Part shown: positions 1 to 58,250 of the stretch, piece after piece | Numbering within the stretch: position 1 is the stretch's first letter | Layout of the letters: each line of letters opens with the position of its first letter | NCBI GenBank assembly: GCA_027490985.1 | Contig: JAIXXC010000228.1 | Span: forward strand, 1-58,250 | DNA: 58,250 nt | Reading direction: 5' to 3' | From: Verrucomicrobiales bacterium | Lineage (GTDB): Bacteria > Verrucomicrobiota > Verrucomicrobiia > Limisphaerales > UBA9464 | Made by a program: the position numbers and the translations under genes | Notes under the pieces: model-generated | Told to the model about the DNA's origin: nothing | Database searches by the model: none | What the model saw: only the letters and a program-made list of their open reading frames with translations

Positions 1-213
1 CAGGCTACGCTACGCCCCGAACCAAACGAGGGCCGGAAAATGGGGAAACATCGTTTCAGTTGCAAACGATTTCTCCTGAAAAGTGAAAATCGCCCGATCC
101 CGAGAACGGCTTTCGGAACTCGTTTCACCCCCAGAAGCCCACGCCCCGACGGCCCGACGCCCCGACTCGCGGCCCGCAAACCGCCCGCCCCGGCATCGAC
201 TGCGTCGCATGGA

Positions 214-242
214 TTGACCTGCCGCCTTGCCCCCGGTATACC
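214..242 (+). promoter_or_regulatory. putative sigma70-type promoter (TTGACC-N17-TATACC) for the prepilin-type gene
   Basis: TTGACC at 214-219 and TATACC at 237-242 with a 17-bp spacer, 12 nt upstream of the ATG at 255. Confidence 0.5.
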
Positions 243-254
243 CTAGGCCTGCCA

Positions 255-1106
<852 letters not shown>

Positions 1107-1134
1107 CCGACTCGCGTCTCACCACGCACCTCAC

Positions 1135-1166
1135 GAAACGCCGCCACCTGGCGGCGTTTCTGCTTT
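1135..1166 (+). terminator. probable intrinsic terminator
   Basis: perfect 12-bp inverted repeat GAAACGCCGCCA-cc-TGGCGGCGTTTC followed by TGCTTT, just after the stop at 1106. Confidence 0.7.
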
Positions 1167-1168
1167 CC

Positions 1169-2173
1169 ATGAATCCCCGGATCATCGCTTCCCTGGTCTT
1201 GATCGGTACTTGTGCCCTGTGGGCCTTCAGCTTTCCGCTGCTCAAGTCCATCGAGCAACTGGGCCAGCGCAACGCTCCGGGCAACGGCAGCCTGTTCCTC
1301 TCCACCCTCCTGGTGGCCTGCCGCTTCACGTGCGCCGCAGGACTGTTCCTGGTGGGCAATGCACTCCGGTGCCGATGGCGGCGATCACGGCCCAGCGCCG
1401 GAGCCCCGGAAACAGCCCGACTTTCCATCCGGCCCACGGCCCTCGAATGGCAGCAGGGGCTGGGCATCGGCCTTTTCGGTTCGCTCGGACTCATCCTCCA
1501 GATGGATGGACTGGCCTACACCGAAGGCTCCGTGTCGGCCTTCCTGACGCAGGGCTATGCGGTGTTGATCCCGATCTGGGTGACGATCACGGCCCGACGC
1601 CTGCCCGGTTGGACGGTCGTGGGCGCCTGCCTGCTGGTGGGGCTCGGGGCGGCCTTGCTCGCCGGAGTGAGCCCGGATCACCTGCACCTGGGCCGCGGCG
1701 AGTGGGAGACCCTCGCCGGTTCGGTGCTCTTCGCCGGACAGATCCTGTGGCTCGAACGTCCACGCTTCGCCGGCAACGATTCCATCCGGGCGACCACCGT
1801 GATGTTCGGCGCGATGGCGCTGACCGCCTGGCCCCTGGCCTTCGCTCTGGCACGGCATCCGGGCGACGTCGTCAAGGCGGTCCAGTCGAGCGAGATCGTC
1901 ACCCTCTTCGCGCTGCTGCTCTTCGGATGCACCCTGGCCACCTTCCCGCTGGCCAATCACTGGCAACCCAAGGTGAGCGCCACCCAGGCGGGGCTCCTCT
2001 ATTGCACCGAACCGGTGTTCACCAGCCTGGTGTGCCTGTTCGTACCCGGTTGGATCTCCCGGTCGACCGGCTTGACCTACCCCGACGAATCCGTGCACCT
2101 GCGATTGATCCTCGGAGGCTCGTGCATCCTGGCAGCCAATGTGTGGATCCTGCTGCGACCGCCCCGAAGCTGA
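1169..2173 (+). CDS. DMT/EamA family transporter
   Basis: about 10 hydrophobic segments; LWAFSFPLLK, GLAYTEGSVSAFLT and AGLLYCTEPVF are EamA-like motifs. Confidence 0.85.
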   Translation: MNPRIIASLVLIGTCALWAFSFPLLKSIEQLGQRNAPGNGSLFLSTLLVACRFTCAAGLFLVGNALRCRWRRSRPSAGAPETARLSIRPTALEWQQGLGIGLFGSLGLILQMDGLAYTEGSVSAFLTQGYAVLIPIWVTITARRLPGWTVVGACLLVGLGAALLAGVSPDHLHLGRGEWETLAGSVLFAGQILWLERPRFAGNDSIRATTVMFGAMALTAWPLAFALARHPGDVVKAVQSSEIVTLFALLLFGCTLATFPLANHWQPKVSATQAGLLYCTEPVFTSLVCLFVPGWISRSTGLTYPDESVHLRLILGGSCILAANVWILLRPPRS

Positions 2174-2181
2174 GGCGGTGC

Positions 2182-3048
2182 CTACTTCCAAGTCATTCGC
2201 GTGAAGACCGGGAAATGGTCGCTGGGCTGACGCCCCCCCGGGGTGAGATCCACCACCTCGGTCCAAGGCACGTCCGCCTCGCCCCGGTAGAGGATCCAAT
2301 CGATGCGGGCACTGTTGAAGGTGGACTGCCCGAAGCCGTTGAAGGAATTGAGTGTCTCGTTCTTCCGTTGGGCGGCCGAAAACCAGGAGTCGGTGAATCC
2401 GATGTCCTTGGTGAGCGCGTCATAGACGGTGTTGCGGGTGGCCACGGCGTTGAAGTCACCCATCAGGATCACCCGATCGGAAGGCGGCAGCTTGGCCAGG
2501 CGCTTCTGGATCAGCGCCGCCCCCTTCTCGCGGGCCGGTTGCAGCGCATGATCGAGATGGGTGTTCCAGAAATGAAACTCCTTGCCGGTCTGACGGTCGC
2601 GAAAGTGCACCGAGGTGACCATGCGCCGATTGGGGTTGCCCCAGGTCGACGACCCGATGACCTCCGGGGTGTCGCTCAGCCAGAAATGATCGTAGGCCAA
2701 CGGCTCGAAGCGTTCCCGCCGGTAGAAGATGGCCATGAACTCGCCGCGACTGCCCCCGTCCCGACCGGTGCCGATCCAATCGTATTCCGGCAGGTCCGAG
2801 GCCAGTTCCCGCAACTGGAAATACACTCCCTCCTGGGTGCCCATGAGGTCGGGGGCGTATTGCTTGAGGAGCGTCTTCATGGCCGGGCGGCGATCCGGCC
2901 ACGCCTCGGGCCCCTTCAGGGTCGCGTAGCGGAGATTGTAGGTCATCAAGCGCAGTTCAGCGCCCCCCTTGTCATCCCCGCGTTCGGCCAAAGCCGGCGC
3001 GGTGGCGATGAGGGGAAGGGCCGAGAGGAACCGGCGGCGGGAGTTCAT
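2182..3048 (-). CDS. endonuclease/exonuclease/phosphatase (EEP) family protein with Tat-like signal
   Basis: MTYNLRY, MGTQE, NTHLDH, MGDFNA, RIDWI and PSDHFPV motifs; start placed at ATG 3048 (MNSRRRFLSALPL, twin-arginine leader). Confidence 0.9.
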   Translation of the reverse strand: MNSRRRFLSALPLIATAPALAERGDDKGGAELRLMTYNLRYATLKGPEAWPDRRPAMKTLLKQYAPDLMGTQEGVYFQLRELASDLPEYDWIGTGRDGGSRGEFMAIFYRRERFEPLAYDHFWLSDTPEVIGSSTWGNPNRRMVTSVHFRDRQTGKEFHFWNTHLDHALQPAREKGAALIQKRLAKLPPSDRVILMGDFNAVATRNTVYDALTKDIGFTDSWFSAAQRKNETLNSFNGFGQSTFNSARIDWILYRGEADVPWTEVVDLTPGGRQPSDHFPVFTRMTWK

Positions 3049-3168
3049 GCCTCCAGAAACTACGCCCACGGCCAAACCTCAAGCAAAAGCAGGGTGGACC
3101 CGAAACCGGCAACCTCACCCCGGCCCTGCTGTTCAGGCCCATGTTCAGCCCCACGGGTGCGGTCCGCC

Positions 3169-5775
3169 TTACCGGGGCTTTTCGAGCAGGCTCTCGCGGA
3201 TGCGCCGGGCTCGCTGAGACCAGGGGGCCGACACGGCCGGCAATTCGCGGGCGACGTGCTCGTACAGCCCGGCCGCCTCTCCGGTGCGTCCGAGGCGCTC
3301 CAGAATCTCCCCGGTGGCGCGGGCCGCCTCGGCCAGCAGATCGGCCGACATCGTCTCCCCGGGCAGCAGGACCTTGCCCAGAGCGACATCGAGGCCCGCC
3401 TGGATGGCCCGCTCGAGGTATTCGCCCGATTCGGATCCGCTGCGCAGTTCGGCCATCTTGCGATTCACCGCGGCGTATCCCAACCACGCCCGGCAACGGG
3501 TTTCGACCCCGGCTCCCGGCAGCTTGGCCGACCGCTGGTACAATTCGGCGGCCCGGGTGTAATCGGCCGGATTGAGGGTGCTGAGCTGGAAGTGACAATT
3601 GCCCATCATCCCCAGGGCCGGAGCCAGATAGGGACTGTTGGTGAATTCGAGAACGCGCGAAAAGGCCTCCAAAGCCAACCGATAGCGCGACAACGGATCG
3701 GCGCCCGATTCGACGGGCTTGGATTGGAGAAGTTCTCCGTAATGGAACAGGGCGGCCGACTGGATCTCCGGCGGGGCCGCCTTGTCGTTGATCAATTCGC
3801 GGAAGTGCTCGGCGGCCGAATCGAAGTTCTGGAGTTTGCGCCCCGCCTCGGCGGCCCAGATCTTGGCCCGATACCAGGTTTCGCCCCGAGCCGCCCGGAC
3901 GGTGGCGTTGGTCAGGATGGCGGCGCTGGCCTGGCCCGCTTGAAGGTAATCCTGCTGCTCGAAGAACCGGCCGGCCAGCCACAGCTGGGCCGACAGGGTT
4001 CCCGGGTCGGTCGGGTTCTTGGCCGCCAATTCGGAGAACTGCACCATGGCTGCGGCCGGATCTCCGGACCGCGACAGGGCATAGGCCAGATGGAATCCCG
4101 CACGCACCGCCCCCGGGTGCTGCGGATGAGCCGCGAGCCAGCGCCGCAGTTCCGCGACCGAATCGGACCACCGCTCGTCGTGCAACCCGAGCATGGCCAG
4201 TTCGAGCTCCACTTCGGGGCGGACGGCGCTGTCGGGAAACCCCTTGAGGTAGTCCTGGAGCAGTCCACGCCCCAGTTCACCGGCTCCCTGACGGGCCAAC
4301 GACGACCCCAACCACAGGGCGCTGCGTCCGGCACGGAGGGACGCCCGGGGCAAGGTCAGCAGACGCCGAAGGGCCGCTTCGCCAGCCGGCGCGTTGGAAC
4401 TGGCGATGGCCGACACGACGACCTGCTCGAGGGCCATGGGCATCCAGGCATCCCGTTCCACCGGGACCTCGGCGACCCGGTCGACCAACTCCAGATAGCC
4501 CTTGAGGGCCTGAGGCGCGTCTCCGAGCCAGGCCGCGGCATCGGAAGCCTTGTACCGCGCCACCAACCCGTCGGCTGAAGCGGCCGGCAGGAGCCCCATC
4601 GCGGCCTGGAAGCCGGTCAAGGCCTGCGACATCGCAGTCTTGGACTGGGTAGCGAGCGCCTCCTCCCATCGGCACCAGGCCAGGGTCAGGGCGACCGTCC
4701 CGCGCACTTCGGGAGGCGGATTGAGCGCCGCGGCCTTCTCGAGTTCGGCCACGGCCCGGAGGAGGCTGGCATTGGATTCGATCCCGGCGGAGGCGACCCG
4801 ATTGGTGGCGTGACGACCGAGATGCTCGCGCAGGTGGATCTGCCCCAGACGCAGTCTCAAGACGCTGGCGGAGGGGTCTTCAGCCAAGCCCGAAGCGATC
4901 CCCTCGAGGCGTTCGCGAGCCAGGGCCACCTGTCCTTGCGACACCCACCAGTCGCTGAGTTGCGTGACCGCATCGATCCGGAACGACGCCGGAACCGACG
5001 GGGTCAGATTCTCCTCGAGAGCCGTCACGGCCCTGGCCCCCTGTCCCGAGGCCAGGAGCAGTCGCCCGAGGAGGGCGGACGATTCGGGACGTCGCCCGGC
5101 CAAACCCTCCGCGTCGGACAAGCGCCGGAGCTGCTCGGCGGCGGCCAAGGCCTGATCGCCCTGACGGCCGGCTTCGAGGATGCGCACCTCGAGTCGTAAG
5201 CGGTCCCACTGGGCACCGGGAGTCCGGGCGTAGGGCGTCGCAGCCGTCACGGCCACCCGGGCCTGGCTCCAGTTCCCGGAATCGAGGTGGGCCTGCGCGG
5301 CCAGCATCGAGCCGCTCCACAGCAGGTCGGCGGGCTTGCCTTGGGCCAGAGCACCCCGGAACGGCCCATCGGGCTGATCAAGAAGAGACGCGGCCTCTTT
5401 GGCCTGACCCGATCGGGCCAACGACTCGGCCTGTCGGATCGAGGCATGGAGGGTCAAGTCCGATCCGGGAAACCGCGACAGGTACAAGGCGAAAGTCTTC
5501 TGCGCTGCGGCATGATCCCCCCGCCCCGCCTCGGCTTCGCCCTGGGCATACAGGGCCCGGCGCGAGGCCTCGGCCTTCAGGCCCGAATCCGGGAACTGGG
5601 TGGCGAAGGCTTGGAACTCCTCGGCCGCCCGGGCATAGGCCCCGATCGAGAAGGAGCGGAGCGCGGCGTGGAAGGCCACCTGATCCGGCCCGTCGGCCGC
5701 GAAGACCGAGAAAGCCACCACGGCTCCGGCCAACCCGCCCCACCTCCGCCTGGATTCCTCGCGCAACCAACGCAT
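3169..5775 (-). CDS. exported tetratricopeptide-repeat protein
   Basis: signal-peptide-like N-terminus; repeated TPR-like helical units (YARAAEEFQAFATQFPDS, YLSRFPGS, YLKGFPDS). Confidence 0.7.
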   Translation of the reverse strand: MRWLREESRRRWGGLAGAVVAFSVFAADGPDQVAFHAALRSFSIGAYARAAEEFQAFATQFPDSGLKAEASRRALYAQGEAEAGRGDHAAAQKTFALYLSRFPGSDLTLHASIRQAESLARSGQAKEAASLLDQPDGPFRGALAQGKPADLLWSGSMLAAQAHLDSGNWSQARVAVTAATPYARTPGAQWDRLRLEVRILEAGRQGDQALAAAEQLRRLSDAEGLAGRRPESSALLGRLLLASGQGARAVTALEENLTPSVPASFRIDAVTQLSDWWVSQGQVALARERLEGIASGLAEDPSASVLRLRLGQIHLREHLGRHATNRVASAGIESNASLLRAVAELEKAAALNPPPEVRGTVALTLAWCRWEEALATQSKTAMSQALTGFQAAMGLLPAASADGLVARYKASDAAAWLGDAPQALKGYLELVDRVAEVPVERDAWMPMALEQVVVSAIASSNAPAGEAALRRLLTLPRASLRAGRSALWLGSSLARQGAGELGRGLLQDYLKGFPDSAVRPEVELELAMLGLHDERWSDSVAELRRWLAAHPQHPGAVRAGFHLAYALSRSGDPAAAMVQFSELAAKNPTDPGTLSAQLWLAGRFFEQQDYLQAGQASAAILTNATVRAARGETWYRAKIWAAEAGRKLQNFDSAAEHFRELINDKAAPPEIQSAALFHYGELLQSKPVESGADPLSRYRLALEAFSRVLEFTNSPYLAPALGMMGNCHFQLSTLNPADYTRAAELYQRSAKLPGAGVETRCRAWLGYAAVNRKMAELRSGSESGEYLERAIQAGLDVALGKVLLPGETMSADLLAEAARATGEILERLGRTGEAAGLYEHVARELPAVSAPWSQRARRIRESLLEKPR

Positions 5776-5886
5776 CGGCCCACTCTCCGGACCTCACCCT
5801 TGTCGGGCAAGCGGAGACCCACGGGTCCGGGGAATCGAAAAAAAGAGGGCCCTTCCCGATTTCGCGCCAGAGGCTATCGTCGTGAC

Positions 5887-7092
5887 ATGCAGTTCAGTCA
5901 CGGCGCCACGGGAGTCTGGAAAGGGGGCTGGGATGAAGCGGGGATCACCCGCTGGGCCACTGCCTTGCGCCAGCAATTGACCCCGCCCGGCGTGACCCTC
6001 GGATTGGTGTTCATGGCCCCTTCGCTCTTCTCCCATGCCGAAGAGGTTCTGGAGATCCTGCGGGTGCACGGGCGCATCCCTTGTCTGGTGGGCTGCTCCG
6101 GCGTCGGCCTGGTTTCCGGGGGCGACGAATTCGAAGAGGGGGCCGATCTGGTGCTCGGACTCCATCGGCTGCCGGGCGCCACCCTGAAAGCCTTCCATTT
6201 CGACAACGACGAGATCGATGCCACCGAAGACGCCGCGGCGTGGATCCAAAAGACCGGCCTGTCGGCCGACCAAGTCAACGGCTGGCTCGTCTTCGCCAGC
6301 CCCTTCGACCTGAACGGCGAAGTGTGGCTGCGGAACTGGAACAAGGCCTATCCCGGCATTCCCGCCATCGGCGGGTTGGCCAGCGGCGACTTCTCGGCCC
6401 AGCAAAGTCAGGTGTACCTCGATGGGGCCGTGCACGAACACGGGTTGGTGGCCGTGGCCCTCACCGGCGACGTGACCCTCGAGACCGTGGTGTCGCAAGG
6501 CTGCACGCCGATCGGCGACAGTTGGACGATCACACGGGCCGAGCGGAACTTCATCCTCGGCATCGCCAACCGTCCGGCCTACTCGGTTCTCATGGAGACC
6601 TTCGAAGGGCTGAGCCCGGAGGAGCGCAAGAAGAGCCAGAACAACCTCTTCGTCGGACTGGCCATCGACGAGTACCGCGAGGAGTTGCACTGCGGCGACT
6701 TCCTGGTCCGCAACCTGTTGGGGGGCGATCCCAAGAATGGGGCCCTGGCCGTCGGAGCCTATCCCCGGGCCGGACAGACCCTCCAATTCCAACGGCGCGA
6801 CTCGGAGACCGCCGACGCGGAACTGTCGGCCCTGCTGGCCCGGGCCCGCACCGATCTGGCCGGGCGACCGATCTATGGCGGGTGCCTCACGGTGTGCAAC
6901 GGTCGGGGCTCCCGGTTGTTCGGCGTGCCCAACCACGATGCGGGGCTGGTCCAGGAGCAACTCGGCCCCGTGGCCATCACCGGTTTTTTCGGCCACGGAG
7001 AGTTGGGTCCGGTGGCCCGGCAGAACTTCCTGCACGGCTACACCGCCTCGCTCGGTCTCTTCGTGCCCAAGTCGCCCCTCCGCCCCGGATGA
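5887..7092 (+). CDS. stand-alone FIST_N/FIST_C sensory domain protein
   Basis: LVGCSGVGLV, AIGGLASG, VVSQGCTPIG, CNGRG and GFFGHGELGP are FIST motifs; start reassigned to ATG 5887 because the upstream ORF part overlaps the divergent TPR gene. Confidence 0.85.
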   Translation: MQFSHGATGVWKGGWDEAGITRWATALRQQLTPPGVTLGLVFMAPSLFSHAEEVLEILRVHGRIPCLVGCSGVGLVSGGDEFEEGADLVLGLHRLPGATLKAFHFDNDEIDATEDAAAWIQKTGLSADQVNGWLVFASPFDLNGEVWLRNWNKAYPGIPAIGGLASGDFSAQQSQVYLDGAVHEHGLVAVALTGDVTLETVVSQGCTPIGDSWTITRAERNFILGIANRPAYSVLMETFEGLSPEERKKSQNNLFVGLAIDEYREELHCGDFLVRNLLGGDPKNGALAVGAYPRAGQTLQFQRRDSETADAELSALLARARTDLAGRPIYGGCLTVCNGRGSRLFGVPNHDAGLVQEQLGPVAITGFFGHGELGPVARQNFLHGYTASLGLFVPKSPLRPG

Positions 7093-7208
7093 GCCGCCCG
7101 CCCACCCCGGATGCTGCGAGGCTTTTCCCTGCCCGACCCCGGGAGTTGCCACAACCGCCCCGACTCTGCCTTCATCTGCGTCCATCTGCAGCCAATCCCG
7201 ATTTCTGA

Positions 7209-9206
7209 ATGAACGACGAACAACAACCCCAGTTTGAATCCGCGAAGTCCGAGGTTCAACGCAAGACGCTGGACCAGCGCGAGCAGATGAATGAACTGAT
7301 GCGCCTGCGTCACTCCTGCGCGCACATCCTGGCGACAGCGGTCCTGCGGCTCTGGCCCGATGCGTTGTTGGACATCGGACCGCCCACCGAAGAGGGCTTC
7401 TACTACGACTTCGAACTGAAGCACCGCTTCACCCCAGACGATTTCCCGAAGATCGAGGAGGAGATGCGCAAGGTCACCAAGGAGAACCAGGTCTTCGAGA
7501 AGTCGATCAAGACCCGCGAGGAGGCGCTGGCCTACTTCCAAGGCAAGGGCCAGACCTTCAAGGTCCAGCGCCTGGGCGACATCCCCGAGGGCGAGCCCAT
7601 CAGCTTCTTCCAGAACGGCGAGTTCGTGGACCTCTGCGCCGGCCCCCATGTGATGCGCACGGGGAACGTGAAGCCCGGCGGCATCAAGCTGCTCAAGGTC
7701 GCCAGCGCGTATTTCCGCGGCAACGAGAAGAACCCCCAGCTCCAGCGCCTGTACGGAACGGCCTTCAAGAACAAGGAGGAGTTGGACACCTGGCTCAAAA
7801 TGCAGGAGGAGGCCCGCAAGCGCGACCACCGGAAGATCGGCGCCGAGATGGGGCTCTTCGCCATGGACGCCGAGTACGTCGGGCCCGGCCTGCCGCTGTG
7901 GCTGCCCAAGGGCACGGTGCTGGTCGAGGAGTTGGAGCGTCTGGCCAAGGAGACCGAGTTCCAGGCCGGCTATGTGCGCGTGAAGACCCCGCACCTGGCC
8001 AAGGAGAAGATGTACAAGACCTCCGGCCACCTGCCGTATTACGCCGAGTCGATGTTCCCCCCGATGGAAATGCTCGAGGAGGACGAACGCCAGAAGCGCG
8101 ACGATCTGATGGAGCGTCGCGCCGACCTCATCCAACTCGCCGAAGGCATGGGCAAGGCGATCGCACCGAACCCCAGCGGCTACACCGAGGAGCAGGTGCG
8201 CCGTGACATCCAAAAACTGGAGTCCGAGATCACCCTGTTGGGCGGTCGGTATTACCTCAAGGCGATGAACTGCCCGCATCACCACCGCATCTTTGCGGCG
8301 GAACCGCGCAGCTACCGTGACCTCCCCCTGCGCTTGGCCGAGTACGGCACCTGCTACCGCTACGAGCAATCGGGTGAACTGTTCGGGCTCATGCGCGTGC
8401 GCAGCATGAACATGAACGACGCCCACCTGTACTGCACGGCCGAGCAGTTCGCCGAGGAGTTCCGGGCGGTCAACGACATGTACCTGAAGTACTTCAAGAT
8501 CTTCGGGCTCGACCGCTACCAGATGCGCTTCAGCACCCACGACCCGTTACGCCTGGGGCAGAAGTTCGTCAACGAGCCTGAACTCTGGAAGAAGACCGAG
8601 GACATGGTCCGCCAGGTGCTCATCGAGTCGGGCATCAACTACGTGGAAGTGGCCAACGAGGCGGCGTTCTACGGACCCAAGATCGACGTGCAGGTCTGGA
8701 GTGCCATCGGCCGCGAGTTCACCATCGCCACCAATCAGGTCGATTTCGCCGTGCCTGCCCGCTTCGGGCTCACCTACCGCGACCGCGACAACACCGAGAA
8801 GACCCCGCTGTGCATCCATCGCGCCCCGCTGGGAACCCACGAGCGCTTCATCGGCTTCCTCATCGAGCATTACGCCGGCAACTTCCCGTTGTGGCTCGCG
8901 CCGGAGCAGGTCCGGGTGCTCACCCTCAATGACGAGGCGCCCCTGGTGGAGTACGCCAAGTCGATCACCGCCGAACTCCGTGCCCAGTTCGTGCGGGTGG
9001 AGGGCGACTGGAGCGCCAATCCGGTGAAGGCCAAGATCGCCGACGCCGAGACGGCCAAGGTGCACACCATGCTGGTGGTGGGTCAGCGCGACCTGGAGGC
9101 TGGAGCCGTCAGCGTCCGCCTGCATGGCAAGGGCAATGTGGGTGCCAAACCGCGTGCCGAGGTGATCGCCGACCTGCTGGCCTCCATCCGCGAACGCCGC
9201 GCCTGA
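7209..9206 (+). CDS. thrS: threonine--tRNA ligase
   Basis: RHSCAHIL and DLCAGPHV editing motifs; RDHRKIG, MNCPHH, YRYEQSG, AAFYGPKID, IHRAPLGTHERF; C-terminal anticodon-binding domain. Confidence 0.98.
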   Translation: MNDEQQPQFESAKSEVQRKTLDQREQMNELMRLRHSCAHILATAVLRLWPDALLDIGPPTEEGFYYDFELKHRFTPDDFPKIEEEMRKVTKENQVFEKSIKTREEALAYFQGKGQTFKVQRLGDIPEGEPISFFQNGEFVDLCAGPHVMRTGNVKPGGIKLLKVASAYFRGNEKNPQLQRLYGTAFKNKEELDTWLKMQEEARKRDHRKIGAEMGLFAMDAEYVGPGLPLWLPKGTVLVEELERLAKETEFQAGYVRVKTPHLAKEKMYKTSGHLPYYAESMFPPMEMLEEDERQKRDDLMERRADLIQLAEGMGKAIAPNPSGYTEEQVRRDIQKLESEITLLGGRYYLKAMNCPHHHRIFAAEPRSYRDLPLRLAEYGTCYRYEQSGELFGLMRVRSMNMNDAHLYCTAEQFAEEFRAVNDMYLKYFKIFGLDRYQMRFSTHDPLRLGQKFVNEPELWKKTEDMVRQVLIESGINYVEVANEAAFYGPKIDVQVWSAIGREFTIATNQVDFAVPARFGLTYRDRDNTEKTPLCIHRAPLGTHERFIGFLIEHYAGNFPLWLAPEQVRVLTLNDEAPLVEYAKSITAELRAQFVRVEGDWSANPVKAKIADAETAKVHTMLVVGQRDLEAGAVSVRLHGKGNVGAKPRAEVIADLLASIRERRA

Positions 9207-9223
9207 ACGCCGGCCCCCCGTCG

Positions 9224-9259
9224 CTTCCGGAGTCTCCGCCTGGGTGGAGGCTCCGGAAG
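9224..9259 (+). terminator. stem-loop downstream of thrS
   Basis: CTTCCGGAGTCTCCGCC / GGTGGAGGCTCCGGAAG pair with G-U pairs; no U-tract follows. Confidence 0.45.
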
Positions 9260-9323
9260 GCCCCGATGAATCCTCCGGCGGGATCCTTGACCCCGCCCCG
9301 CCGCGCCCCATCCTCCCGGCCCG

Positions 9324-11519
9324 ATGTTTGATCTGGGATCGCTCAACCCACAGCAACGGGCCGCCGTGGTCACCCACTCCGGTCCGGTCCTGATCCTGGC
9401 CGGGGCCGGCACCGGCAAGACCCGCACCCTCACCTGCCGCATCGCCCACATGATCGGCAAGGGCATCGCGCCGGGTCACATCCTGTCGGTCACCTTCACC
9501 AACAAGGCGGCCAAGGAGATGCTCGAGCGGGTCAACGAAATGATCCCCAAGGTGCCCCGGTCGCGTCGGGAAGCCGGCGCCCCCGAAGACCCGTTTCTCG
9601 AACGCCCCACCCTGAGCACGTTCCACTCGCTGTGTGTGCGGATCCTCCGGCAGCACATCGAGAAACTGGGCTACAAGAAGAACTTCGTGATCTACGACAC
9701 CGGCGACCAGCTCGCCGCGATGAAGAAGATCCTGAGCCAGATCTCGGCCAAGGGTGAGAAGACCGATGCCGGGGCGGTGCTGTCCATGCTCAGCAAGTTC
9801 AAGAACGGCGGCAGCCGCGGCGGCTTCGAGGACCCCTCGGTCCGCGCGCTGGCCGAACATGTGGCCCGCCGCTACGAGAGCGCCCTCCACGCCTGCAACG
9901 CGGTCGATTTCGACGACCTCATCCTCCTGACCCTCCGACTGTTCCGCGAGCACCCCGACGCCCTCGAGGCCTGCCGTCGCAAGTACCGCTACGTGATGGT
10001 CGACGAATACCAGGACACCAACGCCAGCCAGTTCGAGCTCATCCATCATCTGGCCGGCGTGTCGCGCAATCTGTGCGTGGTGGGCGACGACGACCAGTCC
10101 ATCTACGGATGGCGCGGGGCGGAAATCGCCAACATCCTCGACCTCGAGAAGCACTACCCCGAGGTCAAGATCATCAAGCTCGAGCAGAATTACCGCTCCA
10201 CCAACACGATCCTCAAGGCGGCCAACGCCGTGATCCGGCAGAACACCCGACGACGCGAGAAGAGCCTGTGGTCGGCCAAGGGCGACGGCAGCAAGATCAC
10301 CCTGTACGCCTTCGACACCGACGAGACCGAGGGACGGACCGTGGTGGAGAACATCGAGTACGACCGGCTCACCCGGCAGATCCCCTGGGGCAAGCAGGCG
10401 ATCCTCTTCCGCACCAACATCCAGTCGCGCCCGATCGAAGCGGCCCTGCGCAAGGCGCGGGTGCGCTACCGACTCATCGGCGGCCAGAGCTTCTTCGACC
10501 GCAGCGAGATCAAGGACATCCTCGCCTACCTGAAGACCTTCGTGAATCCGAACGACGATGTGAACCTGCTGCGCATCGCCAACAAGCCGGCCCGGGGTCT
10601 CAGCGATGTCACCATGGAGCGGCTCCTGGCCTTCAGCGCCGAGCGCAAGGCCAGCGTGTACACGGTGATGCGGCACACCGACGTGCTGGCCTCCTTCCAG
10701 GCCCGCACCCGCGATGCCATCACCGGCTTCGCCCACTGGATCGACACGACACGCGCCCCCCTGCTCCAGGATTCACCGATCTGCCTGAGCAACTGGGCCG
10801 ACCATTGGCTCGAGGAGACCGGCTATCTGGCCGACCTGCGCCGCGGCGAGAAGAATCAGGACGTGGCCGACAACCGGGTCCGGAACATCCAGGAACTGCT
10901 CGACGATCTGGACGGCGACCTGACGGCCGAGGCTCGCCGCAAGAAGCGCGAGGCCACGGCCCCCAAGAAGGCGGCCAAGCCGGTGGACCTCGAGAACGAC
11001 CCGGAGGGACTGCTCTCCGACATGACGGCCGCCCCCCGTCCCAGCGGGCCCCTGTTGCCCGATGCGGCCCCCGAGTACCTCGGCAAACCCATGGACCGGC
11101 TCGATGAGTTTTTGGCAGGCGTGACCCTCGATCAGGAACGCGAGGAGGAGAAGGATTCCACGGGCGACCAGGTCACCCTCATCACCCTGCATGCGGCCAA
11201 GGGACTCGAGTTCCCCCATGTGCACATCATCGGGGTCGAAGACGGCCTCCTGCCCCACTCGCGCAGCAAGGACGAAGGCACCCTCGATGAGGAACGGCGT
11301 CTGTTCTACGTGGGCATCACCCGGGCCCAGGAGACCCTGCGCATCAGCCACTGCTCCGGTCGGCGGCGCTACGATCAGGTGATGCCCTGTCACCCGTCCC
11401 CCTTCCTGCGCGAACTGCCTCCCGAATGCGTGGAAGACGCCGACGAGGCCGCGGCACGCCCGGTCGACAAGGACGATGGGGGTGATTGGTTCAAAGCCAT
11501 GCGCGAAGCCTTGGAATGA
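9324..11519 (+). CDS. UvrD/Rep/PcrA superfamily 1 DNA helicase
   Basis: AGAGTGKT, TFTNKAAKEM, STFHS, VDEYQDTN, VGDDDQSIYGWRGA, LEQNYRS, TLHAAKGLEF, EERRLFYVGITRA. Confidence 0.96.
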   Translation: MFDLGSLNPQQRAAVVTHSGPVLILAGAGTGKTRTLTCRIAHMIGKGIAPGHILSVTFTNKAAKEMLERVNEMIPKVPRSRREAGAPEDPFLERPTLSTFHSLCVRILRQHIEKLGYKKNFVIYDTGDQLAAMKKILSQISAKGEKTDAGAVLSMLSKFKNGGSRGGFEDPSVRALAEHVARRYESALHACNAVDFDDLILLTLRLFREHPDALEACRRKYRYVMVDEYQDTNASQFELIHHLAGVSRNLCVVGDDDQSIYGWRGAEIANILDLEKHYPEVKIIKLEQNYRSTNTILKAANAVIRQNTRRREKSLWSAKGDGSKITLYAFDTDETEGRTVVENIEYDRLTRQIPWGKQAILFRTNIQSRPIEAALRKARVRYRLIGGQSFFDRSEIKDILAYLKTFVNPNDDVNLLRIANKPARGLSDVTMERLLAFSAERKASVYTVMRHTDVLASFQARTRDAITGFAHWIDTTRAPLLQDSPICLSNWADHWLEETGYLADLRRGEKNQDVADNRVRNIQELLDDLDGDLTAEARRKKREATAPKKAAKPVDLENDPEGLLSDMTAAPRPSGPLLPDAAPEYLGKPMDRLDEFLAGVTLDQEREEEKDSTGDQVTLITLHAAKGLEFPHVHIIGVEDGLLPHSRSKDEGTLDEERRLFYVGITRAQETLRISHCSGRRRYDQVMPCHPSPFLRELPPECVEDADEAAARPVDKDDGGDWFKAMREALE

Positions 11520-11552
11520 ACCCGGACCCCATGGCACGCTCGATTTCATTCT

Positions 11553-12467
11553 GTGTTCTTCCGAGTCGTTGAATGGTTCCTGTCGGCCCTGCTGGGCGCG
11601 ATCCGCTGCCTGCCGCTGATGACGGTGGCCCGATTGGGGCGCCTGCTGGGCGGTCTGGCCTGCCGGATCGACCGACGTCACCGACTCGTGGCCGAAGACA
11701 ACATCGCCCGGTCCTTCCCCGAGATGAGTCCCGCCGAGGTCCGGGCGCTGGCGCTCGAGAACTTCCGACGGGTGGGAGAGGCCTACGCCTGCGCCATCCG
11801 AACTCCGGGCATGGATCCGAAGGAGTTGGCCGATCGCATCGAGTTCGTGGGGCTTGCCGACCTGCTTCAGAGCGGAGCCGATCGATTGGTCGTGGCGACC
11901 GGCCATTTCGGGGGCTTCGACCTGCTGGCGCATGTTCAAGGGCATTGGCCCGATTGGCGTCTGGCGACCACCTACCGGGCCCAACGATTCGCTCCGCTCA
12001 ACACGGTCCTCCAGCGCTTGCGAAGCCTGACCGGAGTGTGGTTCATCGAACGGCACGACGCGACCCATGCCGTTTCTCGGCTCTTCAGCAATAAAAAGAC
12101 CATTCTGGCCCTGTTCTCGGACCAACACGGTGGGGGTAAGGGGCTGTGGTTGCCCTTTCTCGGGCGTCACAGCTCTTGCAGTCCGGCTCCGGGCGTCATG
12201 GCCTTGCGCTACAAGGCGGCCTTGACCATGGCCATCTGCTACCGCACCGGACTGGCGCGCTGGCGGATCGAAGTCGGTCCGGTGATCCCGACACACAACG
12301 AACAGGGCCAAGAGCGACCCATCGAGGCCATCATCCAGGATGTCCAGATCCAGTACGAGATCGCCGTGCGGCGGGACCCGGCCAACTGGTTCTGGGTGCA
12401 CCGCCGCTGGAAGCCCCCCTCGGCCCATCAACGGGCCCAGAGCCAAGCCACCACTCCCGTGCCATGA
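11553..12467 (+). CDS. lipid A late acyltransferase (LpxL/HtrB-like)
   Basis: H-x4-D catalytic motif (TGHFGGFD), SDQH, PANWFWVHRRWK; stop overlaps the waaF start. Confidence 0.85.
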   Translation: MFFRVVEWFLSALLGAIRCLPLMTVARLGRLLGGLACRIDRRHRLVAEDNIARSFPEMSPAEVRALALENFRRVGEAYACAIRTPGMDPKELADRIEFVGLADLLQSGADRLVVATGHFGGFDLLAHVQGHWPDWRLATTYRAQRFAPLNTVLQRLRSLTGVWFIERHDATHAVSRLFSNKKTILALFSDQHGGGKGLWLPFLGRHSSCSPAPGVMALRYKAALTMAICYRTGLARWRIEVGPVIPTHNEQGQERPIEAIIQDVQIQYEIAVRRDPANWFWVHRRWKPPSAHQRAQSQATTPVP

Positions 12468-13594
12468 ACACCGAAACCCCGGGGCACATCCTCATTCGGG
12501 GCGTGAATTGGCTGGGCGACGCCGTCATGACCACCCCGGCGGTCCTGCGCCTCCGCGAACGATTTCCCGAAGCGCGGATCACCCTGCTCTGCCCAGAAAA
12601 GCTGCAAGACCTGTGGGTCTCCCATCCCGCCGTGGATGCCGTGCGCACCTTCAAGGCCGGTGAGGGGCTCGGTTCGGTCGCCCACGGCCTGCGCTCGATT
12701 GGCGCCGATCTGGCGGTGGTCTTGCCCAACTCGTTCCGATCGGCGCTCGAGGTGTGGTGGGCGGGCATTCCGCGACGGGTCGGTTCCGGACGTTTCCCAC
12801 GGACCCTGTTCCTCACCGACCGCGTCGCGGCCGACCCGGGTGTCGTGCGCATGCGCAAGCGCACCGAGGCGGAGGTGCGGCGGCTGACCGGATCCCCCGG
12901 AGCCCGGCCAACACCCCGCACCGTCTACCCGACCGCGTCCCATCAACTGCACCACTACCTCCGATTGGTGGCCCCTCTGGGGGCCCGACCGGAGCCGCTC
13001 CCGCCCAGCCTCACGCCCCCCCCTGCCGCCACCCGCACGATGACCGATCGACTCGGAATCGCGCTCGGCTCCGGAAAGCCCCTCGTGGGGCTCAATGCCG
13101 GAGCCGAATACGGACCGGCCAAGCGCTGGCCCCTGGAGCGCTTCACTGAAGCGGCCCGCGGACTGGCCCAGCGAACGGGTTGCCACTTCGTGCTGTTCGG
13201 CGGCAAGGCCGATCAGGCCCTCGCGGAAGACCTGAGCAACCGTCTGCAAGGGCTCCCGGTCACCTCGCTGGCCGGCGCCACCACGCTCGCCGAATTGATG
13301 GCGGCCCTGGCCTTGTGTCGGGTGGTGATCACCAACGACACGGGACCCATGCACCTGGCCGCGGCCCTGGGTGTCCCGGTGGTGACGCCGTTCGGCAGCA
13401 CTTCGCCCGAACTCACCGGCCCCGGGCTTCCGGGCGATCCGCGCCACCACCTGCTGCTGGGCTCGGCCTCGTGCGCCCCGTGCTTCCTGCGCCAATGCCC
13501 GGTGGATTTCCGGTGCATGGATTCCATCCCGGCCGATCGCGTGGTGAACGCGGCCCTCGAGGTGCTGTCCGGTCGTTCAGGCACCCCCGCCTGA
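12464..13594 (+). CDS. waaF: LPS heptosyltransferase II (GT9)
   Basis: NWLGDAVMT, LPNSFRSA, GAEYGPAKRWP, TNDTGPMHLAAA, CAPCFLRQCP; start at ATG 12464. Confidence 0.92.
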   Translation: MNTETPGHILIRGVNWLGDAVMTTPAVLRLRERFPEARITLLCPEKLQDLWVSHPAVDAVRTFKAGEGLGSVAHGLRSIGADLAVVLPNSFRSALEVWWAGIPRRVGSGRFPRTLFLTDRVAADPGVVRMRKRTEAEVRRLTGSPGARPTPRTVYPTASHQLHHYLRLVAPLGARPEPLPPSLTPPPAATRTMTDRLGIALGSGKPLVGLNAGAEYGPAKRWPLERFTEAARGLAQRTGCHFVLFGGKADQALAEDLSNRLQGLPVTSLAGATTLAELMAALALCRVVITNDTGPMHLAAALGVPVVTPFGSTSPELTGPGLPGDPRHHLLLGSASCAPCFLRQCPVDFRCMDSIPADRVVNAALEVLSGRSGTPA

Positions 13595-13598
13595 GCCC

Positions 13599-13635
13599 GA
13601 TCGACCCCAGCGGATCGACCCCAGCGGATCCCCCC
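13599..13635 (+). repeat. short tandem repeat (GATCGACCCCAGCG x2 plus a partial copy)
   Basis: identical 14-mers at 13599-13612 and 13613-13626, then GATCCCCCC. Confidence 0.8.
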
Positions 13636-13805
13636 ACCAGGGCGACTCGCTCAGGAAGGCCCGGAATGGGCCGGGCTTTCGGAATCGAGCCCAAGGCCGT
13701 TGATCCGCCTGCCGGACACCCGCCTGGTTGACGCGTTCCGGAGCGACGCGGAGTCCGGGCTTTCCTCCCTGGGGGCAATCCTGCTACAGCCTCCGGTCAC
13801 TCCCC

Positions 13806-16800
13806 ATGCGCAGGTTTCCGCGGTTCCTCATCGCAGGCTGGGCCCTTGGAATGGCCGTCCTGGCCCAATCCCGGGCTCCGGAACCGGTGTGGCGTGAGGT
13901 TCCCGGAGGGCGAATCCGCTCGCTGTCGGTGTCCTCGGGGACGACGGTCGGCTTCACCCGGATGCCATCGACGATCACGGGGGTTTCCGTGACCAACGCG
14001 GTGAGCGAAGCCTCGATGGCCAACAACCGGATCCTGGAGAACGGCTCCGGGGTGGCCCTCGGGGATGTCGATGGAGACGGGCTGTGCGACCTGTATTTCG
14101 CGCGGCTCGAGGGATCCAACGCATTGTACCTCAACCGCGGTGGCTGGCGTTTCGAGCGCCAGGCCGAGGGGGGCGGTGCCGCCTGTGCCGACCAACCGAG
14201 CACGGGCACGGTGTTGGCCGACGTCGATGGCGACGGGGATCTCGATCTGCTGGTCAACGGGATCGGCGTGGGCACGCGACTGTTCCTGAATGACGGATCC
14301 GGACACTTCACCGAATCCACCCGGCACCGGCTCGCGAAACGGCTCGGGGCCACCTCGCTGGCGCTGGCCGACATCGATGGCGATGGCGATCTCGATCTGT
14401 ACGTCACGAATTATCGGACCACCACCTTCAAGGATCATCCGCCCGGATTGCGGGTCGAGGCTCGCCGGGAAGCCGACGGATCCATCCGTGTCACACCGGA
14501 AGACCGGTTCATCGCGGTGGGCGAACGGGACGGCAGCGCCGAGATCCTGGAACGGGGAGAGCGGGACTTCCTCTACCTCAATCGCGGCGGCGGCGACTTC
14601 GCCCCGGTTTCCTGGACCGAAGGCACCTTCCTCGACGAGGACGGTCGCAAACTGGAGTCGCCCCCCACCGACTGGGGCTTGAGCGTGATGTTCCGCGACC
14701 TGAATGGCGACGGGTGGCCCGACCTCTACGTGTGCAACGACTTCGTGCACTGGAAAGACCGCGTCTGGCTCAACCGTGCCGGGGCCGGTTTCCAGGCGGC
14801 TCCGCGCACCCTCTTCCGGAACCAGAGCCTCAGCTCCATGGCCGTGGACGCGGCCGACCTCAATCGCGACGGCCTGGTGGACCTCTTCGTGGTGGACATG
14901 GTCAGCCGCGATCAGGAGCGCCGGGCCTGGCAGCGGCCGAACACCATGGCCTCGGTGTTGCGCCCGCCGGTCCAAGATCCGGCCTTCCGGCCCGAAGTCA
15001 CCCGCAACACCTTGCATGTGGCGCGGGCCGGAGGTCCCTTCGCCGAGATCGCCCAGTTCGCGGGTCTGGCCGCCACCGAGTGGTCATGGAGCGCGGTCTT
15101 CATCGATGTGGATCTGGACGGGTGGGAAGACCTGCTGGTGGCCAACGGCAACGCCCACGATGTGCAGCATGCCGACATCCTGGCCGCCCAATCGCGGGAG
15201 CGGAGCACTCCCAGCGCCGAACAACGGCTGCGGAACCTCTCGCGATTCCCGCGACTCGACACCGCCAACCTCGCCTTCCGCAATCAGCACAACCTGCGAT
15301 TCGAAGACCGCAGTCGGGAATGGGGCTTCCAGGATCGCGGCGTGACCACGGCCATGGCGCTGGCCGACCTCGACAACGATGGCGACCTCGATGTGGTGAC
15401 CTGCAATCTGGGCGACGCCGTGGGCCTCCACCGCAACGAATCCGGCGCCCCGCGGGTGGCGGTGAGCCTGAAGGGCACCGGCGGCAACACGCACGGGATC
15501 GGCGCTCGCATCGTCGTCGAAGGGGGCCCGGTTTCCCAAAGCCAGGAAATGGCCGCCGGAGGGCGTTATCTGTCCGGAGACCAGGCCTTGAGGGTCTTCG
15601 CCGCCCGACCCGATCGGCCTCTGACGGTCGAAGTCCATTGGCCCGGCGACACGATCAGCCGGATGACCGGCATCCCGCCCAACTCGCACCTCGAGATCCG
15701 GGAAGATTCAGCCCGCCCTCTGGCCAAGACCCCGTCGGCAGCCACTGGTGCAGATGCCGTCACCAGCACAGGCGACGGATTGTTCGAGGAAATCTCCGCC
15801 GCACTGAACCATCGCGATCCACCGCGCCCGTCCCAGGATCTGGAACGGCAACCCCTGCTGCCTCGAACCCTGTCCACCGAAGGACCGGGAGTGGCCTTCT
15901 TCGACATCGACACCGACGGATTCGACGACCTGCTCCTGGCCGGACGCGGAGAATGGCTCGTTTTCCGGAACGACCGCGCCGGGGGCTTCCAACCGAGACC
16001 CGACCTGAGCCTCAAGGCCGGGCAGGCCCATTCCGTGACCGGCATCGCCGCCGCCTTGGACCGGCAGGGAATCGCGCTGGCCACCGGTCATCAACCGACC
16101 GCCGGGAGCAACGGTCCCGCGGCCCTGGGCTCACTGCTGCGGACCAACCAATCCCAGAGCCTCGGCGAGTCGCTTCAGGCTTCGGGCAGCGTCGTCCTGG
16201 CCGACTGGGATTCCGACGGAGCGCTGGATCTGGCGGTAGCCGGTCGATACCTCCCCGGGCGCTGGCCCGAATCGGCCGACACACGCCTTTTCCGAAACCA
16301 GGGTGGCCAGTACACCCCCTGGATCACTCTCACCAACACCGGTCTGGCCACGGGGTTGATCGGCACCGACCTCACGGGCGACGGCAAACCGGAGTTGGTC
16401 GTGGCGGCCGAATTCGGGCCGTTGCGGTTTTTCCAATCCGACGGAACGACGCTGCGCCCCTGGAATCCGGCGTTGATGACCGCCGACGGCCGCTCTGCCG
16501 ACTGGCTCGACTACCAGGGACGCTGGACCGGGCTCACCGCGGCCGACTTCGACAACGACGGCCGACTCGACCTCGCCGCCGGCAACTGGGGCTGGAACTT
16601 CGGCGAAGGCCGCATCGACCCCGCTCGGGATCCGGTGCGCATCACCTATGCGGAGTTCCTGCCGGGCACGGTCGCTCCGCTGATCCACGCCTGGGATCCG
16701 GTCCACCGACGCGAGGTACCCTGGCGGGAACTGTCGGCCGTCCGCGAAGCCTTGCCGTTCGCCGCCGAGACGGTTCCCTCCCATGAGGCCTATGGTCGGG

Positions 16801-17501
16801 GTGGTCTGGAACGCTTGCTGGGCCCCCACGCTCAAGGCGCGCACCGGGTGGAGTCGCGGTGGCACGCGTCCACGGTGTTCCTCAACCGGGGCGATCGCTT
16901 CGAGGTCCGGGCCCTGCCGGCCGAAGCCCAGTGGGCCCCGGCCTTCGGCCTCACCGCCGCCGATTTCAATGGCGACGGCTTCCAGGATCTCTTCCTCGCG
17001 CAGAACTTCTTCGGGGTCGACGCCGAGACCTCCCGGCATGACGCCGGCTTGGGCCTCCTGTTGACCGGGGATGGTCGCGGGAATTTCAAGGCCCTGTCTC
17101 CGGCGGCCTCCGGCATCGTGTTGCCCGGCGAGGGCCGAGGCAGTGCGGTCGGTGATTTCGACCTCGATGGGCGGGTCGATCTCGTGGTCACCCAGCAGGC
17201 CGGTCCCACCGCCCTGCTCCACAACCGCGCCGCCCGCCCGGGCTGGGGATTGCGGCTCGAGCAACCCGGCTCGAATCCGCTGGCCATCGGTGCGGTGGTG
17301 CGCGCCGAATTCGGCAGCGCCAGCGGGCCGGCCATCGAAATCCGGGCCGGCTCGGGCTGGTGGTCGCAAGACTCGTCGCGGGTGCTGATCACCGGCCTCC
17401 AGCCCCCCACCGCGGTCCACATCCGCTGGCCCGGAGGCGCCCAACAACGCCATCCGTGGAGCCCGAATGTCCGGGAGATGCGCATCCGCCGGGTCCCTTG
17501 A
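13806..17501 (+). CDS. exported FG-GAP/VCBS-repeat protein with two ASPIC/UnbV-like domains (CRTAC1-like)
   Basis: many DxDGDGxxDL repeats; NTHGIGARIVV...GGRYLS and NPLAIGAVVR...GSGWWSQDS ASPIC/UnbV-type segments; signal peptide from ATG 13806. Confidence 0.9.
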   Translation: MRRFPRFLIAGWALGMAVLAQSRAPEPVWREVPGGRIRSLSVSSGTTVGFTRMPSTITGVSVTNAVSEASMANNRILENGSGVALGDVDGDGLCDLYFARLEGSNALYLNRGGWRFERQAEGGGAACADQPSTGTVLADVDGDGDLDLLVNGIGVGTRLFLNDGSGHFTESTRHRLAKRLGATSLALADIDGDGDLDLYVTNYRTTTFKDHPPGLRVEARREADGSIRVTPEDRFIAVGERDGSAEILERGERDFLYLNRGGGDFAPVSWTEGTFLDEDGRKLESPPTDWGLSVMFRDLNGDGWPDLYVCNDFVHWKDRVWLNRAGAGFQAAPRTLFRNQSLSSMAVDAADLNRDGLVDLFVVDMVSRDQERRAWQRPNTMASVLRPPVQDPAFRPEVTRNTLHVARAGGPFAEIAQFAGLAATEWSWSAVFIDVDLDGWEDLLVANGNAHDVQHADILAAQSRERSTPSAEQRLRNLSRFPRLDTANLAFRNQHNLRFEDRSREWGFQDRGVTTAMALADLDNDGDLDVVTCNLGDAVGLHRNESGAPRVAVSLKGTGGNTHGIGARIVVEGGPVSQSQEMAAGGRYLSGDQALRVFAARPDRPLTVEVHWPGDTISRMTGIPPNSHLEIREDSARPLAKTPSAATGADAVTSTGDGLFEEISAALNHRDPPRPSQDLERQPLLPRTLSTEGPGVAFFDIDTDGFDDLLLAGRGEWLVFRNDRAGGFQPRPDLSLKAGQAHSVTGIAAALDRQGIALATGHQPTAGSNGPAALGSLLRTNQSQSLGESLQASGSVVLADWDSDGALDLAVAGRYLPGRWPESADTRLFRNQGGQYTPWITLTNTGLATGLIGTDLTGDGKPELVVAAEFGPLRFFQSDGTTLRPWNPALMTADGRSADWLDYQGRWTGLTAADFDNDGRLDLAAGNWGWNFGEGRIDPARDPVRITYAEFLPGTVAPLIHAWDPVHRREVPWRELSAVREALPFAAETVPSHEAYGRGGLERLLGPHAQGAHRVESRWHASTVFLNRGDRFEVRALPAEAQWAPAFGLTAADFNGDGFQDLFLAQNFFGVDAETSRHDAGLGLLLTGDGRGNFKALSPAASGIVLPGEGRGSAVGDFDLDGRVDLVVTQQAGPTALLHNRAARPGWGLRLEQPGSNPLAIGAVVRAEFGSASGPAIEIRAGSGWWSQDSSRVLITGLQPPTAVHIRWPGGAQQRHPWSPNVREMRIRRVP

Positions 17502-17556
17502 TCCCGCCGGTTTCCTGTTTGCCCGCTCGGAGGCCTTGGCGGATTGTCAGGGCCGA

Positions 17557-18090
17557 ATGTCGTATTCCGAAGACCTCATCCTCCGTGCCCGGCGGGTTCG
17601 CCTGTTCCTCTGCGACGTCGACGGGGTGCTCACCGACGCGACCGTGAGCATGGGTGGCGGATCCGAGACCAAGGTGTTCCACATCCGGGATGGTCTGGGG
17701 CTCCGGCTGCTGCAGACCGAGGCCTCCATCCGCGTGGGCTGGGTTTCGGCCCGTCCGAGCGAAGCCACCGTCCAGCGGGCCCAGGATCTGAAGATCGATT
17801 TCCTGCATCAGTCCTCCGGCCCGAAGGTCGCCGCGATCGAAGCCTGGCTGAAGGAGACGAACGTCACCTGGGACGAGGTGCTTTACATGGGGGACGATTG
17901 GGTGGATCTGGCCGCGCTCAAGCGGGCCGGGCTGGCCATCGCCCCGGCCGATGCCATCGACGAGGCCCGCCGCATCGCCCATTGGGTCACCCAGAAACCC
18001 GGAGGCCACGGCGCCGTCCGTGAGGCGGTCGATCTGCTGCTCAAGGCCCAAGGGCACTGGGAACGGATGATCGAGAAATTCGCTTCCTAA
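17557..18090 (+). CDS. kdsC: KDO 8-phosphate phosphatase (HAD superfamily)
   Basis: CDVDGVLTD, RDGLG, YMGDDWVD, GGHGAVRE; lies upstream of the lpt genes. Confidence 0.9.
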   Translation: MSYSEDLILRARRVRLFLCDVDGVLTDATVSMGGGSETKVFHIRDGLGLRLLQTEASIRVGWVSARPSEATVQRAQDLKIDFLHQSSGPKVAAIEAWLKETNVTWDEVLYMGDDWVDLAALKRAGLAIAPADAIDEARRIAHWVTQKPGGHGAVREAVDLLLKAQGHWERMIEKFAS

Positions 18091-18120
18091 CCCGCGGCCC
18101 CGATTCCAAGACTTCGCACC

Positions 18121-18645
18121 ATGTCCTTGTCTCGCCTCCGATCGCCGCTGGTCTCCCTGCTGGGACTCCTGGCCCACGGGGCCTTGGCCGAGGGAGCCGG
18201 AACCAACGGCGCCCCGGGCGCACTCCCGGCGACAGCCCCCAGCGGTGCCGCGGCCGCCACGATCCGGCAGTGGGGCATCAGCCTGCGCGACAGCGTGACA
18301 GGCCGCCTCCAATTGAGATTCTCATCGACCGAAGCCACCCCCGTCGCCTCGGGCAAGGGAGGTCTGGTCCCGGCGTTGTGGGATGTCACGGGCCTCCGCC
18401 TTGAGTCCTTCCGCCCCGACGAGACCTCCGACTTCATCATCGAATCGCCCTCCTGCCGGGTGAATGTGGCCCAGCACGACGTCGGTTCACCCGGCACCTT
18501 CACCGCCCGACGGGAAACCGACGGCATCGCCGTGAACGGCCGCGGATTTCAATTCGAGGGTGCCGAACGTCGGCTCACCGTCACCAACTCGGTCCACATC
18601 GAACTGCGCACCCGCCTCTTCCAGCCCAAAACCGCAACCCCATGA
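18121..18645 (+). CDS. lptC: LptC-like LPS export periplasmic protein
   Basis: position between kdsC and lptA/lptB; N-terminal hydrophobic leader; beta-rich sequence (VNGRGFQF, LTVTNSVHIEL). Confidence 0.5.
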   Translation: MSLSRLRSPLVSLLGLLAHGALAEGAGTNGAPGALPATAPSGAAAATIRQWGISLRDSVTGRLQLRFSSTEATPVASGKGGLVPALWDVTGLRLESFRPDETSDFIIESPSCRVNVAQHDVGSPGTFTARRETDGIAVNGRGFQFEGAERRLTVTNSVHIELRTRLFQPKTATP

Positions 18646-19232
18646 TCCGCCGCGTCCTCGCTCCCCTCTTCGGCCCCTTCCTGGCTTCAGTCCTGGCCCT
18701 GTCTCTGGGCTCCGGTTCGGCACAGGCCCAGCAACAGGACAAGATCCTGTTGTCCGCCACCAACTGCGTGCTGGAACTCGAAAAGGGCGTCTACCACCTC
18801 TGGGACCATGTCCGGGTGGAATCCCCCGGGGTCCTGCTCATCACCTGCGACGACCTCCGGGCTTCCCTGCCCCAGGACAAGGCCTCGGGCGCTGCGAGCC
18901 CCCTGCCCACCGGAGGCAAACTCCAGTCGCTCATCGCCTCGGGCGGAGTGGCGATCGAACTGTACCAGCCCGGTGCGAACGGCTCGACCAATGTGGTGCG
19001 GGCCTTCGGCAAGCAGGCCGAATACGGCTCCCAGGAGGAGATCCTGATCCTGACCGGAGAACCCCGCATCGAAACGGCCTCGGGCTCCATGATCGGCACC
19101 GAAGCGCTCATCTACGACCTCAAGTCCCGGACGATGCGCAACCGCGGATCCTATCGCATCGAACTCAGGTCGGACATCCTGAAGGGGTCGACGCTCTTCA
19201 ACCGCGGAACCAACGCCCCGAAATCCCGCTGA
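18642..19232 (+). CDS. lptA: LptA/OstA-like LPS transport protein
   Basis: signal peptide; ITCDDL, LIASGGVAI, AEYG..EILILTGEPRI, LIYDL OstA-like pattern; directly upstream of lptB. Confidence 0.65.
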   Translation: MIRRVLAPLFGPFLASVLALSLGSGSAQAQQQDKILLSATNCVLELEKGVYHLWDHVRVESPGVLLITCDDLRASLPQDKASGAASPLPTGGKLQSLIASGGVAIELYQPGANGSTNVVRAFGKQAEYGSQEEILILTGEPRIETASGSMIGTEALIYDLKSRTMRNRGSYRIELRSDILKGSTLFNRGTNAPKSR

Positions 19233-19234
19233 CC

Positions 19235-19993
19235 ATGGCCACCGCAGCCCAGAGCGCCCCCAAGGATCCGACGCCGCTCCTGTCGGTCGACGGACTGGCC
19301 AAGGCCTACTCGGGCCGCCGGGTGGTCGACGGCGTGTCGATCCACGTCGGAGCCGGCGAGATCGTCGGCCTGCTCGGCCCCAACGGCGCGGGCAAGACCA
19401 CGTCATTCAACATGACCGTGGGTCTGGTCCGACCCGACGCCGGTTCGGTGAAGTTCCTCGGCACCGACATCACCCGGCTGCCGATGCATCGCCGGGCGCG
19501 CCTGGGCATCGGGTATCTCACCCAGGAGCCGAGCGTGTTCCGCAAGCTCACCGTCGAGCAGAACATCCTGGCCATCCTCGAGACCTGCGAGGGGTCGGCC
19601 GCCGATCGGCGATCCCGATTGGCCCACCTCCTCGACGAATTGGATCTGGCGCGACTGGCCAAGAGCTACGCCTACCAGCTGAGCGGCGGTGAGAAACGTC
19701 GACTGGAGATCACCCGGGCGCTGGTGACCTCGCCCCGCCTGCTGCTGCTCGACGAACCCTTCGCGGGCATCGACCCGATCGCCGTGTACGAGGTGCAGAA
19801 GATCGTCCGGCGTCTGCGCGAGCGGGGGTTGGGCATCCTCATCACCGACCACAACGTGCGCGAGACGCTCCGGCTGGTCGATCGGGCCTACGTCATCCAT
19901 CAAGGCCGGGTCCTGGTCGAGGGCACGGCCGAGTTCCTCGTCAACGATCCCAAGGCCCGGGACATCTACCTCGGGCCCGACTTCAACATGTGA
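19235..19993 (+). CDS. lptB: LPS export ABC transporter ATPase
   Basis: GLLGPNGAGKTT, LPMHRRARLGIGYLTQEPSVFRKLTV, LSGGEKRRLEI, LDEPFAGIDP, ITDHNVRETL, IYLG. Confidence 0.96.
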   Translation: MATAAQSAPKDPTPLLSVDGLAKAYSGRRVVDGVSIHVGAGEIVGLLGPNGAGKTTSFNMTVGLVRPDAGSVKFLGTDITRLPMHRRARLGIGYLTQEPSVFRKLTVEQNILAILETCEGSAADRRSRLAHLLDELDLARLAKSYAYQLSGGEKRRLEITRALVTSPRLLLLDEPFAGIDPIAVYEVQKIVRRLRERGLGILITDHNVRETLRLVDRAYVIHQGRVLVEGTAEFLVNDPKARDIYLGPDFNM

Positions 19994-20013
19994 CATCCCG
20001 CAGGTCCCAGCCC

Positions 20014-20955
20014 ATGAAACCGTCCAACGTCACCGTCGAGAAATTCTACACCGACCACGCCGGACCCCTCGGGCTGAACCTGCTCACCGGGGGCAACTCG
20101 CTCGACCGGCTCATCCAGGAGCCCACGGTGAACCGCCCCGGCCTGGCGCTGGCCGGATTCCGCCGCTACTTCGCCAACAAACGGGTGCAGGTGCTCGGGG
20201 CGGTCGAGACTTCCTACCTGCGTTCCATCGAGCCCGACCTGCGTCGCCAGCGTTACAACGAGCTCTTCCGCTACAAGATCCCCTGCGTGGTGCTCTGCCG
20301 GGGCATCCGCCCGGAGCCGGAATTCCTGGCCGCGGCCGACGACCGCGGAGTGCCGGTGTTCCAGACCGAACTGGTGACCATGAAGTTCATCAGTCAGGCC
20401 ACGTTGGCCCTGGAGCAGTTGTTCGCCCCGCGGACGCAGATCCACGGCTGCATGGTCGATATCCAGGGCATCGGCGTGATCATCCAGGGCGAGAGCGGGA
20501 TCGGCAAAAGCGAGGCCGTGCTCGGGCTGCTGGAGCGGGGTCACAGCCTGGTCTGCGACGACATCGTCTGCCTCACCCTGGCCGACGGCAAAGAGCTCTT
20601 CGGCACCGGCAAGACCATCACCCGCAACCTCATGGAGGTGCGGGGCATCGGCATCATCGATGTCGCCGCCCTGTTCGGCGTCGCCGCCATCCGCGCCGAG
20701 AAGCGCGTGGATCTGGCGGTGACCCTGAAGGCCTGGGAAAAGGCCGGGGAGATCGACCGCCTGGGGCTGGATCAGGGACATGCGAACTTCCTCGGGATCG
20801 ACATTCCGCACATGGACCTGCCCGTGCGCCCCGGTCGCGACATCGCCCGGGTCGTCGAGGTCGCCGCGCTGCACACCAAGCTCAAGCTCAGCGGCATCAA
20901 CCCGGCCGAAGACCTGCAGCGGCGCCTGATGATGCAGATGAACCCCCGACTGTAG
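20014..20955 (+). CDS. hprK: HPr(Ser) kinase/phosphorylase
   Basis: VNRPGLALAGF, Walker A GESGIGKSE, LVCDD, MEVRGIGIIDV, PVRPGRDIA; alternative GTG start at 19990 overlaps the lptB stop. Confidence 0.95.
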   Translation: MKPSNVTVEKFYTDHAGPLGLNLLTGGNSLDRLIQEPTVNRPGLALAGFRRYFANKRVQVLGAVETSYLRSIEPDLRRQRYNELFRYKIPCVVLCRGIRPEPEFLAAADDRGVPVFQTELVTMKFISQATLALEQLFAPRTQIHGCMVDIQGIGVIIQGESGIGKSEAVLGLLERGHSLVCDDIVCLTLADGKELFGTGKTITRNLMEVRGIGIIDVAALFGVAAIRAEKRVDLAVTLKAWEKAGEIDRLGLDQGHANFLGIDIPHMDLPVRPGRDIARVVEVAALHTKLKLSGINPAEDLQRRLMMQMNPRL

Positions 20956-20981
20956 CCCCCCCCTTCACCCGACCGCGGCCC

Positions 20982-21326
20982 ATGTACGAGTCCCGGACCG
21001 AAACCCCGATCCACAGCCGCCGATTCGTCGGTCGCCTGCTGGTCCATCTCGGCGTGGCTGTCGGTCTGTTGACCCTCTCGCTGGCCGGCGGGATGGCGGG
21101 CTACATGGCCCTCGAAGATCTCCCGGCCATCGACGCCTTCCTCAACGCCTCGATGTTGCTCGGGGGTATGGGCCCGGTGACCCCTCCCAAGACCGAGGCG
21201 GGCAAACTCTTCGCCGGTTGCTACGCGCTCTACGCCGGGCTGGTCTTCATCGTGACGGCCGCGCTGATCTTCACCCCGATCGTGCACCGGGTGCTGCATC
21301 AGTTCCATTGGGACGACGAAGACTGA
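20982..21326 (+). CDS. small 2-TM membrane protein with ion-channel-pore-like layout
   Basis: TM1, then DAFLNASMLLGGMGP, then PKTEAGKLFA, then TM2; resembles the KcsA/Ion_trans_2 arrangement. Confidence 0.65.
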   Translation: MYESRTETPIHSRRFVGRLLVHLGVAVGLLTLSLAGGMAGYMALEDLPAIDAFLNASMLLGGMGPVTPPKTEAGKLFAGCYALYAGLVFIVTAALIFTPIVHRVLHQFHWDDED

Positions 21327-21349
21327 ACCGCCCGGAGTCGGATCCCCCT

Positions 21350-22735
21350 TCAGCCGAGGAACTTCCCGGGGTTCAGGATGCCCGCCGGATCGAGCGAGGC
21401 CTTCACGCGACGGTGCAGGGCATCGGATTCGGGCGAGACGGCGATGGACCACCAGGGTTGCTTGGCCAACCCCACGCCATGCTCGCCCGTGATGCTGCCG
21501 CCGAGGGCCACGACGCCCTGGAACAACTCATCCAGGGCCCGATCGCTGGCCGCACGCTGCGCCGGCACGGTCTCGTCGAGCATCAGGTTCACGTGGATGT
21601 TGCCGTCTCCGGCATGACCGAAACAGGCCACCCGGATGCCGTGTTTTTTCTGGAGCGAGGCACCGAGCCGGAACAGGGCCTCGAGGGATCCGCGCGGCAC
21701 CACGACATCTTCATTGAGCTTGGTGAGCCCGGTGTCGCGCAGCGAGTAGCTGAACTCCCGGCGCAGCTTCCAGAAACGTTCACACCCTTCAGGCCCCAAG
21801 CCCTTCTGGATGAAGGTCGGCTTGAAGTCGGCGAGCAGCCGACTCAGCTCGGTGATCTCGGACCGGACCGCCCGCTCGCGGCCGTCGAGTTCCACGATCA
21901 TCAGGGCTCCCGCGCCCCGGAGCAGTTTGGAACCGGTGCGGCGACGGGCCGCATCGACGGTGAAGCCGTCGGCCAACTCCAGGGCGCTCGGAATGAATCG
22001 GGCGGCGAACAGGGCGCGGATCGCCCGCGCAGCCGTTTTCATGTCGGGGAACCCCACCCCGACACAGGCCCGATAGGCCGGGAGCGGCAGCAATTTCAGC
22101 GTCGCCTCGGTGACCACTCCGAGCATGCCTTCGCTGCCCACGAACAGACGGTGCAAATCGAACCCGGTCTTGTTCTTGTGGGTCCGACCGCCCAAGCGGG
22201 TCACCGTTCCATCGGCCAGCACGACCTGGAGGGCCATCACATAATCGCGAGTCACCCCGTATTTCAGACAGCGCGGCCCTCCGGCGTTGGTGGCGATGTT
22301 GCCCCCGATGGAGCAGTCGGCCCGACTGGCGGGATCCGGCGGATAGTAGAGTCCCTGACGTTCAACGGCCTCCTGCAAGGCCGCGGTCCGCACACCGGGC
22401 TGGACGACCGTCACGAAATCCACCGGACTGATCTCCAGGATCCGGTTCATCCCGGCCACCGAAAGCGCAATCCCCCCCTGAACCGGAACGCACCCGCCGA
22501 CATAACCGTGGCCGGCACCGCGAGGGGTGACCGGGATCCGGTGCCGGGAGGCGAAGGCCAGGATGCGCGAGACCGATTCCACCGACCCGGGCAGCGCGAC
22601 CGCCTCGGGCAGGTGGGAGGCGAACCACTTGTCGCCCGCATGGGCGGCCAGGGTTTCAGGCGTGAAAACCAGTTCTCCGGGCGGCAATTGCCGCGCCAGA
22701 CGACCAAGAAGAGACCGTCGCGTCACGCCCGTCAT
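21350..22735 (-). CDS. FAD-linked oxidase (GlcD/D-lactate dehydrogenase family)
   Basis: PRGAGHGYVGG, YPPDPAS, IGGNIATNAGGPRCLKYGVTR, GSEGMLG, FGHAGDGNIH, GEHGVG, ILNPGK; exact start uncertain. Confidence 0.92.
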   Translation of the reverse strand: MTGVTRRSLLGRLARQLPPGELVFTPETLAAHAGDKWFASHLPEAVALPGSVESVSRILAFASRHRIPVTPRGAGHGYVGGCVPVQGGIALSVAGMNRILEISPVDFVTVVQPGVRTAALQEAVERQGLYYPPDPASRADCSIGGNIATNAGGPRCLKYGVTRDYVMALQVVLADGTVTRLGGRTHKNKTGFDLHRLFVGSEGMLGVVTEATLKLLPLPAYRACVGVGFPDMKTAARAIRALFAARFIPSALELADGFTVDAARRRTGSKLLRGAGALMIVELDGRERAVRSEITELSRLLADFKPTFIQKGLGPEGCERFWKLRREFSYSLRDTGLTKLNEDVVVPRGSLEALFRLGASLQKKHGIRVACFGHAGDGNIHVNLMLDETVPAQRAASDRALDELFQGVVALGGSITGEHGVGLAKQPWWSIAVSPESDALHRRVKASLDPAGILNPGKFLG

Positions 22736-22826
22736 CCTGCGCGCCGGGGCCCACGGAGGAAACATCGAAAGGCCTCCGCGGTTTGCTCTTCCCGAGACCG
22801 CAGCGGCAATGGCGCGATCCCATGGG

Positions 22827-23426
22827 CTACTGGGCGCCCAACTCCTTCACCCGGATCCGGCGGTATTCCATCTGACCGCGATCGGCCTCCAGACCGATGG
22901 GGCCCGTCTCGGGCAACTTGAGCGCGGCCTCCAGCACTTCGCCATTGCAGGTGCAGTGGGCCACGTTGTCCTTCACCACCACCTCGATCAGGTTCCAGTC
23001 CTGCGGCTTGTACTTCTTGAGGGCCTTGTACGGCCCCGCCACCAGATAATCGCGGCACTGCAACTGCGGCCCGCGCAAAAAGATCCCGCTGTCGGCATTC
23101 ACCGAGGCCCGGAATTCGAGCCTCAGGATGAAGTCTTTGGGGAATTCCCGTTGCGTCCACAACTGGCGCAAGTGCGGCCCCTTCGACGGCGCGTAGTCGT
23201 TGACCACGATCTGACCGTCCTTGGCCGTGTAGCGCCCATCACTGGCCTCGATCTTGCCGTCGAAGTTCTCGGCGGGCTTGTACTTCCAGCCGGTCAGGTC
23301 CTTGCCCGGGACCAAGGAGACGAATCCCGGCTCCATCTGGAACGACTCGGCCCGCCCCGCGCCGACGCACAGGGCCAGGACCAAAGCCAGACAAGGACCG
23401 GAAAGAAGGAAACGATGGGGATGCAT
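22827..23426 (-). CDS. DUF1080 (3-keto-disaccharide hydrolase-like) exported protein
   Basis: GKDLTGW, DFILRLEF, ADSGIFLRG, WNLIEV, GPIGLE, EYRRIRVKEL; signal peptide. Confidence 0.85.
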   Translation of the reverse strand: MHPHRFLLSGPCLALVLALCVGAGRAESFQMEPGFVSLVPGKDLTGWKYKPAENFDGKIEASDGRYTAKDGQIVVNDYAPSKGPHLRQLWTQREFPKDFILRLEFRASVNADSGIFLRGPQLQCRDYLVAGPYKALKKYKPQDWNLIEVVVKDNVAHCTCNGEVLEAALKLPETGPIGLEADRGQMEYRRIRVKELGAQ

Positions 23427-23489
23427 GGAGGTAGATCCGGATCGCACCAAGCCCCACTCGGCTTGTCAACGGAAGCCCCCTCCGATCGT

Positions 23490-24353
23490 TCAAAAACGCC
23501 ACGAAATACCCAGGAACGGATTGTAGTCGGGGGCCGATGCGGTCACCCCGAAATTGCAGCCGGCGTCCAATTGGATGTCTTCGGTGAGCAGGTAGGTGAG
23601 TCCGCAATCCACCAACCCCTGCCAGGGGGAATCCGATTCGAAGGGGTGGATGGTGAAGAACTCCACATAACCCGAAAGCCCGCCCACGATGGAATGACCC
23701 ACCACCACCGAATTGACCGACTCCAGATGATGCCCCGAACGCCCATCATTGCGCAGGCAATCCAATCGGGTTTGCAACCCCAGGTCGAATTCCCCGGGCA
23801 ATCGCAGGGCCAACGGCAGCAGCAGGCCTCCCTCCACGGAACCATTGCCGACGGTCCGACCGGCGGTGGGCACCTTCACATAGGGAATCACCCCGAAAGC
23901 CGACGCCCCCGAATCGTTGCCCCAGAAGTTCTTCTTGAAGCGAATGGTCAGGTCGCCCAGGCCCGACGCCCGATCCGTGAGGCCGGCGGCGCGATCCTCG
24001 ACCCGGGTTCGCACATAACTGTCGAGAATCAGGTGGAGATCCAGCGATGGCAGGAGTCCGGTCTTCAGATTGACCGAGGCCAGCTTGGTCATCTCGGAGT
24101 CGACCCCGGATGCATCGGTGTCATGCGTCCAGGTCGCGATGTCCGACTCCACCTGAAAATGCCCGGCATCCACCGTGTAGGGGCCTTCGGTGAGACTCGG
24201 ACGATCGGTGATGAGCGGACGCATGGCATCACGAGGCACCGGATTGAGTAGATGATACTGACTCTTGTCCGTCTCCGACGCGGTGATCCCACCGTGACCG
24301 CAGAGGCATATCGCCCAAGCCGAATGCAGGAATAGTTCTCTGAATGACCTCAC
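23490..24353 (-). CDS. outer-membrane beta-barrel channel (Phenol_MetA_deg / COG4313-like)
   Basis: TDRPSLTEGPYTVDAGHFQVE motif, GLGDLTIRFK, C-terminal FLGISWRF beta-signal. Confidence 0.8.
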   Translation of the reverse strand: MRSFRELFLHSAWAICLCGHGGITASETDKSQYHLLNPVPRDAMRPLITDRPSLTEGPYTVDAGHFQVESDIATWTHDTDASGVDSEMTKLASVNLKTGLLPSLDLHLILDSYVRTRVEDRAAGLTDRASGLGDLTIRFKKNFWGNDSGASAFGVIPYVKVPTAGRTVGNGSVEGGLLLPLALRLPGEFDLGLQTRLDCLRNDGRSGHHLESVNSVVVGHSIVGGLSGYVEFFTIHPFESDSPWQGLVDCGLTYLLTEDIQLDAGCNFGVTASAPDYNPFLGISWRF

Positions 24354-24598
24354 GTCGCGAGGCTAACCAAAGGCAGTATTTTGAAAACGGTTTGTTGTTT
24401 TTACATTTTCACACCCTTTTTTGCATCACCCCCCCGTCTCACCGTCGCTCCATCGGTTCATAGCCTGTCCCTCGCGGATTGGGCCGGGTTCTGACCTTCC
24501 ATCAAGCCGCCCGACCTGACCGACCCTCCGCGGCTTGAAACAGGGGGATCGCCTTTGATCTTCCTCCCATCTGCCGGTTGCCCCAAAATGGACCCGCC

Positions 24599-25699
24599 AT
24601 GGGCAACACGTTTGGACACCTTTTCCGCATCACCACCTGGGGCGAATCGCACGGCGGCGGCGTGGGCGTGGTCGTCGACGGTTGCCCGCCCCGGTTGCCG
24701 CTGACCGAAGCCGACATCCAACCCGACCTGGACCGCCGCCGCCCGGGGCAATCGTCGATCGTCACCCCGCGCAAGGAGACCGACACGGTCAAGATCCTGT
24801 CCGGAACCTTCGAAGGCCTCACGCTCGGGACCCCGATCTCGATGTGGGTCAAGAACGAGGACTTCCGCTCCGAGGCCTACAACGAAATGGCCGAGAAGTT
24901 CCGCCCCTCCCACGCGGATTACACCTACCACGTCAAATACGGGCATCGTGCCTGGCCGGGCGGCGGACGGACTTCGGCCCGCGAGACCATCGGACGCGTG
25001 GCCGCCGGAGCGATCGCCAAGAAACTCCTCAAGGAATTCTGGGGGGTCGAGGTGCTGGCCTGCGTGACCCAGGTGCAGCACCTGAAGGCGACGGTCGATC
25101 CTGAAACGCTCACTGCGGAGGCCATCGAGTCCAACATCCTGCGCTGTCCCGATACCACGGCCGCGCCGGCGATGATCCAACTCATCGAAGAACGCCGCAG
25201 TCAGGGCGACAGCGTGGGCGGCATCGTCCTCGGTGTGGCCAAGAACGTGCCGGTGGGCTGGGGAGACCCGGTGTTCGATCGACTCGAGGCCGATCTGGCC
25301 AAGGGGATGATGTCCCTTCCCGCGACGAAGGGCTTCGAGATCGGATCCGGATTCGACGGAGTGTTGCTCACCGGACTGCAGCACAACGACGCTTTCCGGA
25401 ATGTCGACGGCAAGATCGTGACCACCTCGAACCGATCCGGAGGCATCCAAGGGGGCATCTCCAACGGGGCCACCCTCCACTTCCGCGTGGCCTTCAAGCC
25501 CGTGGCCACCGTGATGCACGAGCAGGACACCGTGGACATCCATCTTCAGAACACCACGTTGCGCGGGCGCGGGCGTCACGATCCGTGCGTGCTGCCCCGA
25601 GCCGTGCCGATGGTCGAGGCCATGACCGCCCTGACCCTCATCGACCACGCGCTCCGGCACGAGGCCCAGTGCGGCCACCGCGAACGCTGGGCCTCCTGA
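24599..25699 (+). CDS. aroC: chorismate synthase
   Basis: [57 protein letters not shown]. Confidence 0.98.
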
Positions 25700-25822
25700 G
25701 CCGACCGAAGGGTCCCCAAGGTCGGAACGCCACCGGGCTGCGGCCACCGGGCGATCCGACTTCCGCGCTCACGCCGCCGAAAAAGACTGTCGCATCGTCG
25801 GGACTGCGGTTGACTTGCGGGC

Positions 25823-27364
25823 ATGTCCCTCTCGCTGCCCGGTTTCCGCCGATCCGCCTTGGCCACGATCCTCACGACAGCCTCCACCCTGGGGCTCGGA
25901 TGGGGCCTCACCGCCTGGGGAGCCGACCCCAAACCCAGCCCCAAACCTTCGGGCGCCCAGGTCGACGGCGCTTTCCACAAGGTGATCCTCGACACCGACC
26001 GCGATCAGGACGGCGATGGCACCCCCGAGGACACCGTGGTCAACCCCATGGAGATCGCCGTGGCCCCGGACGGCCGGGTCTTCTACATCGAACGGGCCGG
26101 CCTGTTGAAGGTGTGGAACCCCACGACGCGCTCCTCGTCCGTCGCCGCGACTCTCAAGGTGTTCACCGAACTCGAGGACGGCCTGCTGGGAATCACGCTC
26201 GATCCGAAATTTCCCAAGAATCCGTGGGTCTACCTGTTCTATTCGGATCCCCAGACCCGAACCAACGACACCCAGCACAAGACCGGCGACAATCGGGTCT
26301 CCCGCTTCACCTTCCGCGACGGAACCCTCGACCTGGCCAGCGAGAAGATCCTGATGCGCATCCCCACCCAGCGCGATCAATGCTGTCATTCGGCCGGATC
26401 CCTGGCCTTCGACGCCGCCGGCAACCTGTATGCCGCCACGGGGGACAACACCCACCCCGGCGAATCCGACGGCTACAGCCCCATCGATGAACGCCCCGGA
26501 CGCGAGCCTTGGAACGCCCAGAAATCGGCCGCCAACGCCAACGACCTGCGTGGCAAGATCCTGCGCATCCATCCCGAGGCCGACGGCACCGCCACGATCC
26601 CGGCCGGCAATCTCTTTGCGCCCGGCACGCCCAAGACCCGGCCCGAGATCTATGTCATGGGCAACCGCAACCCCTTCCGCATCAGCGTCGACAAGGCCAC
26701 CGGACACCTCTACTGGGGCGAGGTAGGCCCGGATGCCGGCGGCCCCAACGACAAACGCGGTCCCGCCGGCTTCGACGAGATCAATCAGGCCCGCGCGGCG
26801 GGCAATTTCGGATGGCCGTTCTTCGCCGGAGACAATCGGCCCTACCACCGCTACGACTTCGAGACGCGCCAACACGGGGAACCCTGGGACCCGGCCCACC
26901 CGATCAACCCCTCGCGCTTGAACACCGGACCGTCGGAACTGCCGCCGGCCCAACCCGCCTTCATCTGGTATCCCTACGGAGCCTCCACCCGTTTCCCGGA
27001 GGTGCGCAACGGAGGCCGGACCGCGTGTGCAGGCCCTGTTTACCGCTACGACGCCGCGTTGTCGTCGGCGCACAAACTGCCCAAGGAATTCGACCGGACG
27101 CTCTTCATCTACGAATGGTCCCGCAACTGGATCCTCGCCGTGCACCTCGACGAGGATCACAAGATCGCCAAAACCCCGGATGGCAAGCTCCGAATGGAGC
27201 GCTTTTGCCCCAACATGACCTTCATGCGCCCCATGGACCTCGAGATCGGAGCCGACGGCTGCCTGTATGTGCTCGAAAACGGCACCGCATGGGTCGGAAA
27301 CAAGGACACGCAACTCGTCCGGATCGAGCACCACCCGGTGGCCGGACAGCCCGGGCAACCGTGA
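25823..27364 (+). CDS. exported PQQ-dependent sugar dehydrogenase-like (GSDH) beta-propeller protein
   Basis: EDGLLGITLDPKF, CCHSAGSLAFD, DLRGKILRI, EIYVMGNRNPFR, DEINQ, GNFGWP. Confidence 0.85.
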   Translation: MSLSLPGFRRSALATILTTASTLGLGWGLTAWGADPKPSPKPSGAQVDGAFHKVILDTDRDQDGDGTPEDTVVNPMEIAVAPDGRVFYIERAGLLKVWNPTTRSSSVAATLKVFTELEDGLLGITLDPKFPKNPWVYLFYSDPQTRTNDTQHKTGDNRVSRFTFRDGTLDLASEKILMRIPTQRDQCCHSAGSLAFDAAGNLYAATGDNTHPGESDGYSPIDERPGREPWNAQKSAANANDLRGKILRIHPEADGTATIPAGNLFAPGTPKTRPEIYVMGNRNPFRISVDKATGHLYWGEVGPDAGGPNDKRGPAGFDEINQARAAGNFGWPFFAGDNRPYHRYDFETRQHGEPWDPAHPINPSRLNTGPSELPPAQPAFIWYPYGASTRFPEVRNGGRTACAGPVYRYDAALSSAHKLPKEFDRTLFIYEWSRNWILAVHLDEDHKIAKTPDGKLRMERFCPNMTFMRPMDLEIGADGCLYVLENGTAWVGNKDTQLVRIEHHPVAGQPGQP

Positions 27365-27412
27365 GTTCGCACCCCGTTTGAACCCCTTCGTCGATTTTTC
27401 TCAAAAAACGTA

Positions 27413-27440
27413 TTGCACGGACAACACCGGTTGCTAAGGT
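27413..27440 (+). promoter_or_regulatory. putative promoter of the str/S10 cluster
   Basis: TTGCAC (27413) - 16 bp - TAAGGT (27435), preceded by an AT-rich UP-like tract TTTTTCTCAAAAAA. Confidence 0.45.
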
Positions 27441-27492
27441 CCGCGCTCCCGTTTCTGTCGCTACTGACGGAGACGATAACCTTTCGGCATCG

Positions 27493-27888
27493 ATGCCTAC
27501 GATTAACCAGCTGGTCCGCAAGGGCCGCACCAAGATCAACTACAAGTCCAAGTCTCCGGCCTTGGAGAACGCGCCCTTCCGTCGTGGCGTTTGCCTGCAG
27601 GTCATGACCCGCACCCCCAAGAAGCCGAACTCCGCCATGCGGAAGGTGGCCAAGGTGCGTTTGACCAACGGCTTTGAAGTGATCGCCTATATCCCTGACG
27701 AGGGCCACAACCTCCAGGAGCACTCGATCGTTCTCGTCCGCGGCGGCCGCGTGAAAGATCTCCCCGGTGTCCGCTACCACATCGTCCGCGGCACCCTCGA
27801 CGCCGCCGGCGTCGAGAAGCGTCGCGTCAGCCGCTCCAAGTACGGCGTCAAGCGCCCGAAGGCCGGTGCCGCTGCCAAGAAGAAGTAA
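27493..27888 (+). CDS. rpsL: 30S ribosomal protein S12
   Basis: [32 protein letters not shown]. Confidence 0.99.
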
Positions 27889-27912
27889 TCCAACTCCGTT
27901 TCCGATCTTTGT

Positions 27913-28386
27913 ATGTCCCGTCGTCGTCAAGCCATCAAGCGTTCCGTCATCGCGGACGCCAAGTATAACAGCGTCCTCGTCGGGCGCCTGGTGAACACCG
28001 TGATGTTCAGCGGCCAGAAGAATGTCGCCCGCCGCATCGTCTACGGAGCCATCGAGGCCCTGGCCGAGAAGACCCCTGGAGTCGATCCCCTGGAGATCGT
28101 CCAGCGCGCCATCGACAACGCCAAGCCGCGCATCGAGACCAAGGCCCGCCGCGTTGGCGGTGCCACCTATCAGGTCCCCATGGAGGTCACCCCGGATCGT
28201 CAAACCTCCCTCGCCATGCGTTGGATCGTGGGTTATGCCGACGACCGCAAGGGCATCCCCATGAAGCAGGCCTTGGCGACCGAGCTGCTCGAGGCCTATC
28301 AGGGTCAGGGCAACGCGATCCGCAAGCGTGACGACGTGCACAAGATGGCCCAGGCCAACAAGGCGTTCGCACACTTCCGCTGGTAA
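27913..28386 (+). CDS. rpsG: 30S ribosomal protein S7
   Basis: RRVGGATYQVP, VHKMAQANKAFAHFRW. Confidence 0.99.
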   Translation: MSRRRQAIKRSVIADAKYNSVLVGRLVNTVMFSGQKNVARRIVYGAIEALAEKTPGVDPLEIVQRAIDNAKPRIETKARRVGGATYQVPMEVTPDRQTSLAMRWIVGYADDRKGIPMKQALATELLEAYQGQGNAIRKRDDVHKMAQANKAFAHFRW

Positions 28387-28401
28387 TCCATTCCTTTATG
28401 T

Positions 28402-28431
28402 GACGCCCCGATGCCGAGTCGGGGCGTTTTT
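28402..28431 (+). terminator. terminator-like hairpin between rpsG and fusA
   Basis: ACGCCCCGA-tgccgag-TCGGGGCGT followed by TTTT. Confidence 0.6.
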
Positions 28432-28461
28432 CATCTCCAAAAACGACGATCTTTCCCATCC

Positions 28462-30648
<2,187 letters not shown>

Positions 30649-30682
30649 TCTCCCTCCACAAAACTCAAACCTGTTCTTTGCA

Positions 30683-30991
30683 ATGGCTGGACAACGTATC
30701 CGTATCCGACTCAAAGCCTACGACCACCGGGTCATTGACGCTTCGGCGAGTGAAATCGTCGAGACCGTCAAGCGCTCCGGCGCCCGTGTCGCTGGCCCAA
30801 TCCCCCTCCCGACCAAGATCGAGCGCCTGACCGTGCTTCGTTCGCCCCACGCGGACAAGAAGTCGCAGGAATCGTTCGAGCAGCGCACCCACAAGCGCCT
30901 GCTGGACATCCTCGATCCCACTGCGAAGACCGTGGACGAGCTCAAGAAGCTCAACCTCCCGGCCGGCGTCGACATCCAAATCAAGATCTAA
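30683..30991 (+). CDS. rpsJ: 30S ribosomal protein S10
   Basis: [33 protein letters not shown]. Confidence 0.99.
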
Positions 30992-31002
30992 CTTTCCCAG
31001 CC

Positions 31003-39682: not shown

Positions 39683-41064
39683 GCGGCATCGAACATCTTT
39701 CCCGGATTGAGAATCCCCTGCGGGTCGAGCTCCCGCCGGAGCCCCCGCATCACCCGCATGGAGGCGTCGCCCAGGAACTTCGGCAGGAACTCCTTCTTGG
39801 CCACGCCGATGCCATGCTCACCGGTGATCGTGCCTCCGAGGCGGATGGCCTCGTCGAAGATTTCCCGGAAGGCCACATGCACCCGGTGCATTTCTTCGGT
39901 GTTGCGCTCGTCGGTCAGGAACGTGGGATGGAGATTGCCGTCTCCCATGTGACCAAAGGTGCCGATGCGGAGCCGGTGCTTCTTGGCCACCTGGTCGACA
40001 AAGCGGATCATCCGGGCCAACTCGCTGCGGGGCACGGTGGCGTCTTCGAGGATGGTCGTCGGCGACACCCGGGCCAGCGCGCTGAAGGCCGAACGACGCG
40101 CACCGGCCAGCGCATTGGCCTCGGCCTCGGTGGCCGCCTTGCGAACCTCCCGACACCCGTTGGCCCGGGCGATCTCTTCCATGCGAGCGGCTTCTTCAGC
40201 CACCTGGGCCGGATGACCGTCGGTTTCCATGAGCAGCAGGGCCTCGCAATCGGGGAGCCCGATCTTGGCGTAGTCTTCGACGCACCGGAGGGTGGTCCGG
40301 TCGAGGAACTCGAGGGTGCAGGGGATGATCTTGGCGGCGATGATGTCGGAGACCGTCTGGGCGGCCGCATCCATCGCATCGAAGGTGGCCATCAGGGTCT
40401 GCTTGGCCGCGGGCTGCGGGATGAGCCGGAGCAGCACCCGGGTGATCACGCCGAGGGTTCCCTCGCTGCCGATGAAGAGGTCTTTCAGGGAATACCCGGC
40501 GACGTCCTTCACGCACTTGTTGCCCGTGAAGAGGATCTCGCCGTCGGGCAGGACGACTTCCAGGCCCATCACGTAATTGCGGGTGATGCCGTACTTGAGC
40601 CCACGCAAACCGCCAGAATTCTCGGCCACGTTGCCGCCGATGGTGCTGATCTTCATCGAACCCGGATCGGGCGGATAGAACAGGCCGGCCGCCGCCGCCG
40701 CCTCGGCGATTTGCAGCGTGGTGGCCCCGGGTTCGGCCAGCAGGGTCAGGTTGGCCCGATCGACCTCCAGGATGCGGTTCATGTGCACCGTGCATAGGAC
40801 GATGCACCCGGGCACCGGCAGCGATCCCCCGCTCAGGCCCGTGCCGGAGCCCCGGGTGACCACGGGGGTTTTCGTGCGTTGGGCCAGACGCAGGACGGCC
40901 TGGATCTCGGCCGCGGTCCGCACAAACACCACACAACCGGGTTGCTGGGTCAGGGCGGCCGTACCGTCGAAGGCGTAGACCATCAGGTCTTCGGCCGAGG
41001 TGAGGACCGATCCGGGCCCGAGAAGCCCCACCAGTTCGGAGATGATTTCGGGGGAACACGCCAT
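39679..41064 (-). CDS. glcD: glycolate oxidase subunit GlcD-like FAD-linked oxidase
   Basis: RGSGTGLSGG, YPPDPGS, GGNVAENSGGLRGLKYG, GSEGTLG, EDATVPRS, GHMGDGNLH, GEHGIG. Confidence 0.88.
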   Translation of the reverse strand: MACSPEIISELVGLLGPGSVLTSAEDLMVYAFDGTAALTQQPGCVVFVRTAAEIQAVLRLAQRTKTPVVTRGSGTGLSGGSLPVPGCIVLCTVHMNRILEVDRANLTLLAEPGATTLQIAEAAAAAGLFYPPDPGSMKISTIGGNVAENSGGLRGLKYGITRNYVMGLEVVLPDGEILFTGNKCVKDVAGYSLKDLFIGSEGTLGVITRVLLRLIPQPAAKQTLMATFDAMDAAAQTVSDIIAAKIIPCTLEFLDRTTLRCVEDYAKIGLPDCEALLLMETDGHPAQVAEEAARMEEIARANGCREVRKAATEAEANALAGARRSAFSALARVSPTTILEDATVPRSELARMIRFVDQVAKKHRLRIGTFGHMGDGNLHPTFLTDERNTEEMHRVHVAFREIFDEAIRLGGTITGEHGIGVAKKEFLPKFLGDASMRVMRGLRRELDPQGILNPGKMFDAA

Positions 41065-41067
41065 GGT

Positions 41068-41721
41068 TCAGGCCTGGTTGGAGGGGGCTTTACGGGCCTT
41101 CCACGCTTCCCACACCACGGGCAGCACCGACACGAAGATGATGCCGAGCACGATCAGCTCGAAGCGCTTCTTCACGAATTCCAACTGTCCGAGAAACCAC
41201 CCCGCCGGGAGGATCAAGCCGACCCAGGCCAGCGCCCCGACGGCATTGACGAACATGAACCGCGACCGGTTCATCGCCCCCATGCCCGCCACGAACGGCG
41301 CGAAGGTGCGCACGATCGGAACGAACCGGGCCAGGATGACGGTCTTGCCCCCGTACACCTCGAAAAACCGCTGCGTCTTCTGCAGATACTCGGGCCGGAT
41401 GATCTTCGGAAATCGTCGGGTCAGATAACCGCCGGCAAACCGCCCCACCGAATAATTCACCGCGTCTCCGATGACGGCGGCGACGACCATCAAGGCCCCG
41501 GCCACCCAGACATTGAGACCCGAGGCCGGATTGGCCGCCACCGCGCCCACGGCGAAGAGCAGCGAATCACCCGGGAGCACCGGGGTGAACACCAACCCTG
41601 TCTCGGCGAAGATGATCAGGAAGAGGATGCCATAGACCCACGCGCCATGATCGCTGGTGAGTCGATACAGGTGGTCCTGCAGGTGCAGCACCACGTCGAG
41701 GAAAGCTTTGATGAGGTCCAT
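41068..41721 (-). CDS. dedA: DedA family membrane protein
   Basis: LIIFAETGLV, LPGDSLLF, GDAVNY, YGGKTVILARFVPIVRTFAPFVAG. Confidence 0.95.
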   Translation of the reverse strand: MDLIKAFLDVVLHLQDHLYRLTSDHGAWVYGILFLIIFAETGLVFTPVLPGDSLLFAVGAVAANPASGLNVWVAGALMVVAAVIGDAVNYSVGRFAGGYLTRRFPKIIRPEYLQKTQRFFEVYGGKTVILARFVPIVRTFAPFVAGMGAMNRSRFMFVNAVGALAWVGLILPAGWFLGQLEFVKKRFELIVLGIIFVSVLPVVWEAWKARKAPSNQA

Positions 41722-41756
41722 GACGGGAAAGGGTTCTCGGAGTCGAGTTGGCGGGC

Positions 41757-42080
41757 TCAACGGCTCGGCGCAGCACCGCCGGCACCACGAACCTCGTCGA
41801 CTTCCTGCGTCTCCAATCGGATCGAGCGCCGGATGAACACCCAGGCGATGGCCCAGACGAAGGGGAAGAACAGCACCCCGAGCACCAGCCACGAGAGGGT
41901 GAACCCACCGACTCGACGGGCCATCTGATCCGGAGCCAGGTAATTGAGGAGGGGCAACCCCACCAAGGCCAACAGGAACGCGCTCGCGCACAGGATCGAC
42001 AAGGTCAACTGCCGCCGCATCAAACGATGAAGGAAGGCTTCGGAATGGATGTCCCGGTCGGGAGGGGCGGGGTCGGACAT
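41757..42080 (-). CDS. DUF485-like small membrane protein
   Basis: FLHRLMRRQLTLS, two TM helices, QMARRVGGFTLSW; this is the 3' part of the listed 565-aa ORF. Confidence 0.7.
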   Translation of the reverse strand: MSDPAPPDRDIHSEAFLHRLMRRQLTLSILCASAFLLALVGLPLLNYLAPDQMARRVGGFTLSWLVLGVLFFPFVWAIAWVFIRRSIRLETQEVDEVRGAGGAAPSR

Positions 42081-42194
42081 GAGCGCAGGATGGGGCGAAA
42101 GCCCGACCGCCGTCCAAGCGATTTGCAGGCGGCTCCAGGGAATCACCGGTGGACGACCGTTGCCCGGACCCGAATCGCCCCACAGGATTCCCCC

Positions 42195-42779
42195 ATGAAG
42201 GTGACAGTCTATTGCGCATCGAGTTCGGCAGCCCATCCGGACTATGCGCAGGCGGCCCATGACTTCGGAGGCCTCTTGGCCCGCGCTGGCGCAACCACGG
42301 TCTACGGGGGCGGCGCCATCGGATCGATGGGGCGTCTGGCCGACGGAGCCCTGGCCGCGGGCGGGCGCGTGATCGGCATCCTGCCCCGGTTCATGGGAGA
42401 CCTCGAGTGGGCGCATCCGCGACTGAGCGAGGTGATCTGGACCGAGACCATGGCCGAGCGCAAACAACGGCTGGCCAGCGAAGGCGACGCCATGGTGACC
42501 TTGCCCGGCGGCACCGGCACGCTCGAGGAACTGCTCGAAGTGCTGACCCTGAAACGCCTGGGGCTGCTGTTGAAGCCGGTGATCATCGTCAATCAGCGCG
42601 GGTTCTACGCCCCACTGCTCCGCCTGCTCGACGACTGCGTGGCCGAATCGTTCATGCATCCCCGGCATCGGGAGATGTGGACCGTCGTGGACCGGGTGGA
42701 TCAGGTCATTCCGGCCATCGAGTCCAGCCCGGCCTGGACTGCCGAGGCCCGGGATTTCGCTGTCCAGAAATCGCTCTGA
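42195..42779 (+). CDS. LOG family nucleotide monophosphate phosphoribohydrolase (TIGR00730-like)
   Basis: VYCASS, VYGGG, MAERK, LPGGTGTLEEL. Confidence 0.92.
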   Translation: MKVTVYCASSSAAHPDYAQAAHDFGGLLARAGATTVYGGGAIGSMGRLADGALAAGGRVIGILPRFMGDLEWAHPRLSEVIWTETMAERKQRLASEGDAMVTLPGGTGTLEELLEVLTLKRLGLLLKPVIIVNQRGFYAPLLRLLDDCVAESFMHPRHREMWTVVDRVDQVIPAIESSPAWTAEARDFAVQKSL

Positions 42780-42848
42780 TCCCATTCGCCCTCCGTTCAC
42801 TCCCGTTCCGGCTTGCGGCCGACCGAGCGACGGGCGGAGGCTCGTCCC

Positions 42849-44741
42849 ATGGAGTTCGCCCAACGCCTGTGGATCACCCTCCTCTCGGTCGGCTTCTGCT
42901 TCGCCTCGCTCACCACCCTCGGAGACACCCCGGCCGATCCCAACGCCGCGTGGTTGGCCGAGCACTACACCAAATATGAGCACCGCATCCCCATGCGCGA
43001 CGGCGTGCGACTCTTCACCCGCGTGTATGTGCCCAAAGACGAGTCCGAGAGCTACCCGATCCTGCTGACGCGAACGCCCTACACGGTGAAACCGTACGGG
43101 GTGGACAACTACAACGACCCCGATGGCACCTTCGCCGCACTGGCCAAGGACCGGTTCATCATGGTGTCGCAGGATGTCCGCGGCCGCTTCGGATCGGAGG
43201 GGAAGTTTGTGCACATGCGCCCCTTCAACCCCAACAAGGAGCTCAAAGATACCGACGAAAGCACCGATGCCTGGGACACCATCGATTGGCTGGTCAAGAA
43301 CACGCCCAACAACAACGGCAAGGTGGGCATGTTCGGGATCTCGTACCCGGGCTTCTACACGTCGATGGGCATGATCGATTCCCATCCCGCCCTGAAGGCG
43401 GCCAGCCCGCAGGCCCCGATCACCGATTGGTTCATCGGCGACGACATCCACCACAACGGCGCGTTCTTCCTGTCGCAGAATTTCGGCTTCTTCTGGTGGT
43501 TCGAATTGCCCAGCGAGGATCCGCTGCGCGACGCCGGCCGGAAGTTCGTGTTCAACAACGCCGACGGCTACGACTTCTTCCTGCGGATGGGGTCGCTCGG
43601 GAACTCAGAAACCCTGCACTTCAAGCAGCGCGTGCCCATCTGGACCGAGTTCCTCGATCACCCCAACTACGACGCCTACTGGCAGGCCCGCAACATCCGC
43701 CCGCACCTCAAGAACGTGCGCTGCGCGGTGCTCACCGTCGGCGGGTGGTTCGACGGAGAAGATCTCTTCGGAGCCCTCGAGACCTACCGATGGACCGAGA
43801 AGCTCAATCCGGGGATCACCAACCTGCTGGTGATGGGTCCCTGGACCCATGGGCAATGGAGCCGCGGGCCCGGCGATCGGGTGGGTGACGTCGATTTCCA
43901 CGTGAAGACCGGGGAGCATTACCGCGAGAAGATCGAGCTGCCGTTCTTCCGCCAGTTCCTCAAGGGCGACACCAACCGCTTCCAACCCGAGGCCCAGATG
44001 TTCGAGACGGGCACCCATCGCTGGCGGCGCTTTGACGCCTGGCCGCCGGCACGGGCGACCTCGCAAACCCTGTATTTCCACCCCGGAGGCCGCCTCGTGG
44101 CCGGCACCCCGCCCCCGGCGACCGACACCGGCTACGACGAATTCCCCAGCGATCCGGCCAAACCCGTCCCCTTTTCGCAGGAGGTCACCACCGACTACCC
44201 GCGCGGCTACCCGACCCACGACCAGCGATTCGCGGCTTCGCGCCCGGATGTCCTGGTTTATGAAACCGAGCCGCTCGAAGAAGACCTGACCCTCGCCGGC
44301 CCCCTCGAGGCCACGCTGCAGGTGGCCACCACCGGCACCGACGCCGACTGGGTGGTGAAGATCGTGGACGTGTACCCGCCCGACTTCCCCGATCCGCAAC
44401 CCAACCCGGCCCACCTGCGGATGGGCGGTTACCAGCAGCTCATCCGCGGCGATGTGATGCGCAGCCGTTTCCGCAAGAGCTTCGAACACCCGGAACCCCT
44501 GAGGCCCGGTGAGGTGACCCCCGTGGCCTTCACCCTCCCCGACGTGCTCCACACCTTCCGTCGCGGTCACCGCGTGCAAATCCAGGTCCAAAGCAGCTGG
44601 TTCCCGCTGGTGGACCGCAATCCGCAGATCTTCGTGCCCAACATCGCCCGGGCCCAGGCCGCCGACTTCCGCAAAGCCCTCCATCAAGTCCACCGCACAC
44701 CGAAGGCCCCCTCGGCCGTGACCGTGCGAGTCTTGAAGTGA
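42849..44741 (+). CDS. CocE/NonD family hydrolase (alpha-amino acid ester hydrolase-like), exported
   Basis: IPMRDGVRL, RTPY, QDVRGRFGSEG, nucleophile GISYPGF, GGWFDGED, GPWTHG, PepX_C-like C-terminus. Confidence 0.93.
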   Translation: MEFAQRLWITLLSVGFCFASLTTLGDTPADPNAAWLAEHYTKYEHRIPMRDGVRLFTRVYVPKDESESYPILLTRTPYTVKPYGVDNYNDPDGTFAALAKDRFIMVSQDVRGRFGSEGKFVHMRPFNPNKELKDTDESTDAWDTIDWLVKNTPNNNGKVGMFGISYPGFYTSMGMIDSHPALKAASPQAPITDWFIGDDIHHNGAFFLSQNFGFFWWFELPSEDPLRDAGRKFVFNNADGYDFFLRMGSLGNSETLHFKQRVPIWTEFLDHPNYDAYWQARNIRPHLKNVRCAVLTVGGWFDGEDLFGALETYRWTEKLNPGITNLLVMGPWTHGQWSRGPGDRVGDVDFHVKTGEHYREKIELPFFRQFLKGDTNRFQPEAQMFETGTHRWRRFDAWPPARATSQTLYFHPGGRLVAGTPPPATDTGYDEFPSDPAKPVPFSQEVTTDYPRGYPTHDQRFAASRPDVLVYETEPLEEDLTLAGPLEATLQVATTGTDADWVVKIVDVYPPDFPDPQPNPAHLRMGGYQQLIRGDVMRSRFRKSFEHPEPLRPGEVTPVAFTLPDVLHTFRRGHRVQIQVQSSWFPLVDRNPQIFVPNIARAQAADFRKALHQVHRTPKAPSAVTVRVLK

Positions 44742-44742
44742 G

Positions 44743-44899
44743 GCACGAGCATTGCGGGCGACGGCCCCATCCCCCCGCCCCGCCCCATAAGCGGGATCGG
44801 GCCATAGCCCGCAACGGATCGTAAGCACCCTTCCCCCCGCGCGCGCAGCGCGAATCATCCTTCGACGCACGAGCATTGCGGGCGACGGCCCGATCCCGC
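44743..44899. repeat. three REP-like units in alternating orientation
   Basis: GCACGAGCATTGCGGGCGACGGCCC(C/G)ATCCC at 44743 and 44867 (30/31 identical); inverted copy at 44791-44814 (22/24 to the third copy). Confidence 0.8.
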
Positions 44900-44985
44900 G
44901 CCCCCCCACCGCCCCCAAGCGGACGAGTTCGGGCTTGGCTCCCGGGCGGGAAGGGCGCTCAATTTGCGGACTCCCTCCCGATTGC

Positions 44986-46344
44986 ATGAGCACCGACTCG
45001 CCCCAGTTCCTGTCCCGCGAGGCCACCGTGGCCGGGCCAGGATTCTCGCGGTGGTTGGTGCCACCGGCGGCGATCGCCGTGCACATGTGCATCGGCGAGG
45101 TCTACGGTTTCAGCGTCTTCAATGAACCCCTGAGCCGACTCCTCGGCGCCACCGCACACGACCCGGCTCGGGATTGGACCATTCCGCAGATCGGTTGGAT
45201 CTACTCGATCGCCTTGGTCCTGCTCGGACTTTCCGCCGCGGTGTTCGGCAAATGGGTCGAGCGCAGCGGCCCCCGCAAAGTGATGGTCACGAGCGCCACC
45301 TGCTTCTGTTCCGGACTGGTGTTGTCGGGCATCGGAGTGCAGCAGCACTGGCTGTGGCTGGTGTACCTGGGATACGGCGTGATCGGCGGCATCGGACTCG
45401 GACTGGGCTACATCGCCCCGGTGTCCACCCTGATGAAATGGTTTCCGGATCGGCCCGGCATGGCCACGGGCATGGCCATCATGGGCTTCGGCGGAGGCGC
45501 ATTGATCGGGGCCCCTCTCGGCGTGACCCTGATGGCGCATTTCAAGACGGCCACCGATCCGGGCGTCGCGTCCACGTTCTTCGCCATGGCCGGCCTGTAT
45601 GCCGTCTGGATGCTCTTCGGAGCCTGGCTCGTCCGGGTGCCCGCGGCCGATTGGAAGCCAGCGGGTTGGCAACCCGCGGCGGCCGGATCCAAGGCCGGAC
45701 CCGCCCAGGCGGTGTCCGTGGATCAGGCCTGGAAGACCCCCCAATTCTGGCTCCTGTGGATCGTCTTGTGCATGAACGTCAGCGCGGGCATCGGTGTGCT
45801 CGGACAGGCCTCGCTCATGTGCCAAGACCTCTTCGGTGTCAGCGCCGCCGTCGGAGGCGGATTCGCCGGACTGCTGTCGCTCTTCAACATGGGAGGCCGC
45901 TTCCTCTGGTCGTCGGTGTCCGACCTCACCGGCCGGCGCACGGTGTATGCGATCTACTTCCTCCTGGGAGCCCTGCTCTACGCACTGGTGCCCTGGACCC
46001 AGAAGATCGGCAGCCGCGCCCTGTTCGTCGCCGTGACCGCGGTGATCATCTCCATGTATGGCGGTGGTTTCGCCACCATCCCGGCCTACTTGCGCGATCT
46101 CTTCGGAACCCATCAGGTCGGGGCCATCCATGGCCGACTGATCACGGCCTGGTCGCTGGCGGCCATCGTCGGCCCAAATCTCATCAACTACATCTCCGCC
46201 GCGAAGAAGAAGGCCGGCGTGCCCGCGGCCGAAGCCTACAACAGCACCCTGTACCTGATGTGCGGCCTGCTGCTGGTGGGGCTGATCGCCAACCTGCTGG
46301 TGCGCCCGGTGCATCCGCGACACCACCTGGCAACGGCCCGATAG
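44986..46344 (+). CDS. OFA family (oxalate/formate/lactate-type) MFS transporter
   Basis: RWLVPPAAIAVHMCIG..YGFSVF, LGYIAPVSTLMKWFPDRPGMATGMAIMGFGGGA, SMYGGGFATIPAYL, GAIHGRLITAWS. Confidence 0.92.
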   Translation: MSTDSPQFLSREATVAGPGFSRWLVPPAAIAVHMCIGEVYGFSVFNEPLSRLLGATAHDPARDWTIPQIGWIYSIALVLLGLSAAVFGKWVERSGPRKVMVTSATCFCSGLVLSGIGVQQHWLWLVYLGYGVIGGIGLGLGYIAPVSTLMKWFPDRPGMATGMAIMGFGGGALIGAPLGVTLMAHFKTATDPGVASTFFAMAGLYAVWMLFGAWLVRVPAADWKPAGWQPAAAGSKAGPAQAVSVDQAWKTPQFWLLWIVLCMNVSAGIGVLGQASLMCQDLFGVSAAVGGGFAGLLSLFNMGGRFLWSSVSDLTGRRTVYAIYFLLGALLYALVPWTQKIGSRALFVAVTAVIISMYGGGFATIPAYLRDLFGTHQVGAIHGRLITAWSLAAIVGPNLINYISAAKKKAGVPAAEAYNSTLYLMCGLLLVGLIANLLVRPVHPRHHLATAR

Positions 46345-46362
46345 CCTCCCCCCCCGCGCACC

Positions 46363-46530
46363 ATGCAACGTCTCCTGCTCATCGCCGCCTGGATCCTGGT
46401 GCTGGCCCCTCTGTCCTGGGGGGTGGCCCGTTCGGTCCAGCGCTCGATGCCCCTCTTCACAGCCGACAAAGCCGCCGGCGCGCCGCTCCAGAATGGCTTG
46501 ACGACTCCGACCCAACCCACCAGACCCTGA
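46363..46530 (+). CDS. 55-aa single-TM protein, probable small partner of the OFA MFS transporter (not in the supplied ORF track)
   Basis: MQRLLLIAAWILVLAPLSWGVARSVQRSMPLF...; AW-x5-PL-x-WGV pattern; fills the gap between the MFS stop and the next ATG. Confidence 0.7.
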   Translation: MQRLLLIAAWILVLAPLSWGVARSVQRSMPLFTADKAAGAPLQNGLTTPTQPTRP

Positions 46531-46561
46531 CTTTTTTCCAGAAACCACCCCATCCCCACCG

Positions 46562-47917
46562 ATGAAAACACTGACTCCCCTGCTCCTGGCCTCCGCGCTG
46601 TCGCTGACCGCCGTGGCCGCCGAACCCAAACACAACACCGCCCTCCCCGGCGGCAAACTGCCCAAGCCCGTCAAGGTGTCCCTCGTGAAGGTCGCCGGCG
46701 GCTTCGTCGATCCCGTGCGCGTCTCGCTGGCCCCGGGCGACAACAACCGCCTCTTCGTCTGCGAACGGACCGGCGTGGTGAAGCTCATCAAGAACGGCAA
46801 GGTCCAGGACAAGCCCTTCCTCGACATCCATGAGACGGTGGTCAGCTCCTTCCTCGAGCAGGGTCTCTACGACCTCGAGTTCCACCCGAAATTCGCCGAG
46901 AACGGCAAGTTCTACGTCCACTACTCCGACATGTGGTTCAATGGCGCCGGGTTCATCGTCGAGTACCAGGTCTCGAAGACCAACCCCGACAAGGCCGATC
47001 CGGAGTCGGCCCGGGTGGTCTTCCAAATGCCCCGCCCCTACGCCAACCACAACGGCGGCGAGATCGCCTTCGGACCGGATGGCTACCTGTACATCGGCAG
47101 CGGTGATGGCGGTTGGGAAGGCGACGTCCTGGGTGCCGGCCAAGACCTGAGCACCTGGCTGGCGAAGATCCTGCGCATCGACGTCAACCCCAGCCAACCC
47201 GACCGCGGCTATTCCATCCCCAAGGACAACCCCTTCATCACGCCAGGCTCTCAGATGAAGCTCTTCGGCGTGACCGAAGAGGCCTTCAACAAGATCCATC
47301 CCAACGCCAAGCCCGAGATCTGGAGCTACGGCCTGCGCAACCCGTGGAGCTTCCAGTTCGACCCCAAGACCGGCGACATGTACATCGCCGACATCGGCCA
47401 GAACCACTACGAGGAGGTCAATTTCGAGCCCCGCGGCAAAGCGGGCGTGAACTACGGCTGGAAGTTCATGTGCGGCACCCATCCGTTCCCCCTGCCGCTC
47501 GACGCCAGCGGCAAGCCCGATCTCGATGCGGTCAAGGACGCCCCGAAGGTGGGTGAGGCCCCGATTTGCGAATACAGCCATGTCGACCAGGGCAATTGCG
47601 TCATCGGCTTCGGCGTGTACCGCGGCACCAAATACGCCCAGATGGACGGCACCTACTTCTTCGGCGACTGGGGCTCCGGCAAGGTCTGGGGCACGGCCCG
47701 CGATGCCCAGGGCCAATGGCAGATGCAGGAATTGCTCAACACCAAGCTGATGTTCACCGGCGGCGGTCAGGGTTCCGATGGCACCCTCTACGTCACGGAC
47801 GCCAAGGCCAACTACGGTGGCCCGGCCGATCCGGCACAGAACGAGCGCGGTGCGGTGTGGATGCTGGTGCCTTCCGACAAGGTGCCCGCCGGCGCCGAAG
47901 TGGCCCCGGTGGAGTGA
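46562..47917 (+). CDS. exported PQQ-dependent sugar dehydrogenase-like (GSDH) beta-propeller protein
   Basis: signal peptide; EQGLYDLEFHPKF, NHNGGEIAFGPDGYLYIGSGDGG, KILRIDV, YGLRNPWSF, ADIGQN..EEVN, NYGW. Confidence 0.9.
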   Translation: MKTLTPLLLASALSLTAVAAEPKHNTALPGGKLPKPVKVSLVKVAGGFVDPVRVSLAPGDNNRLFVCERTGVVKLIKNGKVQDKPFLDIHETVVSSFLEQGLYDLEFHPKFAENGKFYVHYSDMWFNGAGFIVEYQVSKTNPDKADPESARVVFQMPRPYANHNGGEIAFGPDGYLYIGSGDGGWEGDVLGAGQDLSTWLAKILRIDVNPSQPDRGYSIPKDNPFITPGSQMKLFGVTEEAFNKIHPNAKPEIWSYGLRNPWSFQFDPKTGDMYIADIGQNHYEEVNFEPRGKAGVNYGWKFMCGTHPFPLPLDASGKPDLDAVKDAPKVGEAPICEYSHVDQGNCVIGFGVYRGTKYAQMDGTYFFGDWGSGKVWGTARDAQGQWQMQELLNTKLMFTGGGQGSDGTLYVTDAKANYGGPADPAQNERGAVWMLVPSDKVPAGAEVAPVE

Positions 47918-47964
47918 TCCATCGCCGCGGCAACCACCCGCGAACCCATCCCGATCTTCCGTCA

Positions 47965-48004
47965 CCCGGGGGCAAAGCTCAGGCTTGGCCCCCGGGCCTT
48001 TTTT
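47965..48004 (+). terminator. intrinsic terminator between the dehydrogenase and cupredoxin genes
   Basis: CCCGGGGGC-AAAGC-tcag-GCTTG-GCCCCCGGG followed by CCTTTTTT. Confidence 0.75.
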
Positions 48005-48035
48005 GGGGTCCACTGTCGAAAACCAACTGATCGCC

Positions 48036-48623
48036 ATGTTCCGGAATCTCGCCCTCGCCTGCGCCCTTGCCCTCAGTCCTCTGGTTTGGGCGGCCGACGC
48101 CCCCGCCGCCCCCGGACACGACCACGGTGCGCCTGCCGCTGACTCCAAGGCACCGGAACCCAAGGAATCGATGTTCCTGTCGGTGGACCCGAAGTCACCG
48201 AAGACCGCACGCCTCGTGGTGGTTTCGGCGTACAACGCGGTGAACTACGGCATGAACTTCAACGGCTTCGCCAAGGGCGGTGCGCGCTACACCATCCCAC
48301 AAGGCTGGACCGTGTCGGTGGTCTTCACCAACAACAGCCCGGTGCCCCACAGTGCGATCGTGGTGGAGAAGCCCGTGGTGAAAAAACTCCAGATGGGCGA
48401 ACCGGCCTTCAAGGGAGCCTCGACGCCCTACCCGGTGCGCGGCACCACGGGCAAGACGGGCGTGCCCTTCGAGTTCGTGGCCGATGAGGCCGGTGAATTC
48501 GCCATCGCCTGCGGCTTCCCCTCGCATTCGGCCAACGGCCACTGGATCGCCTTCGACGTCAGCGCCACGGCGACGGCCCCCAGCCTGCAGTTTGGCGACA
48601 AGCCCGCCTACGTGGCCCGCTGA
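48036..48623 (+). CDS. sulfocyanin (SoxE)-like exported cupredoxin
   Basis: signal peptide; NFNGF, IPQGWTVSVVFTN, PHS (first His ligand), C-x4-H-x4-H loop (CGFPSHSANGHW). Confidence 0.85.
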   Translation: MFRNLALACALALSPLVWAADAPAAPGHDHGAPAADSKAPEPKESMFLSVDPKSPKTARLVVVSAYNAVNYGMNFNGFAKGGARYTIPQGWTVSVVFTNNSPVPHSAIVVEKPVVKKLQMGEPAFKGASTPYPVRGTTGKTGVPFEFVADEAGEFAIACGFPSHSANGHWIAFDVSATATAPSLQFGDKPAYVAR

Positions 48624-49549
48624 TGCCCGTCCCGGTCCTGAACTCTCCCCGTCCCCTGGGCCACTCCGGGGTCTGCCTCGCCTTGGGGATGTTCGACGGG
48701 GTCCATCTCGGCCACCAGCATGTCATCCGGCAGGCCCGGATCGACGCGCGGGCGCGGGGCGACTCCACGGTCGTGGCCACCTTCGATCCGCACCCGTTGA
48801 CCGTGGTCCGGCCCGACAAGGCCCCCCGACTCCTGCAGTCGCTGCCCCAGCGCATCGCCACGCTGGAATCCCAGGGAGCCGACGCCGTGCTGGTGCTCCG
48901 CTTCGATGAGGCCCTGAGCCGGAAGAGCGGCGAGGCTTTCGTTCGCGATCTGGTCGCCGGCTTCGGTGGCCTGCGGAGCTTCACCGTGGGTCAGGGATTC
49001 CACTTCGGTCATGGCCGCAGTGGCAATGTCCCGCTCCTGAGAACCCTGGGCCGCGAACTGGGATTCTCGGTGAATGCCGTGGCGCCGATCCACATCGGGC
49101 CCGAGGTCGTGAGCAGCACCCGGGTCCGCTCCGCCTTGCGCGACGGCAAGCTCGGCCTTGTGGCCGAACTCCTCGGTCGGCCCTACAGCCTCGCCGGGAC
49201 GGTCGTCGAAGGCGACCGACTGGGACGATCTTTGGGATTCCCGACGGCCAACATCCCGGTCGAAGGGCTCGAATTGCCGCCCTTCGGCGTCTACGCCGCC
49301 CGGGCACGCCATGCCGGTGGCGAGTTTCCGGCGGCGGTCAATCTGGGTCTGCGCCCCACACTGCAGTCACCCCAACCGCAGCTACGGTTCGAGACCCATC
49401 TCATCGGATTCGAAGGCGATCTCTATGGCCACGACCTGACGGTGGAACTGGTGGGCTTCCTGCGTCCGGAGCGTCGATTCGCCCACCTCGACGCGCTGAA
49501 AACCCAGATCACCAAGGACATCGCGGCCGCACTGAAGGCCTTGAGCTGA
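48623..49549 (+). CDS. ribF: bifunctional riboflavin kinase/FAD synthetase
   Basis: GMFDGVHLGHQ, TFDPHP, FHFG, VSSTRVR, GRSLGFPTAN, ETHL, LRPERRF. Confidence 0.96.
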   Translation: MPVPVLNSPRPLGHSGVCLALGMFDGVHLGHQHVIRQARIDARARGDSTVVATFDPHPLTVVRPDKAPRLLQSLPQRIATLESQGADAVLVLRFDEALSRKSGEAFVRDLVAGFGGLRSFTVGQGFHFGHGRSGNVPLLRTLGRELGFSVNAVAPIHIGPEVVSSTRVRSALRDGKLGLVAELLGRPYSLAGTVVEGDRLGRSLGFPTANIPVEGLELPPFGVYAARARHAGGEFPAAVNLGLRPTLQSPQPQLRFETHLIGFEGDLYGHDLTVELVGFLRPERRFAHLDALKTQITKDIAAALKALS

Positions 49550-49662
49550 GTCGCCATCGAGTGATCACGAGGCCCCGATTCGGGACCGGCCTTCCTGAGG
49601 GTGCCCTTCAGGGATCTTTCCGGGATTGCTTCATGCCGCGACCCCGGTTCAGCGTCTGCCCC

Positions 49663-50370
49663 ATGAACTCCCGTTCGCTGGCGACTCTGTTGTTGTGCCT
49701 GTCCCTGGGTTCGGCGGCCCAGGGCGCCGATGTGGCCAAGTCCACCGCCTCGACCGGCCCGTGGATCGATCTCTTCGACGGCAAGTCCACCGCCGGTTGG
49801 CGCGGATTCGGCAAGCCCGCCTTCCCGGAACAGGGATGGATCGTGAAGGACGGCTGGCTCACCCATGTCGCCAAGGGAGGCGGCGGAGACATCATCACCG
49901 ATCGGCTCTTCACCGACTTCGAACTGCGGTTCGAATGGAAGATCTCCAACGGCGGGAACAGCGGCGTGAAGTACTTCATCGATGAGGCGCGCAAGGCGGC
50001 GATCGGCCATGAGTATCAGGTCATCGATGACGCCGCCCATCCCGATGCGAAGATCGGCCCCAAGCGACAGACGGCCGCGCTCTACGACGCGATTCCGGCC
50101 CGGTCGCCCCGCGTGAAGCCCGCCGGAGAGGTCAATGAATCGGCGATCATCGTCCGCGGAGATTCCGTGGAACACTGGCTCAATGGCGACTGCGTGCTGA
50201 AATACCAGATCGGCTCCCCGGAACTGGCCACCGCCAAGGCCGCCAGCAAGTTCAAGAACGAGGCCAAGTGGGGCACCCGCTTCCCGACCCCCATCCTGCT
50301 CCAAGATCACAGCGACGCGGTGGAGTTCCGGGACATCCGCATCCGTGAACTGAAACCTGCGAACCGATAG
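49663..50370 (+). CDS. DUF1080 (3-keto-disaccharide hydrolase-like) exported protein
   Basis: WIDLFDGKSTAGW, DFELRFEWK, GNSGVKY, EYQVIDD, VEHWLNG, LLQDH, FRDIRIREL. Confidence 0.9.
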   Translation: MNSRSLATLLLCLSLGSAAQGADVAKSTASTGPWIDLFDGKSTAGWRGFGKPAFPEQGWIVKDGWLTHVAKGGGGDIITDRLFTDFELRFEWKISNGGNSGVKYFIDEARKAAIGHEYQVIDDAAHPDAKIGPKRQTAALYDAIPARSPRVKPAGEVNESAIIVRGDSVEHWLNGDCVLKYQIGSPELATAKAASKFKNEAKWGTRFPTPILLQDHSDAVEFRDIRIRELKPANR

Positions 50371-50452
50371 ATACCGCCCACCGGATCGATTTCCTGGCCG
50401 GACCGTTCGATCACTGGCCGGATTGGGCAACCTGCAATAACCTTTCTTCCCG

Positions 50453-52156
50453 ATGATCCGTCTCTGGAGAGTTCTCGCCCCGCTGGCCCTTTGCCTGTGC
50501 CTGGGCACCGTCCGACTCCGCGCCGATGGCGCGGACGACGCCTTCATCCGCATCTACAACCTGATCCAGCAGGCCGACGCCCATCGGGAGACCGGCCAAT
50601 GGTCGGCGGCCCGAGCCGCCTATACCGAGGCCCGATCGGGGCTGGAGGCACTGCGCCGCAACTACCCGGCCTGGAACGAGCGGGTGGTGGCCTATCGGAT
50701 CCGCTATGTCGGCGAACGCCTCGAGGCGCTGAAGGCCCGGCCCGAAGCGTCGGAAGCACCGACGGCGGCCACGACGAATGCCGCACCCCGTGCCACCCAG
50801 GGCACCCCCGCGGCGACCCTGGCCCCGAACGGAGAGGTGGTGGCCCAGTTCGAGCAGTTGAACCTGCAGATCCAACGCCTTGCGGCCGACAAGCAACTGC
50901 TCGAGGCGAAGCTGCGCGAGGCCCTGACCGCGCAACCGGCCCCGGTCGATCCGAGGGAATTCCAGGCGGCCATCGAGCGGATCACCGCCCTCCAGACCAC
51001 CAACAAGGTGTTGCTGTCCTCCCTTGAACAGCAGGAGGCCGAGCGTCGCAACCTGGTGGACAAGGTGGTCGCCGACGAGGCCCGGGCCGCCCTCAACGAG
51101 GCCAACAAGAGCCTTCTGGAGCAGAAGATCGCCGCCGGACGCATCGAACAGCAGCGCCAGGAGATCGAAACCCGGCTCAAGGAACTCCAGGCCGGACCGC
51201 TCCAGACCCTCCAGAAGGAGAACAGCACGCTCAAGCAGCAGGTCACCGAACTGAAGTCCGACACCGAACGGGGCAAGCAGGTGGCCGAATTGTCCGCCCG
51301 ACTGAGCCAACTCCAGCTCGATCTCGACGAGACCCGGAAACGCAATGCCAGCCTGGCGTCCGAGAAGGCGGGCCTGGAGAAACAACTGGGCGAGCTGCAA
51401 GCCCGGTCGTCCGAGGAAAGTCTGGCCAAGATCCGGCAACTGGAGAGTTCCCTGGCCCTGGCCAAGGCCAACGCCGAGCGGAGCGTCGCCAATGCCGAAC
51501 TCATCGCCGGCACTCTGGCCAAGGAGAAGCAGGCCCGTACCGACCTCGAACTGGCCAATCAATCCCTCAAGTCCAAGGTCGGCGAACTCACCCGGGGCGC
51601 CGACCAGCGGGCCGCGGCGGTGAAGACCCTCGAGACGGCTCTGGCCGCCGAGAAGGCCGAGCGCGAGGCGATCCGGGCCGAACTGGCCGCCACCGAGCGT
51701 AAACTGGCTGCGGCGACCAGCGCGTCCACCAACGCCGCGACGGTCGAGGCCAGCGTCCGATCCACCGAGGTGAGTTCCTTGCGCACCGAGGTCTGGAAGC
51801 TCCGTTCGGCCCTCAAGGAAGGCGCGACCCGGGAAGCCGAGCTCAAGTCGGCCCTGTCGTCGGAACGCGAATTCCGGGAACGACTGACCCGCGAAAAGGC
51901 CGCGATCGAACAACGTCTGGCAACCGCCCTGAAGGCGGCCCCGGTCCCGGAGGCCGCGGCCACCCCCAAAGACACCGTCAAGGCCCTGGCCAAGATGGAG
52001 ACTCGGGTCCGGAAACTGGAGGAGGAGCGCGACGCGCTGCAGCGACGGCTCCAGAAACTCAGCCAGACCACGCAGACCCGGTTGGCCACCGGGGGCGTTT
52101 GGCGTGCGGTCACGGCGCGGGAGCAGGTCGAGGAGTTCCACCGCCGTCGCCGCTGA
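50453..52156 (+). CDS. exported long coiled-coil protein of unknown function
   Basis: signal peptide, short helical N-domain (IYNLIQQAD..YPAWNERVVAYRI), then about 400 aa of E/K/Q/L/A heptads. Confidence 0.75.
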   Translation: MIRLWRVLAPLALCLCLGTVRLRADGADDAFIRIYNLIQQADAHRETGQWSAARAAYTEARSGLEALRRNYPAWNERVVAYRIRYVGERLEALKARPEASEAPTAATTNAAPRATQGTPAATLAPNGEVVAQFEQLNLQIQRLAADKQLLEAKLREALTAQPAPVDPREFQAAIERITALQTTNKVLLSSLEQQEAERRNLVDKVVADEARAALNEANKSLLEQKIAAGRIEQQRQEIETRLKELQAGPLQTLQKENSTLKQQVTELKSDTERGKQVAELSARLSQLQLDLDETRKRNASLASEKAGLEKQLGELQARSSEESLAKIRQLESSLALAKANAERSVANAELIAGTLAKEKQARTDLELANQSLKSKVGELTRGADQRAAAVKTLETALAAEKAEREAIRAELAATERKLAAATSASTNAATVEASVRSTEVSSLRTEVWKLRSALKEGATREAELKSALSSEREFRERLTREKAAIEQRLATALKAAPVPEAAATPKDTVKALAKMETRVRKLEEERDALQRRLQKLSQTTQTRLATGGVWRAVTAREQVEEFHRRRR

Positions 52157-52180
52157 ACCCCTCGCCCACCCAAGAGTTTC

Positions 52181-52909
52181 ATGGCCAGCAAGTTCTTTGT
52201 TCCCGGTCCGGAACGCGCCCCCAAGGTCGAAGACCTCTTCGCGACGATCGCGCCCCGGTACGATGTCATCAACGACCTCCAGAGTTTCGGCATGCACCGC
52301 CTCTGGAAGGGGCGGATGGTCGAAGCGGCCCGACTCCGGCCGGGCGAACAGGCCTTGGACGTGTGCTGTGGCACCGGCGATGTGACCTTCCGACTGGCCC
52401 GCACCGGGGCCGACACCGTCGGGTTCGACTTCAGCCATGCCATGCTCGCGGTGGCGGCCCAGCGGGCGGCCCAGATCCCGCTTCCCTCCGGTTCGGGTAC
52501 GGTGCGTTTCCAACAGGGAGACGCCCTCGACCTGCCCTTCGTCGACCGCTCGTTCGACGTGGTGACCATCAGCTACGGCCTGCGCAACCTGGCCGACTTC
52601 CACCGCGGACTCCGGGAATTGACGCGGGTGCTCCGGCCCGGAGGCCGGCTGCTCGTCCTCGACTTCGGCAAGCCGGACTTCCTGCCATGGCGGTGGGTCT
52701 ACTTCCAATACCTCGAACGCATCTGCCCCCTGTTCGGCAAGGTGTTCTGCGGTGACGGCGACACCCACGGGTACATCCTCGACTCCCTGAAGGCCTACCC
52801 GGCGCAACACGGGGTGGATTCGGCCCTGCGGGAACTCGGTTATGTCGAGACCCGCATCCAGACCCTGCTCGGCGGCACCATGACCCTGAACACCGCCCGT
52901 CGCCGCTGA
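52181..52909 (+). CDS. ubiE: ubiquinone/menaquinone biosynthesis C-methyltransferase (UbiE/MenG)
   Basis: FATIAPRYDVINDLQSFGMHRLWK, LDVCCGTGD, GDALDLPF, YGLRN, RVLRPGG. Confidence 0.9.
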   Translation: MASKFFVPGPERAPKVEDLFATIAPRYDVINDLQSFGMHRLWKGRMVEAARLRPGEQALDVCCGTGDVTFRLARTGADTVGFDFSHAMLAVAAQRAAQIPLPSGSGTVRFQQGDALDLPFVDRSFDVVTISYGLRNLADFHRGLRELTRVLRPGGRLLVLDFGKPDFLPWRWVYFQYLERICPLFGKVFCGDGDTHGYILDSLKAYPAQHGVDSALRELGYVETRIQTLLGGTMTLNTARRR

Positions 52910-52985
52910 CCCGCCCCGCCCTCCCGTTGCGGCCGAAATCCCGTCTGGCGATCCGGTCGAAGGTCCCTAAACTGGCACCCGTACG

Positions 52986-53414
52986 ATGAAGATCCTCTTC
53001 CTCAACGGACCGAACCTGAACCTGCTCGGCACGCGCCAGCCGGAGATCTACGGGCGGGACACCTTGGCCAGCATCGAAGCCTCCGTTCAGGAACGGGCCC
53101 GAACCCTGGGCGTCAGCGTGGAGTTCCGGCAGACCAACGACGAGGGGCAGCTGGTCACCTGGATCCAGCAGGCCAAGGGATCGGTTCGGGCCATCGCGCT
53201 CAATGCGGCCGCCTACACCCACACCAGCGTCGCCATTCGCGATGCGATCGCGGCGGTCGAGTTGCCGGTCATCGAGGTGCACCTGTCCAACATCCACGCC
53301 CGCGAAACCTTCCGACACCACTCCATGATCGCCCCGGTCTGTCGCGGGCAGGTCAGCGGATTCGGAGCTTTCTCCTACATTCTGGCTCTCGAAGCCGCCG
53401 TTAACATTAACTAA
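52986..53414 (+). CDS. aroQ: type II 3-dehydroquinate dehydratase
   Basis: [49 protein letters not shown]. Confidence 0.97.
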
Positions 53415-53471
53415 TTTACGTAAACCTCGTTTTTGACTCGAGTTGACGCAAAAACCAATCAGAACTGACGC

Positions 53472-53501
53472 TTGACCTTGGGAGGCCAATCTCCCTAGGT
53501 T
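53472..53501 (+). promoter_or_regulatory. putative accBC promoter overlapped by an inverted repeat
   Basis: TTGACC-N18-TAGGTT; ACCTTGGGAG-gccaat-CTCCCTAGGT (9/10 paired) spans the spacer. Confidence 0.4.
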
Positions 53502-53629
53502 CGGGCCGCTTCGACACGAAACTGTCACCTGAAGAAACTGCTTCAGCACCGTTTCGAGCGCTGGCGACACGATCATCTCGAGGACTCCCGCTCATCCCCT
53601 TGGAGCGGACCTCAACCGAAAAAAGCACT

Positions 53630-54106
53630 GTGGACCTGAAAGAAATCAAATCGATCATCGACCTGATGAAGAAGAACTCCCTGTCGGAGTTCGAACTCGA
53701 GGAGAAAGACTTCAAGATCAAGCTCAAGCGGCCCATCGGCGGGTCCGGCCCCATGCTCGGAGGCCCGGTGGATGACCCCGAACTGACCGCCTATTCGGCG
53801 CTGGCCCGGCAATCGGCCGCCGCGGTGCCGTCCAGCCCGGCTCCCGCGGCCGTGCCTTCCGGACCGGAATCGGAGATCCGCAGCCCGATGATCGGCACCT
53901 TCTACCTCACGCCCTCGCCCGACGCGGCTCCCTACGTCGAAGTGGGCAGCGAAGTGGGCCCCGACACCGTGGTGTGCATCCTCGAGGCCATGAAGGTCAT
54001 GAACGAGATCAAGGCCGAGGCCCGGGGCATCATCACCGCCGTGGTTGCCGAGAACGGCAAACCGGTTGAGTTTGGGCAGGTTCTGTTCAAGATCCGCCCG
54101 CTCTGA
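53630..54106 (+). CDS. accB: acetyl-CoA carboxylase biotin carboxyl carrier protein
   Basis: [20 protein letters not shown], biotinylation motif EAMKVMNEI; GTG start at 53630. Confidence 0.96.
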
Positions 54107-54203
54107 GTCCGGGAGGGCGCTCTCCGCCCTCCAGTCGCGCAGTCCCCATTTCCGGATCGGCCGATGCCATTGTGCTTGGAGCCGGAACGTTCCCGTACCT
54201 GTC

Positions 54204-55589
54204 ATGTTTGAAAAGATCCTGATCGCCAACCGCGGTGAAATCGCCATGCGCATCATCCGCGCCTGCCGCGAGATGAACATCAAGACGGTGGCCGTGTACT
54301 CCAAGGCGGATGCCAACTCGATGCACGTCCAGGTCGCCGACGAGGCGATCTGCATCGGAGACGGCCCTTCCACCGACAGTTACCTGCGGATCGACCGCCT
54401 CATCTCGGCCGCCGAGATCACCGACGTCGACGCCATCCATCCGGGTTACGGATTTCTCAGCGAAAACGCCCACTTCGCCGACGTCTGCGAGAGCTGCAAC
54501 ATCCGCTTCATCGGGCCCCGTTCGGCCGCCATGAACGCGTTGCACGACAAGTCCAGCAGCCGCGATCTGGCCAAGCGGGCCAAGGTGCCCACGCCCCCGG
54601 GTTCCGACGGATTGGTCGAGACCGAGCAGGAGGCCCTCACGGTGGCCAAGCGCATCGGTTATCCGGTGATGATCAAGGCCATCGCCGGCGGCGGTGGCCG
54701 CGGCATGCGGGCCGCCCACAACGACATCTCGCTGGTCAAGGGCTACCACACCGCACGCACCGAGGCCGAGAAGGCCTTCGGCAATTCGGGCGTGTACATC
54801 GAGAAGTTCATCGAGAACCCGCACCACATCGAGTTCCAGATCCTCGGCGACACCCGCGGCAACATCATCCATCTGGGCGAGCGCGACTGCTCCATCCAGC
54901 GCCGCAACCAGAAGGTCATCGAAGAGACCCCCTCGCCGCTGCTGGATCGCAAAGACCTCAAGGATCTCCGCAAGAAGATGGGCAAGGCGGCCCTGGCCAT
55001 CGCCGAGATGGCCGGCTATTCGAATGCCGGCACCGTGGAATTCATCGCCGACGACACAGGCAATTTCTACTTCCTCGAGGTCAACAAGCGCATCCAGGTC
55101 GAACACCCCATCACCGAAGAGGTCACGGGTGTCGATCTGGTCAAACAGCAGATCCTCATCGCGGCCGGTGAAAAGCTGACCATCAGCCAGAGTGACGTGA
55201 CCCTCAAAGGCCACGCCATCGAATGCCGGATCAACGCCGAGGATCCCTTCAACGATTTCCGCCCGAGCCCGGGCCGCATCGAGATGTATTACCCCCCGGG
55301 AGGCCCGGGCATCCGTCTCGATTCGCACGCCTACGCGGGCTACACCATCCCGCCCTACTACGACTCGATGATCGGCAAGCTCATCGCCGTGGGCAAGGAC
55401 CGTACCGACGCCCTCAACAAGATGGCCCGTGCGCTGAGCGAGTTCATGGTGACCGGCGTCAAGACCACCATTCCGTTCGAGCTGGCCATCCTGCAGGATC
55501 CCGACTTCCGTCGGGGTCACTACACGACCAACTTCGTGGAGCGGTTCTTGGGCGGGGCCCGCCGCGAACTGATCCAGGACAAGGCCTGA
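54204..55589 (+). CDS. accC: acetyl-CoA carboxylase biotin carboxylase subunit
   Basis: [65 protein letters not shown]. Confidence 0.97.
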
Positions 55590-55696
55590 GCCTCCGGTCC
55601 GGGTTTCATCGACGGACGGAAAATGGACGGGCGAAAATTCGCCCGCCACCTCAATCACTGCTTGGTCTTGCGGAGGCGGTTGGCTAAACCACGGGG

Positions 55697-57214
55697 GTGT
55701 CTTCCGCCCACCCTTCGACCGCAACGCCCCACGGATCGGCAGACCGATTCCCGCCGCAGATCAAGTACATCATCAGCAACGAGGCCTGCGAGCGGTTCAG
55801 TTTCTACGGGATGCGCAGCATCCTGACCCTGTACATCGCCAAGCATCTGGGTCAGGGATCGTCGAAAGCCTCGGAGATCGTCCACCTCTTCGTCTTCGGC
55901 GTGTACTTCATGCCCCTCTTCGGAGCCTGGCTGTCGGACCGGGTCCTGGGACGCTACAAGACCATCCTCTTCATCTCCCTCTTCTACTGCCTCGGACACG
56001 GGGTGCTGGCCCTGGCCGATCTGGTCCAGACCCAGGAGAGCAAACTCTGGCTTCTCTACGCCGGACTGGCGCTGATCTCCTTCGGCGGCGGCGGCATCAA
56101 ACCCTGCGTCTCGGCCTTCGTCGGCGACCAGTTCCATGCCGGCCAGGGACACCTGCTCCAACGGGCCTACGGGCTGTTCTACTGGAGCATCAACTTCGGC
56201 TCCTTCTTCTCGTTCCTGGTGATCCCGCGGGTGGCCAAGGACTACGGCTACGGATGGGCGTTCGGTGTCCCGGGCATCTTCATGGGCTTGGCCACACTCT
56301 TGTTCTGGTTGGGCCGCAAACACTACCAGCACGTGCCCCCGGCGGGCCCCCAAGGCGGCAGCTTCTGGGAGATGCTCTGGTATGCCCTGACCCATCCGGC
56401 CGCACGGAGGCAGGGAGCCGGTTTCTGGAGCGCCTGCGAGCACCGCTTCTCGTTTGAACAGGTCCATGCCGCCAAAGCCGCGACCAAGGTGGCGATGGTG
56501 TTCGCACTGATCCCCTTCTTCTGGGCGCTTTGGGACCAGAACAGCACCACCTGGGTGCTCCAGGGCGACAAGATGACGCCCTATCTGTTCAGCGAGGGCA
56601 CCTTGAACTTCCCGATCGTGGGCGCGGTGCTGCGGTTCATCATCGGCGACCGCATCGGCGCCGAGCAGATGCAGTCGATGAACGCCCTGCTGGTGATGAT
56701 CATGGTCCCGATCTTCACCTACATCCTGTTCCCGGTGACCGAGAAGTCGGGCCTCCGCGTGACGACCTTGCGGCGCATGGGGGCGGGCCTGTTCCTCACG
56801 GCCATCTCGTTCCTGATGGTGTCGGTGATCGATCAACGGGTGGCCGGTGGCGAGAAGCTCAGCGTGCTGTGGCAGACGCTGCCGTACATCGTGCTGACCG
56901 CGGGCGAAGTGCTCGTCTCCAACACCGGTCTCGAGTTCGCCTTCCGGGAGGCCCCCGCCTCCATGCGCAGCACGATGATGAGCTTCTGGCTGCTGACCAC
57001 CGCCCTGGGCAACCTGGCCATCGCCAAGGTCTTCGGCCTGAACGTCAAGGAACGCCTGGCCGACGGCACCGAGGTGCTGCATGTCTCCGGTCCGGCCTTC
57101 TTCAACCTGTGCGCCGCGATGCTGTGTGTGGTGGCCGTGGGCTTCGTGTTCGTGGCCTTGCGCTACCAATACCGGGATTCGGCCAAACCCGGTTCGGCCC
57201 CGGCGTCGCGTTGA
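55697..57214 (+). CDS. POT/PTR2 proton-dependent oligopeptide transporter
   Basis: EACERFSFYGMR (ExxERF), GGGIKPCVSAFVGDQF, FYWSINFGS, GLEFAFREAP. Confidence 0.93.
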   Translation: MSSAHPSTATPHGSADRFPPQIKYIISNEACERFSFYGMRSILTLYIAKHLGQGSSKASEIVHLFVFGVYFMPLFGAWLSDRVLGRYKTILFISLFYCLGHGVLALADLVQTQESKLWLLYAGLALISFGGGGIKPCVSAFVGDQFHAGQGHLLQRAYGLFYWSINFGSFFSFLVIPRVAKDYGYGWAFGVPGIFMGLATLLFWLGRKHYQHVPPAGPQGGSFWEMLWYALTHPAARRQGAGFWSACEHRFSFEQVHAAKAATKVAMVFALIPFFWALWDQNSTTWVLQGDKMTPYLFSEGTLNFPIVGAVLRFIIGDRIGAEQMQSMNALLVMIMVPIFTYILFPVTEKSGLRVTTLRRMGAGLFLTAISFLMVSVIDQRVAGGEKLSVLWQTLPYIVLTAGEVLVSNTGLEFAFREAPASMRSTMMSFWLLTTALGNLAIAKVFGLNVKERLADGTEVLHVSGPAFFNLCAAMLCVVAVGFVFVALRYQYRDSAKPGSAPASR

Positions 57215-57289
57215 ACCCGCCGCATTGAATTGGACACCGATCCGATCCATCGTTACCCGACGACAACGGAACCCCCTCGAACCACTGCC

Positions 57290-57979
57290 ATGTATTACAT
57301 CCAAGGCGCCGACCAGAAGGAATACGGACCGGTTTCAGCAGACCAACTCCGCCAATGGATCTCCGAGAACCGGCTCAATCGGTTTTCGCCCGCCCGGGCC
57401 GAGGGCGACTCGCTGTGGAAGACCCTGGGTGATTTCCCGGAGTTCGCCGAGGCGCTGGGGGTCTCGACCCCGCCTCAGCAGACGTCACCGGCCTTCAGTC
57501 CCGGCGTTTCGCCCCAACCCGATCCGGTGTATGGCTCCGGTTTCCGGTCGTCCACGCCCGGCATTTCCGAGTCGATCGTGGACAGCAAGCTCAAGGCGCC
57601 CGCCATCGGCATTCTCGTCACCGGGGTCCTCGGGACCGGCATCTCCCTGTATGGGGTCCTCGCCGGGTTGGCCGGGTCCGGAAACAAGACCGAGATCCCT
57701 CCGGGCATGCCCCCGGAAGCGGAACGGTTCCTAAAGACCTACGTCAGCACCCTGGAAGCCTTCAGTGTGCCCCTCAACCTGCTGGCCCTGATCCTTGGGG
57801 TGCTCACGCTCTTGGCCGGAATCAAGATGCTCCAGCGGCGTTCCTACGGTCTGGTGATGACCGGCGTCATCCTCGGAATGCTCCCGTGCTTGAGCCCTTG
57901 CTGCTGCACGGGGCTACCGTTCGGCATCTGGGCCCTGGTGGTGCTCAGCAATCCGGAAGTGCGGGATTCCTTCCGCTGA
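57290..57979 (+). CDS. GYF_2 (DUF4339) domain membrane protein
   Basis: YYIQGADQKEYGPVSADQLRQWI..W..L..FPE; Pro-rich linker; TM helices with CCC and GLPFGIWALVVL. Confidence 0.8.
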   Translation: MYYIQGADQKEYGPVSADQLRQWISENRLNRFSPARAEGDSLWKTLGDFPEFAEALGVSTPPQQTSPAFSPGVSPQPDPVYGSGFRSSTPGISESIVDSKLKAPAIGILVTGVLGTGISLYGVLAGLAGSGNKTEIPPGMPPEAERFLKTYVSTLEAFSVPLNLLALILGVLTLLAGIKMLQRRSYGLVMTGVILGMLPCLSPCCCTGLPFGIWALVVLSNPEVRDSFR

Positions 57980-58058
57980 GCCGGTCTTCGGACGCGGAGC
58001 CCCACCGGTGGACCTCCCTCGGTTGACCTCCGTTGACCTCCGGATCCTCCCTACCCCG

Positions 58059-58250
58059 ATGACAACTCCCCCTGTGCTGCCCCCGGAGTCGACGCCGAAC
58101 CGGGCAAGCGACTCCAGCGCGGGGTCGGTCACAACCCACCCGCTTCAGGTCGCCGCGGCGGCCGGTGCGGTGGGCGGGGCTGTGATCGTGGCCGCGGCGT
58201 TGCTCTGGTTGCTCTGGCGCTTCGAACCTCAGGGTCAGGTCTTTTTCCCG
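58059..58250 (+). CDS. partial membrane protein, probably DUF2752 family (runs off the window end)
   Basis: open from ATG 58059 to the end: ...VAAALLWLLWRFEPQGQVFFP, which resembles the segment before the DUF2752 Cys motif; the motif itself lies outside the window. Confidence 0.5.
   Translation, partial: MTTPPVLPPESTPNRASDSSAGSVTTHPLQVAAAAGAVGGAVIVAAALLWLLWRFEPQGQVFFP

Follow-up and report, generated by a model that had tools for sequence, protein, structure and literature searches.

Methylamine dehydrogenase with amicyanin, and aromatic amine dehydrogenase with azurin, are pairs in which a periplasmic quinoprotein passes single electrons to a blue copper protein encoded nearby. Both dehydrogenases use a TTQ cofactor and have a different fold from the protein described here, and their cupredoxins carry the classical axial Met; blue copper sites are classically tuned through the identity of their axial ligand. 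Six-bladed propellers of the GSDH type include the sGDH/Asd enzymes (YliI/Asd of E. coli, 2g8s; 1c9u of A. calcoaceticus; 3das of S. coelicolor), and in bacterial enzymes two C-terminal Arg residues (YliI "RIRD") hold the PQQ carboxylates.

Work on fungal AA12 enzymes assigns roles to the catalytic His and to the Arg/Asn that contact the quinone oxygens, and describes PQQ binding through a different set of Arg residues (PMC6881789). Periplasmic or extracellular propeller dehydrogenases whose own one-electron acceptor is fused to them or encoded in the adjacent gene have been described: bacterial PQQ-6beta with cytochrome c4/c551 (bioRxiv 10.64898/2026.07.10.737718) and fungal CcPDH, which combines AA12 and AA8 (PMC6881789). 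In both cases the acceptor is a haem protein, and the main text of the preprint on six-bladed PQQ propellers does not contain the word "cupredoxin" (bioRxiv 10.64898/2026.07.10.737718). Among carboxylate transporters, SfMCT is an L-lactate/H+ symporter of Syntrophobacter fumaroxidans (PMC6573034). Here we describe a bacterial locus in which a GSDH-like propeller is accompanied by a cupredoxin and an SfMCT-like transporter.

Organization of the locus

The locus lies in a 58,250-nt stretch of DNA (the window), the forward strand of contig JAIXXC010000228.1 (GCA_027490985.1) from a Verrucomicrobiales bacterium (Limisphaerales, UBA9464). Four genes on the + strand occupy positions 44986–48623, with ORFs exactly where the preliminary description had placed them; its intergenic gaps of 18, 31 and 118 bp were likewise reproduced from the ORF positions. 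The first gene (44986–46344) encodes a 452-residue SfMCT/OFA-like MFS carboxylate transporter, and its ATG at 44986 is 17 codons downstream of the start of the longest ORF (44935). It is followed by a gene for an MFS transporter small subunit of 55 residues with a single hydrophobic helix (46363–46530), by one for a secreted six-bladed GSDH/HHIP-like propeller of 451 residues, a putative quinoprotein dehydrogenase (46562–47917), and by one for a secreted rusticyanin/sulfocyanin-like cupredoxin of 195 residues (48036–48623). The stop codon of the cupredoxin gene overlaps the start of ribF (TGATG, 48621–48625). The segments HYSDMWFNG, GDGGWEGD and ANGHW were all found in the translations. The N-termini of the propeller (MKTLTPLLLASALSLTAVA, followed by AEP) and the cupredoxin (MFRNLALACALALSPLVWA, followed by ADA) fit the proposed Sec signal peptides as judged by eye.

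The propeller retains putative catalytic residues and lacks the C-terminal Arg pair

The propeller matches the Pfam GSDH family PF07995 (9e-37, 127.5 bits, gathering threshold 25). Foldseek comparison of its AF2 model (pLDDT 92) ranked HHIP first (1.6e-27), and the next entries were 2ism, 3das and 2g8s, which are PQQ sugar dehydrogenases. HHIP, a binding protein rather than an enzyme, is the best solved match by both sequence and fold. AA12 structures match the fold much less well (about 1e-9 to 1e-10), and the matches also include 9m58, in which a Cu/Zn superoxide dismutase is fused to a GSDH-like propeller. The subfamily comprises 34,285 cluster representatives at E <= 0.001. Seven further GSDH-like matches are present in the window genome, and only this propeller adjoins the cupredoxin, which, like this MFS, is single-copy.

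With the sGDH/Asd enzymes the propeller shares the six-bladed GSDH architecture, a signal peptide, the catalytic His, the Arg-Asn pair and an EE..NYGW segment. Hardly any variation is seen at His144 and Arg240-Asn241 (mature numbering) across 53 propeller sequences, and the ANHNGG and GLRNPW segments align with NHFGG and GIRNPQ of YliI. Judged from this alignment, these residues are the counterparts of the catalytic His and the quinone-binding Arg/Asn. The window propeller differs from the sGDH/Asd enzymes in its extra loops, in its closer relationship to HHIP and in having a dedicated cupredoxin and an MFS neighbor; it is just 29% identical to YliI over 268 residues. It also lacks the C-terminal Arg pair, with LMFTGG standing opposite the YliI sequence QRIRDV in the alignment, and the subfamily consensus has no Arg at these positions. 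Nor does it have a conserved Lys at GDWGSGK, although sGDH/Asd-type enzymes use a Lys as well as the Arg pair to bind the PQQ carboxylates.

The preliminary description had suggested looking for pqq genes elsewhere in the genome. In the window genome, a MAG that is 90.5% complete, there were 0 matches to pqqC and the best match to pqqE scored 41.5 bits against a cut-off of 381, so that neither gene was found; the sole tblastn match to the PqqU importer was 241 aa in length at 1.2e-4. Both pqqC and pqqE were also absent from five other genomes carrying the cassette, two of them closed. Among 301 sampled genomes of the phylum, pqqC exceeded the cut-off in five, all of one family, and none of those five contains the cupredoxin. 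Many PQQ users do not make PQQ and obtain it by scavenging (PMC12124388). Assignment of the propeller as a PQQ-type dehydrogenase agrees with the retained catalytic His and Arg-Asn pair but is weakened by the missing C-terminal Arg pair and by a genome in which pqqC, pqqE and a convincing PqqU were not found.

The cupredoxin has an invariant His at the axial position

The cupredoxin scores 53.7 bits (2.1e-14) against PF06525 SoxE, for which the cut-off is 21, and 41.4 bits against the sulfocyanin equivalog TIGR03094, far under its cut-off of 168.4. The top fold match of its model (pLDDT 86.4) is rusticyanin, with which it shares the cupredoxin fold, the His-Ser and Cys-x4-His elements and the x4 spacing to the final ligand position. 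The complete ligand pattern is His-Ser...Cys-x4-His-x4-His. H86, S87, C140, H145, H150 and W151 are invariant among 51 cupredoxin sequences. Alignment with the rusticyanin ligands His85/Ser86/Cys138/His143/Met148 (PMC13741234) places H86, C140 and H145 at H85, C138 and H143, so that the type 1 equatorial ligand set is present, and places His150 at the axial Met148. His150 is also invariant among the distinct locus sequences that were aligned, where the classical axial Met (or Gln/Leu) was not encountered; the residue that follows it is Trp, or Arg in one clade. The proposal of an atypical, His-axial cupredoxin is thus borne out by the invariance of His at the axial position. Our literature search found no natural single-domain cupredoxin with an axial His, and we know of axial His in blue copper sites only from engineered proteins. 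The protein differs from rusticyanin and sulfocyanin not only in this substitution for Met but also in its host, a neutrophilic freshwater bacterium, with no tie to iron oxidation or to oxidase genes.

The N-terminal tail of the window cupredoxin contains a GHDHG motif. An H-x(0-3)-H motif was present in 44 of 62 distinct N-terminal stretches, a count that includes three loci (L036, L049 and L068) in which it falls in the signal peptide or in an upstream extension of the ORF. Thirteen Akkermansiaceae-type sequences have CC (RCC or KCC) in this stretch.

The transporter resembles a lactate symporter

In profile searches the MFS protein lies just above the cut-off of the "L-lactate MFS transporter" equivalog NF049980 (326.7 bits, cut-off 320) and matches PF07690 at 1.8e-41. 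It falls below the cut-offs for oxalate/formate antiporters (TIGR00890, 162.5 versus 374.85 bits; TIGR04259, 110 versus 335). The nearest solved structure is SfMCT (6g9x, 3.6e-30; PMC6573034), followed by OxlT of the OFA family. In the alignment, five of the nine SfMCT ligand contacts (Y119, N276, R280, Y331 and F335) are unchanged, whereas the other four differ, L28, L145, F359 and C362 being replaced by V, F, I and W. Retention of the SfMCT residues that bind the carboxylate and the hydroxyl agrees with the earlier suggestion that the protein carries small carboxylates. The pocket contains bulkier residues (F168, W) than that of SfMCT and is a poor fit to a hexonate-sized substrate.

A further difference from SfMCT is the separate small subunit. 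The small ORF, 18 bp 3' of the MFS gene, matches NF047966, "MFS transporter small subunit" (36.5 bits, cut-off 24). By tblastn, counterparts lie between the MFS and propeller genes in 35 of 80 related loci, in all of which the propeller is at least 76% identical. Distant cassettes encode an MFS of ~560 aa with two insertions and do not have the small-subunit gene.

Linkage of the genes is conserved

A cupredoxin gene lies downstream of the propeller gene, on the same strand and within 700 bp, in 67 of 76 evaluable related loci, and an MFS gene lies within 700 bp of the propeller in 60 of 69. When 200 other genomes of the order were surveyed with the cupredoxin as anchor, all nine matches were directly behind a propeller of 62–88% identity. 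Co-occurrence in other genomes, on which the earlier proposal depended, was therefore found, and the linkage of propeller, cupredoxin and MFS is not due to chance. It is kept while gene order and orientation vary, with divergent (L037/L038), propeller-cupredoxin-MFS (L060) and convergent (L097) arrangements. At loci where the propeller is less than 72% identical, the other recurring ORF families are inside or overlap the three genes; the one exception is a family found at five such loci, with scattered position and strand. The genes are patchily distributed (10 of 201 genomes of the order, 1 of the 301 sampled from the phylum), yet they are present together. In four of five Verrucomicrobiaceae genomes the propeller and the cupredoxin are encoded apart, the cupredoxin gene being next to that of an ECF sigma factor or 5' of ResB/CcsA genes; this arrangement suits a general carrier more than a dedicated partner.

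A terminator-like hairpin lies upstream of the cupredoxin gene

The 118-bp gap between the propeller and cupredoxin genes contains an intrinsic-terminator-like element on the + strand (47965–48004), composed of a strong hairpin (47965–47996; 9+4 bp stem) and a T6 run at 47999–48004. Similar elements occur in 32 of 68 propeller-to-cupredoxin spacers versus 1 of 63 MFS-to-propeller spacers, and the hairpin-bearing spacers display 14 different stem starts, defined as the first nine bases of the stem. River metatranscriptome contigs from four libraries cover all four genes. One RNA contig spans the propeller to the cupredoxin across the hairpin, with the caveat that RNA libraries may contain DNA; among the contigs listed, none joins the small subunit to the propeller. 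The hairpin-crossing contig speaks for the cassette. The terminator-like hairpin before the cupredoxin gene disfavors simple co-transcription, and we consider the single-operon reading doubtful.

Fused relatives of the propeller

From the 150 best representatives of 50% clusters we picked 40 long proteins. Cytochrome c domains were found in six of the 40 and cupredoxin domains above the Pfam cut-off in four, with a fifth (P0125) below it. These fused cupredoxins have C...H...M sites and are thus Met-axial. In P0188 the propeller is fused to an SMP-30/gluconolactonase domain, and at one locus (L079) an SGL-domain gene adjoins the propeller. Among the nearest propeller relatives beyond this clade, fusion to cytochrome c or Met-axial cupredoxin domains is thus frequent and one protein has a lactonase domain, a pattern that supports a redox pair that would yield a lactone or acid. 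Such a pair would resemble the methylamine dehydrogenase-amicyanin and aromatic amine dehydrogenase-azurin systems in joining a quinoprotein to a cupredoxin, and would differ from the PQQ-6beta/cytochrome and CcPDH systems in that the acceptor is a cupredoxin rather than a haem protein.

Discussion

We assign a probability of about one half to the reading that these genes form a self-contained, patchily distributed cassette that couples periplasmic oxidation to acid uptake, mechanism included. In the mechanism that we infer, from cofactor and substrate through electron transfer to the direction of transport, the propeller would be a secreted quinoprotein-type dehydrogenase that most likely relies on PQQ scavenged from its surroundings and bound as cofactor in a non-canonical pocket. 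It may oxidize an aldose-like hemiacetal to a lactone, which would open to an alpha-hydroxy carboxylic acid. The two electrons would pass singly to the secreted cupredoxin and thence to the respiratory chain; the invariant axial His in place of Met is expected to lower the potential of the cupredoxin. The proton-coupled, SfMCT-like MFS and its small subunit would import the acid. The hairpin and T-run probably set an expression ratio or give the cupredoxin a separate transcription unit. A more far-reaching reading, less likely than not, is offered tentatively: a new periplasmic redox pair of an HHIP-like oxidoreductase, holding a quinone or other cofactor without the Arg anchors, and the first natural single-domain His2Cys/axial-His cupredoxin, with a metal-capturing tail, together with two-component MFS uptake of the acid product.

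A pair that does without PQQ, using another cofactor or a His/Arg metal center to act on something other than a sugar, for instance a small hydroxy-acid or an aldehyde moved by the MFS, appears unlikely. The missing Arg anchors, HHIP as closest solved relative, the lactate-sized transporter, the failure to find pqqC, pqqE and PqqU in the window genome, and the rarity of pqqC in the phylum, never with the cupredoxin, would all suit it. However, the His and the Arg-Asn pair in contact with the quinone oxygens of PQQ hardly vary, no different cofactor is known for this fold, many PQQ users scavenge it (PMC12124388), and AA12 enzymes use another Arg set for PQQ (PMC6881789). It is less probable still that the three genes have no joint function and stay together through inheritance or within a mobile block, with the cupredoxin as the lineage's general periplasmic electron carrier and the MFS as an unrelated lactate importer. 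The frequent terminator-like elements, the unlinked Verrucomicrobiaceae cupredoxins, the translational coupling of the window cupredoxin to ribF and the unbridged junction between small subunit and propeller are in line with this view. Against it, linkage holds at loci whose propeller is as little as 62% identical and across at least three gene orders while all other neighbors change, the genes co-occur despite their patchy spread, and in a window genome with seven other GSDH-like matches just this propeller adjoins the single cupredoxin.

We regard a copper-handling module as improbable. Here the cupredoxin would act like CopI-type periplasmic copper-resistance proteins, with roles for the propeller and MFS in copper redox or chelator traffic. 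The His- or Cys-rich tails, the His-Cys-His-His site, whose four N/S ligands are not the classical type 1 set, and the superoxide dismutase fusion 9m58 are consistent with such a role, but no conserved genes for copper resistance (P-type ATPase, CusCBA or multicopper oxidase) were found near the cassette, the cytochrome c and lactonase fusions of propeller relatives point to substrate oxidation, and the MFS has kept its monocarboxylate site.

Of the oxidation module suggested in the preliminary description, the propeller-cupredoxin-transporter grouping stands on linkage, conserved residues and fusions, while PQQ dependence and a single operon have been weakened. As a novel system it is a real and undescribed version of a type of module, periplasmic oxidation, that is already known. 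The propeller subfamily is very large and its cofactor pocket is unlike the textbook one. If the proposed electron transfer is true, six-bladed quinoprotein dehydrogenases would be extended from haem to copper acceptors, and a conserved natural family of axial-His cupredoxins would provide a ready-made test case for blue copper tuning. Most likely, the cassette allows some freshwater Verrucomicrobia to oxidize a sugar-like compound on the outer side of the cell membrane and to import the acid that results. It points to periplasmic oxidation with acid uptake as a trait of uncultured Verrucomicrobia that are abundant in lakes and rivers and do not synthesize PQQ.

Composition of the cassette

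The preliminary description had placed four co-oriented open reading frames at positions 44986–48623, separated by spacers of 18, 31 and 118 bp, and we found them as stated, together with all the sequence motifs it quoted for the propeller and the cupredoxin. All four lie on the forward strand. The first gene, starting at 44986, encodes a 452-residue MFS protein that matches the NCBIfam equivalog for the SfMCT L-lactate transporter at 326.7 bits, just over the cut-off of 320. It is followed by a gene for a 55-residue MFS transporter small subunit (NF047966, 36.5 bits against a cut-off of 24) and by the propeller gene (451 residues; Pfam GSDH, 9e-37), whose product has a Sec-type N-terminus, in line with the expected signal peptide. 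The last gene, ending at 48623, encodes a 195-residue cupredoxin with a Pfam SoxE (sulfocyanin) domain (2.1e-14). Its stop codon overlaps the start (TGATG, 48621–48625) of ribF, the gene for a bifunctional riboflavin kinase/FAD synthetase (48623–49549); this pairing is limited to close relatives with a propeller identity of at least 96%. Likewise, the flanking genes for a CocE/NonD S15 hydrolase (42813–44741) and a secreted DUF1080/3-keto-disaccharide hydrolase family protein (49561–50370), as well as the other neighbours in the window, accompany the cassette in close relatives only. The source MAG comprises 3.49 Mb in 349 contigs and is 90.5% complete, and the closest public relatives of the host are Verrucomicrobiota MAGs from lakes and rivers.

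Linkage of the cassette genes across genomes

Scanning one genome per species for relatives of the propeller returned 159 stretches, of which the best 80 (62–99% propeller identity) were kept and probed by tblastn with the proteins of the window. A cupredoxin gene was present within 700 bp of the propeller gene, on the same strand, at 67 of the 76 loci having at least 800 bp downstream, and an MFS gene within 700 bp at 60 of the 69 loci having at least 1800 bp upstream. The nine related loci that lack the cupredoxin (L072, L075–L079 and L081–L083) are labelled Verrucomicrobiaceae, Verrucomicrobiales, Prosthecobacter or plain Verrucomicrobia. The small-subunit gene was found at 35 of the 80 loci, each with a propeller identity of at least 76%; at distant loci the MFS protein is approximately 560 residues long, contains two insertions, and its gene directly abuts that of the propeller. 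Gene order is variable, with the MFS gene divergent in L037 and L038, located after the cupredoxin in L060, and convergent in L097. All-against-all clustering of the flanking ORFs at loci with propellers below 72% identity revealed that the families recurring besides the three genes lie inside or overlap those genes. A possible exception is one family present at 5 loci with scattered position and strand; two seeming exceptions, at 10 and 9 loci, fall inside the MFS span.

We also surveyed in reverse, anchoring on the cupredoxin. Because this family is rare, with no match in a phylum-wide sample of 300 other genomes, that sample was unfit for a neighbourhood count, and 200 other genomes belonging to the order were used instead. 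The cupredoxin occurred in nine of these, from at least five families, and in all nine a propeller (62–88% identity) lies immediately upstream on the same strand. The proposed co-occurrence is thus borne out, with propeller, cupredoxin and MFS genes linked well beyond chance, while the frequencies in the order and phylum samples indicate that the cassette is rare and patchy. Counting against linkage, the cupredoxin is separate from the propeller in four of five Verrucomicrobiaceae genomes, in which the propeller neighbours vary. In two genomes the unlinked cupredoxin gene is next to a gene for an ECF sigma factor, and in two it lies upstream of an unknown gene and of the cytochrome c assembly genes ResB and CcsA. 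In the Verrucomicrobiaceae loci L091 (9477–14193) and L092 (9305–14134), an axial-His cupredoxin gene precedes genes for a 224–229-residue protein without a Pfam match, a ResB-like protein and CcsA.

Within the genome of the window, the cupredoxin and the cassette MFS protein are each single-copy and there are seven further GSDH-like matches. One lies in the window at 26039–26830 (25% identity over 295 residues to the cassette propeller) and six are on other contigs.

Spacers and transcription

The 118-bp gap between the propeller and cupredoxin genes contains a GC-rich hairpin of 9 + 4 bp at 47965–47996, followed by six T residues. Using a criterion of -15 kcal/mol or better and an end at most 4 nt from four or more consecutive T residues, such a structure was detected in 32 of 68 propeller-to-cupredoxin spacers, compared with 1 of 63 MFS-to-propeller spacers. 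Stem sequences vary by lineage, with 14 different starts over the first nine stem bases. What is conserved is the structure, not the sequence; the hairpin is missing in the 79% identity group.

All four genes are covered by contigs from four river metatranscriptome libraries, although such libraries can include DNA and the contigs give neither transcript ends nor levels. A 619-nt contig from a variant strain (47733–48349) begins in the propeller gene, crosses the hairpin and ends in the cupredoxin gene, and two contigs bridge the cupredoxin–ribF junction. The junction between the small subunit and the propeller is covered by none among the contigs listed, and the propeller gene had a greater contig depth, a measure that cannot rank genes, than the genes next to it; no conclusion is based on either observation. 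We read the hairpin as a partial terminator or 3' stabiliser that would fix the ratio of propeller to cupredoxin protein; it is equally possible that the cupredoxin gene forms a separate transcription unit. A sigma-70 promoter scan returned no sites, and an Rfam scan of 44000–49700 (E ≤ 0.1) no match.

The spacer before the MFS gene contains a 24-nt inverted repeat and a 47-nt direct repeat (44740–44786 and 44864–44910; 85% identity, including an exact core of 25 nt). We considered the 25-nt repeat as an operator and rejected this; within the genome it is confined to this locus, and the closest relative, L004, has a single copy, so that it is a local duplication.

A cupredoxin with an axial histidine

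The cupredoxin scores 41.4 bits against the sulfocyanin equivalog, far under the cut-off of 168.4. Its model (pLDDT 86.4) has a cupredoxin fold, with rusticyanin as the top fold match at modest TM-scores of approximately 0.5. Alignment with rusticyanin places PVPHS on His85-Ser86 and CGFPSHSANGH on Cys138-x4-His143-x4-Met148. Based on the rusticyanin ligands listed in PMC13741234, His thus takes the place of the weak axial Met, in agreement with the axial His originally proposed. This residue, H150, is invariant among 51 homologues (47–98% identity), as are H86, S87, C140, H145, G149, W151 and the NYGMNF segment. Across the locus sequences the axial His is always kept, followed by Trp, or by Arg in an Akkermansiaceae-type clade. 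The literature searched yielded no naturally occurring single-domain cupredoxin in which the axial ligand is His, which is not proof of absence.

Of 62 distinct N-terminal stretches, 44 contain an H-x(0–3)-H motif (GHDHG in the window), a count that includes L036, L049 and L068, whose matches fall in the signal peptide or in an ORF extension upstream. In thirteen sequences of Akkermansiaceae type, CC is present there, as RCC or KCC. Judged by these motifs, the N-terminal stretch looks like a second metal-binding site. The distant homologues in L056 and L058 start MKRRHFLSA, an apparent twin-arginine signal, and that of the window is Sec-like. One in-frame TGA is present in each of the cupredoxin matches of L098 and L102, from genomes of the order.

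The propeller and its cofactor

The propeller was modeled with confidence (pLDDT 92). By both sequence and fold the closest solved protein is the HHIP propeller (1.8e-35; Foldseek 1.6e-27), followed by the PQQ-dependent sugar dehydrogenases 2ism, 3das (PQQ-bound) and E. coli Asd (YliI, 2g8s). The family comprises 34,285 cluster representatives (E ≤ 0.001). A Pfam scan of 40 long proteins chosen among the 150 best representatives, a choice that favoured multi-domain forms and so provides examples rather than frequencies, revealed fused cytochrome c domains in six and fused cupredoxin domains in four, with a fifth (P0125) below the cut-off. In representative P0132 the propeller is flanked on either side by a Met-axial cupredoxin domain, and in P0188 it is fused to an SMP-30/gluconolactonase domain. 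The fused cupredoxins carry the ordinary Cys...His...Met site. A search for longer, fused forms of the cassette cupredoxin gave one 691-residue sulfatase-plus-SoxE protein and no propeller fusion, which is weak evidence. We regard the propeller fusions as the strongest argument that this subfamily consists of redox enzymes that feed one-electron carriers and whose product can be a lactone.

The evidence on the cofactor is mixed, and the assignment as a PQQ-type dehydrogenase is weakened. In the alignment with YliI, the catalytic His (ANHNGG) and the Arg-Asn pair (GLRNPW) match their counterparts, and they are nearly invariant; in the CcPDH structure report, such residues bind the quinone oxygens (PMC6881789). 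The C-terminal arginine pair, which in bacterial enzymes anchors the carboxylates of PQQ, is absent from the propeller, where MFTG aligns with RIRD of YliI, and from its fused relatives. Because AA12 enzymes employ a different arginine (PMC6881789), a non-canonical pocket is possible, for which the nearly invariant Arg44, His321 and Arg335, numbered on the mature protein, are candidates. A search for pqq genes elsewhere in the genome detected neither pqqC nor pqqE in the 90.5% complete MAG, and five further genomes with the cassette, of which two are closed, likewise yielded neither; the pqqC search was validated by hits above the cut-off in 5 of 301 phylum genomes, all of one family. Non-producers commonly scavenge PQQ (PMC12124388). 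E. coli PqqU gave only a weak partial match in the genome of the window.

The transporter and its likely substrate

The MFS protein had been described as OFA-type. The equivalog match agrees with an MFS protein for small carboxylates, but scores fall far below the oxalate/formate family cut-offs. Given this match and the NF047966 small subunit, the first two genes represent one known kind of two-part transporter. Alignment with SfMCT, the L-lactate/H+ symporter of Syntrophobacter fumaroxidans (6g9x), revealed that Y119, N276, R280, Y331 and F335 are identical in the cassette protein; in SfMCT, these five residues contact L-lactate through its carboxylate and hydroxyl groups (PMC6573034). Since these residues are identical and the distant 560-residue forms show the same motifs, the substrate is very probably an alpha-hydroxy monocarboxylate. 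Four positions differ, L28, L145, F359 and C362 of SfMCT being V, F, I and W. The altered pocket would leave substrate size open, and its bulkier residues do not favour a hexonate.

Relation to known systems

When the mature propeller was co-folded with the cupredoxin domain, in runs without controls, the score was 0.00 (mark, 0.32), which speaks neither for nor against binding. Pairs of a quinoprotein and a cupredoxin are a known kind of system. Six-bladed PQQ propellers with adjacent cytochromes (bioRxiv 10.64898/2026.07.10.737718) are of the same kind as the cassette. In the literature searched, we found no description of this gene combination, of a copper site with an axial His or of the altered cofactor pocket. 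We propose, with a probability of about 0.5, that the cassette encodes a quinoprotein-type dehydrogenase acting in the periplasm, an unusual cupredoxin dedicated to accepting its electrons, and a system that takes up the acid product.

Follow-up and report, generated by a model that had tools for sequence, protein, structure and literature searches.

In blue copper sites, colour, geometry and potential are governed in nature chiefly by the axial ligand. To our knowledge, nature uses Met, Gln or a non-ligating hydrophobic residue at this position, nitrosocyanin with its Glu/His red site being the one further case, and a Cys-His3 ligand set is so far known only from engineered azurins. A contig of a Verrucomicrobiales bacterium, analysed here over a window of 58,250 nucleotides, carries a gene that was described, in a preliminary description, as encoding a sulfocyanin-like cupredoxin with His in place of the axial Met. 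The locus thus raises the question whether this His sits at the axial position of a genuine cupredoxin, whether it is kept in evolution, and what such a protein would do in its host. The cupredoxin gene and its parts are as follows.

48036..48623 including the stop codon, + strand: SoxE-family cupredoxin gene, 195 aa (PF06525, AF2, VIA-align, dN/dS)
48036..48092, + strand: Sec-type signal peptide, residues 1-19, read by eye, likely cleavage after VWA
48114..48128, + strand: GHDHG His patch, residues 27-31, within the flexible tail at the mature N-terminus
48165..48620, + strand: cupredoxin domain, residues 44-195 (AF2 pLDDT, VIA-align range)
48348..48350, + strand: H105 codon, position of the N-terminal equatorial His ligand (PHS), invariant in alignments A1 and A2
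48510..48545, + strand: ligand loop CGFPSHSANGHW, with C159, H164 and the axial-position H169

Results and Discussion

Gene, fold and ligand positions

A longer frame opens at 47778, upstream of the cupredoxin ATG. Most homologues among the matches listed are 196 aa long and share the start Met of our protein, which makes 48036 the likely start. The signal peptide shows, by eye, a hydrophobic core and then small residues before A20; a lipoprotein reading that started from C9 was rejected, with no lipobox context by eye and C9 absent in most homologues. The metal-free AF2 model has an overall pLDDT of 90.1, with values of 56-60 over residues 1-30 and of 95-99 from residue 41 onward. Pfam PF06525 (SoxE) matches residues 56-182 on profile positions 13-145 of 149 with 53.7 bits against a gathering cut-off of 21 (E 2.1e-14), and the NCBIfam sulfocyanin equivalog model TIGR03094 yields 41.4 bits, below its cut-off of 168.4 bits. 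On these profile scores the protein is a member of the SoxE family but no equivalog of archaeal sulfocyanin, and the protein atlas returned SoxE clusters only. Among solved structures the top match is rusticyanin (VIA-align Z 11.9, rmsd 2.7 Å, 119 aligned, with model 44..176 paired with rusticyanin chain 19..155; Foldseek 2.8e-6), and the modelled fold is the Greek-key cupredoxin fold.

Re-translation of the open reading frame returned the loop with its codons as claimed before, namely TGC at 48510-48512 for C159, CAT at 48525-48527 for H164 and CAC at 48540-48542 for H169, and both the NNSPVPHS motif, which contains H105, and the GHDHG patch lie where the preliminary description had put them. 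The resulting pattern, C159-x4-H164-x4-H169, equals the rusticyanin loop in length. H105, C159 and H164 align to H85, C138 and H143 of rusticyanin, the equatorial assignment following the ligand list in an excerpt of PMC13741234, and all three are invariant in A1 and in A2, a 126-row MAFFT alignment. The equatorial His/Cys/His set of a canonical type-1 site is therefore present, and the axial Met is not: H169 lies opposite the axial Met148 of rusticyanin in the phmmer alignment against the PDB, and A2 agrees with this placement of the second loop His. The axial column of A2 reads M 69, H 44, Q 8, L 3, S 1 and F 1 between an invariant G168 and a nearly invariant W170, and among the SoxE representatives it holds the non-ligating residues L 4, F 1 and S 2. 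The site is not of the nitrosocyanin type, since a His occupies the fourth position but H105 is invariant with no Glu replacing it, nor is it of the axial-Gln type of stellacyanin and auracyanin D, the residue being His.

Conservation of the axial His and of its surroundings

Axial His is found in 120/120 of the listed homologues (121/121 with the query), in 80/80 genome loci, where it is encoded by CAC 51 times and by CAT 29 times, and in 48/49 metagenome loci, the remaining one (L115) having Gln. Judged on these sequences the conservation is far above chance. A single third-base change turns His into Gln, yet this is hardly ever observed in the clade. A private or sequencing change, against which the preliminary description had cautioned, does not account for a residue that is kept in close and distant homologues alike. 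In a tree computed without the axial column, the 43 His sequences and the 4 Gln sequences fall together in a single clade (SH-aLRT 99) amid Met-type relatives, so that the His is conserved across a single, well-supported group. Axial Gln occurs in the sister sequences P0124, P0125, P0130 and P0186 and in L115, which has an aconitase-family gene and an unassigned ORF downstream and whose contig holds no upstream DNA. Grouping 42 His rows with Gln outside was not rejected in an AU test (p 0.34), so both an origin of Gln from His and Gln as sister to the His group remain compatible with the data. At about 0.02-0.07 in most close cupredoxin pairs, dN/dS places the axial-His clade under selection. 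The distribution of the family is patchy: the scan of the genome collection gave 327 loci, and a profile search of 200 sampled high-completeness genomes of the phylum, taken besides the window's own genome, gave 0/200 matches, a sample from which absence in the phylum does not follow.

The surroundings of the site set the same clade apart. F161 is present in 100% of the His/Gln clade vs 3% of the others and M73 in 98% vs 17%, and A83, V103 and A158 are likewise distinctive, which in alignment terms is a clade-specific remodelling of the second sphere. The N-terminal tail contains at least two His in 113/134 His/Gln-clade sequences vs 11/47 Met-type relatives, counted with redundancy kept in, and the patch is missing from deep clade members such as P0122, P0127, P0134, P0135 and P0137.

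Genomic context

The strongest functional clue, a conserved GSDH-like dehydrogenase gene adjoining the cupredoxin gene, was missed in the preliminary description. The neighbouring features are as follows.

44935..46344, + strand: OFA-family MFS transporter, L-lactate transporter model (MFS_1; NF049980 326.5 bits vs cut-off 320)
46363..46530, + strand: MFS transporter small subunit, 55 aa (NF047966 36.5 bits vs cut-off 24)
46562..47917, + strand: GSDH/HHIP-like six-bladed propeller dehydrogenase, exported, putative electron donor (PF07995, HHIP match, synteny)
47981..48005, + strand: GC-rich hairpin with T-run, separating the cupredoxin gene from the dehydrogenase gene
48623..49549, + strand: ribF (FAD synthetase/riboflavin kinase), following the cupredoxin gene

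The dehydrogenase scores 127.5 bits against PF07995 (cut-off 25, 9e-37) and 48.5 bits against the curated PQQ-dehydrogenase subfamily TIGR03606 (cut-off 434.55). Its best solved relatives are HHIP (1.8e-35) and, at about 1e-15, PQQ sugar dehydrogenases, which places it nearer to a non-enzyme than to the proven PQQ dehydrogenases. The dehydrogenase sequence contains no CxxCH haem motif; the haem motifs of other GSDH paralogues give a mixed picture, from incomplete loci. H163 (in HNGG) and R259-N260 do not vary among 41 orthologues, and by motif, together with PMC6881789, they are putative counterparts of His144, the catalytic residue of sGDH, and of the Arg and Asn with which sGDH binds PQQ. 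A search for pqqC gave no match in the own, 90.5%-complete genome, but 14 control genomes gave none either, which deprives this negative of weight.

Directly upstream of the cupredoxin gene, this dehydrogenase is encoded in 56/78 informative genome loci and 39/42 informative metagenome loci, and it lies immediately 5' in 9/9 loci of the same genus. The cupredoxin gene stands alone in the other 22/78 genome loci, and in 4 loci examined it adjoins an ECF sigma/vWA gene pair. In the lineage in which the pair is split, 5/5 genomes hold a 63-69% identical dehydrogenase orthologue elsewhere, and in the relatives that lack the cupredoxin (4 of the same genus and 1 of the same family) the dehydrogenase is missing 5/5, with paralogues of 35-44% identity, a count to be read with the proviso that co-loss of adjacent genes can be one deletion and that a single event may underlie all four same-genus cases. 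The two genes are thus linked and co-inherited. An OFA-type transporter lies upstream on the same strand in 36/56 genome loci with an adjacent pair, and in the metagenome loci it is found upstream 15 times, downstream on the same strand 8 times and downstream on the opposite strand 3 times. The ribF ATG overlaps the cupredoxin stop (TGATG), and this synteny is confined to the closest relatives. Hairpin and T5 occur in 19/55 loci, mostly of the same genus, and a compensating stem change was seen; with such a terminator-like element between them, dehydrogenase and cupredoxin need not share one transcript. Contigs from RNA libraries span the two genes, and one contig bridges both together with the hairpin; these contigs are no proof of transcription or of a single mRNA, and their depth, larger over the dehydrogenase than over the cupredoxin, is unsuited to ranking genes.

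In relatives, SoxE domains are fused to redox enzymes. In 7 representatives a SoxE domain lies C-terminal to a PQQ propeller, 5 of them having Gln and 2 Met at the axial position, and in P0126 a His-type SoxE domain is joined to CoxB, CuA and cytochrome c. P0270, in which a His-type SoxE domain is followed by a sulfatase, is the sole match in a search for longer homologues. No GSDH-SoxE fusion was found among the 150 representatives listed or in the search for longer homologues, the latter being weak evidence. The own genome encodes a single CoxB, which has no cytochrome c domain and is adjoined by a Sco-like gene.

Proposed function and alternatives

Taken together, sequence and gene linkage incline us, by a modest degree, to the reading that the protein has a His3Cys copper site and carries electrons in the periplasm as the dedicated partner of the adjoining dehydrogenase. 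The Sec-exported, single-domain SoxE cupredoxin would bind one copper via H105, C159 and H164, and H169 would replace the axial Met, its imidazole being the fourth ligand of a natural Cys-His3 site. Being the stronger donor, the axial nitrogen would stabilise Cu(II), distort the site toward a green or 'type 1.5' geometry and bring the potential well below that of Met-type relatives, of which rusticyanin stands at roughly +680 mV. What a strong fourth ligand can do is exemplified, in an excerpt of PMC13746201, by the potentials of nitrosocyanin (+85 mV) and of M121H/H46E/F114P azurin (+163 mV). The cupredoxin would act as the dedicated one-electron acceptor, in the periplasm, of the upstream haem-less GSDH/HHIP-like dehydrogenase, whose PQQ dependence, like its substrate, we infer, and would hand electrons on to the CuA of an aa3-type oxidase, and uptake of the acid product would fall to the OFA-type MFS transporter linked to the pair. 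The interpretation given in the preliminary description is thus partly supported: the alignments bear out its ligand positions, none of the sequence-level outcomes that it had named as refuting came about, and its chemistry, that is ligation by H169, a His3Cys site and an altered potential or metal, is a prediction.

An electron-carrying cupredoxin could also leave H169 non-ligating, with a three-coordinate His2Cys site and the imidazole as a second-sphere, possibly pH-sensitive tuner; the potential might then rise, not fall, as with the non-ligating Leu/Phe of fungal laccases. The metal-free AF2 model, which gives no Cu geometry, leaves room for such a site, the Leu, Phe and Ser at the axial column of SoxE representatives are natural precedents, and the clade-specific M73 might offer another contact. 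We nevertheless regard it as unlikely, for in 0/249 sequences and loci does a hydrophobic residue take the place of His, engineered Met121His azurin binds copper through that His, and the sole replacement of His within the clade is Gln, the residue that ligates axially in stellacyanin. Axial Gln ligates in auracyanin D as well, according to an excerpt of PMC10804444. The GHDHG tail, and the enrichment of such tails in the clade over Met-type relatives, would suit a role in periplasmic copper handling like that of CopI or AcoP, be it buffering, scavenging or chaperoning, in which the His patch captures copper and the His3Cys site holds it; CopI is described in part of PMC13308877 as cupredoxin-like, with a His-rich domain at its N-terminus. 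Such a role appears rather improbable when set against the absence of copper-resistance or copper-transport genes beside the cupredoxin gene in the window and in the loci examined, the conserved partners being a dehydrogenase and an organic-acid-type transporter, and against the deep clade members that do without the patch. The His-type domain fused to oxidase subunit II likewise fits electron entry, although CuA maturation would also be possible.

A small copper enzyme in which one coordination position is open or exchangeable, and which might for example oxidise NO or some other small molecule, has precedents in nitrosocyanin, with its His fourth ligand and proposed role as NO oxidiser, and in the T1-like cupredoxin Nmar1307, which has NO oxidase activity (both from excerpts of PMC13746201 and PMC10804444). 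With the equatorial Glu of nitrosocyanin absent and H105 invariant, nitrogen-cycle genes not found nearby, and synteny in favour of a dehydrogenase partner, we hold a catalytic role to be very unlikely. Least credible to us, and most improbable, is a His3Cys site that holds Zn, Fe or Ni in vivo for a structural or sensing role: Cys-His3 sets do bind Zn well, as general chemistry has it, but here the copper-site scaffold is kept whole (loop length, G168, W170 and the PHS motif) and relatives are fused to redox enzymes.

Comparison with known systems

The cupredoxin shares with rusticyanin and sulfocyanin the Pfam family, the C-x4-H-x4 loop spacing and the Gly and Trp around the axial residue, and its PHS motif has a counterpart in H85-S86 of rusticyanin, with Ser after the first ligand His. 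It differs in having axial His instead of Met and Phe instead of Val or Ile at position C+2, and it occurs in neutrophilic freshwater Verrucomicrobiota beside a GSDH-like dehydrogenase, whereas rusticyanin and sulfocyanin belong to iron- and sulfur-oxidising acidophiles. Sulfocyanin, too, occurs with oxidase subunit II, as stated in an excerpt of PMC13741234. Nitrosocyanin, the red copper protein of Nitrosomonas europaea, likewise has a natural His as fourth ligand in the account excerpted from PMC10804444, and has to be added to the axial variants listed in the preliminary description (mainly Met, Gln or a non-ligating hydrophobe). It carries, however, a Glu for one equatorial His and binds water, whereas both canonical His are invariant in our family, so that a Cys-His2-Glu set faces a predicted Cys-His3 set; nitrosocyanin is not among the sequence or fold matches listed for the cupredoxin, an absence that excludes nothing.

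The loop spacing of azurin is C-x4-H-x3-M. Met121His variants of azurin have the same formal set as predicted here, Cys and three His in a cupredoxin fold, but these are laboratory constructs, while the present protein belongs to a natural clade under selection with what looks like a co-adapted second sphere. Stellacyanin and auracyanin D resemble it in using a stronger O/N axial donor instead of Met; they belong to other cupredoxin families, and in the present clade His is the rule, with a Gln subclade beside it. In the pairs amicyanin/methylamine dehydrogenase and azurin/aromatic amine dehydrogenase, a small periplasmic cupredoxin is encoded beside the quinoprotein dehydrogenase whose dedicated acceptor it is. 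The partners there are TTQ enzymes, and their cupredoxins are Met-type proteins from other families; our putative partner is a GSDH/HHIP-like propeller, which would pass its electrons to the cupredoxin in an amicyanin-like manner.

Conclusions

A literature search with subscription journals mostly outside its coverage found neither a natural Cys-His3 cupredoxin clade nor a cupredoxin partner for GSDH-type enzymes described. As far as we know, these enzymes are very common and their acceptors and substrates mostly unknown. With both equatorial His kept, the His clade would extend the axial-ligand series by a natural Cys-His3 member, and the coupled-distortion picture could be tested on a product of evolution where so far there were mutants. 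The gene coupling proposes a physiological electron acceptor for the HHIP-like GSDH propeller family, and it points to a periplasmic oxidation module of dehydrogenase, copper carrier and acid transporter in abundant freshwater Verrucomicrobiota. Tentatively, and with the chances in our estimate a little against it, we put forward the wider claim that these proteins form a class of mononuclear Cys-His3 copper centres that is both natural and widespread, within a branch of dehydrogenase, copper protein and aa3 oxidase. If true, freshwater and marine Verrucomicrobiota would possess a respiratory branch that runs from the dehydrogenase through the copper protein to the aa3 oxidase, and bacterial HHIP-like proteins would gain a first functional handle.

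Results and Discussion

The frame at 48036–48623 on the forward strand encodes a cupredoxin of 195 residues, which opens with a hydrophobic signal sequence (its end at VWA judged by eye) followed by a short tail containing GHDHG, and in which NNSPVPHS forms the first ligand motif. The start was taken as 48036 and not 47778, where a longer frame opens: among the listed homologues a length of 196 aa and a start at the equivalent Met prevail, and a terminator-like hairpin lies within the extension. The ligand loop, NNSPVPHS and GHDHG are all found in this frame as the preliminary description had them. The surrounding features are as follows.

Features around the cupredoxin gene
44935–46344: OFA-type MFS transporter (L-lactate transporter model, 326.5 bits against 320)
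46363–46530: MFS transporter small subunit, 55 aa, between the MFS gene and the dehydrogenase gene (NF047966, 36.5 bits against a cut-off of 24)
46562–47917, forward strand: exported GSDH-family propeller, directly 5′ of the cupredoxin gene
47981–48005: GC-rich terminator-like hairpin with T-run, between the dehydrogenase and cupredoxin genes
48036–48623, forward strand: SoxE-family cupredoxin
48510 (TGC), 48525 (CAT) and 48540 (CAC), forward strand: Cys159, His164 and His169 of the ligand loop CGFPSHSANGHW, read from the sequence
48621–48625: TGATG, where the ATG of ribF, 3′ of the cupredoxin gene, overlaps the cupredoxin stop
after ribF: 3-keto-disaccharide-hydrolase-family gene

Residues 56–182 match the Pfam SoxE (sulfocyanin) domain at 53.7 bits (cut-off 21), while the curated sulfocyanin equivalog model gives 41.4 bits, under its cut-off of 168.4, and the protein is therefore a SoxE family member and not an archaeal sulfocyanin orthologue. 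The genome's only other SoxE-model match (L082, contig C143, locus coordinates 1351–1890; 21 bits) is a very long frame ending in a Met-type cupredoxin-like domain (FMPHN ... CTFPGHWPVMW). In a phmmer alignment against solved structures Cys159 falls on Cys138 and His164 on His143 of rusticyanin, with His169 placed where rusticyanin has its axial Met148, as had been proposed (rusticyanin ligands from PMC13741234). An AlphaFold2 model, built from 126 aligned relatives and containing no metal, has a mean pLDDT of 90.1, with values of 95–99 from residue 41 on. Rusticyanins are its top structural matches (Foldseek E 2.8e-6; VIA-align Z 11.9, rmsd 2.7 Å over 119 residues), closely followed by cupredoxin domains of nitrite reductases and multicopper oxidases and by auracyanins.

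The axial His is widely kept. Taking the best 120 of 295 proteins from a word-indexed search (E ≤ 1e-3), down to 49% identity, we found it in every one and in the query, with GHW in 120 of these 121 sequences and GHC in one. An exhaustive search of 50%-identity representatives returned 671 proteins at E ≤ 1e-3, and a loop pattern run on the best 150 yielded 142 loops with axial Met (97), His (18), Gln (17), Leu (4), Ser (2), Glu (2), Gly (1) and Phe (1); for ten of the best 150, which are either fragments or variants, the pattern gave no loop. P0138 is one such variant and, like locus L147, has GHR in place of GHW. Ordered by closeness, His-type representatives come nearest, a small Gln group (CGFPAHSANGQW) adjoins them and Met lies farther out. 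Axial Glu occurs naturally in representatives P0203 and P0251, and axial Ser and Phe in others (P0156, P0167 and P0215 among the listed examples). At the DNA level, the axial codon encodes His in all 80 loci from different species genomes (CAC 51, CAT 29) and in 48 of 49 metagenome loci, the remaining one having Gln, which disposes of a private or sequencing change and confirms the axial-His observation. That Gln is nearly absent, although His and Gln codons differ at the third base only, argues for selection on His itself. Most close cupredoxin pairs have a dN/dS of 0.023–0.07 (143 ungapped codons).

In a tree of 126 rows and 138 columns, computed with the quick IQ-TREE PMSF method and with the axial column left out, 43 His and 4 Gln sequences form one clade (SH-aLRT 99) in which the Gln sequences are a subclade (support 97), the rest of the tree being mostly Met; one more His, in P0234, has a separate origin. 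Nine axial-state changes are required, against a shuffled mean of 47.9. The AU test does not reject a tree in which the 42 His rows stay together with Gln outside (p-AU 0.34), so Gln may either derive from His or be its sister. Phe161, at Cys+2, is present in 100% of the clade and 3% of sequences elsewhere, where Val dominates, and A158, V103, M73, A83, E111 and E151 are further clade-specific residues. Several of these lie at most two positions from a ligand, consistent with a remodelled second sphere in which Phe161 may pack on the His169 imidazole.

Among the 78 genome loci whose upstream DNA is long enough (two more are too short), 56 have a GSDH orthologue directly upstream of the cupredoxin gene on the same strand. 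The same is true of 9/9 loci from same-genus genomes and, among metagenome loci, of 39 out of 42 (seven more are too short; L135 has GSDH at 2.2 kb, and L154 and L156 are without it). The 22 non-adjacent genome loci are labeled mostly Verrucomicrobiaceae or Prosthecobacter, and in the four examined (L036, L047, L061, L063) a lone cupredoxin gene points away from the genes of an ECF sigma factor and a large vWA/YfbK_C-type protein; downstream in L036, L047 and L061 lie an Mrp/NUBPL-type ATPase and a glutamine-synthetase-like gene. Five of five split-pair genomes have a full-length dehydrogenase orthologue elsewhere (63–69% identical), beside which neither a cupredoxin nor CxxCH was found. The cupredoxin is present in 19 of 23 same-genus genomes, the four without it being 95, 67, 88 and 95% complete. 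These four and one same-family genome without it have only dehydrogenase paralogues of 35–44% identity. For these linkage counts, a single deletion can remove both adjacent genes, the absences in the four genomes may go back to one loss, and related genomes do not count independently. The MFS gene stays near the pair with varying placement (upstream in 36/56 genome loci; in metagenome loci upstream in 15, downstream on the same strand in 8 and on the opposite strand in 3), and ribF synteny is confined to the closest relatives (L001–L018, L101–L109).

The hairpin with T5 recurs in 19 of 55 loci, mostly of the same genus and with a compensating stem change (TTGG/TTTG), and no such hairpin is present in the other 36; a few other lineages have unrelated hairpins at the same intergenic place. 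Four riverine RNA libraries contain contigs over the dehydrogenase, cupredoxin and ribF genes at ≥95% identity, one of 619 nt spanning 47733–48349 across the hairpin and another of 661 nt spanning 48384–49042. They are a weak hint of expression, since DNA may be present in libraries of this kind and a contig across two genes is no proof of a single transcript.

The dehydrogenase is better conserved than the cupredoxin in 54/56 loci. Its closest solved relative is the propeller of vertebrate Hedgehog-interacting protein (1.8e-35; profile 2.3e-42), the match to characterized PQQ-dependent aldose sugar dehydrogenases being far weaker at about 1e-15, and no CxxCH was found in it. His163 (in HNGG) and Arg259–Asn260 are invariant across 41 GSDH orthologues; by motif, they would correspond to His144 of sGDH, which is catalytic, and to the Arg/Asn residues with which that enzyme binds PQQ, so that PQQ dependence is inferred for the dehydrogenase. 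The sGDH residues are those in PMC6881789. The window holds a second GSDH-family gene at about 26042–26866, and the whole genome 12 GSDH-family matches, with CxxCH motifs in some frames.

In seven of the long representatives a PQQ eight-bladed propeller (PF01011) is fused to a SoxE domain at its C-terminal side, the axial residue being Gln five times and Met twice. In P0126, a 790 aa metagenome protein named cytochrome c oxidase subunit II at source, a membrane anchor and long linker lead into an extra SoxE domain of His type (CGVPGHAANGHW), after which come the CoxB helices, the CuA domain and cytochrome c. By these fusions, SoxE domains serve as electron modules built into quinoprotein dehydrogenases, and a terminal oxidase carries one of His type. 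In the genome studied, the single CoxB found (257 aa) has a CuA motif without a cytochrome c domain and adjoins a Sco-like gene, and there are three COX1 matches. P0270 (691 aa) carries a His-type SoxE cupredoxin with signal peptide and then a sulfatase domain in one frame; with the 135 member sequences of its cluster on one contig, it may be a real fusion or read-through.

With 327 genome loci, the family is frequent among Verrucomicrobiota lineages from freshwater and rivers and among some lower-GC metagenome lineages of the phylum. Its distribution is patchy, though: none of 200 sampled high-quality genomes of the phylum had it, nor did any of 17 other genera in the order or family of the genome studied. 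The full-text literature searched, in which subscription journals are poorly covered, yielded neither a natural Cys-His3 cupredoxin clade nor a cupredoxin partner for GSDH-type enzymes. PMC10804444 names nitrosocyanin as the sole red cupredoxin found in nature, its fourth ligand being His and Glu standing in for one equatorial His.

Other roles may be considered. Copper handling is suggested by the N-terminal patch, which has at least two His in 113/134 clade members against 11/47 Met-type relatives (redundant set), although deep clade members lack it. The site may instead be a catalytic open copper site of the nitrosocyanin or Nmar1307 kind or may hold another metal, and His169, for all its alignment with Met148, may not ligate copper. 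As far as sequence goes, the natural-site interpretation of the preliminary description is supported, and we read the cupredoxin as a periplasmic one-electron carrier with a putative Cys-His3 copper site. Amicyanin and methylamine dehydrogenase are a working analogue for the pair. Potentials are about +680 mV for rusticyanin, about +184 mV for stellacyanin (axial Gln) and about +90 mV at pH 7 for a PQQ-type donor. Sites with a strong fourth ligand have low potentials in PMC13746201 (nitrosocyanin +85 mV; red-copper azurin mutant M121H/H46E/F114P +163 mV), so a lowered potential would be expected with His169 as a stronger fourth ligand. The Gln/His preference of dehydrogenase-associated SoxE domains is a hint in the same direction, though these fusions may trace to a single lineage. 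For a carrier working between a PQQ-type donor and a CuA acceptor, a few hundred mV or less would be a suitable potential.
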